DNA from: Utricularia gibba
Taxonomy: Eukaryota > Plantae > Magnoliophyta
Reading direction: 5' to 3'
NCBI GenBank assembly: GCA_002189035.1
Contig: NEEC01000002.1
Coordinates: 6,510,001 to 6,574,000, forward strand
Length of the DNA: 64,000 nt
Below are positions 1 through 64,000 of the stretch, piece by piece (the first letter of the stretch is position 1; the number at the start of each line of letters is the position of its first letter). The notes under the pieces are model-generated. The model ran no database searches, was not told where the DNA came from, and was given only the letters and a program-made list of their open reading frames with translations. Both the position numbers and the translations under genes were made by a program.

Positions 1-396
1 TTTGAGTAAATTTTATGCTGCGGAAATCACTATTAGTAAATTCCATTTCCTTATGGAAACTCAGTAAGGAAAGCCACATTATCATTTTCGGAAATCACTA
101 AAGATGATATTAGAGTATGGTTACAAAAATGCGTTATGGAAAAAGTGAAATTGATAAATATTATAAAAAAAATGTTCACTACTCCAGTAAGAACAGCCTC
201 CGCCATTAAAATTATTGCGGTCGCGGCTCCAAGTCACCGCGCCGCACACACATCCGTGCGTGTGACCGTGTGTCGCCGTCACTCTTGTGGCTGTGACGCC
301 ACTGGCCGCCTCTGGTCGTTCTTCTTCTTTGCAATTCTCGCTGTGTAGGGTGGTTTTGAGTCCCACCGGAGGTGGTTTGGGCGATATTGGAGAAGC

Positions 397-3127
397 ATGT
401 TATCTACGGGTATGGCGGCCGGAGGGTTATTGCTGGTGGCGGCGGTGGCTTCTATGGCTGCCTCCGCTGGCAGGGTCTCTGGTTTCAGTGGTGCTGGTGG
501 GTTTCAGCGCGTGTTCGCACTGGAGAGGACGTATCGGGTTGGAGAAAGAGTGGAGCTTGAGGAGATGAAAGCTCGGGACCGTGCGAGGCACGCGCGGATT
601 TTGCAGGGTTTTTCCCGCGGGATTGTGGATTTTCCGGTCGGGGTAGCGCCGATCCCTACTCTGTTGGGTAACTCTTATGCTAATGTTCATGTGTTGGTTT
701 TCATTGTATAAACGTCTCTATTCACTTGGTTGGTGAATTGAGCCGTTAGCTGCTTGTCGCTTCTTTCTTGGACATTTGATAATGCAGGTCGAAAATTACA
801 ATTAATCTGTCTGCATTTATTGACAAAGGCCTTGATGGATTCTCAATATACAAGCCAAGTGTTGAAACTCATGAGTGCTTTTGTCTTACCCTGATGGCTA
901 ACTGCAGCTTTTTTGTTGCTGTAGGCTTTACTATACGAAGGTAAGATTGGGATCTCCTCCGCAAGAGTTTAGTGTTCAGATTGATACCGGGAGTGACTTT
1001 TTGTGGGTGAAGTGCAATTCATGTAGCAACTGCCCCCGTAACAGTGGATTGGGAGTAAAGTCTCTTACTTTACTTGCTTTTCGCTAGTAAACTTTTGATG
1101 AGCTATCTAACTTAAGTCTGTGTTTTTCTTTAGATTCCAGTTAGCTTCTATGACGCCGGTGCATCTTCCACTGCATCACCAATTTCATGCTATGACAGCA
1201 TATGTAATTCCATTATTCAGCGTTCTTCAGCTGAATGCACTGCCGAGAACAACCAGTGTTCTTTCTCATTTCAATATGGAGATGGAAGCGGGGCTTCTGG
1301 GTCTTATGTATCTGATGTGTTCCATTTTGACACACTTTTGGGCAGCTCATTGGTTGCTAATTCTTCTGCATCTGTTCTTTTTGGGTAGGTATTATTGATT
1401 ATGCGGCTCATTTGTTGTTTTACCAGCATCACCTGCATATTGAAGGATTCCATTAGATATCTTTTCTATCTCTTGATTGTGTATGCTTTTTTTCCTCTAA
1501 CATTCATCATTGTGATTCAGTTTGTTGAAGGATTTCTTTGAATTCATGGAAACAGGTGTGGGACATCTGTATTTGGGGATTTAACTGAATCAATAAGAGC
1601 AGTTGATGGGATATTTGGATTTGGACAGCATAGTCTCTCCGTGATATCACAATTGTCTTCTCGTGGATTAACAGCAAGAGTATTCTCCCACTGCCTGAAT
1701 GGTGAGGGAAATGGCGGGGGAATGCTAATTATTGGCGAGATATCAGATCCAAGCATCATTTATACACCTCTTGTTACTTCAAGGTGCGTAGTTCATGATG
1801 CACCAGAGCTTCTACACTTGTCTCATGTGAGCTTGTCCATTCTTCCATGTAGCTGCATTTTGAACACAGCAAGATGATCGCTTGGAGTTGCCAAACTATA
1901 CTCTGCTTATGCATTTTTAACTGCTTATGTCAGAAACGGAAGTTTTAGACTTCAAGTATCAATGATTTTCATGATATTTCAGGTCTCACTACAACCTGAA
2001 TCTCCAGAGCATTGCCGTCAATGGACAGTCATTACCTATTGATGAAGCAGTGTTTTCGACCTCTGGCAGCCAAGGAACTATTGTTGACTCTGGAACAACT
2101 TTAGCACTCCTTGTTGAAGCAGCATATGATCCACTTGTTGCTGCAGTAAGCATCTCTATCAATAACCGAATTAGTACACTTTGTAGTTATGGTTTCTGAT
2201 GTATACATCTTGCTTGTGCCTCATGCTTTCCTAATGAGTTTTATGCATTTCCGAGGAACTAAAACAACTTTAAACTCATTTCCTGAGGTTTTTGATGCAG
2301 ATAACTGCTGCAGTTGCGCAGTCTGTAAAATCAGTTACTTACAAAGGAAACCAGTGCTATATGCTCTCCACAGGGTCTGTATTCCATTAGATATGAATGC
2401 ATTTTAGCTTCCGCTTGAAAAGACATCATGGTTATTTTTGCTTCCTTGAATAGCATTTCCGAGGTGTTTCCTGCAGTAACTTTGAATTTTGCTGAGGGTG
2501 CATCATTGCTGCTAAGACCAAAAGACTACCTTCTCCCTCCGATCCCATAGTATGCCCCTTGCTCAGTTCCACTCATCTTTACCTAGCAGATGCATATCCT
2601 CATAGTTACCACATGCTCATCCTCATGATATTCTCAGGATGGCACTCCAGTGTGGTGCGTAGGCTTTGTAAAAGTTCCTAATCAAGACACAACAATTCTG
2701 GGAGGTTAGATGAGGCCCCTCCTTGAACATGCACTACAGAGTAAATCCTCTGTTTCACAACTTTAGCTTTGTGTTTTGATGAGTTTCTTCGCATTCATGC
2801 TAGATCTTGTTCTCAAGGATAAAATCATTGTATATGATTTGGCTCGCCAAAGAATAGGATGGGCCGACTTCGATTGTAAGCTCGCTTCTTCTTCCTCAAA
2901 CATTCTACAGGGATACAGTCCCCCCTATCAGCATTAGACCAGAGTGTCACTTTTTGTTCACAGGTTCTTCTGTGAACGTCTCCATAACCTACGGGAGAGA
3001 CGAATTTTTCAACACAGGGCAGCTGAGTGTGAGCCAAAGCTCATCAACACTTCTCCCATTCAAACCATGCGCTTACTACTGCAGCCTCCTACTGCTGCAT
3101 CTACTGGCACTCTCTGTCCATACGTAG
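397..3127 (+). CDS. A1-family aspartic protease (At2g36670/At5g22850-like) with C-terminal hydrophobic anchor; 10 exons; two apparent -1 frameshifts (about 640 and 2535)
   Basis: Exons about 397-667, 925-1054, 1134-1384, 1556-1783, 1983-2145, 2301-2374, 2454-2549, 2638-2704, 2804-2875, 2964-3127, all with GT-AG. Catalytic IDTGSD (exon 2) and VDSGTT (exon 5); [20 protein letters not shown] and [23 protein letters not shown] motifs; N-terminal signal peptide. Confidence 0.93.
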
Positions 3128-3686
3128 TGTTGTAAATCATGCTGCCGATTGCTAGTTTTTAGTTGCAATGCTAACTGCGGAAATCTGGAATTGTAAAGTG
3201 CCTTCTCTATAACAATAAGCTAGATCAATCCACCTCAGTCTGTCTAACTCTGAGATTCCATAGTTCATTTGGGCAAGCCCTGCTTCTAGCAACCAGTCAT
3301 GATCTGAGCCATGGCCAGGCTCATCAGTAAGCTATACAATTCAAACAGAACCTGAAGTATAAGAAAAGCATGTCTACAGAAACCCAAGTTCTGAATCAAA
3401 AGTTCTGAAAAACTGTAAATGAAAACCAAGAGTGAGTATTATTGGAGGAGTAGTATAATCCAAAGTCTTAACCTAAAAGTGAGCTCTCACACACCCTAAC
3501 CCTAAAAACCACAGTACAGTCACACTCACCCCTTGTTAGGCTGTTGACCTAGCTACAGACCAACTCCCCTCTTCGACTTTAGGAGACGTTTGGTTTTGCT
3601 TTTTCTCGAATGTGGAACGGTGGCGATGATGTCGTCTTTAGCAGAAAAAGCAAGAGCAAGCATAACCTACATTTCTAATATGGACA

Positions 3687-4513
3687 TCAGTAGTCGCCAT
3701 TGACGGTTGTTGCTTCACTAGCGCAAGATGGAAGCTGAGGAGGAGGCCAGAAGGCCGGCGGCATGATCATGTTATTGCTGTAGTCGTCCACATTCAGCTC
3801 GAAGCTGCTGCATTCTCTTATTTGGGAGTCGCCGACGATAAGCTTATGGGAGCTTGGAATCGACGTGCTTTCGACCGTCTCCTCGCCGGAAACTTGGTCG
3901 GTGTGTCCGGCGGAGGCTTGCATTTTTGTCACGTGCTCTTTTAAAAGTGCCCTCAATGCCAAGACCTGGACAGATTACACCGTGTTTACCAAGAACCCTA
4001 AAACCAGAAGGAAATGCATTTGAAGAAAAGGATTGGTGTGTAAAATTATGAGTAGAATATGTGTACCTCTTGCTGAAGCCTCTTCTTGTCTCGTGAAACG
4101 GCGTCGTACTCCTGTTTGAGAGCATCGTACAAGTGCTCAAGCTGTTTTCCCTTCCACCGTGCGCGGCGGTTCTGGAACCAAACAGCGATCTGCCGGGGCT
4201 GCAAACCCAGCTCCTTAGCCAGCTTCATTTTCCGATCGGGGTCCAACTTTATCTCCTCCTGAAAGCTATTCTCTAGCAGCTCAAGCTGCTCATTGCTCAG
4301 CCGCTTCTTCTTCAGATCCTGGCCGTAGCTAAACCCCACCCCGCCGCCGCCCTTCTCCATCATCCCCGGCAGCCCCCCTTGATGCGCCGCCGCCTGCTGC
4401 ATTTCCAACAACGCATTACCAGGAAACTGGTCATAGTTGCAGTTGTAGAGGAAGCTGACGGAGCTTTCTTGTCGGGGGATGAACGGAACCCTAAGACCGC
4501 CGCTCCAATCCAT
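3687..4513 (-). CDS. LMI1: HD-Zip class I transcription factor, LMI1/ATHB51-like; 2 exons (4513-4067, 3965-3687)
   Basis: MDW...[12 protein letters not shown]-terminus; homeodomain [39 protein letters not shown] followed by a leucine zipper; [11 protein letters not shown] in exon 2; GAG|GTACAC donor and CCAG|GTC acceptor are in phase. Confidence 0.9.
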
Positions 4514-6090
4514 CAACACGTGTAACGAGAAAGAAACAGACAAACAAAAGAGTACCCCTTTCTTACAAAGTGCTCGTGTTTCAAACTGCGGGTGCAGCTC
4601 ATAAATACTGCGAACACTCCCACGCGGAAACGAAAGGGTATTATTAAATACGCGCCTCCATTCCATAACACACGTACACCTCTTTTTTGTTTTTTCCTCA
4701 ACAAATATTTTATCAACTTCAATCATTGCATAGCTTGTAAGATCAATTTATTACCATTTTAGTCTATTATCATTTAATTTTACAATTAATACACTTTAAC
4801 TCATTTTTACCAATAACCTTTGTTTGAAAATCAAAATTTAAAGGATGAGTATTCGAAGTTTTTGAAGTTCAAAATAACAAATAACAATCGTCTTGCACAA
4901 TATTGTACATTTTAGATATTTAAATTTTATAACTTTACATTTCTACTATCTTCATGGTGTTTTTCCAAAAGATTATTCATTCTCAAACTACCCCATATCA
5001 AATATGGTTAATTTTGGATTTTATATCAATAATCTTTCTTTGTGTTGTAGAATGTCTTGTACAATATTTACATGATCATTTTATTTAATGTCATCTTCTT
5101 TATTTAAAATCAATGTAAAATTTACCTAGGGTTCTTTCACTCTTTCTCGAATGGGATATCCCACAAAACCGATGCAAATTTTGAATTTTGAATGATGTTC
5201 CTGAAAATTTTTTAAATCTATTTTACTTTTAAAAAATAAAAATTATTTTTTTACACAATACAAGTTATTTTTACTTCCAATTGTGTGGAATATATTTTTA
5301 TTTTAGATTGAATGATGCAGACTAAAATTAAATGTTAGCTATTTATTACTTTTGAAATACATTTTTTAAAATTTATTTCTATTTATTTTTGAATGTTTCC
5401 AGACACATACTCAAATCTATTTTTCAAACACACTGATTTAGTAATGAAACTCTCTCCAACCTTGAAGTTATCTCAAACAAGTTGCTTGAGACACTAATTG
5501 TACTATCCAAGTACTGGTGTTTAGACCTTTGACTTGTAACAACAAGACAATACCTATGTTTTCAAGATTCAAATTTCATGGTGGGAACTTTTTGAAATAC
5601 AAAAAGAGCACATGTCATACATTGACTATGCTATGTGACCACATACCATTGATGCCTTAAAATGCAAAACCATACAATAAAACAAATACAAATCTCTTTA
5701 ATTTTTTTTACCAAAATCAAGCTTCTTGAGAGTAAAATAGCGTTAAAATATTAGGTTAAGGGTTAATTTGGTAAGATATGAAATCTTACATTATGTCAAA
5801 TAACATATGCTAGTTATCAATAATATAATTTAATTAATAAGTAAATTAATTTTATACTGAAATACAAACTCATATTTTATATAGATATAATTAATCATAT
5901 AATATAAAAAAGATAATATTATCTTTTCAACTCTCAATTTTATTTTTTTTATCAAAAAATTTATTCTTAACTTTTAAAAATTCATAAATATTCTCTTAAA
6001 CTTCCAAGTAAAAAGTTTCAAAATTCTGAACAATGAAATCTTCAGTAATATTTTATAAATAACCATAAAATAATCTTTATTTAAATAAAG

Positions 6091-6092
<2 letters not shown>

Positions 6093-6122
<30 letters not shown>
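6093..6122. repeat. (TA)15 microsatellite
   Basis: Direct reading of the sequence. Confidence 0.95.
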
Positions 6123-6124
<2 letters not shown>

Positions 6125-6478
6125 GTTTTGTAAATTAGAAGTTTCTAGGCCTAACTGTCCCCTTGGCTTAGGGGTGTGTCATCACCCCCACCCGCCCCCG
6201 AACGGGTCAGAGTAATGTGCTGGACAACAAGCAACAATGGCGTTTATTATTATTATTTAAATGGAAATATAAAAATAGGAGTAGAATAGGCGCCGATCCC
6301 TATGCTGATGTGCTGGGGGTTGGCGTTGGAAGTTTTGAGGGTTTCATTCCCTAGGGGAGGGCGCACCTTATGCCACAAAATAGATTTCAATATTCACATT
6401 GGATTCCATGCCTACACTTATTGTGGATAGAGAGAGCCCAAGCAACTAACAATGCATCAACTCGCTCCTCATCCTGGT

Positions 6479-6480
6479 AA

Positions 6481-6511
<31 letters not shown>

Positions 6512-6519
6512 CACACACA
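6479..6519. repeat. Compound A19-(CA)11 microsatellite
   Basis: Direct reading of the sequence. Confidence 0.95.
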
Positions 6520-7817
6520 TAGAATGCCTTATCTTAGTCCCATGATAGATAGCCTCAAATCTGTGCTTACAAGAAAAACACATGTTAGAACAAACAATTT
6601 CATATGCAATACGTCATATATATAAAAGATTATGAATCAATATTAATTAATTTAAATATGATCCATATTTGAGGTGTATTTGATTTTCATATATATGTTT
6701 GCCAAATTATTGAACTCTTAATATCAATATGGTATAAGAGCGCTTACCTTTGCACCAGGATTTCAATACCCAATACGAATTTTATTTTAATCTAAATTTA
6801 AATAGAAAAAATTCTTAACTGTATCAAGATTAGTTTGATGGATGATAGATATTAGAGAAAATAATCTTATATTGAAAGATTAAAATTCTATAATCAAATA
6901 TATAAAAAATTACAAGTACAAATGTTACTACTAGATAGTTGGTTGATTATCAGTACATCCCCATGGTGTCGGAACAAGGGGTTCGGTATCGGACTTGCAG
7001 AGGGAGTCTTATTACAAGGAGTGGAGTGTCATGTCATGGCGTGCCCGTGTGATGAATGCAGTAAGGAAATGATTTTGAAGGGGGCTGCGAGAGAAAATAA
7101 GATGAAGTCATTAAGAGCAGCATGAATGATGGTGCAAGTACGAGCCGAAGAGCAGTAACTGCTGGTTCCTTCAAGGCGTGCTCTCCCCTCCCTGCATCTG
7201 CATTCATCGCTCATAAATGGAATCTTCATCTCCTAGCCCCGATTCTATGGCTTACCGCGAGGTCAAAACTCTTCAATAACTACTCACTTCCCGAACCCAA
7301 CTTCGCGTTTAAAGTAAAATTATCTTATACTGTGCATCTTCAGTCCTGGATGACAGCAATGAAGATGGGGTTGGTTGATGAACCGAACCGAACCAACTCA
7401 GTACAGACATGTTCTTTAAAACTACGCATTCAATCGCCTCAATGTACACAGGGAAGCAATCCCCAACTCGTACCGGGATGGCGGCATCGAACCCATAATC
7501 AGATTCTGCTATTAGAATGCGACATTGCTTACCGTTCTGCGATGCGCAAAAACTTGCAAGGGGAGGGAGAGGAGGAGCAGCCATTAAGTTGGGTCTACAG
7601 CTGCGGAGGCGTAGAGTCTATGGCGTCTACGTTTGTAGCGTGGAGGAAAAATGTAATCAAGATGAAGGCAACCGGTACCCGACTAACCGCATCTACGGTG
7701 GCGGCATTCATTTCCTCCAAACCCCAACACAGCACCGACCAACGCTTTTATTCTACCTGCTTGAAGCAGTTGCCTCTGAGTTCTGGTGAAAAGGAAAGGA
7801 ATGGGTCGAGGAGGATA

Positions 7818-7889
7818 GGCCCATCGGGCCTGTTGTTTTATTGTTGAGTGGAATAATGTTATGCTGCATGTTGGGCTTTAGCAGGCCCA
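7818..7889. promoter_or_regulatory. Cluster of three site II (TGGGCY) elements
   Basis: GGCCCA 7818-7823, TGGGCT 7872-7877, GGCCCA 7884-7889. Site II elements are TCP-bound motifs of plant housekeeping and proliferation promoters; function here is inferred. Confidence 0.5.
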
Positions 7890-8418
7890 ATAACATATTC
7901 CCGATAAATCCGATACAAATTCACCTGTTTTTTTTAATTTTAATAATAAATATTTAATCATTTAATTAACTAATCAAAACATTAATACATTCAATTGATT
8001 TTATTATATTTTTCATTTATTTTTATCTTGAATAAGTGATAATCATCCATCGATTATTATTGTTATCTGTCATTAAAAGTTCGACAATTATCACTCATCG
8101 TTTATCAATTTAATTTTTGTTTGTTTTTTATAAATATTTAATTTTCTATTAAAATTATTTTATTTTAATATTTTAAAAAATAATATATATAATTTAAATA
8201 TTATAAATTAAAATTATACATCATAATCAACGAATCCACATACCGCACCTATATATCCAAGGGATAAATACAAAACGGTTCCTCAAAATTTGAAATGTAA
8301 AACATATCTTTATTTGGATATATTCCTAAAAATAGGGGTGACATATTTGTAATCATATGACAGTTTTGGAAAGTGGGATAATACGAAAGATTTGCAGCGA
8401 ATGTGCTAACTACTACAG

Positions 8419-10510
8419 TTAGGACAAGGCATCCTCAGTGCATGCTCCCCCAGGAGATGGAGACACAGAGTGGTCTCTTGATTCATCCTCGGCCACCGGC
8501 GACTGTTCCACTCCGACCTCCTCAATCATCCTCACAACTTCGCCCATCGTCGGCCGGTTTTCTGGGTTCGCCGCCACGCAGGCCATTGCAACGTGCAGCA
8601 TCGAGACGAGCTCTTCTTCGATGTTGGTGAACCGCAGCAGCTCTCGATCAAAGACCTCCCCTGTCCACTCATCCCTCACCATGGATCGCACCCAACCGGG
8701 TAGATCCTCATGTTCTGAGCAAGCTTTTCCGGTGAGGACTTCAAGCAACACTACACCGAAGCTGTAAACGTCTGCCCTTTGTGATAGCTTCTTGATCTCT
8801 GCCTGCTCTGGTGCTCTGTATCCCCTCAATCTTTCTATGGCGTGAGTGGGGTTGAGGAGGAGGGCGAGCCCGAAATCGGATATTCGAGCGGTACCGTTCT
8901 TGTCGAGGAGAATGTTGGAGGATTTCACGTTGCCGTGAGGGATTCCTGAGCCTGAATACTCCTGGTGGATCTTTGCTAGACCGCGGGATATGCCAAGAAT
9001 CATGCTGATTCTGGTTGTCCAGTCTAGTGGGATTCTTCCTGTTCCTCTGGAACCTGAATATATCAACAAAAACTGTTAAGTTTAGTTTTCATGTACAGGA
9101 TGTTGGTGTTTATTGGTTCCACTCACTTTGAAGAAGCGAATGCAAGCTTCCATTGGGGAGATAGTCGTAGATCAGCAGCTTTTCTTCTCTGGTGTAGTAA
9201 AAAGCTCTGAACTTGACAACATTCGGGTGCCTCAGGTTCCCGATGATTTCCATGTACTGTTCAAAGTCTTTTCTCGAACAGGGATTCGAATCTTTTAGCC
9301 GTTTCACCGCCACGGTATCGCCGTCGTGGAGGACTGCTCGGTACACCGTTCCTAAGCTTCCTTTTCCCAACATCTCAGCCGATGCACGGAGGAGATCCTC
9401 CAATTCAAATGCTGTTGTTCTGTCAAAGAACACGAGCTTCCCTTTCTCTGTTGCATTCGCCATTGGGACGTTCCCTGCCGCGGCGATAACCCGTCTTCCG
9501 CCGCCGGAGGAAGTGCTTCTCTTCCCGCTTTCAGTCTCCGCCACCGCTGAATTCGTGTCGCAGAACAATCTCCGGCAACAGCAAGTGAATGTGACAAACA
9601 CCAGAAGAAAAAGGAGAACAGAGTTCACCACAATGATAGTAACTACTACTCTGTTTCTTAGTTTTCTGTGATTGGTGTAAGGAGAGTGTTGAACTGGAGG
9701 GGGAGAAATAGAATTCGAGGATAGGGTTTCAGAGGATGCCGGCGCCGGCGCCGGCGTATTGTTCTTGAAAACAGAGCAACTGGGAAATGGGTTGTTTCCA
9801 CAGAGCCCTTTATTGCCGACAAAGCTACCTCTACCGTATCGGAAAATCAAGCGCCATGGAAGCGGCCCTGACAATTCATTGTTCGATAAGTTCAGATACC
9901 GAAGATGTGGAAGATACTCGATTGAGCTCGGAATGCCCCCTGAAATTTCATTGTTTTGCAATTGGAGAGTTATCAAGTTCTTCAGTGTAGCAATCTCCGT
10001 CGGAATCGGTCCCCGGAGATTGTTATTCGACAAATCAATAAGAAGCAGATGTTGCAGAGAGGATATCTCCGGCGGGACCTGCCCAGAGAAGTCGTTCCCA
10101 GAGAGATAAATGAGCTTCAGATTTAAGCAATTGATGATCGGAAAAAGGGTGCCGTTCAGACGATTGCCACGGAGATCAAGGAATCGGAGCTGGCTAAGAG
10201 AGGAGATAGCGCTGATTGGGCCGCGCAGGTTGAGCGCAGGGAGACTCAAACCAGTGACACGGCGGTTGGTACATTCCACCCCCACCCAATAAGCAGAGCA
10301 GGCGGCGGTAACCGCCGTCCAGTTGGAGGTGAGGACGCCGTGGGGGTCCGCCTGAGAACGGAAAAGAGAAAGGGCAGCGGTGTCATCAGCCTCGGAAAGT
10401 AAACGGCGGTGATTTATCAGAGGTGAAGTAACGAGGAACAAAAAGCACCTGAACCAGAAGCCTTCCATGACGAAGACCCCAAGCACATGAATATTTCTAA
10501 AGCCCTTCAT
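8419..10510 (-). CDS. LRR receptor-like kinase, LRR-III type (At1g68400-like); 2 exons (10510-9127, 9053-8419)
   Basis: LRRNT cysteine pair, LxLxxNxLxGxIP repeats, transmembrane helix, [43 protein letters not shown] and GYRAPE. Confidence 0.95.
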
Positions 10511-13500
10511 TTTCCAATTGAATATTAATATTTCAAAATATTTTAAAGCTTAAATTCTGAAAAGAATAAAAAGAATTTCAAACCGGTCAAAAGAGTGAAA
10601 CCATTAAAAGAAGGCCAAAAAAAGCGTTGGACTTATTGGCAGGGGAAGAAAAGAGCACCTCGGTGTAATTTCCTTTCTCCTTTTTAATAAACAATTTAGA
10701 GGTGTTTGTTTGACAAGATGATTTAACGGTTTAAATATTCGTGTTTTGATAACAATATATGTTTCGTATACTAGTTAAAATAACATACGAGTGCTTTATA
10801 AAACTACTATAAACTAAAATAATGTTTTGGAAAATTTTTGAAAACTATTTTTACTTTTCGAAATTATTTTAGAAAAATAGAAATAATCAATTTTTTATTT
10901 TTTTAAAAATAGTTTTAATAATATAATTTTAAAATTATTTTTGATAAAATTAATTTTACAATTAAAAATATTTTAGAACAAAATTCTTTTTATTTTTGAA
11001 AAATATAAATAGATTTTAAAAATTTTGTAAGACACTAATTAAATATTTGAAAACCCATCTTTTAGTTAATTTTGTTAAACAATTCAATTTAAGAAATATT
11101 TATTTTAAACACATTTACCAAATATAATATTATATATTATTAATTATGTTATCCTACAAAAATGATCTTACAATAACTATTTAAGTAAATTTGACATAAT
11201 CATGATTAAATCTATTTATATTAAGGTTTACAATATTTACTATTATCCTTAGTAGGTTATTAATTTGCTAAATAAAGGTGTGCTTCTAGTGGTCCGGACG
11301 TGATTGCCTCATTCGGTCACACCTTCTAGATAATTCACATGCGCTTTCTTGGTAAATCTGGAACAGTCAAAATGTGAATTTATTTATCCTCATAATATTT
11401 TCTTTTTTACCCACTGAGAAAAAAAAAATGTTTAAAAAAAGTAGTAGTGATTGATTGATTATAAAGGTTCGTACTTGTATTTGCAAGATTCCACTGTAAA
11501 AAGCAGGCTTTTTTACCCTATAACTTTACTTCACCTACGAAGTTCTCTGTCCCTATGTTACCATGTTACCTGTCACGGTAAAAAAATAAATGCCAAATTC
11601 CAAACACATATTTGTCTTCTTATTAAAAAAAACAGAACCAGCTGATTAATTCATTTTTTATTTTTTTCCAAAAAAATATTTTAGAGATATTATTAATATC
11701 ATAATTTAAAAACTTTAATGCCAGGCTATCATCTTGTGCTCATTTTTCCTGATTTGTACATAAAGCTTTCACTTTATGTGACACCGAAGACTAACTCGTC
11801 TTGGAATTCATTGTGACTTTGTTCGAATAATTTTCGAATAAAAAATAAACCTTATTGTATGAAATTTACAATAGTAATCAAATGTCAAGATCCATACTTA
11901 TTTTATAGGATATTGTATATTTCGAACATCAAACTTTTATGATTTTACGTTTTACTGTTATAAATTTAAAAATTTCATATAAAATTACTCTATTTACTTA
12001 TGTTTCTTCTTTCGTTCGAAATTAATGTAAAATAATTTTAATATACTCTTAGACTTATATTAAAATAGTAATTAAATAGAAGAATTATTCTAATTTTGAT
12101 TTGAAATAGCGTTCACATGGGAAAAAATCAACCATATGATTTTTATACAAGTGCCCGGTCAACAATGGAAACCTGACGGAAAATTTAGATTTTTTTAAAA
12201 AATAACCACATAAAAAAAAAGAGAAGTTTCCATTGCCTATTCTCAAATGGGCCTGGATTTTGAAATTAAACACGTGGACGGCGTCCGTTGGGCCCAGCTA
12301 CATCGAACCGTACGAATTTGACGTGGTTTTTGCTGTCGCATTTTACATCCTTAATAAACAAAACTGTATTTTAAATTTAGAAGTAAAATTAATTAAATGG
12401 CAGTTTCGTACGGCAATGCCCACTTCAACGAAAAAAATGCATTTTATTATTATAATTCTATAATATTAGATTTGTTTTTATTCCTTAATACAGAAAGAAA
12501 AATGGGGCTCCAGGCATTCCAATTTAAATGAAATAAAAAATGCCATGATAATTGCGAACATTAGACGCTAAGTAGGACATCATAATTGTGCAATCCACAA
12601 TAAGTGTCATAATAATAGCACTTTACTCCATTCTATAATCACCATCTTCGCAATCCCCAATATTTAATACCCCATTCTATTTAAAAAAAACTCAAGATTA
12701 TCTTTTAATTTATAACTCCAATTTAATTATTATAATTATTCACGTCATAAAGAGTAATAAAATCATCATTCCTCACCATTTTTGGGCAATTCACAAAATT
12801 AGACATCGAATTGGCCTGCAAAATCAGTAGTTATTCAAAGTTATTTTTCTAAAAAAATGTACAAGCAAAAGTCATCACTTGAAATCAATATTTTAAATTT
12901 AGAATTTTAGATTTTTTTTTACGAAATTAGGATTTTGCTTTAAATGCGATATTTATTTTTTACAGTTCACCACCAGTAAAAAGAAATTTCCTATTGGGTG
13001 ATTTTGAAATTTGAATGCTATAAAAAATATACAATAAAAAAGTAATGTTTTGCATTTAATATTGTGCAGCAGTACTTGAGAAAAAAAAGTAATTTTTTAA
13101 TATTTTTATTTCTAGCTAATTGAGAGAAAAAGAAACCCAATAGCGATAGCACGTGCCCCCTCCAATTATTATTGTACACGCAATAGTATGTGTTTTTGAA
13201 ATAAATTATATTTATTAAAAAATATTTTGAAAATATATTTAAATCACCATCGACTTTTAATTAAAAATATTAGAAAGATTTATTATTTTAAAAAGCTAAA
13301 TAATTTCAAATATATATGAAAATCAATTCTAAAAAAATAAATTTCAAAAAAATCATTTTAATTTTGAGTATTACATATTAAATATTGTTTCTAAAATGGA
13401 CGGATTGTATAATGCTTAAAATGCATTAAAAGAATATTTAATATAATTAATTATTAATAAATACCGGCACGGATACCCCAAACGGCGCTTGTTAGGTGAA

Positions 13501-14394
13501 GTGGCTTTTTCATTTTCTTCGGTTATTTTTTATGTTACACATATGCCCTCGCTTTCTGAGGTGCATTTCCATTTTCACCCTTGGTTTCCGTTGATTCACG
13601 AAATGGCCACCAGGCTTTTCTCGTTCTTTTAATTATTCTTTATTTATTTATTTTCCAATTACTATATTTTTTATAAATATTTTATTTATAAATTTATGCA
13701 TTATTCATCTCCTAAAATTATTGTGTCTACACATAGTAAAGTAATATATCTAATGTCAACATCCATACTACCCATAATATAATAATGTTCGATTTGAACA
13801 TTTAACAAATGAGATTTTTATTATTATTCTATACAAAATTATGAGAATTTGTTTATTTAATGCATGTATTTTTTTTCGTTTGTAATTAATATAAGATATC
13901 ATCTCAACCTTTGATCTTATACCTAGCATTGAAACACTGAATTAAACCTTAAAAAATATTATATATTTATTTATTTATATTTATTAACTTTTAATATTCG
14001 AGAATCAGAAAAAGTGATGAAAAAATATTTCAAATTTAAATTGTGATCTTCGGAATGGTAAAGAAATCAATTTCAATTATTTAGTAATAAATGAAAAATG
14101 TTAATTAATTGGCACGGCAATAAAATTAGGTTGGGGTATTTATTATTAAATTTTAAGCAGGAATAAAAAAGGAGAATTGAAATCCGTCCACTTTTGAGTT
14201 TTTGTCCTTTTTAATTATTATTTTTCTCGTTGTTTCTTTTCTTGTAAGCTCCATTAATGGCGATTGGAGTGAACTGAAGCTCAACGCTCTTCGCATTTCC
14301 CATACCGAGATTTCAAGTCAAGGGTTCAGCAGCAAAACGCTTGGTGTTTCTGCTTCAAATCTGAGTTCCATTTCTGGGTCCATTTTCAGAAATA

Positions 14395-16059
14395 ATGGAG
14401 GTGGATGATAGAGAAGCCACGGATTCTGGCTCATTAAGTGGTAACCCAGAGTTGGATTCATCCTCCACCGGCGGAGATTCCTTCGTCCGGGGAGACTCCG
14501 GGGTTCCTGGATCACTGAACATGAACATCTCCATGGAAATGAACGCGCCAGTGGCGGTGACGAACGCGCCCGCCGTTACCGCCGGCTGCGGAGTAATCGA
14601 CGGTGTTGTGGATATTGGTTCAGCTGAATTGCGCACCAGGGGACAGGGGACTCGGCAACGGGGAAGAAGAAGAGGGGGAGACCAAGAAAGTATGACGCGG
14701 AAGGGAATCTCATTCCGTCGTACATCAAAACATCTCCGGTGGGCTTTGTTTCACCGGCGGCGTTGTCTTATGGGATTCCGTCCGGCCAAAAGCGTGGCCG
14801 TGGTCGGCCGCCCGGTTCTGGTAACTGGCAAATTCTTGCCTCTTTGGGTAAGTTTACTTTAACATTCTCATTTCTTACATGTTTTTCTCCAAAAAAACCT
14901 GCCTTTAAAATCCTCTTCCATCCATCTTCCTGATTTCCAATGACCCGAGCTTCGGCTGTCCAAATCTGAGTGCAGTGTGACTCCTACACTCAAATCGGAA
15001 TTCGCCATTTATTTTCGCTTCCTGTAATCTTCTGGGATTTGACTTCATCCATTTCACATTCTCCCCTGTGGTTTGGCATTACATTTTGCGGCTTCTGCAG
15101 GGGATTTGTTCGTAAACTCAGGAGGAGGGAACTTCACTCCTCATGTGGTCACCGTGGAAGCAGGGGAGGTATTCCAAATGACAATTTCACTGTAGTTTTT
15201 CTGTAGTGATTCTCATCATTGTTCGAGTACATCAGTGAGAAATTTGCTTGTGATTCGGTTTGCTTTTCACCGCTGGTTTTCTGTGGATTCTTTTTCTCCT
15301 TGCTGCTAGCCCCATCATCTTTATGCACTCTCTCTGAGATTTGGTTGCAGGATGTTGCGGGGAAGATACTGACCTTTGCCCAGAAGGGGTATCAAGGGAT
15401 CTGTGTTCTCTCCGCCAATGGTCCGGTATCCAACGTCACTCTCCGGCAGCCAGGGGCTTCCGGTGGTCTGCTAACATATGAGGTCTGTGCCACTCCATAT
15501 TATAACCGTCGGAAGTGCTGTAAACCTGGTGAAAGTGAAACAAGCTTGACGAATGCAGGGGAGGTTTGAGATCTTGACTTTAACCGGATCCTACACCGTT
15601 TCCGAGACGTCCGGAATCAAGAGCCGCTCCGGAGGATTAAGCGTCTCGTTGGCTAGCTCCGATGGCCGTGTCATCGGCGGCGGAGTGGCTGGGATGCTCA
15701 CGGCAGCTAGCCCCATCCAGGCAAGAACTTCAACAATACCATGTTCCATCTTCATTCTTCTGATGAGATGCGTCCTGTGGCTCTAGATTGTGGTCGGAAG
15801 CTTCGTTCCAAACGGTTTCAAATTTCCTAAACGCAAGGCCCCCGCCGATCCGGGAGTATCTCCGGCAGCACCTCGTCCGATGGCTGCAGTCACCGCTGCA
15901 ACACCGATATCCCAAGCACCACCACAAAGCGGCGGCGGCACCATCCTTAACTTGTCAAATTCGGCTTCCGCTGACTGGAAAGGACCCGCTCCACATGCTC
16001 CAGTTCCCCATCATCAATCGCCGGACATCAACATTCCGATGCCGGCGGAGGACCAGTGA
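14395..16059 (+). CDS. AHL: AT-hook motif nuclear-localized protein, clade B (two AT-hooks plus PPC/DUF296); 5 exons; apparent -1 frameshift near 14640; GC-AG intron 4
   Basis: Exons 14395-14847, 15101-15168, 15351-15482, 15559-15720, 15787-16059. KKKRGRPRKY and KRGRGRPPGS AT-hooks; FTPHVVTVEAGEDV, ICVLSANG.VSNVTLRQ, GRFEILTL, GRVIGGGVAG. Confidence 0.93.
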
Positions 16060-16643
16060 CTCCATCAACACGACTCAGCCGCAGTTGACTTCTCCCATGA
16101 GTTTCCTTCTTTAGGGCAATTACTGTTGTCCAGGTACATTAGGTACTCGATTAGGCTATTTCCAAACCCTAAATAACTAGCTTTCCCAAATTTAGGATGT
16201 GGATATACATTACACTGGTGGCATCAACTAATTTTAATTTTCAATATTACAAATAATGAAATATTTTGTTGGCACCTGTATTTTTTTAAAAAATTATTAT
16301 TGAATTATTTTAAATTACAAATCGTTCATAAAATAAATTAAAAAAATTGAATTACGATTACATTTTTTGTTAAATTTAAGACATTGATTAATAATATTTT
16401 TTACTTTGATTTTGAATTTTAATCTAGAAATAATTGAGGAGTAAAAACAAGTTATAAAGATGCAATAAATAATTTATTGTCCAATTAATTTTTATAATAT
16501 TTGTATTTTAATTTAAAAATTACGGATAATTGATTTATCCGGACGGGAGAGCAGAAGCCGTTGGTATATCCGCCAGAGGAGCGGGTGAGGGAAGGGAAGC
16601 AATTCTCACACACTCCAAGGTAGGGTAAGCGCAGGGCAGGGCA

Positions 16644-17315
16644 ATGGCGGCAGCTACAGCAACCACCGGTGCGTTCACTGCGGCAAGGTTTATCGGCTCA
16701 TCGTCGTCGAAGCTGAAGCCGGCGTTCGGTCATCTTTCATTCCGAGGGAATCTTGGAACCTCGTATCCGATGAGGATTTCTCGCATCGGGTGGGCTCGAT
16801 TCTCCACCGTTCCTAAGATCTCCGCGGTGATATCCGTCGGCGACAAGCTCCCGGACGGGACGCTATCCTACTTCGACGACGCCGACGAGCTGCAAACCGT
16901 CTCGATCTCTGAAATCACTGCGAACAAGAAGACCATTCTCTTCGCTGTCCCTGGCGCGTTTACCCCGACCTGTTCGCAGAAGCATCTCCCTGGGTTTGTC
17001 GAAAAGGCTGCGGATTTGAAGGGGAAAGGGGTCGACGCGATTGCTTGTATTTCGGTCAATGACGCCTTCGTGATGAAGGCGTGGAAGAAGGATTTGAAAA
17101 TTGGGGATGAGGTTTTGTTGTTGAGCGATGGGAATGGAGATTTCACAAAGGCGATTGGGTGCGAATTGGATTTGAGCGATAAGCCTGTTGGTCTGGGAGT
17201 GAGGTCTCGCAGGTACGCCATGCTTGTAGAAGATGGTGTTGTGAAGATCTTGAACTTGGAGGAAGGTGGCGCCTTTAATGTCAGCAGCGCTGAGGATCTG
17301 CTCAATGCCCTTTGA
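16644..17315 (+). CDS. PRXIIE: Type II peroxiredoxin, plastid (PrxIIE-like), single exon
   Basis: Transit-peptide-like N-terminus; [19 protein letters not shown] peroxidatic motif; [12 protein letters not shown]; [12 protein letters not shown]. Confidence 0.96.
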
Positions 17316-17575
17316 GAGTAACCTTTTGTTTACTTTATTTGCTACTGGGATGAGCTTACTGTTCCAAGTTCTGTTATCCATGAAATGCTTCTGTTCTTTG
17401 AAATAAAATGGATGGAGATTCCTCATTTTGTGATTCCTGATGTGCTTAAGCAATCTAATCTTCCAGCCAAATACATCAGAACGGATACCCTGCAGCCAAA
17501 GTTGCAATCTTTCACAGTGCTTTGTTCTGTACCATAAATGGAAGGAAATAAGGCACAGTACACCGGAGATGTGAT

Positions 17576-18888
17576 TCACCCCGACGGCCGGACATAGGAC
17601 AGAACGGTGTAAAACGTCTGTGCCACCGTCAGTGCCAGTAGAACAAACGCCGCCGCCGCCGAGATAAGCGACCACGGCGTGTCAAAATAGGTGTATTTGA
17701 AGGTCGCCCAGTGAACATTCCATTTGTTATGATAATAATCATGAACCTGGTTGAACAACTCCGACAGATAACTGGAATCACTGTCAAAAGACACGTCTTT
17801 CCCGAGATTATTGATGAAATCCGCGACATGGGAGTCTGTCCCGAAGTAATTATCCATGATGTTCTTGTCGCAGAGGTACTCCACATCTTTACCGGAGTTG
17901 ATCAGGCAATCGAGGAACGTGGCGTATGTCGTCATATGCTTAGAACACGCCCGCCGGCATTGCTCGTACGCCACGCAGTTATGTAGGAAGGCGCTCATGA
18001 AATCATCTAGTGATATTGTGGCCATGGAGATGACGCCGTGCCGGAAGCTTACCGCCAAGAAGCTGTCGTGCTCATTAGGCTTGAACTTGATTCCGGCCCG
18101 GCGGAGCTTGGTGATGCATTTGATGAGGCGAGTGTTGGGGAACCGAGCTCCATCTGGTTCTTCATAGCCGATGGGTATGAAACTTGATCGGAGAAGATCG
18201 AGTAGGTGTTGCGCCGCTGGGTTTTGGAAGTTTCCGATGAGTTCCTCCGGTCGTTGGAAGCCGATGTTGAAGAACATGAGCGCTAAGGTAGAGAGAGATT
18301 GGGATTCCCTAGCGGGGTTTCTGGTGAGATCATACAGACGCTGGAGTACGAAGAAAGGGACTTGGTTTTCAAGGTTGATGAAATCCCGGAGGAAGAAGGA
18401 GATGATCCATGAAACTGAAACCAGAGGATCATCGCGTTCGAAAGGAATAATCTCATTGAACTTTCTGAAAAACTCGATCAGGAAACACCCGTCAAGAACC
18501 AACATTTCAACGAATTCATCAGCTGTGTACTCAAAATGCGACGAATAACAACCTCGGGCCAATTCTTCCACGGTTCCAACAGAAGCCAACAAGTGCTCAA
18601 GTCCTATACCTCGGGTTTTCTCGATTCGCTTCAGAAGGCTTCCGAGGAACCTCCACTTGTGTTCCTCCACCATTTTCAGATGGGGGGCGCCGTGATGGTA
18701 CGGTCCGATGGAAATCACATGTGGCCCGTAGCCGCTGGGGTTGATCTCCGTGAGGCTCGGGGGACCCTGAAGATGGAGCATGTGCTCCGGCCGGCTGAGT
18801 TCCGAAGGATCCTGGGAGGATCGGCAATTTTCTGGAGCATCAGAGTTAATCTGTTGCTGATGGCTTGATCTGGGTCAGGGACACCCAT
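17576..18888 (-). CDS. DUF247 (UPF0481) family protein, intronless; apparent -1 frameshift near 18760
   Basis: CSIFRVP.SL.EIN...YGPHVISIGPYHHG, EMLVLDGCFLIEF, LENQVPFFVL, HLLDLLR, NCVAYEQC, YFDTPWSLIS and a C-terminal TM helix. ATG at 18888 is one base out of frame with the 17576-18781 ORF. Confidence 0.9.
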
Positions 18889-19304
18889 TATTCTCGATGG
18901 ATATGACAGCAGAAGCTTTTGAACCAGTGAACGGGATAACAGGGAAAGATGGATGATGATGATGTCATTGGTGTGGTGAGTCAACAATGACAACTCAGAA
19001 ACACATGTTCATCCGCCAAGTTGAAATACTGGTAAAGAAAAAGACAAGAAGATTTATAATAGTTTCATCAAAGCATGCCTCAACGCAAAAGGGTTCTAGT
19101 GTTTTTACAGAATGGAAATCTCCATAATAAGTACATATATCAAGCTGCCATAGTGCAGTTCACAACTTCAACACAAGAAGTTTGAGAGTAGCTTGTCATT
19201 GTCATTACAGAGCCACAAGAACACTTCAATAGAACTCTAGCAAGACAAAAGGATACACCAATCCCATTGTAAGGAAAGCATATGAACTTCTGAATTCGGA
19301 ACAG

Positions 19305-19993
19305 TTAGTCGCCACTTGCACAGCCACCACATCCGCAGTGGACACACTCGATCACTTTTTCCTCACGCAAATGCTTTGGGACTCGGCAAACACAAGTTGT
19401 CTGGAAATTGTGATCCCGGGGCTGCATGCACCTCAAGCAGCATAGCCTTTCGTAACCAGGCTGCCATGAAAAAGGTGATACTGAGATGTGTATAGCAGCA
19501 TTTTACAATGAATACCAAGTAACATAAAAACTAAGTTTTTTTTTCTCCCATATCAATCGGCTTACCTTTTTCCATTTAGCAATCAAATTGCGATCTGCAT
19601 ACCCTTGATCTAAGCAGAACTCATACAATTCCTTGGATATTTCTTTCCTTCGATGATAAAGGTCATAAATGTAGCGACTCTTCTGATGGGCAATTTTAAA
19701 AATAGGCCACAAGGCCTCGCATTTGCGTTTTCCGTCATGTGGATCAAGCTCAGCTGCAATACAAACATAAAAAGAGTATGATTTTTCCGTAACTATAACC
19801 AATTTATCAAACAAAAGTGAAAGAGCTTTGAAGGACTTCAAGAGATAACAATAAACTGGCTAATGAAAAGGAACTAAATGGCCATGAGAATGCATATACC
19901 TTCTCTCATCTTTCCCTGTAGTTCACTTAGGGTGGGCTCAATCAACTCCCAGCCCTCTGGGTACTTCACTCGGCTTGTCTTCACTTTAGGCAT
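19305..19993 (-). CDS. BUD31: BUD31/G10 spliceosomal protein; 3 coding exons (19993-19900, 19753-19566, 19460-19305), probable 5'UTR intron up to about 20359
   Basis: [50 protein letters not shown]...[13 protein letters not shown]; all junctions are in phase. Confidence 0.97.
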
Positions 19994-21278
19994 ACTTTTC
20001 TACAGTGAAAAAAAATAACAATCTTGCTGTCAACGAACAGAAGGTTCAAAGGAATCACAATTGAATACTAGTCTTTGCTTTGAAAATAACCAGAAAAATG
20101 GCTTAAACCCAAGTCGAATGTCACGAAGGCTACAGCTAGGGGCTTTCAAGGACCAAAGTTTGTTCATGCAGCCATACCCCCCAATGAAATTGCTAGGACA
20201 GAGAAATAGAGCCAATTAACGCCTACGAAATCCTAGCAATTACGGATTTATCACGAAACAGAATAGCCAAAAGAAACATAAATTAAAAATGAACGACGAG
20301 TGGGGAAATCGCTAGTAGAAGGCGATACAGTGACGCAAAATCCGGAAATCAGACTTACCGAGAAGGAAGAGCAAGGAGCAACAGAATTTGAAAACAGAAG
20401 GTGAGAAGAAATCTGATTTTCAAATTCCACGTAGTGAGACGAACCCTAATTGCAATTGAATTTCACCGTTCCTCGTGTGGGAAATCCCCGGAAAGTCTAT
20501 GGGCCGCATGGGTCAAATGGCCGGGTCTATACGACTCAAGATCAACGAACGCAAACGCTAAACCTGGAACGACGGAGGAGAACCGCTGGTGGCCCGGTCC
20601 AACACGAAGCCCAACTTTGTAGCACCAGCCCGTCAGCCTGTGGCCCGGTCGACCGGCTTTTGCCCAAGCCCAACTATAGTGGGCCAAAATGTTGTTGGCA
20701 CACCAACCCGTGGCCCAATACTAACATTTGACCAGACTGAGCACCGTGGCTAACCTCCTTGTGCATCCCAACTCCGGTGGCCGCTCCCACCAGCCTGTGG
20801 CCTGACCCAACCCAATCCCTACCCGGTGGACTTGCCCGTTTCCCCGAACAACATCGGTTGACTAGCCCATGGCCGGGTGTGACGGTGGCCGGAATCGAGT
20901 AGACCAGGACATAAGCTTCTGGCCCTTCCTAACTCTGGTGAACCAGCGGTGACCCGGAAAATAGCTCATCCCATACCCAACTCCGGTGGACTAACCTGTT
21001 TCCTGGCCTACCTACCTGTTTTATCGGTTTAGCACGCGCGCTCGGAGATTGCGACGGAGGGATATGGAGTAACGGGCAGATATAGAACCGTACACGACGC
21101 CGTTAACCGCACTGTCAACTGCCTGTTTGATATTTTTCTTTGTTCAACAACCATCGCGGGAGAAAAATGGCGAAGGATGAGGTTAAATTCAAAACACTTT
21201 CTCTACGTTTTGTTTGTGGACGGGATATTTATACATTTTGGTGAAGCCCCAGAACCAAATTTCTCTCGATTATCAACC

Positions 21279-22968
21279 ATGATTCTTTCCAGAACCCCAA
21301 CCCAAATCCCACTCCTCAATCCCCTGGTACGCATGGCGGCATCTGATAACAAGAGAAGAAAAGAAGGAACATGGGTTCGCGACAAGTCAGCCGATGAAGT
21401 TCGGGTATCTCTTGTCCGAGCTCTTGTTGTCCAAACTTCGTTGCTGTCACAGCGCTGTAAGAAATCCTCTGTTGGTTATTAACATTCTGAGGTATAATGG
21501 ACTGATTTTTGATGAAATTGTGTTCTGATTATGCTGCTAGTTTTCACGGAGTTGGTTAATGAAACTGCGAAGTATGTGTTTCCCAATAGACGATTTGAGA
21601 CCAGGACTTTGGAGGAAGCTTTGATGTCTGGTACTTCCCTCTTTAGGTATTATGTTTATGTCGTCTAACTTCGTAGAAAATCTTACTTGGTTCTCGTGTT
21701 TTTGAAGTCCCGGATCTTGAAACCGTGGAGTTCAAGGTTCTCAGTAGGAAGGATGGCTATGAGATAAGAGAAGTTAAGGTACCCTCTTTTTTTGTCTACA
21801 ACTGAATCCGTAGTTTGTGTAACTTTTATACGTGCTTTGTGGGCATATTGGTTGGCTTGTATAGCCTTACGTTGTTGCTGAGACAACAATGCCTTCCGAG
21901 TATGGTTTTGACTTTGCTGGTGCATCTCAGTCGTTCAATGTTTTGGCTGGGTACTTGTTTGGTAAGGTAAATTGACTCAGATTATTCATGCCGAAAAACA
22001 CCTGCTGCTCTTTGCATAGTTGCAAGATAATGCCTCCTGGAATTGATCAGAATACTAGAGACGTGCAAATGGAGATGACAACTCCTGTTTTCACTCGTAG
22101 AGGTGAAGTTGAAGGGGAGAAGATGGACATGACAACACCTGTGATAACTAAAAAGGTCCCTCTTCTAGAGTGAGATGCTCTGTGGCCGTCTGAACGTTTT
22201 TAATTCAAGCCTCTTGTCATTTCCAAGTTATTGACCTTTTCAATGTGTGGAAATGCATGATTTCATTGTTGTGAGACATATTAGATACCGAACTTTTGAA
22301 AAAATACTACCTTAACATGAATTTTATCAGTAGAGTTGACATGACATTTTGAAAAAAATATAATTTTGTTTTTATGGCTGCATATTTCTGATAAGATTCA
22401 TATTCTTTTTAATTTAGGTAGATCAAGAAAAGTGGAAGATGTCTTTTGTGATGCCTTCAAAGTACGGTGCAGACTTACCATTACCTAAGGATTCATCGGT
22501 GACAATCAAGCAGGTGCCACAAAGGGTCATGGCAGTGGCTGTTTTTTCAGGTTAATGAAGATGAAATCTGAAATCACTTACCAAGGAGTGCAGGGAGAGT
22601 TTTTAGCTTTCCATGTTATTGTACAATCCGGTTATTGCTGTTGGACCCTTGATCTATTATTTTCTCACCTTTTTCTTTTCTCGTTTATTGTCAACCAGGA
22701 TTTGTCACCGATGAAGAAGTAAAGAACCGTGAATCAGCTCTACGTGACTTGATAAATGAGGACGTGGTATTCCGTGTTAAAGAGGGCGCCTCCTTGGAAG
22801 TTGCCCAGGTTTGTAACTTAAAGGAAGTTTGGAAAGATCATCATTTTTTGTATTCCTAACGGTCTTACTGGCGTTCACTTTATTTTGGATGCAGTATAAC
22901 CCCCCTTTACACTTCCATTCAGTCGGCGTAATGAAATTGCATTGGAAGTTGAAAGGAAGCAGGACTAG
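21279..22968 (+). CDS. SOUL heme-binding family protein, plastid type (At3g10130-like); 8 exons; apparent -1 frameshift in last exon near 22900
   Basis: [69 protein letters not shown], and YNPP[F][14 protein letters not shown] after a one-base correction. Confidence 0.92.
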
Positions 22969-23303
22969 TCATGGTTCCCTGTACAGGTCCCCTGTTGTTT
23001 ACTTACTGATACATGAAGTAAATTGTCATGAACCTGCTGCATCCAGGGTAGCTTTTTAGTGCTGCAGTGGGAGCTTGTGCAAGGAACCTGTTTGTAATTA
23101 TCCTTTGTATTTCAGAGATGTGGATTCCAAAGCTTCATTGCTGGGCGTGATGTTTCCATGATCTTTGAATTTTTTTCCAATTTACTTGATGAATGCCATC
23201 TCTTGTCTTATTGTGCATAACGTACTGTCCTAGGCAGAAAAAATCTATCACTCTCAGGTTTTGTCGTGGAGGAATTACAAGGGATTAGAACAAAATCATC
23301 AAC

Positions 23304-24837
23304 TCAGCTACAGCTATAGCTATTTAAATCTAATGACCTGCTGGTAAAATCAGCTTCACTTTCACCTTCAGCATTCAGGTCCAGTGACTTGGAGAAGAGA
23401 GTTAGCTTCATTTCGGACAAGGTGTTCTGCGTCTCTGCCTCCTCTTCTGACCCTTTAGATACTTCTTCGATTATGCTTCTTCTACTGGCATGTTTCCCTC
23501 CAGAGAGACCAGAAGACATGGACATATTCTGTAGATTATTTTCATTAAAGAAGTCGATTTCCCGGTTAAGATTTGCTGAAGAAAGATACTCATTGCTTTC
23601 ATCCCCATATTCATGCCATCTGAGTTCTGTTGATCGTTGGCATGTTCTGTTGTCAGCTTTCTGCTCTGTTTTGTCCCCGAAACAACTTGGCTTTAAGGCA
23701 ATTGGAGTATGAGGCAACAGGGCTTGGTCCCAGATTGAATGGTCACGCATTGTTAAGCAGCTTTCGGCTGAGGAATCTTTTAGGAGAGCGGTCGTTTTAT
23801 TCTGCTGCAGGCAAAAGTCTTGAAGTTCTTTCATGGAGTTCCGTGAATGGCTAGACACACTGGAAACCAATTCGGACAGCTGAGCTTTGGCTGCCTCCAC
23901 TTCAATGGCTCCCATGTTCTGTCTCCGGAGTGTATCTTGCGCCTTTTCTAGCACAGAATGCAAATATTTTCCCTGAGCCTCGATCCGCAGCTGCAAGTGT
24001 CGCTGTATCTGAGAACAAGAAATATCAGCAAGAAGAATTTAAACCACTTGGATCAAAGAGCCATGATATCAGTATAAAATACCTCCAGCTGTTCATGTAA
24101 TTGCTGCTGCACTTCAATTTGCATTTGTATTGCGTCTCCCAGATGGAGGTTTCTGTCACAAAAGAAAAAAAAACATTGCAAGTGAGCCTAGTTGTCTGCT
24201 GTTCATAATCCTTGATGTCCAGGTATGATAAATTTTTCTCATACTTTGCTTTTGAGTTGGAGCGCTTGGAATTCCAGTTTGCGTTCCGCGTACCTCTGCT
24301 TGTCTCCATGCTGCAGATGGCATATGTTTTTTTATCAGTTAAACAAAATAGTTTTGCAGTGCTTTTATCTGTAATTTTCCTCTCCTTACCAGGCTTTGCA
24401 CCCACGCTATTAGTTTGATGGCTTTTACTGAGCCGGTACTTCTGCAAATGGACACGAAAACGTGGGATACCATTCTAAGTGGCCTATGGTTCAAAGAAAT
24501 CCAGATGCTTACCTGAAGGTGACTCTTCAAATGGTACAAGGTTAATCCTTGAATTCCCATGAGTTTGAGAACTGACTTTGGAGTAGCTTCTGTTCCATAT
24601 GAACCCAGAATGAATAAAAATAGCTCTCTATGATCAAGTTATTCCAAGATCTAGAAACTTACTTTCTGCCCCACCCAACTGGTTCACTGCTTCTATGAAC
24701 CTTTGATGCAGATCAGGAGTCCACTTCAGCCTCGGCTTTGCATCAGTTGAGAGCACTAATCCAGAGTCTCGACTACCGGGCTTTTCGGATGAATGATAAC
24801 CCCTCCTCCCTTGTTGGTGATGGTGAAACATGCTCAT
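23304..24837 (-). CDS. MYB-CC (PHR1-like) transcription factor, MYR1/MYR2 type; 6 exons; probable -1 frameshift at the exon 4/5 junction
   Basis: Exons about 24837-24663, 24589-24513, 24441-24390, 24310-24245, 24152-24083, 24008-23304. DSGLVLSTDAKPRLKWTPDLHQRF, LTLYHLKSHLQKYRL, QMQIEVQQQLHEQLE, LRIEAQGKYL, terminal LDLN motifs. Start is uncertain (24831, 24837 or 24912). Confidence 0.92.
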
Positions 24838-27116
24838 TTCTTCCCTGTATGCTGTATTTTTTGAGCTAGAATTGAAAAGATCAATGGGTGTGCTCAAAAT
24901 GGTACCGTTCATACCTGCAGGCTATTCTGAGAAGCTATGGCAGTTATATTCTGCAGCATAAAGTAGCTTGGTTTCTATTGGGGAAGAGAAGCTCCTCTGC
25001 TACGGATCTTTATCTAAACTGGTTCTGGTGGCATAAGGTTTTATATCCAAATATTCATCAGGTGTGAAGGGTAGGACACAATGGGGAATGGAATCTCCCG
25101 AGGTCCTAAAAGGACATCAGATTCAATCCAATCTTCATGACAGCTCAAGAAGGTATCTTGTTCTTCAAATTTCTTTGGTGTGTGGGCCGGCTGGCCAGCA
25201 TCTTTCGACTTGCTTTTCCTGTTCTCCGCCATCACCATGACTCATCTCAGTATCAGTAACTTGGATAAGCCAATGCCGCGCATTGGGTGCACGAATCGAA
25301 TCCCTTTCCTTTTCTCTCCTCAGGAACCATATGCGCAGCGCAGGATGAATAATCAATCCCCTCTGGTTTCCTACAAAAGGTTCACTGTCCTTTCTCCATG
25401 CTTCCTTTGCTCTTGTTTGCTTTCCAAAGGAAGATTCTGTTGACTGAAGCATCAAGTTACCCAAAAGCAAAAGGTTAGTTTTGCAACTTTTTCACCTTTT
25501 TTTCTCCACACAACAATGTGACCAACACCAAAGCATCAGCAGCATCATCATCATCATCTTACACACTGCATTCTCCTGGTTTCAATAACTACCCTAACCT
25601 TTTCACTGCCTCTTTAACAGCAAACATTGTAAGAAGGTGGGGCATCCTAGAAGCAAGAGGCGCAGGCATGACAAGGGAGAAAGCATATTCTTCGCTTCAT
25701 TTGGAGGCCAAGAATACAAAAAATAGCACAAGGAATCCACCCACCCATCTGTGACGCAAGTTTGGAACCCATACTGCCTTCACAAAGCAGGAGTTTCAGG
25801 CCCCACTGAGAATTCCCACAACAGGATTTCTGTGTTTTCACCAGATGATCAATCAGATCTTCCTGTGAATTCACAGCCATCGGAACCCGATCCTGAAACC
25901 CTGTTCGTGCATTCCCCGTCAGATACATATGTTTTCGCATCTAAAACGTCAAATGATTCTAAAGCAGAATACCTCCTTAGCTGCTGTACTTCTCTCACCA
26001 AGTTTTTGAAGGATTCCCCGAGCTTTTCTGTAAAGGAATCCATGGCTGCTTTGATGAACTAAACCCCAACTACTAATATCTGTTTATGGATAATTTTAGT
26101 ATATTAATAATAAACCAAAATTGATAATTTATATGAATTATTTATATATAGATACATATGATTATATAATTAAAATTAAAATCATGTTTAATATGCATAT
26201 TTGACAAATAAATGTTTAAAATATCTGAAACAATTAAATTTTGTTTGATTAATAAGACTCAAGTGGAATAAGAATTTTGAAAAAAAAAACATGATTTTTA
26301 ATCATTATTTTATAAAATCACGTAGATATCTTCTACCAAACAAATGTAGTTTTTAATACATGAAACCTACAAAATGCGACATTAATGTTTTTAAAAGCAA
26401 AAACGCATTTTTTAAAAAATTATCCCTAAAATATATTTATTAATGTAAAATAAATATTAGAGACAAATCAAATCAGGAAAGGGCCCACCCTAAAATGCAA
26501 ATTGACAATCATGTCTTTATCTGGTATACATTACCATCAATTTGTTACATATTAGGTGGACACTTTTTTCATATACTTAGAAGAGTATGTCCATATTTTT
26601 AATATATATTTTTGTCTTTTGTTTTTTTTTCAAAGAAAATTAATAAACTACGAACCAAAATAATAATAATTAGACTAGAAATATATTTTGAGACATTAAA
26701 GATTAATATAAAATAAAAATACGAATAATTAGTACCTGTTTTAGATCAGTTGGAAGTGTCTTCAATATAGGAATTCGAGAAGCTTCCAAATATGATACTG
26801 TTTTGTGCAAGAACAAGACAACAAAGGAAACTGGGTCAAGAGCATGCAAGAAAATAGATTAAAATATTGTATTATTTATTTTACATGGAAATTTAATTAA
26901 ATCCAGAACGTGTGCTTCAATTATTATTTGAATATTTGAAATATATATACATATATGGCCACAGTGGAAAGGGTAAAACGGTAAAAACGCAGCGTTGGTA
27001 TTGCATGCCGGCGTGAACCGTGAAAAGGCAAAAGAGGAAGATGCGAGGGTGGTATAATATTCCAATCAACCACGTCATATGATTCCGACAGAGGGCCGAT
27101 CACATCTCCACCGTTG

Positions 27117-27818
27117 CTAAGGGAATCGCTTCGCCGCGCCCGAGGTTGGAGACGCCGTGCTCTGATTTTTTTTCCCTTTGACAGTTTCTTTCGGCTGGAA
27201 TGGCTCCTCCGCCACCGCCGTCTTCACGCTCCCGGGACGATTCTGAAGCGTGTTGTTTTTGAACCTCAGGATTTTGAGTAGGACAGAGAAAAAGTGAGGT
27301 TTCTCCTTGGGGAAGGTTTCTGGTTTTTCGGTCGGTTTTTCTTTTCTTTTCCCGGAATTCGATTTTTTGCCGCCGCGCTTCTTCGACCGGACTCTCCCGA
27401 TGCAGGAAACCAACGGAGAACCCGGTTCGGAAACCACCGGTTTTATAGGCGTCTTCGTTTCTGTTCCCTTCGTGCACGTGGATTTCTTACCCTGTTTGGA
27501 ATTCCTCCGTTTGGAATGCAAGAACGGCGCCTTTTGGGTTTTGGGCAATCCAATTATAGACGCCTTAGACCTCAAATTGACTGAAAATCGCCGGCGGTTG
27601 GATCCCAAACCGCTCCCGCCGGCACCCCTGCAAATATTGCCCCTCGTGGAATCGTTTCTCCCAAGGAAGGCGTTCCGATCAAACCAGTCGTATTCCTCGT
27701 CTCTCGATAACCAGAAAGACTCCGGCGGGAAACTGGGGTCGAGATCACAGACGTCGCCTTCCCTCGCGTCGCCAACGGAGATGACGGATTCCACCGACTG
27801 AGTGCCGTCGCCAGACAT
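27117..27818 (-). CDS. Uncharacterized plant-specific basic protein, single exon
   Basis: 233-aa ATG-initiated ORF with blocks typical of a conserved plant family (PPESFWLSRDEEYDWFDRNAF, RFSVNLRSKASIIGLPKTQK, EPGSPLVSCIGRVRS). Family name is not recalled with confidence. Confidence 0.75.
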   Translation of the reverse strand: MSGDGTQSVESVISVGDAREGDVCDLDPSFPPESFWLSRDEEYDWFDRNAFLGRNDSTRGNICRGAGGSGLGSNRRRFSVNLRSKASIIGLPKTQKAPFLHSKRRNSKQGKKSTCTKGTETKTPIKPVVSEPGSPLVSCIGRVRSKKRGGKKSNSGKRKEKPTEKPETFPKEKPHFFSVLLKILRFKNNTLQNRPGSVKTAVAEEPFQPKETVKGKKNQSTASPTSGAAKRFP

Positions 27819-28204
27819 GCTGTGGAGGTCGAAAAATCAACACTGGGCTGCTGAACCTGCCATTGAATTTCGTGGCATTAAATCAATCCAATAATAAAAT
27901 AATACCCTAATGAGTCATGACAATTCCATCCATTACACCAGTTGGGAAACTTCATTTCAATAAATCCAATCTAAATAAAAATTTAAATTTTTTTATAATA
28001 CTTTAAATTTTTAAAAAATAATTAATTTTTTGAATAATTAAACTCATAATGAGAAATTTTAAATAAATCGAGCTGAATAAAAATAAATAAATGCAGAAAT
28101 TGTACATAAACGTTGTGATGAACAAACATGACTGTAATATTGCACTGGAGCGGGCGCATTTGCGGTAAAGACCAGCTCCCCTGAAATCCTTCCTTCCAAG
28201 GGAA

Positions 28205-29722
28205 CTAGCTGCTGATACAACTAAGCGAGCTATTGTGCTCCGGTTCGTTTTCCGGCATGTTTTGACCGTCCACGGCGGTTCCCTCCTCCGTCGTGGCCGG
28301 AGAATTTACAGGGTCACAAGGGATGGGAGCTACAGTTTCGTCACTGGGAATGCTCATCGCACATGTGGATACTTGCTTGTCATTACAGGCTTCAGCAGTC
28401 GCAGCTTCCTCGCTATTGCCATCGATTTCGCATGTGGGATGATGATCTTGGAGGGAGGAGGCTTCCCTTTCTCTGATGGTTTTCATGATGAGTGTCTTGA
28501 GAAAGTTCATCACTTGGACAGCGTGCATGAACGCGGTGACAGGATCAGACATCTGCAAGTTTGCATCAGTTTTGTGTAATGAAGACGCCATTGGAAAGGG
28601 TGGTTCAGGCAGCTCACCTTGGTCATATTGGGGGCGAAAACCATGGCGATGTTGTGTCCATTCATCTTGTTCAGATGCTCGAATTGGACGACGTCGGCCA
28701 TTAGATCAACTGCCCAGTTCAGCAAGGCGGCTTCTGTTTGAGGGAGAAGGTTCACGAGATGCTGGCATTCGGCTTCTGAGTGCGCCCTCATCATCTTCTC
28801 CAATGGGAGCGAGTCTAATACGCCATTGGGGAGCTCTCTGAACCATGCCTGGAAATGGAGTACAAGATCATGATGGGAAGCAATTTATAGTGATCAAAAC
28901 ATCAGCGCAGACACTGAAAGAGAGACCTTGATCAGGGCTGCTAAACAGTGAACATCAATGTTTACAGGGATTGTCCCCTGATTCAGCTGCTCCCGGGCTT
29001 GCTCTTGTTGGCTGTTTTCAGGGTTGATTCTGAAAATCCCTTCGGACTGAAATGGAGCAGAATGTCTCAGACTGTGCAGAAAGAAGAAGCCCAAAGCTCA
29101 ACAACATGTTCACCTTCAACCCATTCTGTGAATACAAGCTTTTCTGCATCATCAGCAGAAGGGTGGGCACACAGTTCCCTTTGGAATCGAATGAAAGCTG
29201 CATAGACTCTGTGGAAACTCCAAAAACTCTGGTACTGAAACGAAGAAGAAGAAGAAGATTCTCATACGCCCAGAAAAGAAAAACTCCACACAAACAAGAA
29301 GAATAAATGTACCTTGCACTGGGAGGCTTGCTGGGAATCTCAGGAAAAAGCTCAACAGGGAGTCCAAGAAATCCATTAAACCGATCAAATGTAACATGTG
29401 CAACATGTTTAACATCTGTAGGCCACCCGATTTCCATCATCTGTTCTTCAACCCCAGAATTCCCACGCCCTGGGCTACTACATCCAACCAAAGACTTCCT
29501 CAATACAGCAAGTAAAACTGCCAAAACATCCCCTTCCTCTGTCTCCTCATGCTCTGTTACTACACCTATTTTTCTCTGAGAACGACGCCGTCTGTGGAGT
29601 GGAGCCCGGAAAACAGGATCAGCTTTGAGAAACGTTTGCTGGTGGCGGTGATTCTCATCGTCCGTGGTACACGAAGCAGGATCGCAAGAAGGTGTGAAAT
29701 GGAGAATCTCCGTCATTCTCAT
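28205..29722 (-). CDS. ROPGAP: Rho/ROP GTPase-activating protein with CRIB domain (RopGAP); 5 exons
   Basis: Exons 29722(or 29716)-29313, 29234-29114, 29046-28927, 28848-28618, 28552-28205. CRIB MEIGWPTDVKHVAHVTFDRFNGFLGLP; EGIFRIN arginine finger; IKAWFRELP; NKM.GHNIAMVFAPNMT. Confidence 0.95.
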
Positions 29723-31443
29723 CTGGGTTTCGGAAAAACGGCGTCTTTTTCGTTCCGGAATCCTTCAATCAGTAAATGCACCACAGGTGAGAAATAAACA
29801 AACTCTGAACCGGTGGCAGGCGATGGGGAAAGAGAAGGCGTTCAGGGTTTTAAGTACGAGTCGGGTTGCATCCCTAGGAAATGGGTTAGCAGAAACAACC
29901 GTACACATACCATGCAAACTCTTGTTCCGCGAATACATGAAGCAGGTGTTGCTGCAGCAATTTAAAGCAAAGCTCGATCACAGACAGGGTTTACATTACA
30001 TGCTGTAGTTTGCACATTCATTCACCACAGAGACTCAATTCTACTCCATGCATTTACTTTTCCAGAAAGCTGTGTGTACTCTGCTTTATTTGACTTCAAT
30101 GTCATTTACTTTTCTTCTTGGAACCCTTGACAGGTTATGGATACACCAATAATGGGAGATGTTCTGCAACTTTCCCTTCCCTTTTTCACTGAGGGAACTA
30201 CCAGTAGGAGTAGGAGTAGCAGCAGAGGGAGAAGCTCTGGAAATGCATCTCTCCCCTCCCCTGTAAAAATCTTGCATTTAGGTTTTACCTACATTCCAGA
30301 AAAATAAATAAAAATAATTTTAATTATATATATATATATACATACTATTTTTTTTTAGAACATGCCAAAACCAAGGTATCAGACACCCAACCCCCATAGG
30401 TATGAGTAGACCAACTGGATGATGATTTTAGTTAGGGTTTGAGCTTGAATATGATAAGAGAAAATATGTGATGGAGCAGGGTAAGTTTAATACAATATTT
30501 GAAATTAAAGTATTCAAATGTATAATAAATTTAAAATTATTAGTAATCGATTGAATCTAATATTTTTTCAATATAATTTTTATCTAGTTGGAGCTAATTT
30601 CAACAACGATAACACAACATGATGATGGATGGAGAGCAGAGCGTTTGGTTGGGCGAAGTTTTGAATGTCAAAGGTGGCTAATATTTATGGTGGGGTTGAA
30701 TGTGCGCGCCCCCCTTCGCCTAAATAAGCCACCAATCAGGCCGCCCCATGGGGACACCACTTTAAATGTCGCACCGCACGTAAATTAATAATTATTGCAA
30801 TGGTACACCTTCACATAATATCAATTCATTAATTAATCTTTTTTTTAAAAAAAGAATCTGAAATTTTTAATTGGTTGGGATTTTAAAACGGGTTTCGATG
30901 TATTATTCCAATTATTATGGATTTTGATTGAGGTGGATTGAATGGGATTGATTCATTTTTCATTATCTTTATTATAAAATTTCAAATATTGAGAAAATTA
31001 AAAATTATTATTTTAGTAAGGCTTCCAGATTCCTAGTTTTTTTTCTATTCAAATTGTTCGATCAAATTCAATAATGAGGAAATGAGATGAAAAAAAAATT
31101 GTTTTTTAAAATTTGACGTATCAATATAATTAGTTTACAAATTTTTATATTTTAAACGTTTTTAATTTTTAGTTATTTGAATATTACACGTAATTAATGC
31201 TTATTAATTAATAAATTAAACACGATTAATTGTAATTATTTTTATGAAAATTTTTAAATTATTGAGAGTTACTAATGTCAATTATTTCAAATCTTAAAAA
31301 TGGAATAAATTTTGAATTGCATTGTTCCAACAACAAATCATCAAATGGGCTGGATATTGGGCTTTGGGGAAGCCCAATAAACAAATTTGTTTACCGAATC
31401 CGAATGATAAATCCGCTGCAGAAGAGTGGCGAATGGAACAGCG

Positions 31444-33563
31444 TCAAACTGACAAGGTTGCGGAGTCCGGAGTGCCGTCGCACCTTTGGCCGTGGCCCAG
31501 CATCGCCGTCATCTTGGCGGCGACTTCCTGCATCTGCTCCCTCGTGTGGAGCGGAGAAGGGTACACTAACATGCAGTCGAGTTTGCCATCGCGGACGGTG
31601 TCGAAAACTGCGATAGACGGGCCAATTCCGTGGGTGGAGGCGCATCCCATGTAATCCTCGACGCCGACTCGCTGCCTCATATCGCCGGAATTGTCGATCA
31701 CGGGGTCCTCAAACACGGATACCAGAGAGCTCCGGAGAGAGGATGACGGGGTGAGACCTGGGTTGTCGATGGCTCTGGCCATGAGAAAGTTGAGGTCTGC
31801 CATGTCTGTGATGTGTTTGTTAGAAGTCCTGGACTGGGAGAAGTTTGAATAGCAGCTTGCTGCTAGTTCCCACAGTGTTTCACTCCCTTTAACTGTGTGC
31901 ACATTTAGGATTGCTGAGTGGTAGAATCCTGCAGAAGCAAAACTCCGTCAACTCACGGTTCTGATCACCACGAAATATACTTACAGTGTTTTCTTACCAA
32001 AGTGATGAGGGGATAGGGGAGGCTGGAGATAAGATCTGCTATCAATGAGAGTCACAACCCCGTACTTCTTCTTTCCCTTCTTTGTTGAATGAACAGCTAG
32101 TAAGGCAGCAGCAGAGAGGGCTGCACACAGTTTGATTCCTCTGTTTTTGCACCCCTGCAACGAAGTTTCTACATTAGATCCGCATCTCTCAAAACTTTTT
32201 GGATACGATAGGAGGGTGATGGTGCATTCAGACCTCTGAATCTATTTTACAAGTTTCAAGGTTTAAAGAAACTTTTCATTCTGTGAATAGTAACCAGCTG
32301 CCAAACTTGATGTCTTCTGGTTATTCTGTTTTACATATTTAACATTTATGACTTGTTACAGACACATTCAATGAAGGAAAGTTACCACGGTGAAAAGCAG
32401 GTAGTGACCACAAGCTACTCTTCCTCCTCCCACATGGACATGGGCTGGCTATCTGTAAATGTCGGGAAGGTGAAACATTCTCTCTTTAACCCCACATTCA
32501 TTCCTTGAAGCAAGATTGCTCAAGGATACTTTAGGTGTTCGCTGATCATCTACCCTGAAAACCCTTCATCCCTGCCATTATTTTTTACATTCGGACTGGT
32601 TTCTTTTGTGCTTCTCTGAACTCATTCAGTGCATTTGTGGGATGACAGAAAAGGAACTACCGGGAGGGTGGCCAAGGTGTGTGATCCTAAAACCTAAGTG
32701 GGAATGTGGTGAATTCGTTTTATAAGCTACAGTGACAACTGATACGCGCGCAGAGAAGGCAGAGGACTTACCGTGAGAATCTGTGAGGTGATGTCTTGGT
32801 CTAGTTGCAACCTCATGACCTCGGACTTTCTAGGAGATTTCCAGTTAATGAACTCCATGTTTGTAAGCCTTAAAGAGCATAGAGAATACCCAAGAAGATC
32901 TCTTCCATGAGCCCAGATGTTTTTCTTGGTTAATAGACAAGGGATTAAGCTCTCCAACGCCGCCTTCCCCTCGCTGGAGTTACTTATCTCCGTAGCCGGA
33001 GCACCCTCCTCCGTCATCGCATCTAGGTCTAGCATCTCTAAAAGAAGTGAAACAGCAGTGGTCCGGTCACATACACAGGTGTGTAGCCGCAACACCGCGA
33101 CGGAGTGCGTATCAGAAACCGCATAAACGGCGGCGAAAGCGACATCCACCCCGCTGCATGGGAAGGCATCTGGATCTACCCATGTTTTCCCATTGTTGAT
33201 CTCATGCTCCAGGATCTTGTGAAGTGGGGAGATTTCACTAGACTTGTTACTTTCGAGTATTTGCAGCGTCTCCGCCGCGTCGTGAACGGTGATCTCCGAT
33301 AACGGCGCGGCGGTGGACTTGATGAACTTAAAGGCTTTCCCGGAGGCGTCGTAATGCAGCTTGCATCCCAGAAGCGGGTGAGCTTCCTGCAACATGGTCA
33401 GCGTCTTCTTGAACTGACATTGGGAGGCGTCCGATACCGGCCTCGCCACCATCAGAGCAAGCACCGTGATACCAGTCCCAGACGTCACGGCGCGGCACCA
33501 GTTGTGCTCGGTGGTTCCAAGAACTCGTGAGTAGTCACCGGAGTTCTGATCCGCAACCGCCAT
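31444..33563 (-). CDS. Condensation-domain / CoA-dependent acyltransferase-like protein (At3g52610-like); 3 exons (33563-32772, 32154-31998, 31928-31444)
   Basis: RVLGTTEHNWCRAVTSGTGITVLAL, LRLHTCVCDRTTA, GFYHSAILN, HITDMADLNFLM, GCASTHGIGPSIAVFDTVRDGKLDC..VYPSPLH; junctions are in phase. Fold assignment is recalled, not computed. Confidence 0.85.
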
Positions 33564-35560
33564 TTCCCAGCCGGCACAACAAAAACACACTGGCTACTGT
33601 TTCCTACTGCTTCCTTCCACCACTTCATATAGCAAAGCTTTTCATCATGACATGAAAAAGTTAAACTTTTACAAAACCCAAAAAAAAAAATACATTTTTT
33701 ATTAGTTTCACAGTACAAACTCAAAGAAAAACCTTTTTTTTTTTTAACAAAAAAGCAGCTTGAAAGGACTCTCCCTCCCTCTGAACCATCGCCATCGATA
33801 TAAATTCGAGGTAGCTTTGGCCTTTGTGGTAGTGGGAAATTCGCAGTGAAACCCATCCACCATTTGACTCCTGACATGGAGAAATGAATGTGTTCCGGGC
33901 AGGTAAATCGTCGCGAACGCCGTCCTACCGAACGGAGGAGGGAAACGACGAAGTGGGTAGTTATCGGGAAAGAGCCACATGCTTTGGAAAAGCTCCGAAA
34001 GACGACGACATCCCTCCCAGTCCCTGCTCTGGTGTGTCTGGTTTTGGTCTCAGTAAAAAGAAGAAGACAGTGAAGGTTCACATGCGGTGGGCCAACGCCG
34101 CTGCGGGAGCAAATGAATTGTACTGAGTGGGTCGTCAAAGGAATATAAGGATGTGTGGTTTTCAAGGTCTCCATCAATGGACTGGGAGGGAGGGAGGAAG
34201 AAGACTCCCACCCCAATATAAAAGCGATCCATTCCAGACATCATTTTTCACCCATTTTTAGATTCACATTTTTATTTTTTTATAATAATAATAATAATCT
34301 ATGTTTTTCATGATACACATAACATTTTTTTAATAATGTCATGCGACTTGCCACATTTGGAAAGCCACTTATCTCCTTTACATAGTGGATTTTAGTTTCA
34401 AAAATAGCTTATTTCCAAATATCTGTCCAATTATAATATTTGAAAATCACTTCAATTCTATCATAAGTTTGAACTAAATACTTTTTCATTAAGGGAATAG
34501 TACGTACGATTTCATCAATAACTTATACATAATTCATAAATAGAAGTTATTGTATAAATAGATGTAGAATAAATAGAATCAATTTATTTAAAATTAAGTA
34601 ACTTACTTATTGAATAAGTCACATTTTACCAATTTTTGTAATAATTTGATAAAGTAGTTAAAATTGATATAAATTAATAATAAGTAAAAATAGAAATTAA
34701 GTTATAAAATAAATAGAAATATTTTGTAAAACACTTAATTTTACTATTACTTTAGGTTATAAATTGTAAATTAAGTCACAAAAACTACTACCTAAGTTCG
34801 TGGAATTAATCTATTCCCATATCATATTTTCGTCAAATGGAATACTTTTTCTTAGTGTGAAAATATTCTCGATTTTCTTAATTTTCCGAGTCAACAATTA
34901 ATTGCACATAGACTTCCAACACATTTGAAGTTAAAGAGGCATTTTAAAAACTAGAAAACCATCCAAAACACCAGTAACATATCAAATTTGAATATGTATA
35001 TATACAATTTAATATAAAAATTCATTTTTTATATTTAAAATATTATATATATATATATATACATATTCTTATTCTATTATAGTTTTAAATTTTTTGACAA
35101 TCATGTTTTTTTTATATAAATTCTTTTTAACCCAATGCCTGTGTTGGGAGTTGGGACCAGAAAAAAAAAGTTGGAAAGAAAGGCACGTTTGTTCGAAGGT
35201 GGAAGTAAAAAGTAGAGTAGCATGATGAGTTTTGGACCACGAGGGAGGTGGGTTGAGAAGTTGGGCGCTTCTAATTCAATGTGATGGTAACATATTCCCA
35301 ACCATGGACTGGCGTTTGGTCTGCCACGTTGCTGCATCTTCTTCATGGCTGCCATCCCTGCACAGTTGGGAGAATGTTAGCAGTAGATGGATCCCTGTGT
35401 TGTTAAGTATCAGATCTGAAATTGGGTTCATCAGTTTTGTGGGGTGAAGAAGAATAACAAAACATGTGTGTCAAAGGCTGCACTACAATCCAATAGTGGA
35501 AGGTTGGAGCCATTGGTTTTTCATTGAAGGAGGGTTCTTCTGAACTGTTGCAGGTGTCCC

Positions 35561-37967
35561 TCAGTTCATCCTGCGAGGCTTCTGCATGCTCCATGCTTCA
35601 AGGGTCTCTATTGTGATGTCCTCAGTTCCATTATTGAATGCGTATAAATGTGCATCGCCATAGATTGCTAGTGTTGGATAAACTCTAGATGAGATGCAGG
35701 TTTTTCCTCCTGCCCCGAAACTCTCCACCACAGAGTTGTCAATCTGCCAACAAGAAAGGGAATGTAAGGTCTCATGCAGATACCTGTGTTAGCAGTGTTT
35801 GCATACCAAGCTCCTTAGGGAAATCTTATTGTCTATCAGATCGACATCCACAAATCCAGCAAATGAAGGCCTGTATGCCCCATCTTCTTTCTTTAAGCTG
35901 GACCTGCAAACCATGGTGGGAACACAGAGTCAGTCATGGAAGGAACAAAGCTATGAACTTGCGGTAGTTTCGAACATTGGTACCTTGATGCATCGGAGCA
36001 CATAAGAACTATATGTTTATTACCATCTCTGAAAATCCTAAAGAAAACGGGAGTGTATTCTTCCATATGTTTGGAAGCCAAGGTTATGATCCCGAATGGG
36101 CCTAATCCTCCCAAAACAGATGAGTTCTTCTGGCTGCATACCTTTTGCGCATCATACCTGCTCCAGTTTGTATTAAAAGGCTCTGATGTGTTCAAGCTTG
36201 GGAAGGAGAATGTCACTTCAACATCAGCTTGTGCAGGTGTTATTCCTTTGATTTCAACCTTGTCCCCCGTTCTGAGCGTCTGATTTTGCAGTGTCACCGT
36301 CGCACCTCTTAGAGATTCTACTTCTGTGACAGGCCACAGGAGGAGCTGCCTTCCGTTTGGATCGAGCACAACCGTGCGTGGGATAAGCTGCAGAGTCACA
36401 ATTAAGGAATCAGCATCCCTGAGACACAATTCATGAGCAGTGAGCATATACCTGAATTCCTGCCCAGCCCTTCTTAACATCATCTGCTCTGGAATCGGAT
36501 TCATTCGCCCAGCCCCACAAAATCCTCCTCCTCGTTTTGGCGTCGTAGAATGTTTTGGATGCATAAAAGTTCCCATAATCATACCTCAAACCATTCCATC
36601 CATCCACCATCCCTTTGTCAGGTGTAAAGGTATCACCATTCTCAGGCAAGTATGTCCCTATGGTGTAATACTCGTACCTGGTAGCATCAAGGCTTACTTT
36701 CAGGACGTGCTTGATACTCGGCCCTTGAGCAGAAGTATCCAACCCATTCTTCCCATTAACCAATACAGGATAGAAATCGGGACATTCAAAGTTTCCGGTC
36801 CCCGGCACGGTATGCAGCGGAGGCTCCTCCACCCAATTGATGAAATCCTTGCTCTTATACAAATACACTATCCCCGTGCTACCATTCCTGCCTCCTAAAG
36901 ACACCCTCCACTCCCCATCCTTCCCCTTCCAACCCGTCGTCGGATCACGGAAGGCGGTTTTGTTAATCGTGCCCAGCGGCACAATCAAAGGGTTGTTGTC
37001 CGGCTTGGTCCATCTCGCAAGAAACACATCGGATAAGTTCGCAGGAACGGCATAGTTTTGAACTTGCGTGTTGTTCTGATCAACTATTCCGGTGTAGAGT
37101 ATCACCGGCTTGTTCCCCGGCAGTATCGTGGCGGAACCCGACCAACACCCGTACTGATCGAACGGCTTCGAAGGCTGTATCGCGATCGGAAGCCTCCTCC
37201 AGTTGATCAAGTCCCTGGAGACGGAATGCGCCCACCGGATGTTCCCCCAGACGGCTCCGTTCGGGTTGTACTGGTAAAAAAGATGGTACACTCCGTTGTA
37301 GTACATTGGCCCTGTTAATTCCAGGAAAATTACATATTTTTTTAAAAATAAATATCTTAATATTCGAAAATACTGAAAACCGTACCGTTGGGATCTGATG
37401 TGTCGGCGTGGATCGATCCGCACCGTTCATCCATCACATGCAAAACAACCAATCAATAGGATCCCTTGGAATGATAACATAGCACGTGACACACATTCCC
37501 AAGTACCCAAGAATTATTACGGAAGGATAATTTCCATTACTATAAAATTAATTTAAATATTGAAACCAATTGGTAAGTAAATAAATAAATTAATTAATTA
37601 AGCAAGTATAGTATAGTATAGTGTGCGTCATGTACCATGCCACATCGTCTATAACTATATCCCATTGATCCCCATGCCACATGTCAGATTAGCCATCACA
37701 TGCATGATGGATGCATCATCTATATGATATATCCGTGTGTGCATAACAAAGTGAAATTACTTTTGAACCCTTCTCGCTCTGAAAGGATCCCGACAGAACA
37801 AACAACGCAGAGGAGTATAGTATGGTTGACTGACCGTTGATCCAGTTTCTCCGGGGCTGGAAATGGTACCCGGTTCGGAGGCTGTCGCCGGGTTTTGCAG
37901 CGGCGCCGGCGATGAAGACGGCGGCGAGGAGCAGGATCCATAAGGAAGCGGGGGTGGAGAGTTCCAT
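35561..37967 (-). CDS. CWINV: Cell-wall invertase (GH32 beta-fructofuranosidase); 6 exons including a 9-nt micro-exon
   Basis: Exons 37967-37835, 37394-37386, 37311-36452, 36387-35984, 35903-35807, 35743-35561. Signal peptide; WINDPNGP, RDP and FECPD (for WECPD) motifs; [13 protein letters not shown]. Confidence 0.96.
37386..37394 (-). other. 9-nt micro-exon ATCCCAACG supplying DPN of the NDPNG invertase motif
   Basis: CATCAG|ATCCCAACG|GTACG joins AAC G (exon 1) to GG CCA ATG (exon 3), giving N-D-P-N-G-P-M. Confidence 0.95.
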
Positions 37968-38327
37968 TCCGGCGGGGTGGAAGGAGGGAGGGAGAGAGTG
38001 TGCGGCCAATGAGGGGCCTTTTTATCGCGGGGGCGGAGGGGGGGTAATGAAAGGTCAAAGACAAGTTTCCTATTGGTCCGAAAAGTCTGCTGGCGACAAC
38101 GCACCACTCTCATTATTTCTGCATAAAAATTGTTGAATGGGGAGAGATTAGGGCGGGGGGTGGAGAAGAAGATGAGTGGCTGCGATGGTTGAAGTTTGGG
38201 CAAATCTATAACCGTGTAATTATGATGCTGTCGAATGGTTGAATTTTGGGGATTAGGTTGAAAAAGATTAATCTAGTAAAGTAATAGTTAAGTGTTGAAG
38301 ATGCGATTATTGAATGAAGATATTTTT

Positions 38328-38332
38328 AAAAA
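38328..38332 (-). terminator. Pol III terminator (T5) downstream of tRNA-Leu
   Basis: A5 on the + strand, 5 nt past the tRNA 3' end. Confidence 0.7.
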
Positions 38333-38334
38333 GG

Positions 38335-38337
<3 letters not shown>

Positions 38338-38417
<80 letters not shown>
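38338..38417 (-). tRNA. tRNA-Leu(UAG), 80 nt, intronless
   Basis: GACAGTTTGGCCGAGTGGTCTAAGGCGCCAGATTTAGGCTCTGGTCCGAAAGGGCGTGGGTTCAAATCCCACAGCTGTCA: acceptor stem, A box, CCAGA/TCTGG anticodon stem with TAG, long variable arm, GGTTCAAATCC B box. Confidence 0.97.
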
Positions 38418-38632
38418 GGGTTGATTTTAAAGTCGTTGTGTTTTTTTCATGTAGCAAATGCTTACGTCACCACTACGCAAAATCCCTAGCTTTTCACAAA
38501 CTGGACTGTCCAATTCGATCTCGACGCGCCACATGGGAGTGCAGCCCTTCTACTTTCCCCTCGGCACCGACGAGGCACGACCGCCGTTAAGCATCCCCCG
38601 CCGCCTATCGCTCCTCGTCCGGGGATGTATCC

Positions 38633-39469
38633 ATGAAAAAAAGGGCCGTCTTGATTCGGTCGGTGTGGTCGGAAAACCTCGATTATGAGTTCTGTCTCAT
38701 TCGCGATGCCATTGATCGGTACCCTTTTGTTTCCATGGACACTGAGTTTCCTGGCGTCGTTTTCCGTCTCCAACATCACTATTCCGACCCATTTGATCAC
38801 TACCAGACTCTGAAATGCAATGTCGACGCCCTCAAGTTGATTCAGGTTGGGATCGTGTTGTCCGACTCGTTGGGGAATCTGCCTGACCTTGGTTCTCCCG
38901 ATCAGTGTTTCATCTGGGAGTTCAATTTCTGTGATTTTGATGTCTCCTGTGATGATCACGCCCCAAACTCTATTGAACTTCTTCGCCAGCAGGGTCTTGA
39001 TTTCGAGATGACCCGCTTATATGGAGCTTCCATTGCTCGCTTTGCTGAGCACATGGTGTCATCCGGCCTCCTTTGTAATGGGAAGGTTACTTACATCACT
39101 TTCCATAGCGGATACGACTTCGGATACCTCATCAAAGCCATCACGGGGACATCACTTCCTAGAACATTGCCCGAGTTTCTTCGTCTTCTAGGCATCCTCT
39201 TTGGTAACCGTATTTATGATGTGAAGCACTTGATGAGATTCTACCCTGGGCTCTATGGGGGCTTGGATAAAGTTGCAAAATCTATAGGAGTTAAGCGTGT
39301 CGTAGGCAGGTCTCATCAGGCTGGTTCTGATGGTCTGCTCACTTGGCATGTATTTGAAAAGATTCGGTCTTTACGTTTCGGCAACGATGAGAAACAGGAT
39401 CTCCCTGAAAAGCATGCTGGCGTTCTTTATGGGTTAGAGGCCTCTGGTCCTCTAGCTTCTTTAATCTAG
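38633..39469 (+). CDS. CAF1: CCR4-associated factor 1 (CAF1/POP2) deadenylase, CAF1-11-like, single exon
   Basis: DEDDh motifs SMDTEFPG, FHSGYDFGY, HQAGSDGLL; IRSVWSENL; WEFNF. Confidence 0.95.
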   Translation: MKKRAVLIRSVWSENLDYEFCLIRDAIDRYPFVSMDTEFPGVVFRLQHHYSDPFDHYQTLKCNVDALKLIQVGIVLSDSLGNLPDLGSPDQCFIWEFNFCDFDVSCDDHAPNSIELLRQQGLDFEMTRLYGASIARFAEHMVSSGLLCNGKVTYITFHSGYDFGYLIKAITGTSLPRTLPEFLRLLGILFGNRIYDVKHLMRFYPGLYGGLDKVAKSIGVKRVVGRSHQAGSDGLLTWHVFEKIRSLRFGNDEKQDLPEKHAGVLYGLEASGPLASLI

Positions 39470-40543
39470 CCTCCATGAACTTGATAGATCAATTGGCTCG
39501 CCGGTTGTTAGGTTTTTCTGGCGGTTCATCCGTGAATCAGTCCTAGTGCTTTCAATATTAGAGGCCAAGTACATGTTTCTGCTTTCTGATATTCTTTATT
39601 CTTTGTGAATAAACACCCTATTATTTCTTGCATAATCTCTATTTCACTGGAAAAACCAACTTGATAGCTTGAAATTTCTTTTATAGCATTGAACTTTATA
39701 CAGGAGTTAATGTACCTTGTAGTGGTTTCATCTATCACAATGTCGACATTTCCTGGGTCGACCCTGCAAGTACTACGAGCCCCTGATGATCAAACCAAGT
39801 ACATGTGCCATGGCTATGATCTCGATTTTGATAAAAAGATTGATGATTTGCTTCAAACTTCTTGTTTTCAGACAACCATTTTCCAGAATCCACTTTGAAA
39901 CGCCATCTGAGTAACTGAAAGCCCTTCTGCTGATCTGAATTGGTAAGTGGAGAGTGGCTTCTTAAAGCTTCCTTATGTCTTGTGCTTTGCTTGTCCTAGA
40001 TGAAAGGTGGGATCTTATGCATGCACTCCTCCATTCATGTGCACCCATCTTTTGAAGGACCGTAAATTCAATAGTTACTGATGGTTGGAAGTGAAGTGAA
40101 CATCTATGCATTCCTCAGAAAAGTTGCAGGTTGTAAAGAACGTGACTTTTGACATTGGTTTGGAGTGTTCGTCAGTTTCTAGAAACTATGAGCATGCTCT
40201 ATGTTAAAAGCTTTTGGCTTTACGGTTTGTTTTCTCTTCACTTTTCATCGGAAACTGGAAGCCAAGGTATAAAGACATAAAAAACAGGCTACCGGAAATA
40301 CGAGCGCAAGTAAAACTGGGTTTTAACCTGAAATTTTTTTGGAAATTGCATTTGCATCTAAAAGCAACTTGGATGCAATTCGTTGACTTCAACTACGTGG
40401 AATTGTTCGGCTGATCGGACCGATCGGTTTGTAAAGGATTTTTCCGTCCCAAGTTCACGATTCACCACTAGATAAGACTTTTTGGTAGTCGCTCTAGGCC
40501 ACTCAGTCCCAACGTTGGATTTCTGTGTAGCTATTGGGCTTAA

Positions 40544-41791
40544 ATGACATCCACCGGGACTTGCATTTCCGCCGCTGCGTACGTCAACGGCGTTAGTCTT
40601 TGTTCTACCCTACGTGGGAGCTGCGCATTGATTTTGAAGACGGAGGCGAGGAGCCGTACATGTAGCTCTGCTGTGACTTGCGCTCTCGCAACTGAGGATG
40701 TGCGGAGGACCAGGCGGGTAATCTCGCTGTCCCTGGTTCTTTTAGGCGGAGTCTTCTCTTTAGAGAAAGGTGCGCGACTACTGTTTGATGAAATTCCTCA
40801 TCGATTTTATTTGTATTTCGATGCTTTTGAGTTCCCTTATTGCTTTTCCATGTGTTCCGGTGTCTGCAGATGCAATGAGCGCAAGCGTCCTGGACAAGTA
40901 CTTGAAAAAGTATGAACGGGTTCTTTGAAATCCGCGCACTTCTTCAGACTATTTCATGTGCTAAAATTGATCTTCCTTTGATCAAGGAAGAAGCTTGATC
41001 CGCTGGAGTCTTATATTCCCGCTGTTCTACTCACCGAGAGGCAGATTGCGGAACTGGGTAATCAATTATACACGTTTGTGTTCCTCCAAGAATCTTCTAA
41101 CCTGAGCAGACTTTGTTGGAGATTAAGAAATGTAGTTGTAAGTGAAGCATTATTTCAAATGCAGGGGATGACCTTGATGCTGATTCACCCCGGTTTGCTG
41201 ATTGCAGAAATCTTCTGAGATCTGGCCCTGCATCATCTCTACGTGTTAATATTCGAGCAGTGAGAGCCATTGCCTTCACTTAGACATGGTCTTATTTTTT
41301 GCAGCTCATTTGGCGTGATTTTGCCGTTGTATAGGTTGCTCAGTATGCTTCTGATGCTGGGAAGGGCCCAGCCGCCTTCAGTGAAGTTGACGAGTGTCTG
41401 AGGTAACTGACTTCAGATTGGCGTTCCTCTCGATTTTTTGATGTTTTTCCTGTTTCATCGTCTATAATGATTCTGCAGAGCACTAGAAGAACTAGACTCG
41501 CTTCTTCTCCGGGCGTCCAGGAACGATCCCAATGCTTCAATCGAGCCAATGAAAGCTAGAATTGTTGCAGCACTCAACGCACTGAACAGGTGCCATTACT
41601 TCCCTTGTTTTCCAACGTACGTGACATGAATCTGAGTTGAGATTTCGTTTCCCAGACTTCTGAAAACGGTTCCAGATGATGTGCTGGATAAGGGAAAGGC
41701 CATGGCGGAAGCATATCTAACTCCAGGAGAGGATTTTGCACCTGAAAGCGTGGACCCTCAGCTAACAAAGCAGTTGCAGTCCATACTGTGA
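40544..41791 (+). CDS. Conserved chloroplast/thylakoid protein of unknown function (recalled as At1g49975-like); 7 exons
   Basis: Exons 40544-40769, 40870-40910, 40987-41057, 41165-41259, about 41335-41402, 41479-41588, 41657-41791, all in phase. Transit peptide, then RR plus hydrophobic stretch and A-x-A; LDPLESYIPAV, LLRSGPASSLRVNIRAVAQYASD, LQSIL*. Confidence 0.85.
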
Positions 41792-42284
41792 GCTCTCCCC
41801 CTGCCTTAAATCACCATTTCTGTGCTTTATCAACTTCTTCATCTCACTGCAAGTCGTTTCAAGAACCAGTTCCCATCCGTAACATGAAGCACCATTTGTA
41901 AGTTTTAGCAGGTTAAACTGTAAAAGCAAGGGACTCGAGTCAAGATGATTGTTATGTCAAAATCTTGATCTAGTTCATGTATGTACACTTGCTACAGATG
42001 TGTAGAAGAAATTGAATTGGTCATTAAATTGGCAGTTGCGGATATGAGAAATGGGGCTCATTTCTGACATCTATATTCAATGCACAAACGGCATCCTCTT
42101 GCAACCAACGTGACAATTCATGGTTTGAGCAGAACTTCAACCTGCTCCTTCTCCCTCGCCATTTATGAGCATGCATCCATCACAAACCAGTACGCCGGAC
42201 TTTCTGTAAATGCCACCACACACAAACGATCTCCGGTACAAGGAGTTGCTTCCTGGTCTGTGTGAGAAACACACCACTCGAATG

Positions 42285-43615
42285 CTATGAATAGAGTTGC
42301 TTATTTTTACAGGGAGCAGCTTGATGATCATTTGTATTGTGAGGGATCAAAGAGATAAGCTTTTCAGGGAAACATGGCGAGGAGCTCCAAGCCTTGCCTG
42401 CAACTTGAAATATTTCCCACGATCTACTCTTCGTCTTCGATCCTGAATTCACCTGAAGAACGATCGACAATTTTGAAGCAACCCCGACTTGCAGCATTTC
42501 CTGGAGCACCCTTGGAGTTGCAGAGAACCTGGCGATGTTGTTTCGTAACTTTCAGACAATTGAGAACCCATAAACCAATTCAAAACGCAATGAAACCTGG
42601 AGATTGAGTGCAAAATCTTGACAGCCCTCTCGCTGGCGAAGGTTGAAACTCTAAGAATCTTCTTGGAGAGAGCGGCTAAACCGGCGGCATGGGCGAGAAG
42701 CTGGGCGCGTCCCTCGGCGCATTGGCAGAGCAAATCAAGTAGCATTAGAGTCATTTCATTGAGCCTTTTATCAGGGGAGTTGTTCAGGAGGAGTTCGATT
42801 AGAAGATGAACTGTTCCTGCTTCCACAGCTTTGATTCTGTTTCTTCCCCATGGACATGACATGATCAGAACTTGAAGAGCTGATTTGGATGCCCTTACCG
42901 AGACCTGGTCGTTCAGAACCCGAGCGAACTCGACGAAGAACCCGGGTTTTAATCCCGTTAAAACCTCTGGTTTGGGATCGTGTCGTTCGAGTATTTGATA
43001 CAGTAGAACGGTTGATCTTTCTCTTGATTCGGAGCTCCCGTTTTGCATTGAACTTGCAAGAGATGCTATGAATTCAGAGGTGTTCAGAGAAGCTAGCTCT
43101 GTTTCTGATAATTGACGGGAGAAGAGGATGCTCAACGCCTCTTCCCGGGCTTCCCTGGGTACATCTCTACCATGGTAGCTGATGAGGGAAGCCAGAAACT
43201 CCACGCCGCCGGCGGAGTCGATGACCCTTCGGTTGGACATACTGCAGGAGGAAGCGGATCTGATATTCTGCAGACACCTAATCTGCATCTCCGGCGACTT
43301 CTCCGATCGGATATTATTCGTAATCTCCGACTCGGTAACCACCGGCTTCGGCATAGCGAGGCCTCGGCCGCCATGCGCGGCGGCCCAGGACTGGATCAAA
43401 CGTCGGAGAGTGATGTTGGGAGTCAACTCCTGGTCGATGAGTGGCTGCTTCGTGACGGGGCAGGTGGCGGGGGTGGCGCCGGAAAAGAGCCACTTCTCGA
43501 TGGAGCCGCGGTCGTAGGTTATTCCGGTGGTGAGTGTGACGGGGTCCTCCATAATCTCAAGAGAAATGGGGCAGAGGAAGTAACGAGGGATCCCGGAATC
43601 CGAATCCTCCTCCAT
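42285..43615 (-). CDS. PUB: U-box E3 ubiquitin ligase, PUB22/23/24 type; exons 43615-42597 and 42528-42285 if the 68-nt insert is spliced
   Basis: U-box FLCPISLEIMEDPVTLTTGITYDRGSIEKW; CPWGRNRIKAVEAG; LCQCAEGRAQLLAH; after removing the insert, SRFSATPRVLQEMLQVGVASKL...WSSSPC matches the family C-terminus. Confidence 0.9.
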
Positions 43616-44147
43616 GGACGGTGCTTCCGGGGAACTGGCTCCTCCATTTTATACTTACGGGGGGCATCCGCCATGACTCCTTCTAAACTAGGGTGTAGGT
43701 AATGACAATATTTATTTATATTCATTTTTATTACATAAAATATTTTTAATAAAAACTTGCAGCAACAATAATATGAATAATGCCCACCATGTTTTAAAGA
43801 GTCAAATGAACATCGGAGGTCACAATTAATGTTGACTTTATTAGGAATATAGAAATATTTTAATCATATTTTATTTTTACAAAATATTAGTTAATTAATT
43901 TATATTAAATATGAGTAAATAATATTTTAAAAATAAAAAAGTTTCTATTAGTAACTAATGTAACAATTGTTTGAGGTACTTACAAATTTCAATAACGATC
44001 AAATAGAAAAAAAATCATTTAAAATTAAAAAATGGCACAATCAAATGAATATTTATTTGCTTGGGTGGGTTAATATGAGTGATACATTACAAGTCATCTT
44101 TTGCTTCTAAAAGAAGACCATTTCTCTTTGAATGTTTTTTTTGTATT

Positions 44148-44640
44148 ATAATACTATATATCAATTTATTGTTTTAATAAGCATTTTTTTAATTTGGATG
44201 AAGCTATGATAAATGATGAACAATGTTTTAACTCATCAAAAAAATCATGAACATCTTGCACAAATGGTTCATGATTTGAAATATTCAATCATGATTAAAT
44301 CATTCGTTTTTTTAACATAATACTATATAACACTTTATTGTTTTAATAAGTATTTTTAATTATGATAAAACTATGATAAATAGTGAGTAATATTTTAAAT
44401 CCTCAAAAAAATCATAAACATCTTGCGCAAATGGTGCATGATTTGAGATATTCAATTGTGGTTGAATAATTTGCTTTTTTAATATAATACTATATATCAG
44501 TTTATTGTTTTAATAAGTATTTTTTAATTATGATAAATAATGAGTAATATTTTAAAATTGTCCATAAATCATGAATAGCTTGTATGAATAATTCAAGATT
44601 TAGAAGGTTCAACCATGATTGAATCATTCGTTTTTTTAAA
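44148..44640. repeat. Three degenerate tandem copies of a ~168-bp AT-rich unit
   Basis: Anchor ATAATACTATATA at 44148, 44317 and 44484 (periods 169 and 167); each is followed by TTTATTGTTTTAATAAG and later by an AATCAT.AA block. Confidence 0.9.
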
Positions 44641-45897
44641 TCAATTTGATGGTGATTTATTTTATTTATATTTTAAAACACTCAAATTTAATCCGAACAT
44701 TTATATTAATAATTTGCAATTGAATTGTAGTTTTTAAAACACAAATAAAACAAGAAATCATCCATATCTTGGAAATTGATGCTACAACATCAGCCTGGAG
44801 ATGGGCTGGGCTACATGTGGTAGCTTTAATTTTGTGGAAAATCAGTGATATATTTGATTTTCATCAAAAATCAAATATAAACAATTTTCTAGAAAATTTT
44901 TAGAATCTATTTTTATTTTTTCAAAAATACTTTAAAGAATTAAAAATAATTGATATAAATAGAAAAAAATGTAATTGTTCTATAAAAATGTAAAAATAGA
45001 TGCATTATTATTTTTCAAACGAAAGAAATAAGTGAAAAAAATAGAAATAGATGTAAAAGTAAATCATTACTTATTTTTTCAAAAGTAATTTTTATTGTAT
45101 AATTTCAAAATTACTTTTGGTAGTATTAATTTCACAATTGTTAGTGTTATTGAAAAAATTATTTCATTTTTTGAAAAATAAAAATAGATTCTAAAATTTT
45201 TTCAGAAAATTTAATACTTTATTTTCTTGAAAAAATAATTTGGGGATGAATTTTGGAAATTTAAAATAATAGAATAATAGTGTATTATTTTGCTAAACGC
45301 GGGCTCGGTTCATGAAGAAGAGCCCAATAAGGGGGACTGGTACACATGAACACCGAAGAACAAATGTGCGGTTCATCGGGGGTTAGATTCATTGCCCAAT
45401 TTCTGAGGTGGGATCCTTCAAGTTCCTCGCTCCGAGGATTCTATCTGCTAATTCATCAGCCCTTTGAATCGCATGTTGTATTATGGCCCTTGAGGATGGG
45501 AACAGAGCTCACCGCTTTCCTCGCCATATTGCGTCTGCGCGAAAGTGGGTTTCTGCTCATCGGAAGCCTTAGAAAGTATGGGCATTTTATCTACTTCTTT
45601 TTTATGCTGTTTTTTTGTTTATATTGGAAGGTATGCATCCTAAGCCCCAACCAAGAGTCTTGCTTTGCGGTTATCGTTTGGCCAGAAGTTTGATTACGTT
45701 TGCCCCTGAATCTGTATGAAAAAATGCCGAGCACCAAGCCATGTACTCTTCAGTTTCTTGAGTTCCCATTGAATTCAAGTGTTTCAACTCGCTGCTAAGT
45801 GTGCAATACATTGTATTTCATACTTTAGGTGATGGGGGTTTGAATTCTGTTTCCTATTTGCAGGTTCAGTGTGGCTAAAAGTGCTAGCAACTAGTTG

Positions 45898-47343
45898 ATG
45901 GAATCATATGTGAGTTTCTTCAAGTTTATATGTTGTGGTTGTGTTTTTGGTGCTATTGCCTGTTATACGATTTTTGTCTTGATTAGGGTTGATCTGTTTT
46001 GAGTCTGATTGTATTAGGAATCTTGTTTGCATGACTTGTAGGATGATGAATCAAGAAGGTTTGATGACAGAGCAACCAGTGATCTTGTAGTAAGAATCAG
46101 AACACAGGATGGTCGTGATGAATGGATCTATTGTCACTCACAAGTACTTGCCATGAAAAGCAAGTACTTTGCTGATCGGCTATCCGATACTTGGCCGACA
46201 TGCCAGATCCTGGATTCACGGAACTGTGTTGAAGTTTGCTGTGAAGAGATCGACTTTGATAGTTACATAGCTGTTCTTCGACTCATATACTCCTCTGAAA
46301 TCGCAGTCAGTGATCTTGGCAGCATTAAGAATGCCCTTGGTATTCTGAGGGTAGCCTTTGAACTCGGATGCCCGGGTATTGTTTCCTCTTGTGTGGACTA
46401 CATGGAGGCAGCACCTTGGGAAGAATCAGAGGAAGAAGAGATATTGAAAGTTATACCAAGCATGGGATCAGGAATGGAACGAGTACTTGCTCGTCTGCAG
46501 CCTGTAGATCCAGCAGCCATACATGGTGTTTTCCTCTCAGCCATCAGATTTGCCACTTCATCACCCCCTTCTGCTATGAATGATCTGAAAACCTCAGCAC
46601 AAGAACAACTTGAGTACATGCTCACAGAAGATGAGGATGCCCCTCTTTTAATAGCTGATGAGGAGGTCAAATCAGAAGCAAAGCAATGTATCAGTACCAT
46701 GTTTTCAAGGTTTGTGAGCCTTGTGGACTCTGCCATTTCAGATGTCTACTGCCCGGTTTTTGGGATGGGTAAATCCGAATTGCTAATCTCGTATTTGTCC
46801 GACCTTTCATGGGCTTCCCAGATACTCACCAAACTCGAATGCCCAAAGGAGTTCATCTCATCCTGGGTAGAGATATCACCAAACATGGTGAAACTCATAG
46901 ATCAAGTAGAATCCCAGGGCTGCTCCTCAGTTGGGATTAAGTTTAAGATACTTGAATTCTCTGGAAAAGTCCTAGAGGCCATCGGATGTGGAAATGTCAT
47001 TCTGCCAACCATAACACGGTTGGACATGGTCAAATTATGGCTCCCGTTTTCAAGTTCAGTGAAGCGGGCTGTAGATTCATCTCCTTCGGATAATGAAAAT
47101 GAGCTGTTGGTGAAGTCCGATGGAGAGTTCTGGCAGTCTCTGGAGTCGTCGTTTGTTTCAATCATCCTTACCCTGCCATCAACAGACCAGGCTGAGATCC
47201 TGAAGGAGTGGCTGGAAAGTGAAGATGCCAAGTATCCTGATCTGGGGGAAGCATTTGAGGTCTGGTGCTACAGGTCCAAGGTCGCAAGAAGAAGATTAGG
47301 TTTGGTGGATGAAAGCAACCCTTCCACTGAAGAAGCATCATGA
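45898..47343 (+). CDS. BTB/POZ domain protein (At3g05675-like); 2 coding exons (45898-45909, 46042-47343) plus upstream UTR exon(s)
   Basis: MESY|DDESRRFDDRATSDLVVRIRTQDGRDEWIYCHSQVL, KSKYFADRLSDTWPTCQILDSRNCVEV, CVDYMEAAPWEESEEEEIL, YPDLGEAFEVWCYRSKVARRRL. Confidence 0.92.
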
Positions 47344-47350
47344 TACAAGG

Positions 47351-47368
47351 CCCCCCCCCCCCCCCCCC
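47351..47368. repeat. C18 homopolymer 7 nt after the BTB stop codon
   Basis: Direct reading of the sequence. Confidence 0.95.
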
Positions 47369-47960
47369 ATCTTTGATTTATGGCTGAATCATACAGCCAC
47401 TGATAGGAACTACTAAAAATCATGAACTTCCTCCATGTATTTACATAGAAACAGATGGAGATCAAACCTGTAACTATCAAGAATCCACTAGGTTTTTGTT
47501 CAGGACAACAGCGTATCCTGGAGTACCTCATCTTTGATCTCAAAGAACTATTTACATACTTCCGGCTGCTTCAGCTGTAGCATTCACCATAGGATTGGAA
47601 TATCGCAATACGCTGGGGAGTCTTTCCACCACCAATGTGAGGCCTGAGAAAAAAAAACGTGCACCACGTTCTGTGAAAAAACCGTTGCTCCCCCTCAATT
47701 GATCTACCGATTGAAGATAAAAAATGATCGGAATAATACTAACAAGCCAAATTTGAGAGCTTGAACTGACATAAAATCGATTGCGTTGGCATTCATACTT
47801 ATCCCATGGATTCTCCGATGGGCGGTAACTGACATCTATCGGAGAGGCATACCTGCATGGATTCGAGAGCTGATAATCTAACTCTAACGAGTAACGAACC
47901 AAGCGTCGTAACATCTTGAATCTTCTCCATCGATTCACTGGACAACGCCACACGCTCTTA

Positions 47961-48179
47961 TAGGGTTTCAGGCAGCGGTGGCGTACGGTGGTGGACTGTT
48001 ACTCGCGGGAAAGGGAATTGGATTCAAATATGTGGCGCAGGAGATATTGGGCAAGGGCGAGCTCCGCCCGGAGCAACTTAGGCCATGCTACAAAAAGTTG
48101 ATGGGCCTATTAGACGGTGGGCCCATATGTCTTCTGGTCCATCATGATCTTTGTGGCCGGCCCGAACTGCGTATGGGCC
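47961..48179. promoter_or_regulatory. Telo-box plus site II cluster, probable bidirectional promoter
   Basis: TAGGGTTT (reverse complement of AAACCCTA) 47961-47968; TGGGCC at 48102, 48118 (overlapping GGCCCA) and 48174. Confidence 0.55.
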
Positions 48180-49429
48180 AGTCTGCTCTTCTGTGGCCTG
48201 GCCTACATTACTTCTGGACCAACCGTTCCGTGCACTGGCTCAAATTTCTATTGGCTCAGTTCGCTAACCGATGGCCTGCGTGACTCCACTAATACTGTTC
48301 ACTTCATTTGCCTCATGCAGTTGATGTGCGTTGATACTACGTCAAATTCATTCCAGAACTTTGTGGCAAATTTCCCCATGCGGAGACGGGATTCGGAAAT
48401 CTTAGGGTGACTGCTGGAAGGTCGACTTTGATTCAGGTTTTGCTCATTTTCATGTCGTTCTGAATTCAACTCACGTGGAGACGTCGATATTCGATTCTTT
48501 GGATCCGTTGGAAGTGCAGTCTCTGGAGGAATCCTTATTACCAAATGCCATCACACCTTGCTTCAACTTACCTGCAGTTTTTAAAAATTTGCAGCTCACT
48601 GTTTGCCTCCGAATGCAGAAGATTCTGAACTGTTGTCCTTTATTGATGCAGAGGCGTTATTTATGTTTTTGTCCTCAGTGTTTTGTAGTGAGTGCAGACG
48701 CCTATGAAAAATGCAGGCATATTAATGTACTTCAGGTTATTTTTCTGTAACTTTGTTTACCTTGTTTCCTTTTCTTTGTTTCAGGTTTTGTGTGATAGGC
48801 ATTTTGGTGGGATCAACTACCTAAGGGTGGAGTTGGAGGAGTCCCTGAGGCTTTGGCAAGGGCTTGGTTGATTACGGAAACAGGATACTGTATGTCAAAG
48901 CTGTGAGTATAACTACTGAAAGGTATGGTTTTGAGCATATCTGATATTCTTTTTAGATCTATAGGCGACATATGGACGCTCCTCACAAATTCTGTAGATG
49001 AATGAAAATTTCAGTAGGCATATCTTAAAGCACCATCTTTTGTCTCTTTTCACGTGGGCGACAAAGCTGATGTTGTGCCGTATAATTCAATAGTTGCGTT
49101 CCTGGGAAGGTGTCGTCATAGCTGTGGCGTTTTCAGGAATATATTTGTTGCTCTTTTAGTACTTAAAATCTCATCATCCATGAGATGAAACACATTGATT
49201 TAGCTCATATAGTCCATTGCACTATCGAGCTTTTGCTGTTCTCTGTTCACATGGAAATTTCCATGTTTAAGCAGGAATGGAGAAGAAAAAACCAGCACTC
49301 GGTACGCCTCTCCTTATGGTACTTCTCTGGGTGAGAACACTAGCATGAGAAGTTGAAAACAAAAATCCAACAAATCTTGAAGGGTTTTAGAATTTGGATC
49401 TAAGGACCCGGACGGTATGAATTTCTTGA

Positions 49430-52141
49430 TCAAGCTCCTTGCTGAAGCTTCATTCTCCGTAAAGAAATGTAAGCTAGTAATCTGTAGAAGAGTGCCATTG
49501 CTGCAAGTGCTCCAACATCTGTATACCCACTTTCGATTTTGATCCCACCTACTGACTTCGTCAAATGCCCATACTGGATTTTTAGAAGTAGTTTGTAGGT
49601 ATGATAGTTGAAGGAGAGACACCGGATCCATGAGATGAACACTGGAATTTTCTGAAAGGATTTAGAACAATGATCATTTGGGGTATCCTGATTCAGATTT
49701 ACTGAATTGTTCAAGGAAGCATAAGCTCACCTCAACAAAGAAACCTCCAGCAAGCATGAAGGTCATGACTGTGACTGAGGCCAGAGTCGTCGCCTTCTTC
49801 AACTCCATGACTGTAGCACCAATAGCTAGCCCCAAGCCCTGTTAAGTTTTCACATGTTAGGTGGAAAGTCAAGTTTCAGACCCAAACCTCGTGAAGGATG
49901 AACCTGAGCAGCTATGATGCAGAGGAAAACCGTAAGCATGGTGAGGAAAAAGCACCCTGCTTTCAATCTCAAACCTGCCATGAAATAGACTACTAGAAGG
50001 AAAACTAGCGGCAACATTAGGTCTAGTGGTAGGTCACTTGAAGTTCTAGCTGCGAAATATGCACTTAATCTGTACATATCTGTTGCCCGTTCCTTGCACA
50101 GCATGGCTCTTTCTTGTGGGAATGTAAATATTGCTGTGAAGACTGGAAAGAATCCCCAGAATACTGCAATGAAGAAAAGCAATCCGGCCTGCAGTGGCTT
50201 CTTCTCTTTTAGCCTGGTTTTTGTCTGGAAATTACCATTGATGTGTTGAAAACTAACCTGATCTTGGAGTTTCTCAGGGTCATCACTACCGGATTGCCAC
50301 CATAACATTCCCAAGATCGCCGCGGTGGTAAGCACTTGGGTGGTTCGCAACCAGCTAAAGTAGTCGTGCCTTCGTTCTTTAAGTCCTCTACAGAATAGTA
50401 TGGAAAACTGCTCCAACCAGCTTGTTCCCCATTCTCTCTTTGTAGATTTTTCAATGGGTGTTGAGGCTAAATATCTCATGTTTTCACTTTCAGGAGTCCT
50501 TGTCCCGTAGGCCTCGACCAGATACTGCTTCAATCAAATATGTATGTATTCATGAGAAAAGCCTGCAGTTCTTCCCCACATTGTCTTATGCAATTACCTC
50601 GTGAATCAGAAGTGACACCGCAGGTTTATTTTCTGTAGCTTCTGATTCCCAATGCCCCATTTGAACCTTGTCTTCTAGCTCTGATGGCACAGAAATGTCT
50701 GTTAAGTTCCCATTAGCAAGATCAAGCATGAACTCTGCTGGATTCATTGAAATAAGAGGAGAACATCCTATGGATGAAAAGTACACCATTGCTTCGGCTG
50801 TCTTCCCATAATACAGTAAGTTCCCTTTTCCCAGAAGCACCAGCTTATCTAACATCAGAAAAAGGCGGCTGGAAGGTTGATGAATTGTAGTGATCACTGT
50901 CTTTCCGGCCTGCCGTTGTATCTTGCGTCAGCAAAATCTGGTGAACTGGTTCGAAAAAGGAACATCATTCTCACCTCAGCTATGCCGTGCAGTGTGTCTA
51001 CTATCTTCAAGGCTATGGTGGAATCCAGCCCTGAAGTTGGCTCATCCAGCAGCAACAGGGATGGGTTTATCAGTATCTCATTTCCTATGCACACCCGTTT
51101 CCTTTCCCCGCCGGAGACTCCCCGGACGAAGGCGCCGCCGATCAACGTGTCCTGGCACCTGCAAGAACACACACTCCTCTCTGTCATGCCCTGTCGTCTA
51201 CACACTACACAGGTTCCTTCTGCTTCCTTACTTCTCTAGTTCCAACTCATGTATGATGTCCATGGCTCGTTTATCCTTCTCCTCCTTGCTTAGCTTCGAC
51301 GGAAGACGCAGACGAGCTGCGTACTTGAGCGTCTCCTTCACCGTCAAGTGAGGGAACAGGACGTCATCCTGCGTGACGAATCCCACTCTGCAAAAGAAGC
51401 TTTCCCATGTCACCATTACTCGCAGTGAAACTCTCGATCAGGTTTCCGATTACTCGCCTGCGCTTCAGCGACTTGGAGTACGGCTCTCCGTTGTACGTTA
51501 TCGATCCGCCATTGACGGACTCTCGGATTCGTCCCCGAGTAGACTCAGAAGCGTCGTCTTTCCACACCCGGATGGCCCCATTATCGCCAGAAGTTCGCCC
51601 GGATCGACGGCGCCGGTGATGCCGTTCAAGATCTCCTTCTCCGCCCGTGATTTCACGCCGGTCCCCGTCACCTTGTATTTCACATCTCTGAACTGCTCCA
51701 TTCACCCACCGTAGTCAAGAATTCCGTTCACATCACCGGCAACAGATTCAAGCATACTAGAAACAACAAAAGCATTACCCTGAGGTGTATCGGCAAAGTT
51801 GGCTCAGTTTGAACCTTCTTCTTCAGATGGCCGGCTTCAACATCCTCCGCTCCCAAAACACCGTTCACAAGCCTGCTGGTTAATCCATTTATCCGGCGGG
51901 GGAAATGCCTGGGAGGGTCACAGATTTCATCATCCTCGCCGGGAGGCAAATACCGATCTCCGACGCCCTCGTCGTCGCCGGCTGGAACCGTGACCGAAAC
52001 AGAGAACCCGAGGCTGTCGCCGGAGGCCCGGCTCATGGCCCCGCCGCCATTCACCTCATCCACAGCGTACTTCCGCATCCGGTTCCCCGCCTCCACCAGC
52101 TGCTCGGGTTTCGACGCCTCCAGTCCTCTCGCCGTACTCAT
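49430..52141 (-). CDS. ABCG: ABC transporter G family half-transporter, ABCG22/WBC23-like; 9 exons; apparent -1 frameshift near 51535; GC-AG intron 2
   Basis: Walker [13 protein letters not shown]; [20 protein letters not shown]; signature [12 protein letters not shown]; Walker [14 protein letters not shown]; [11 protein letters not shown]; TM domain [27 protein letters not shown]...[13 protein letters not shown]. Confidence 0.94.
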
Positions 52142-52563
52142 CTTCCTGCGCGTGCATGAATTTAATGTGGAAGATTAACTTATTTTAGTAGTTAATTTAT
52201 TTAATTAACCTAAATAAATGGTAATTAAGAAGCCAGCGAAGTGATTATACCAACTTTAATCACTCTATGAAGAAAAAAAGCTGGTTACACTCTGAAATTT
52301 GGAACTCACACTGACCATCCGATGAGAGCATCTTCCCTTTAAATACACAACACGCAATTAAAGACTGGATGAGCCATGCCCACACTTTATTATTATTATT
52401 TCATTTTTATTGGTGTATTTCTATTTTTTGAATATTTTTATTTCCTTTTTTGGGAGACTTTTTTTTTTAAAAAAAATATCCTCAGATATCCACCTAATTT
52501 GTACTTGCAATAAGGTACTCACTACTTCCATAAGGCTGGTGTACGGTATACGGATGACGTAAT

Positions 52564-52602
52564 AATAGAAATACACCTAATTTTTATTGGTGTATTTCTA
52601 TT
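52564..52602. repeat. Perfect 14-bp inverted repeat (AATAGAAATACACC / GGTGTATTTCTATT) with 11-nt spacer; the right arm lies in a 33-bp direct repeat (about 52404-52436 and 52581-52613)
   Basis: Direct reading of the sequence. Confidence 0.85.
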
Positions 52603-55600
52603 TTTTGAATATTATTTTAATATGATTTCAAAGAGTATTTATTATTAATGGCCAACAAGATGCACCCAGAGCACTTTGTCTATTAATGGAAGGTTACGCC
52701 AAAATGGTGAAGGATTTAATTTTGTGAAAATAATTTTAGATAAATAATTCTAATAAAATAAAAATTATGAGTAAGTAACTTTTTGAAAACTAAAAATAAT
52801 TGTAAATTTATATTATTTTTTTCGTATGTTATGATAAAATTATTTATAAAGTATTTTTATATAAACATAAACTGTTTCAAAATAGTATTATAAATTATAA
52901 GATGTTTAGTTGGTATATTTAAATGAACTTAATATTACATTTTAATTCCATGTATATGGGTTTATTTAAAACTATGCATCTACCTTATCTTACTTAAAAT
53001 CACTTAATCCCATTTCTAATCTCAATAATTAAATAATATTTAAAAAATTAATCTTAACACATCAATTTTATTTAAATTCAAATAAACCAAACCCATTTTA
53101 TTTCATTCTCATCAAACAAACATTACCTTAGTGTAGGTATGCATCCCACAAACTAAATAAAAGGAGTTCCAAGATGCCAATCAAAATGACCATTTTCTTG
53201 GTTACACACTCCAAATAGAAGATAATGTCCTTATCCTATCAAACACCCTCATCGTTCTTACTATATTCGATCGAAATTCGTTTATTCGCCATAATCAAAG
53301 ACCTTGATGCGTTTTCATAAGCATGCGAATTAGGATCCAACCACATGGCACTTTTCTTTTCCTTTTCATGTAACGTGTCACATGGCATGTCAAGTGCCAA
53401 GGTCCGTAGACATCCAAATTGCAATGATGGAGATATCCAATGACATAATCAAAGAGTACAAGTGTAGATGATTTTTTTATGACAATAACGAGTGAAAATG
53501 TGGAATATGTTAGAAAACATAATTTCATATTGAAATTAAAAGTAAAATAATTAAATATATAAGAAATTATAAATTACAATTAATTGATTAAGTCTAATCT
53601 TTTATATTATAATCCATATTTTTTATATACTTGAGATTCACGTGTGTGTTCGCCTAATTTATAGTATCTTGAATTTCAATAGAATAGGATGAATAGATGT
53701 GCATGGTGTGGATTTAGGGTTCATCAACGATTTAAAACCCTAATCAATTTTCCATTCCACTGTCTACAAATCGAAATATTAATTATTTTTTTTGAAAGAT
53801 ATTCCAAAAAAACAACACACAATATAAAAAGAAAAAAGGGGAGTCAAAAGAGATGATGGGCGGCGAAAAGGTAGAATCCCACTACCAAAAGAGGCTCTCC
53901 CCATTCAACGTGAAGAGATTAGTGAGTCATGACAGCATCTTGTCTAATCCAATGCACGTTTGTCTTAGTGCACCTGCCTGCCTGCCTGCATGCATGCTTA
54001 TCTTTTCGTTCCTTGTTCTTTATTCTCTGTCTCGCGTTTTATTACACCCGCCCCATGCAACCTAGCGACCTTTGTTTTGTACGTCCGACGACAGGGTTGT
54101 AGTCTTCCCGCTATGATTGATAGAATATGGGAGAAAATGGAGCACTTGCCTGTTGATAATGGAGGGAAAAAGCTGCATTTACATTAGATTTTTTTATATA
54201 TTTATACACTTATTGGATCACTTCTATTTATTATACTAGTTAAATTTGTAAAACGATTAAGGAGGGCACTTTTGTCAACTGCATTTTTCTAGTCTTCTTT
54301 ACTAATCAATTGATTATTAATAATTTATAATATATCATATATTTAATTATATTATTTTAATTTTTTAATTTGATATTATTTTATCTACTACCTATCATTA
54401 AGTCAAACTTATCTGGGTTTGATTAAGATTTATTTTTTTTATTATGAGCGTAAGTATTGCTTGAATTATAGATCGATCTTTTATTGACTAAATGTATCCC
54501 ACTGTTTTTTTTTAACCAAAACTCACATCACTGCATGAAATCTAGTTTGGCTACTCAAACTTAGTCGTAAGTCAATCGTTTTGATATTATGTTGAAATTA
54601 AGGAAATCTATTGTATTTTTTTATCATATCAATGTAATTTTCTAATCTGAAATTGTTTCGACTATAATGTGGTGCACAGCTTTCGGACAACGACGACTGC
54701 CAACAAGGGTGTCGGATGATACAACGTAGTGGATTTGTGAGTAGTGTGTTGCTAAAGTGTAAAGAAACCCATCTTTCCATCGCGAGTGTTTGTTGAGTGG
54801 CGTCCACGGGTGATGATGACGCTCCAGTTCCAGATGGTTGAAATCTCGATGTGGGCGCTTACAGAATCCATTGTTCGAACCCGGCAAGGGACGAGGGTCA
54901 TCTCTGTCCAGTCTGAAGGCGATCCGGACACCAGATGATGGGAGGAGCAGGCTCTAAGGAAGAAAACAAGGCAGGCAGGCAGGCGCAGCAGTAAAAAGTT
55001 TACATGTAAAATCTGAGTAGTGTGAAAAAAGAAGAGCATGTAATAAAGGGAAAAGGAGCTCCTTATCCATCACTTTTGACACTTGAGTTCATGGTTGTAA
55101 CGTGTGTCGGTTATTCCAACTTGGGAATGCATGTAATGTTTATATGCAGTGTTTTGTATCAGAACAAATAATATTGCATGTAATAATTATGTATATAATA
55201 AATTTTAAATCAATAATAATCGATTGTATCTAATCTTTTTTTATTATAACATAGACACACAATAAACCCATAACTCAAATGCATGAAAAGTCAAGGTCCA
55301 TGAACTAGACCCGAGCCGTTTCCAGTTGGAATACAATAATGCCCGGATCCGAGGAGGAGGGCTGAGGGTACTCACTGACGCCGTACGCGTGTCCAGACGG
55401 GAGCCACGTGCGCATCCGGATGGTATACTTGTTAGGACATGGCGTACTCGTGTCCCATCGCACTCGCACTAGCCCCCATTTGCCATTTTTGCGACTCGTC
55501 AGCACATACACCAATTGGGGGAGACCAGGCACATGGTTTTTTTAAGTGTCAAAAGAGCAGAAAATTTTAGGGCACGATATCAGCTTTAAGATGAACAATG

Positions 55601-56406
55601 TGTTGGTTTGCGTATAGATCTAAAAAGAATATCAGAACTTGCTGTATCCTTCCATGATTCACCCCCTCCCATCACAGATAATTAGTATAAAGCATTTCAA
55701 GGATATCAAGTTATTAAAATTAAAAATCTAATAAATTGGACGATACATATGAAATTTAAATATATAAAAAATATTAGATATAATCGATTACTAATGACTT
55801 ACAATTTATTATATACTCGATTATTTATATTTTAAATTTCAACGTGAAATCGTGTATTTTAATAAAACTCACACCTTTGGCATTTTGCGGAGTAATGCTT
55901 GTCGCATTGACTTTATACGGAAGAGGAGACTGCACCACGCTAGCTGGACCAGGCCTCGGGATAACAGGCTGGGCCACACAATAGGCCAGGCCGTATAAGC
56001 GCAGCTTGGCTGGCGCAGGGATGGGAAATTGGGCTAGGGCTCCAAAGACAGGGCTGGGTTAGGAGCCATTTGAGCTGGACCACGGGCAGGGGGTCTGGGC
56101 TGGAGTCGATTTGAGACAGGCCATGGGTTTGCGGAGAGCTGAGCCGAGCCGCGGAACGCTGGGCTGGGCAACGAAGAGTTGGCAGAGCCAGACCTTGGAA
56201 TGACAGGCTGGTGCAGGAGTAGTTTGAGCAAAGGCCTGGAATAGCGGGATAGCCCAGGAGCCATTTGAGCCATGTCGAATGTGAAGAGACGCTGGCGCTA
56301 ATAAATAGACAAAACTAGGAATTTTGACAGCGGCGGAACTCCCGCGGGAACCTTCAAGGGCTTAAAGAATTCTGGTTCTTTCGAGGGTGCGCTTGGGCCA
56401 GAGATT

Positions 56407-58993
56407 ATGGCTTTTTGGGGTAAATTTTTTTTTTCTTCGTTAGGATTCGTAGTGAATATTGCTCTAATCTTCTGTTTTTGTATTGAAAATCTTTTGTATT
56501 TTAGGTGTCGAGGTGAAATCAGGAAAAAGTTACACTCATTCGTGCAAAAATGTTGCCGGAAGGTTGCGTTTGTCCCAGGTACTGCAATGAAATAGTTTCG
56601 GCACTTGGGGCTCAGCATTTGTATATGCTGTTGTCGGTATCATTTTGTGGTTATCCTGGAAGTTATTTTGGATGATTGTTATCTGCCGTGATTTTATACT
56701 ATTTTTTTCAGTCTGTTGATTTGTATCCTTATCTTCATTGTATTTGTATTCCTGAATTTAATGATCAGGCGACACTCGGTTTTGGTGAGGCTACCAAGAA
56801 GAGTGTAGTGCAGTGCAATGTAGGCAGCAAGAGTCCAGTATTGCTGTGCGTTTTGACACCTAACCAAAGAGAGTCATGCCACTTAGATTTGGAATTTGAG
56901 GAGGCGGATGATGTGGTGTTTTCTGTCATTGGCCCTCGAAGTGTTTTTCTTGCTGGTTATTATGTTCAGCACTTGTTGCAGCCTACTCATCAAAGTGATA
57001 CGTATGCCTTTGGTTCTTTTATTATTCAAGTTCTTCATTTTCATTTCTGTTTATCGCCCTGTTCATGAATGCACTTCATTTTCCATCTGACTAAATAGGG
57101 AATCATATGGCGAGGATATTGAAAACACCCAGTCAGAGGAATCCAATCGATGCAGTGATGATGATAATTATGAGGATAGTTTCATTGATGATCAAGATTT
57201 GAGAGTTTCTTCTCTTTCACCATCCCATGTTTCATCCGTCAAAGGTTTACTTAGTGAAAAGTTTACATTGTGTTTCAGCTACTTTGGACCATTGTACTTA
57301 TTTTACTGATGGGTGAGCTATTTCTGTAGAAAATGATAAGTTGGGAGAGAGAAACAGTCATGGTAAGAGGCGTAAAGAGAAATACAAAATCTTTGACTCA
57401 GACAGTGACTCTAAGAGTAGTGGACGTGCGACAACTACGACAAAGCTGGTGGAGGATCTATTGACCGAGGATGTGGACTGCTTGATCAATGGAAAACACA
57501 AGAAGAAGCGTAAATACTCTGTGAATGAGAAAATCCATGACGTTGAGAATGAAAAAGATCCAAGTATAACAGACGAAGAGACTCTGGATGATGACTCCAG
57601 AAATATGTAAGAATGCGTCTCTTTCACTGATGTACTTAGAATTACACACCTTTGTTACTCCCAAGTATCTGGTGAAAACTTTATTTCAATTTTCAAATAA
57701 AAATATATTCACTTGCAGGAAACGATTGGTAACCGCATCAGAATCAGATCCTGAGAAAAGTAAGAGATCAAAGAGAAGAAGAAAAGACCTTCAGTCGGAT
57801 GAAAGTAAAGAAAACGAGGGCACAAAAGTTTATTCAGGAACAACAAAAGAGAATGAAATGCCTGGTGATAGGTTAGTTTCGCACCTATTTGATAATGAAT
57901 TGTCATTTTGTTTCCCAGTGGCCATTTTTTTTGAAGAAAAATCCGGGGTGCCCTAGGTATCAGTTACTTCTTATCAATGAAGTTGCATGAAAATATTTGA
58001 GGCGATTTAAAGCAGTAGCAAGTCAAATGTAGATTGCTGACACAGGATTTATGAATGCAAAATTCAGGACTGCTGGCACCATAATTGCAGAGACTACCCA
58101 GCCGGAGACTAAAACTAAAAAACTCAAAAAAAAGAAATCGCAAGGAGATGAACATTCCTTATGTTCACTGGCAACAACGGACAATCTTCATAATTCACAA
58201 ATGAAATCCAATGTTCAGATTGCAGATGCAGATCCAACTCAAAGGAGGACATTATCGAATGGACTAGTCATTGAAGACATTTCCTTCGGACCTCCAGATG
58301 GAAAAGTAGCTACAGCTGGGAGAACGGTATATATTGCTTTTTGTAAAAGTTTTCTAGATGCTGACTCCCGGGTGTTGTCAAACATCAGTCCTCCCACCTC
58401 GTTTCAGGTGAAAATATACTACAGTGTCACCTCTAAGGAGACTGGCCGTATTCTTTATTCAAACACTGGAGAAACAGCATCCAAGTTTTCCTTAGGTACA
58501 AGTTCCAATGCCGTTGAATGATGGATATTTCAATGTATTTCCAAGGAAAATCCTGAGATCTCATTCTGATGGTGCCTCATACGCTTCCTTCATTCAGGTG
58601 TTGATGAAAATCTAGATGGATGGAAATGTGGGATCATAGGTAGTTGATTTTGTTTTTTTCCCATCATCTTCGTTCAGATCCCACAAAAATCATAGCATTC
58701 CTTCCTATTCGTATATGCAAATAATTGCATAACCTCCTTCCACAGGTATGCGCGTGGGTGACAAGAGGAGAGTGGTAGTTCCCCCATCGATGAGGTAATG
58801 CTTTCCAATCCTTTGAGAGTCATCAGATGATCTGTTCCTCTGTAACTCCAAACTGCTCTTCCACAAGCTACTCTGTATTTACACTCATCTGGGCTGCAGA
58901 TTTGTAGAGAATGTAGCCTGGGAAGAAAATGTACCACCGAGTTCATGGCTGGTGTACGAAGTGGAGTTGGTTGCAGTTCGTAGACCTAAATGA
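56407..58993 (+). CDS. FKBP53: FKBP53-like protein: nucleoplasmin-like N-domain, acidic/basic linker, C-terminal FKBP domain; about 11 exons, linker exon structure unresolved
   Basis: MAFW|[79 protein letters not shown]; C-terminal [16 protein letters not shown] and [12 protein letters not shown]. Confidence 0.88.
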
Positions 58994-59504
58994 TGCATGA
59001 ATGAAACCAAGCGACAGTGTCCAGTCATGGAGACCAACAATGCTGAGTTTCAGGCTGTGTATGCCATTTTGAAACAGTTTTTTGGCTGTCTCAATTTCAA
59101 AAGTTACGTGATTTTATGTTTTTTTTTAACACAAAAGTTACGTACCATAAAAATAGGATTCTTGAAATCAACGAATCTTACATCCACACACCCCGAATAT
59201 CACATCTAGCACCCATTTTGGTGCAAACAAGAACAAAAGTCTTCACTTTCCCAAATTTGAGCAATTTGAGCTAATGCCCGAGAAACCGAGCCAGGCCAGG
59301 AACTATTATGAGCCAGTCCACGAATGATCGGGTTGGCCAGGCTCGGCCGTTAGCTGGACCAGTCCATGGATGATCGGTTGTAGCTTACAAGGATAAGGCA
59401 TTCGAGGGCGTAAAGCTCTGCACCCGGGGTATGTCCACTGTATGCATCATGCTCCCCGGCGAATCCAGAAATCAGCGGTAGGTGTATCGGAATCAGTCAC
59501 ACAG

Positions 59505-60609
59505 ATGGCTCCTTCCATCCCAATCTACTGCAGCAGAATCTGCAGCTGTTTAATCAGCAGCAGCAGCGAGAAGAGAGTTTCCGTGGAGGCGCCCATTTCG
59601 GATGCTCCCAATTCCGGTCTCCTAAGAGGAAGAAGGTGAAGTAGCACAGAAACAGCACATCTTTGTTTGCAGATGCATGAGTTCTCTTCAATGGTGGGTG
59701 CAGGGAAATACTGTTGAGGTGCAGTGAAATTGCGGTTCTTGGAGCCATCTTAAACATGAGGTACTCAATCGATTACTTGGGTAGCTTTCCCTTTAGAATC
59801 ACTTTTGAATTGAACAAACCTATTGGGATTGATTTCCGATTTGAAGTGGGAAGAAGCCGGATTACTTGGGGGTGCAGAAAAACCCACCAGGACTAGCTCT
59901 TTGCCCTGCCACCAACAACTGTATATCAACTTCGGAAAACATCAGTGATTTCACACACTACGCTCCCCCTTGGTAAGTCGAAGAAGCTATAATTTAGCAG
60001 TAAATGAGCTCAGTTTGACATGATTTTTTATAGGAATTACAATCCAAAGGAGGGCCGTGGAAGCAAGAAACCAGTGAGCAAACAACAAGCTATGGAGGAG
60101 CTAATCACAGTGGTAAACATACAACTGCTAACAGATGCAGAACATTTTCAGTAGCAAAGGGGCTGAGTATTATCCCTTGCTTACAGATAAAGTCTACAAA
60201 ACCAGATAAATTCACACCAAGAATAAAGGAAAAAACTGAAGACTACGTAAGGGTGGAGTATGAAAGCCCGGTCTTGGGGGTAAGCTTTGAGATGAAGCAA
60301 ACTGGCACATGCTGGGAACTCCCTGCACTTGCTGCTAATGCAATTTGTTCTTCTTTCAGTTTGTAGATGATGTCGAGTTCTGGTTTCCACCGGGTAACAA
60401 GCCCATAGTGCAGTATCGATCAGCTTCACGCTCCGGGAATTTCGACTTCGACATCAATAGAAAGAGGATCAAGGTGATGAGATGCATTCTTCCTGTGAGC
60501 AGTTTCATGGCTGTATATCACAAATGTGTGTTTTTAACGCTCCTGAACGTTTCAGGCGTTGAGGTTAGCATTGGAGAAGAAGGGGTGGGCCTCAGAAAGG
60601 AACTTTTGA
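59505..60609 (+). CDS. DUF1499 family plastid protein (At3g60810-like); 7 exons
   Basis: KKPDYLGVQKNPPGLALCPATNNCISTSEN, HYAPPWNYNP, YVRVEYESPVLGFVDDVEFWFPPG, YRSASRSGNFDFDINRKRIKALRLALEKKGW; all junctions GT-AG and in phase. Confidence 0.92.
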
Positions 60610-62792
60610 GTGTGCAGCAATGAACTTTGCCACAGTCTGTGTGTTAAGTCTCATAAAGCAGCAGAAACCAGATTCTTTTTCGAATTACAATATAATAAAT
60701 TAGAGTAATAAATCTGTTGGGCTGTCGAGAACTTTGGGTTCACTTGGGCCAAACTGGTTCGCTCTCGGCCCAGAAAATTGGGCTTCCCGGTTATTATCCA
60801 TTTTCCAAATGAAGAGTTGCCCCTTCACGCGCTTTTATTACAAGATTGCAATGAAAGCCTCACTTTTAAATTTCTTTGAAAACACAATGAATATTTAATT
60901 TACTAAATATATATTTTTTACACCTCTTTTCATTATAAAAATAAGAGGCCAAAAAAGGAGGAAATGAAATGAATACCTAAGCCTTATATTAAAAAAAATC
61001 TTGAAGAAAAACATAAAATAAAAAATAATTGAATTAAATCCGAAACATACAATATTATACAATAGGAGTATAGATCCTTATACAATGTTGTATAGGTGTA
61101 TGGAGTTTTAAATAAAATAAAATGGAAAAACATATATTTTTTAATTATTATGCAAACAATTCTTCTAGGTATAATTAGAAAAATGCCCATTGACTTTCCC
61201 ATAGGAAAATTTTCCTCCAAATCATAAGTAGACTCCAATTGTTTTATTTCAAACTAAAAAAAAAAGGTAGGGTTCATATTCTCCCCTAATTTTTTTTCCC
61301 TCCACAAAGCCATGTCCTTATCAGGTGATGCTCCCCTCCTTTGTGACCACAACCATATTTTAAAAAAAACACTCCAAAGTAGTGTTGGTATAATCAATTA
61401 TACTATTAACCAAACACATTTTATAACTTATCTAACACAATTCATATAATTTATACTATATTTCACAATAGGATATGTGGGACTATTGAAGTTTCCAAAA
61501 AGGTAGATAGAAGGACTAATAAGAAGGCATGAAAGGTTATAAGAGTGGGAGTAAATGGCACATAACAGTAGTAATAATGATGAACAATAAACACAGAAGA
61601 AAAACACATGTCTCAATTTTCCAATTTCCACAATACATTTAAAGGGCTAAGAGATCCAACTTGCGGCTGCTTGATTTCTCTCCCTGATGCCTGTTTTTTC
61701 AACAGTGTCCATGTGGGCTACAGCTACTTGTTTAATAATTCAAGACTGAAGTAAATAAGTGTATTCAAAAAAGCATTCTCCACTCCTCCCACTTCAAGTA
61801 GGAAAATCAATACTGTTGACTCACCTGTACATCTTACTTTATATCCATTAAATGGGACCTTAGTCACATTGAACAATTAATTACATTCATAGCTCGCTCC
61901 AGTGGCACCCACTCCTCCCACATGAATCATGGGAGATATCAAAATTCATTCTTTGTTTCCATGTTGCAGGTTCTAGAACATTACATGGACACCACCCCCC
62001 GTCTCGTGTCCATCATCTGTCTCAGATGAAAACCGACTCCATTTCTCAGGTTAATAGTGTTGAAATTAAAGATTTGATGGGTGGGATGAACACATATAAA
62101 GTTCAAGTACATAAAAAATATGTATTATATTAAAAAAAATTAAATTCAATCGATTATTAGTAATTATCCTAAACAATGTGGGATTGATTGTTGTAAAATA
62201 CAGTATAAACAAATTATAGGGTTGGGGGTACGGTGTGAGGAAGAAAAGAAGCACAAGCTCATTGTTTTCTTCTGAAAGAACTGCAACTTAGCATACGCTC
62301 ACTCCCATTGTGATTCTCTTTTCAGACATCCTTCTAAATGTCTTGTCTACAATGAATGACTGCTTACTTTCATTGAAAAGAAAAGTTGGAATACCGAGAT
62401 GTAGGCATATGATGAGACAAGCTGCTAAATGTGTGCAGTCTCTTACACGACATGTACATTGTAACTATGCTCTGATTCACATCATTACACACAAATGTGC
62501 GCTCGATCGAACACTGTAATGAACGGATTCATGCAATGATCCTCAACTAAAGCCCTCAAAACTAGGAGATGGAGGTTACCATGAGGTAATAACTTCAATG
62601 TATGTAAAGTAATGCAGATTAAGTTTCTGCAACCCTAATGGGGCTCTGATATGCAGAATTTATGGTTAAGCATCTTATTAGAGAACAGGATAAGTACGGA
62701 GATGTTGAATAGTTGTTCATTCCGATGATCACGAAAATATAGCCTGTTTTTTTCACAAGATGTGTCTGTGTTTTGGTGTTTACCGTTTGTAT

Positions 62793-63596
62793 CTAAAATG
62801 GGGGACGATTCAACGAGGAACCCCAGTAAGCTTCTGTGTGCAATTGACGGGAGTCCATCACATTCGCTGGAAGCCCTTGAAAGGGGTCGTTCATCAGCTG
62901 CAAGCCTCCCACCTCTGCTGCCGCATCGCCGGGGACCTCCATTTCATCCAACGGTAGCCTCTCATACGCGGCGTTCGCGAACGAAGCAGCTACGATCATC
63001 ACTGGACCAAAGGCGATTAGTGGGCCGGCCACCATTCCTCCGACGACTTGTCCTTGGGATGCAGCGAGGTATATTGTTAACCCGGAGGCGGCCGGCGGCG
63101 CCGGTGGAGGTAGGAATGTGCCGGAGAGTGATAGAATCTCGAATCTCCCGTTTAGCGTCATGACGGCGCCGGGGGCTGTTGACTGACGGAGGGTTACGTT
63201 AGTGACTGCGCCGTTTCCGGTTAGGATGCAGAGACCTCGCTGGCGGCGGACGGCGAAGGTGGATAAACTGTCGCGAATGTCGCAGCCGCTGGTGACTTCC
63301 ATTACATGGGACCTGAGCGTGTTGCCGCTGTCGCGTGTGATGATAATGGGCGGTTTAGGTTTATTTTTCGATCCCGCAGGGCGACCCCGTGGCCGCCGGG
63401 ACGCGTCCACGGCCGAAGCGAGGATTTCCGCAGTCGTGCCGGGGGCCGAAACAGGGCTGTCGTGATCTCGACTACCGTTCCCTGTGGCTTCTTCATCAGA
63501 ATCGCGGTGGAACTGTTGCTGTTGCGGGTGAAACAGTTGTAGGTTTCCGCCGTGGAACGGCGGCGGAAGGGGACGGTTTTCACCCCGTTCTTCCAT
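62793..63596 (-). CDS. AHL: AT-hook motif nuclear-localized protein, clade A (one AT-hook plus PPC), intronless
   Basis: [91 protein letters not shown]. Confidence 0.96.
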
Positions 63597-64000
63597 TCGT
63601 CGGCAAGATCGAATCTTTCCTAAACCCCAAAAAAAAAAACGCAGAAAGCTTCAATCTTGAGCAAGAATCACGGAGGAGCAAGCATTGTTCATCAGATAAA
63701 AAGGGTTAGAAATGGCCAATTAGAGAGGGGTTAGGAGCTAATTGTTCTAGGGTTTGGTCAATGAAAAGAGGGTTTGACTTATGTAGATCTATGATCAAGA
63801 TAAGTGGTGGCGATCACCCCATTCACCCTCTCCCCCTTCCCCATCTACTTTATATACCATACAATTATCATCAAAACCAGATGTATTGAATTGAACTGAA
63901 GAAACCATCAATGGCCATCCATATGTCTCAGAGAACCGGAATGAGCTCGATAATCATGGCGCTCAGTTATGAAACTCCGGCGGGGAGCATTTGAAATGCC

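Follow-up and report, generated by a model that had tools for sequence, protein, structure and literature searches.

A putative lineage-specific intron, bounded by an AGGT-containing direct repeat, in a PUB22/23-class U-box gene of Utricularia gibba

Class III plant U-box (PUB) proteins of the Arabidopsis PUB22/PUB23/PUB24 type are regulators of stress and immunity, and the Arabidopsis PUB22/23/24 genes consist of a single exon. Intron gain is generally regarded as rare in land plants, and well-documented land-plant gains with a mechanism that can still be read are rare. In land plants, intron losses far outnumber gains (PMC4256211), and PUB genes are often intronless, as are 26 of the 74 in potato (PMC10759479). 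The neointrons of Daphnia pulex, which formed as staggered double-strand breaks were repaired (PMC4202315; see also the reviews PMC3443670 and PMC3020277), carry repeats of 4–12 bp at their exon/intron ends (PMC4202315). Duplication of an AGGT target is the published footprint of intron gain by insertion or break repair, and tandem exon duplication and transposon insertion are also published routes that give AGGT at both junctions (PMC3443670). For Utricularia, we found no published account of a gained nuclear intron. Here, we analysed a PUB gene of U. gibba that lies in a 64-kb stretch of genomic DNA (hereafter, the window) and is interrupted by 68 nt. With moderate confidence, we favour the reading that these 68 nt are a lineage-specific, U2-type GT–AG phase-2 spliceosomal intron that would have come from an insertion at an AGGT site; the gain is probably lineage-specific, and the splicing is putative.

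The predicted gene lies on the minus strand at 42285..43615, from its ATG (first base 43615) to its TAG (42287..42285), with the interruption included. Exon 1 (42597..43615) comprises 339 codons plus AG, the first two bases of a split Arg codon, and ends ...TCC AG. The insert (42529..42596, GTTTCA...CGCCAG) has GT..AG ends and is the candidate phase-2 intron. Exon 2 (42285..42528) starts G TTC TCT GCA, its first base completing the Arg codon, and continues with 80 further codons (FSATPRVLQEML...) and the TAG stop. Together, the two exons would give a coding sequence of 1263 nt, with 420 codons before the stop. In searches and alignments they were used separately, as two rows.

Pfam placed a U-box (PF04564, E=8.5e-22) at residues 9–81 of exon 1 and the ARM_PUB region (PF25598) in both exons, exon 1 giving E=5.9e-48 and exon 2 E=1.2e-08. 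The N-terminal U-box is followed by ARM sequence over the rest of the ~400–420-aa length, without other domains, and the homologs measure 400–425 aa. All U-box columns that are invariant in 15 homologs are present, and the best protein matches, from Sesamum, Paulownia, Rehmannia, and others, are named PUB22 or PUB23, at an identity of only 57–59%. A first, sequence-only reading of this DNA had called the gene PUB22/23-type, and both the domains and the names of the best matches bear this out: the gene is a predicted E3 ligase of the PUB22/23 class (class III, U-box/ARM). It resembles the Arabidopsis PUB22/PUB23/PUB24 type in having the U-box directly before the PUB ARM region and a length of about 420 aa, and differs from it in its long branch, a replaced Cys of the SWC motif, an extended C-terminus, and the 68-nt interruption. 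The Cys in question, nearly invariant in the motif that follows the U-box, is Ala here, and the C-terminus runs about 17 aa beyond the usual ...SYPS end of the homologs, so that the ancestral stop position is lost. A search of the window for PUB paralogs found none, and a collection of 5.8 billion proteins held no entry for the gene's own protein in either its spliced or its unspliced form.

The boundaries of the extra DNA are exact. At the junction, the homologs read ILHSIS[K/R]FSATP, and the sole alignment column covered by neither exon is the K/R, which corresponds to the split AG/G Arg codon (a slash within nucleotide sequence marks an exon/insert boundary). The Pfam matches agree: the match in exon 1 covers ARM_PUB profile positions 5–243 and ends at residue 338 of its 339, that in exon 2 covers 246–301, and the two profile positions absent between them are the last residue of exon 1 and the split codon. 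When exactly these 68 nt are excised, the reading frame is recovered and the protein again follows the family sequence, with neither gain nor loss of a residue; among the eight equivalent 68-nt deletions that the junction repeat (described below) allows, one alone has GT..AG ends. If the 68 nt are retained, the frame shifts, and the reading frame stops at 42449..42451 after 388 aa, of which 340 are native and 48 out of frame. The sequence-only reading had stated both that removal of a 68-nt GT..AG segment restores the ARM sequence and that read-through shifts the frame and loses the C-terminus; the former is upheld by the open reading frames, the continuity of the Pfam match, and the homolog alignment, and the latter by the stop at 42451..42449.

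We then compared the site with that in homologous genes, using 80 plant genomic loci of the PUB class from JGI metagenome contigs. The exon-1-like and exon-2-like parts were exactly 3 nt apart and in one frame in 71 of the 80 loci, and in six others, which are more distant, the frame likewise continues across the site (...ICKFSGTS...); the remaining three were cut by contig ends and were left out. The site is uninterrupted in all 77 informative loci, which collapse to ~25 distinct genes when grouped at 90% identity and to 13 groups at 70%, and all of which are at most 52% identical to the U. gibba gene. Annotated homologs of roughly 400–420 aa likewise align without a gap at this position. In a phylogenetic tree, the gene falls on the Lamiales side of a split (support 99/97) from 13 non-Lamiales sequences. 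Because the site is uninterrupted in 77/77 informative loci, the 68 nt are derived, as the earlier reading had expected from the single-exon PUB22/23/24 genes of Arabidopsis; judged by this comparison, they are an insertion in the U. gibba lineage.

Both junctions carry the same short direct repeat. An exact 7-nt copy of CCAGGTT occurs at 42600..42594 and at 42532..42526, with a spacing of 68 nt, and the similarity extends to ATC[T/G]CCAGGTT, identical at 10 of 11 positions. On the minus strand, the 5′ copy (42594..42604, ATCTCCAG/GTT) lies across the boundary between exon 1 and the insert, and the 3′ copy (42526..42536, ATCGCCAG/GTT) across that between the insert and exon 2. Five control introns from the same window, a small sample, had junction repeats of 1–4 nt versus 7 exact (10/11) at the insert. 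The sequence-only reading had noted CCAGGTT at both junctions, with ATC just upstream, and had taken the repeat as a signature of intron gain at an AG/GT site. The extended match confirms the former, and the latter agrees with published models in that the repeat contains AGGT (PMC3443670, PMC4202315).

The repeat taken alone is not rare. The window contains 15 AGGT-containing 7-mer repeats at spacings of 55–150 nt versus 12.4 ± 3.9 expected, several chance repeats of similar size lie within 350 nt of the junction repeat, and 26% of conserved Drosophila introns have junction repeats of at least 5 bp (PMC3443670). Its CAG/G part, moreover, is plain splice consensus. The repeat draws its weight only from coinciding with the boundaries that restore the frame: about seven of its positions are free of coding and splice constraint, six of these agree, and we estimate the chance of such agreement at a few in a thousand. 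Two further AGGT repeats in the window were considered as repeat-flanked introns and rejected. The one at 52581/52498 is an intergenic duplication; the surrounding segment, 52400–52640, is AT-rich, intergenic, and directly duplicated, and is situated upstream of a gene for an ABCG-type transporter, which is on the minus strand with its ATG near 52141. The one at 22141/22004 stems from a repeat internal to a protein encoded on the opposite strand. Here, small ORF pieces at 21988–22560 (plus strand) may, judged by eye, belong to a SOUL/heme-binding-like gene, and their 8-nt repeat at 137-nt spacing is due to the internal protein repeat (...TTPV...TTPV...).

To trace the origin of the inserted DNA, we compared its interior with 150–200 nt of each flank and with the whole gene, once with strict and once with lenient gap scoring, and the similarity was no better than that of shuffled sequences (p about 0.4–0.7). 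The sequence-only reading had proposed a search for a donor; carried out within the 64-kb window, it found none. With up to 3 mismatches allowed, the window contained no further copy, and the best local alignment elsewhere in the window scored 30 versus 26.2 ± 2.1 for shuffles, with 4 of 60 shuffles reaching 30. A search for inverted repeats in the insert, terminal ones included, found none, and neither Rfam nor a tRNA search gave a match, so a small-RNA or tRNA origin was set aside. Tandem exon duplication is not supported as a source, since the insert interior is unlike the flanking exons beyond shuffled controls, and a MITE, foldback element, or transposon is not supported by an insert that has no inverted repeats and no hairpin and is single-copy in the window. 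Because duplication and transposon are unsupported, unrelated filler DNA with a 7–11-nt AGGT target duplication is left as the probable origin.

These features place the insert near the Daphnia neointrons, which it resembles as short unrelated DNA in a once-continuous exon, without transposon features (PMC4202315; PMC3443670, PMC3020277). The Daphnia gains, in contrast, are polymorphic and dated and their splicing is confirmed, whereas the insert is known here from the sequence of one genome. It also fits the AGGT proto-splice-site models in having AG/GT at both junctions, ready-made splice sites, and exact excision; it departs from the transposon model in lacking terminal inverted repeats and extra copies in the window, and from the tandem-duplication model in that its interior is unlike the flanking exon (PMC3443670).

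To judge how intron-like the insert is, we mapped control introns by homology in two genes of the same window, both on the minus strand. An LRR receptor kinase gene (8419–10510) has a single intron in its kinase domain (9126..9054, 73 nt), the removal of which restores the protein sequence, and a cell-wall-invertase-type GH32 gene (35564–37966), which has the classic 9-nt DPN mini-exon (37394..37386), contributes four, at 37834..37395 (440 nt), 37385..37312 (74 nt), 36451..36388 (64 nt), and 35983..35904 (80 nt). An exon of this invertase has its best protein match in Genlisea aurea (78%), with other Lamiales at 73–75%. Since local introns measure 64–80 nt (64, 73, 74, and 80 nt in four of the controls), 68 nt is an ordinary intron length for the U. 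gibba genome. The A+T fraction of the insert is 0.62, versus 0.54–0.78 in the controls and 0.46 in the flanking exons, and its T fraction is 0.37 versus 0.29–0.43 in the controls. About 59% AU is the floor reported for dicot splicing (PMC2682935), and the insert lies just above it. Its RNA is less structured than that of shuffled sequences (fold z=+2.1).

The splice signals of the insert, on the other hand, are the weakest among the six introns compared. Its donor, CAG/GTTTCA, is good on the exon side, matches the consensus within the intron only at +1/+2, and is non-consensus from +3 to +6, and so ranks as the weakest among the six; the controls have GTGAGT, GTCAGT, GTACGG, GTATAT, and GTACCA, the last of which is also weak. 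The acceptor context is GCCAG/G. Of the 20 nt that precede the acceptor, 40% are pyrimidines, the lowest value, versus 55–65% in the five controls, so the earlier remark that the 3′ end lacks a strong pyrimidine tract holds against local introns. No YTNAY branch motif was found at −15 to −40 of the insert, the nearest sequence being CTGAA, with its A at −24. Young introns have been reported to have weak splice sites (PMC2809761), and weak signals are equally expected of a sequence that is no intron at all. With such signals, the splicing that we infer would probably be inefficient.

Whether the gene looks functional bears on this choice. At columns at least 90% conserved in 116 homologs, it keeps 118 of 138 in exon 1 and 22 of 30 in exon 2, compared with an average of 95–97% for the homologs themselves, and its protein ranks first in divergence at these columns among 117 sequences. 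Conservation is slightly lower in exon 2 than in exon 1, a difference without statistical significance (p=0.11; p=0.057 at an 80% threshold), and neither exon contains an internal stop or frameshift. The terminal branch of the gene in the tree is 1.07, versus a median of 0.21. The Utricularia lineage is known for a fast rate, and in a simple distance comparison the branch is 2.35 times the Lamiales mean for the PUB gene and 1.88 times for the neighbouring, functional GH32 invertase; because the rate excess of the PUB gene is largely common to the invertase, it appears to be mostly a lineage effect. Intact, conserved exons and a rate excess mostly common to GH32 rule out a long-dead pseudogene. 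The gene thus looks maintained, and if it is, the insert must be removed from its mRNA. A very young, unspliced insertion would give the same appearance.

Such an insertion is the alternative that we take most seriously. The 68 nt may have disabled a formerly intact single-exon gene without ever being spliced, leaving a 388-aa protein without the last ARM helices or a young pseudogene, and the GT..AG ends would then be incidental, due to an AGGT that the duplicated target contained by chance; we hold this to be possible, at a level that keeps it tentative. The observations that count against the intron reading speak for it, namely the weakest splice signals and poorest pyrimidine tract of the six introns, the tendency to lower conservation in exon 2 (p=0.057–0.11), the C-terminus that runs past the lost ancestral stop, and the divergence of the gene (first among 117 in divergence at conserved columns, on a branch of 1.07 versus a median of 0.21), while the near-intact 10/11 repeat would fit a young event that precedes decay. 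Against the intron reading, we also count that CAG/G is splice consensus, that repeats of this kind are locally common, and that 26% of the Drosophila introns have them too (PMC3443670). What argues for splicing is that, by our estimate, only ~1–2% of random 7-nt duplications would carry AGGT, an argument that is partly spent, since the site was originally picked for its GT..AG ends. In addition, stops and frameshifts are absent from both exons, which retain 73–86% of the conserved columns, the rate excess is mostly common to the functional GH32 neighbour, and the size, composition, and lack of structure of the insert match local introns.

The other explanations concern the age, the source, or the reality of the insert. 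An old PUB-class intron, retained here and lost independently in all other sampled genes, has a precedent in the grasses, where many apparent intron gains proved to be repeated losses (PMC4256211); it would require losses in each of ~25 distinct genes (13 groups at 70%) from different plants, and in all of the ~400–420-aa annotated homologs that are gapless at the site, and it would leave the well-preserved junction repeat unexpected, so we consider it extremely improbable. Tandem duplication of an AGGT-containing exon segment, or a MITE-like transposon, would be another origin of the same intron. Both are published routes to AGGT at both junctions (PMC3443670), but the interior is unlike the flanks under strict or lenient gap scoring (p about 0.4–0.7), and the insert shows no inverted repeats, hairpin, second copy in 64 kb, or Rfam or tRNA match; this origin is very unlikely. 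That the 68 nt are an artefact of assembly or sequencing is scarcely credible, since a non-repetitive 68-nt insert with an exact target duplication would be an atypical assembly error and the window contains no N bases.

Under the favoured reading of a gained intron, both the manner and the time of insertion are read back from the features described above. The intron would have arisen in Lentibulariaceae-type ancestry after the split from the other Lamiales sampled. About 57–61 nt of unrelated DNA would have been inserted at an AGGT proto-splice site, duplicating 7–11 nt of the target, as in the filling of a staggered break or in target-site duplication. Because the duplicated target contains AG/GT, donor and acceptor would have been present in the insert from the start, and its excision would rebuild the original codon exactly. 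The gene would then be a clean example of gain by break repair or insertion, in which a target duplication supplies both splice sites within an otherwise uninterrupted gene class. As a candidate effect, the weak splice signals could tie production of the ligase to splicing efficiency; that retention of the insert toggles a truncated ligase, as the sequence-only reading had suggested, is speculation.

On a wider scale, short introns may still be arising throughout the minute U. gibba genome, at AGGT sites that are duplicated during break repair or insertion, and the insert may be one of them, although we think this unlikely. If true, such a wave would be the first case of introns actively proliferating in a land plant, akin to the gains in Daphnia, and a shrinking plant genome would still be acquiring new introns.

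Several minor features surround the gene. A TATAAAA motif lies ~30–35 nt upstream of the PUB ATG on the minus strand, and out-of-frame upstream ATGs open a 68-aa ORF (43725..43519, minus strand) that overlaps the main start; their presence in the transcript would depend on the position of the transcription start. An AT-rich tandem array at 44148–44537 (period 167 nt, 2.3 copies, 86% matches) begins ~530 nt upstream of the start codon and may represent repeat DNA of the promoter region. The window as a whole is very gene-dense, with HD-Zip, LRR-RLK, DUF247, MYB-CC, PBD/RIC, GH32, CAF1, PUB, BTB, ABCG, and AHL/PCC genes, a density that fits a minute plant genome.
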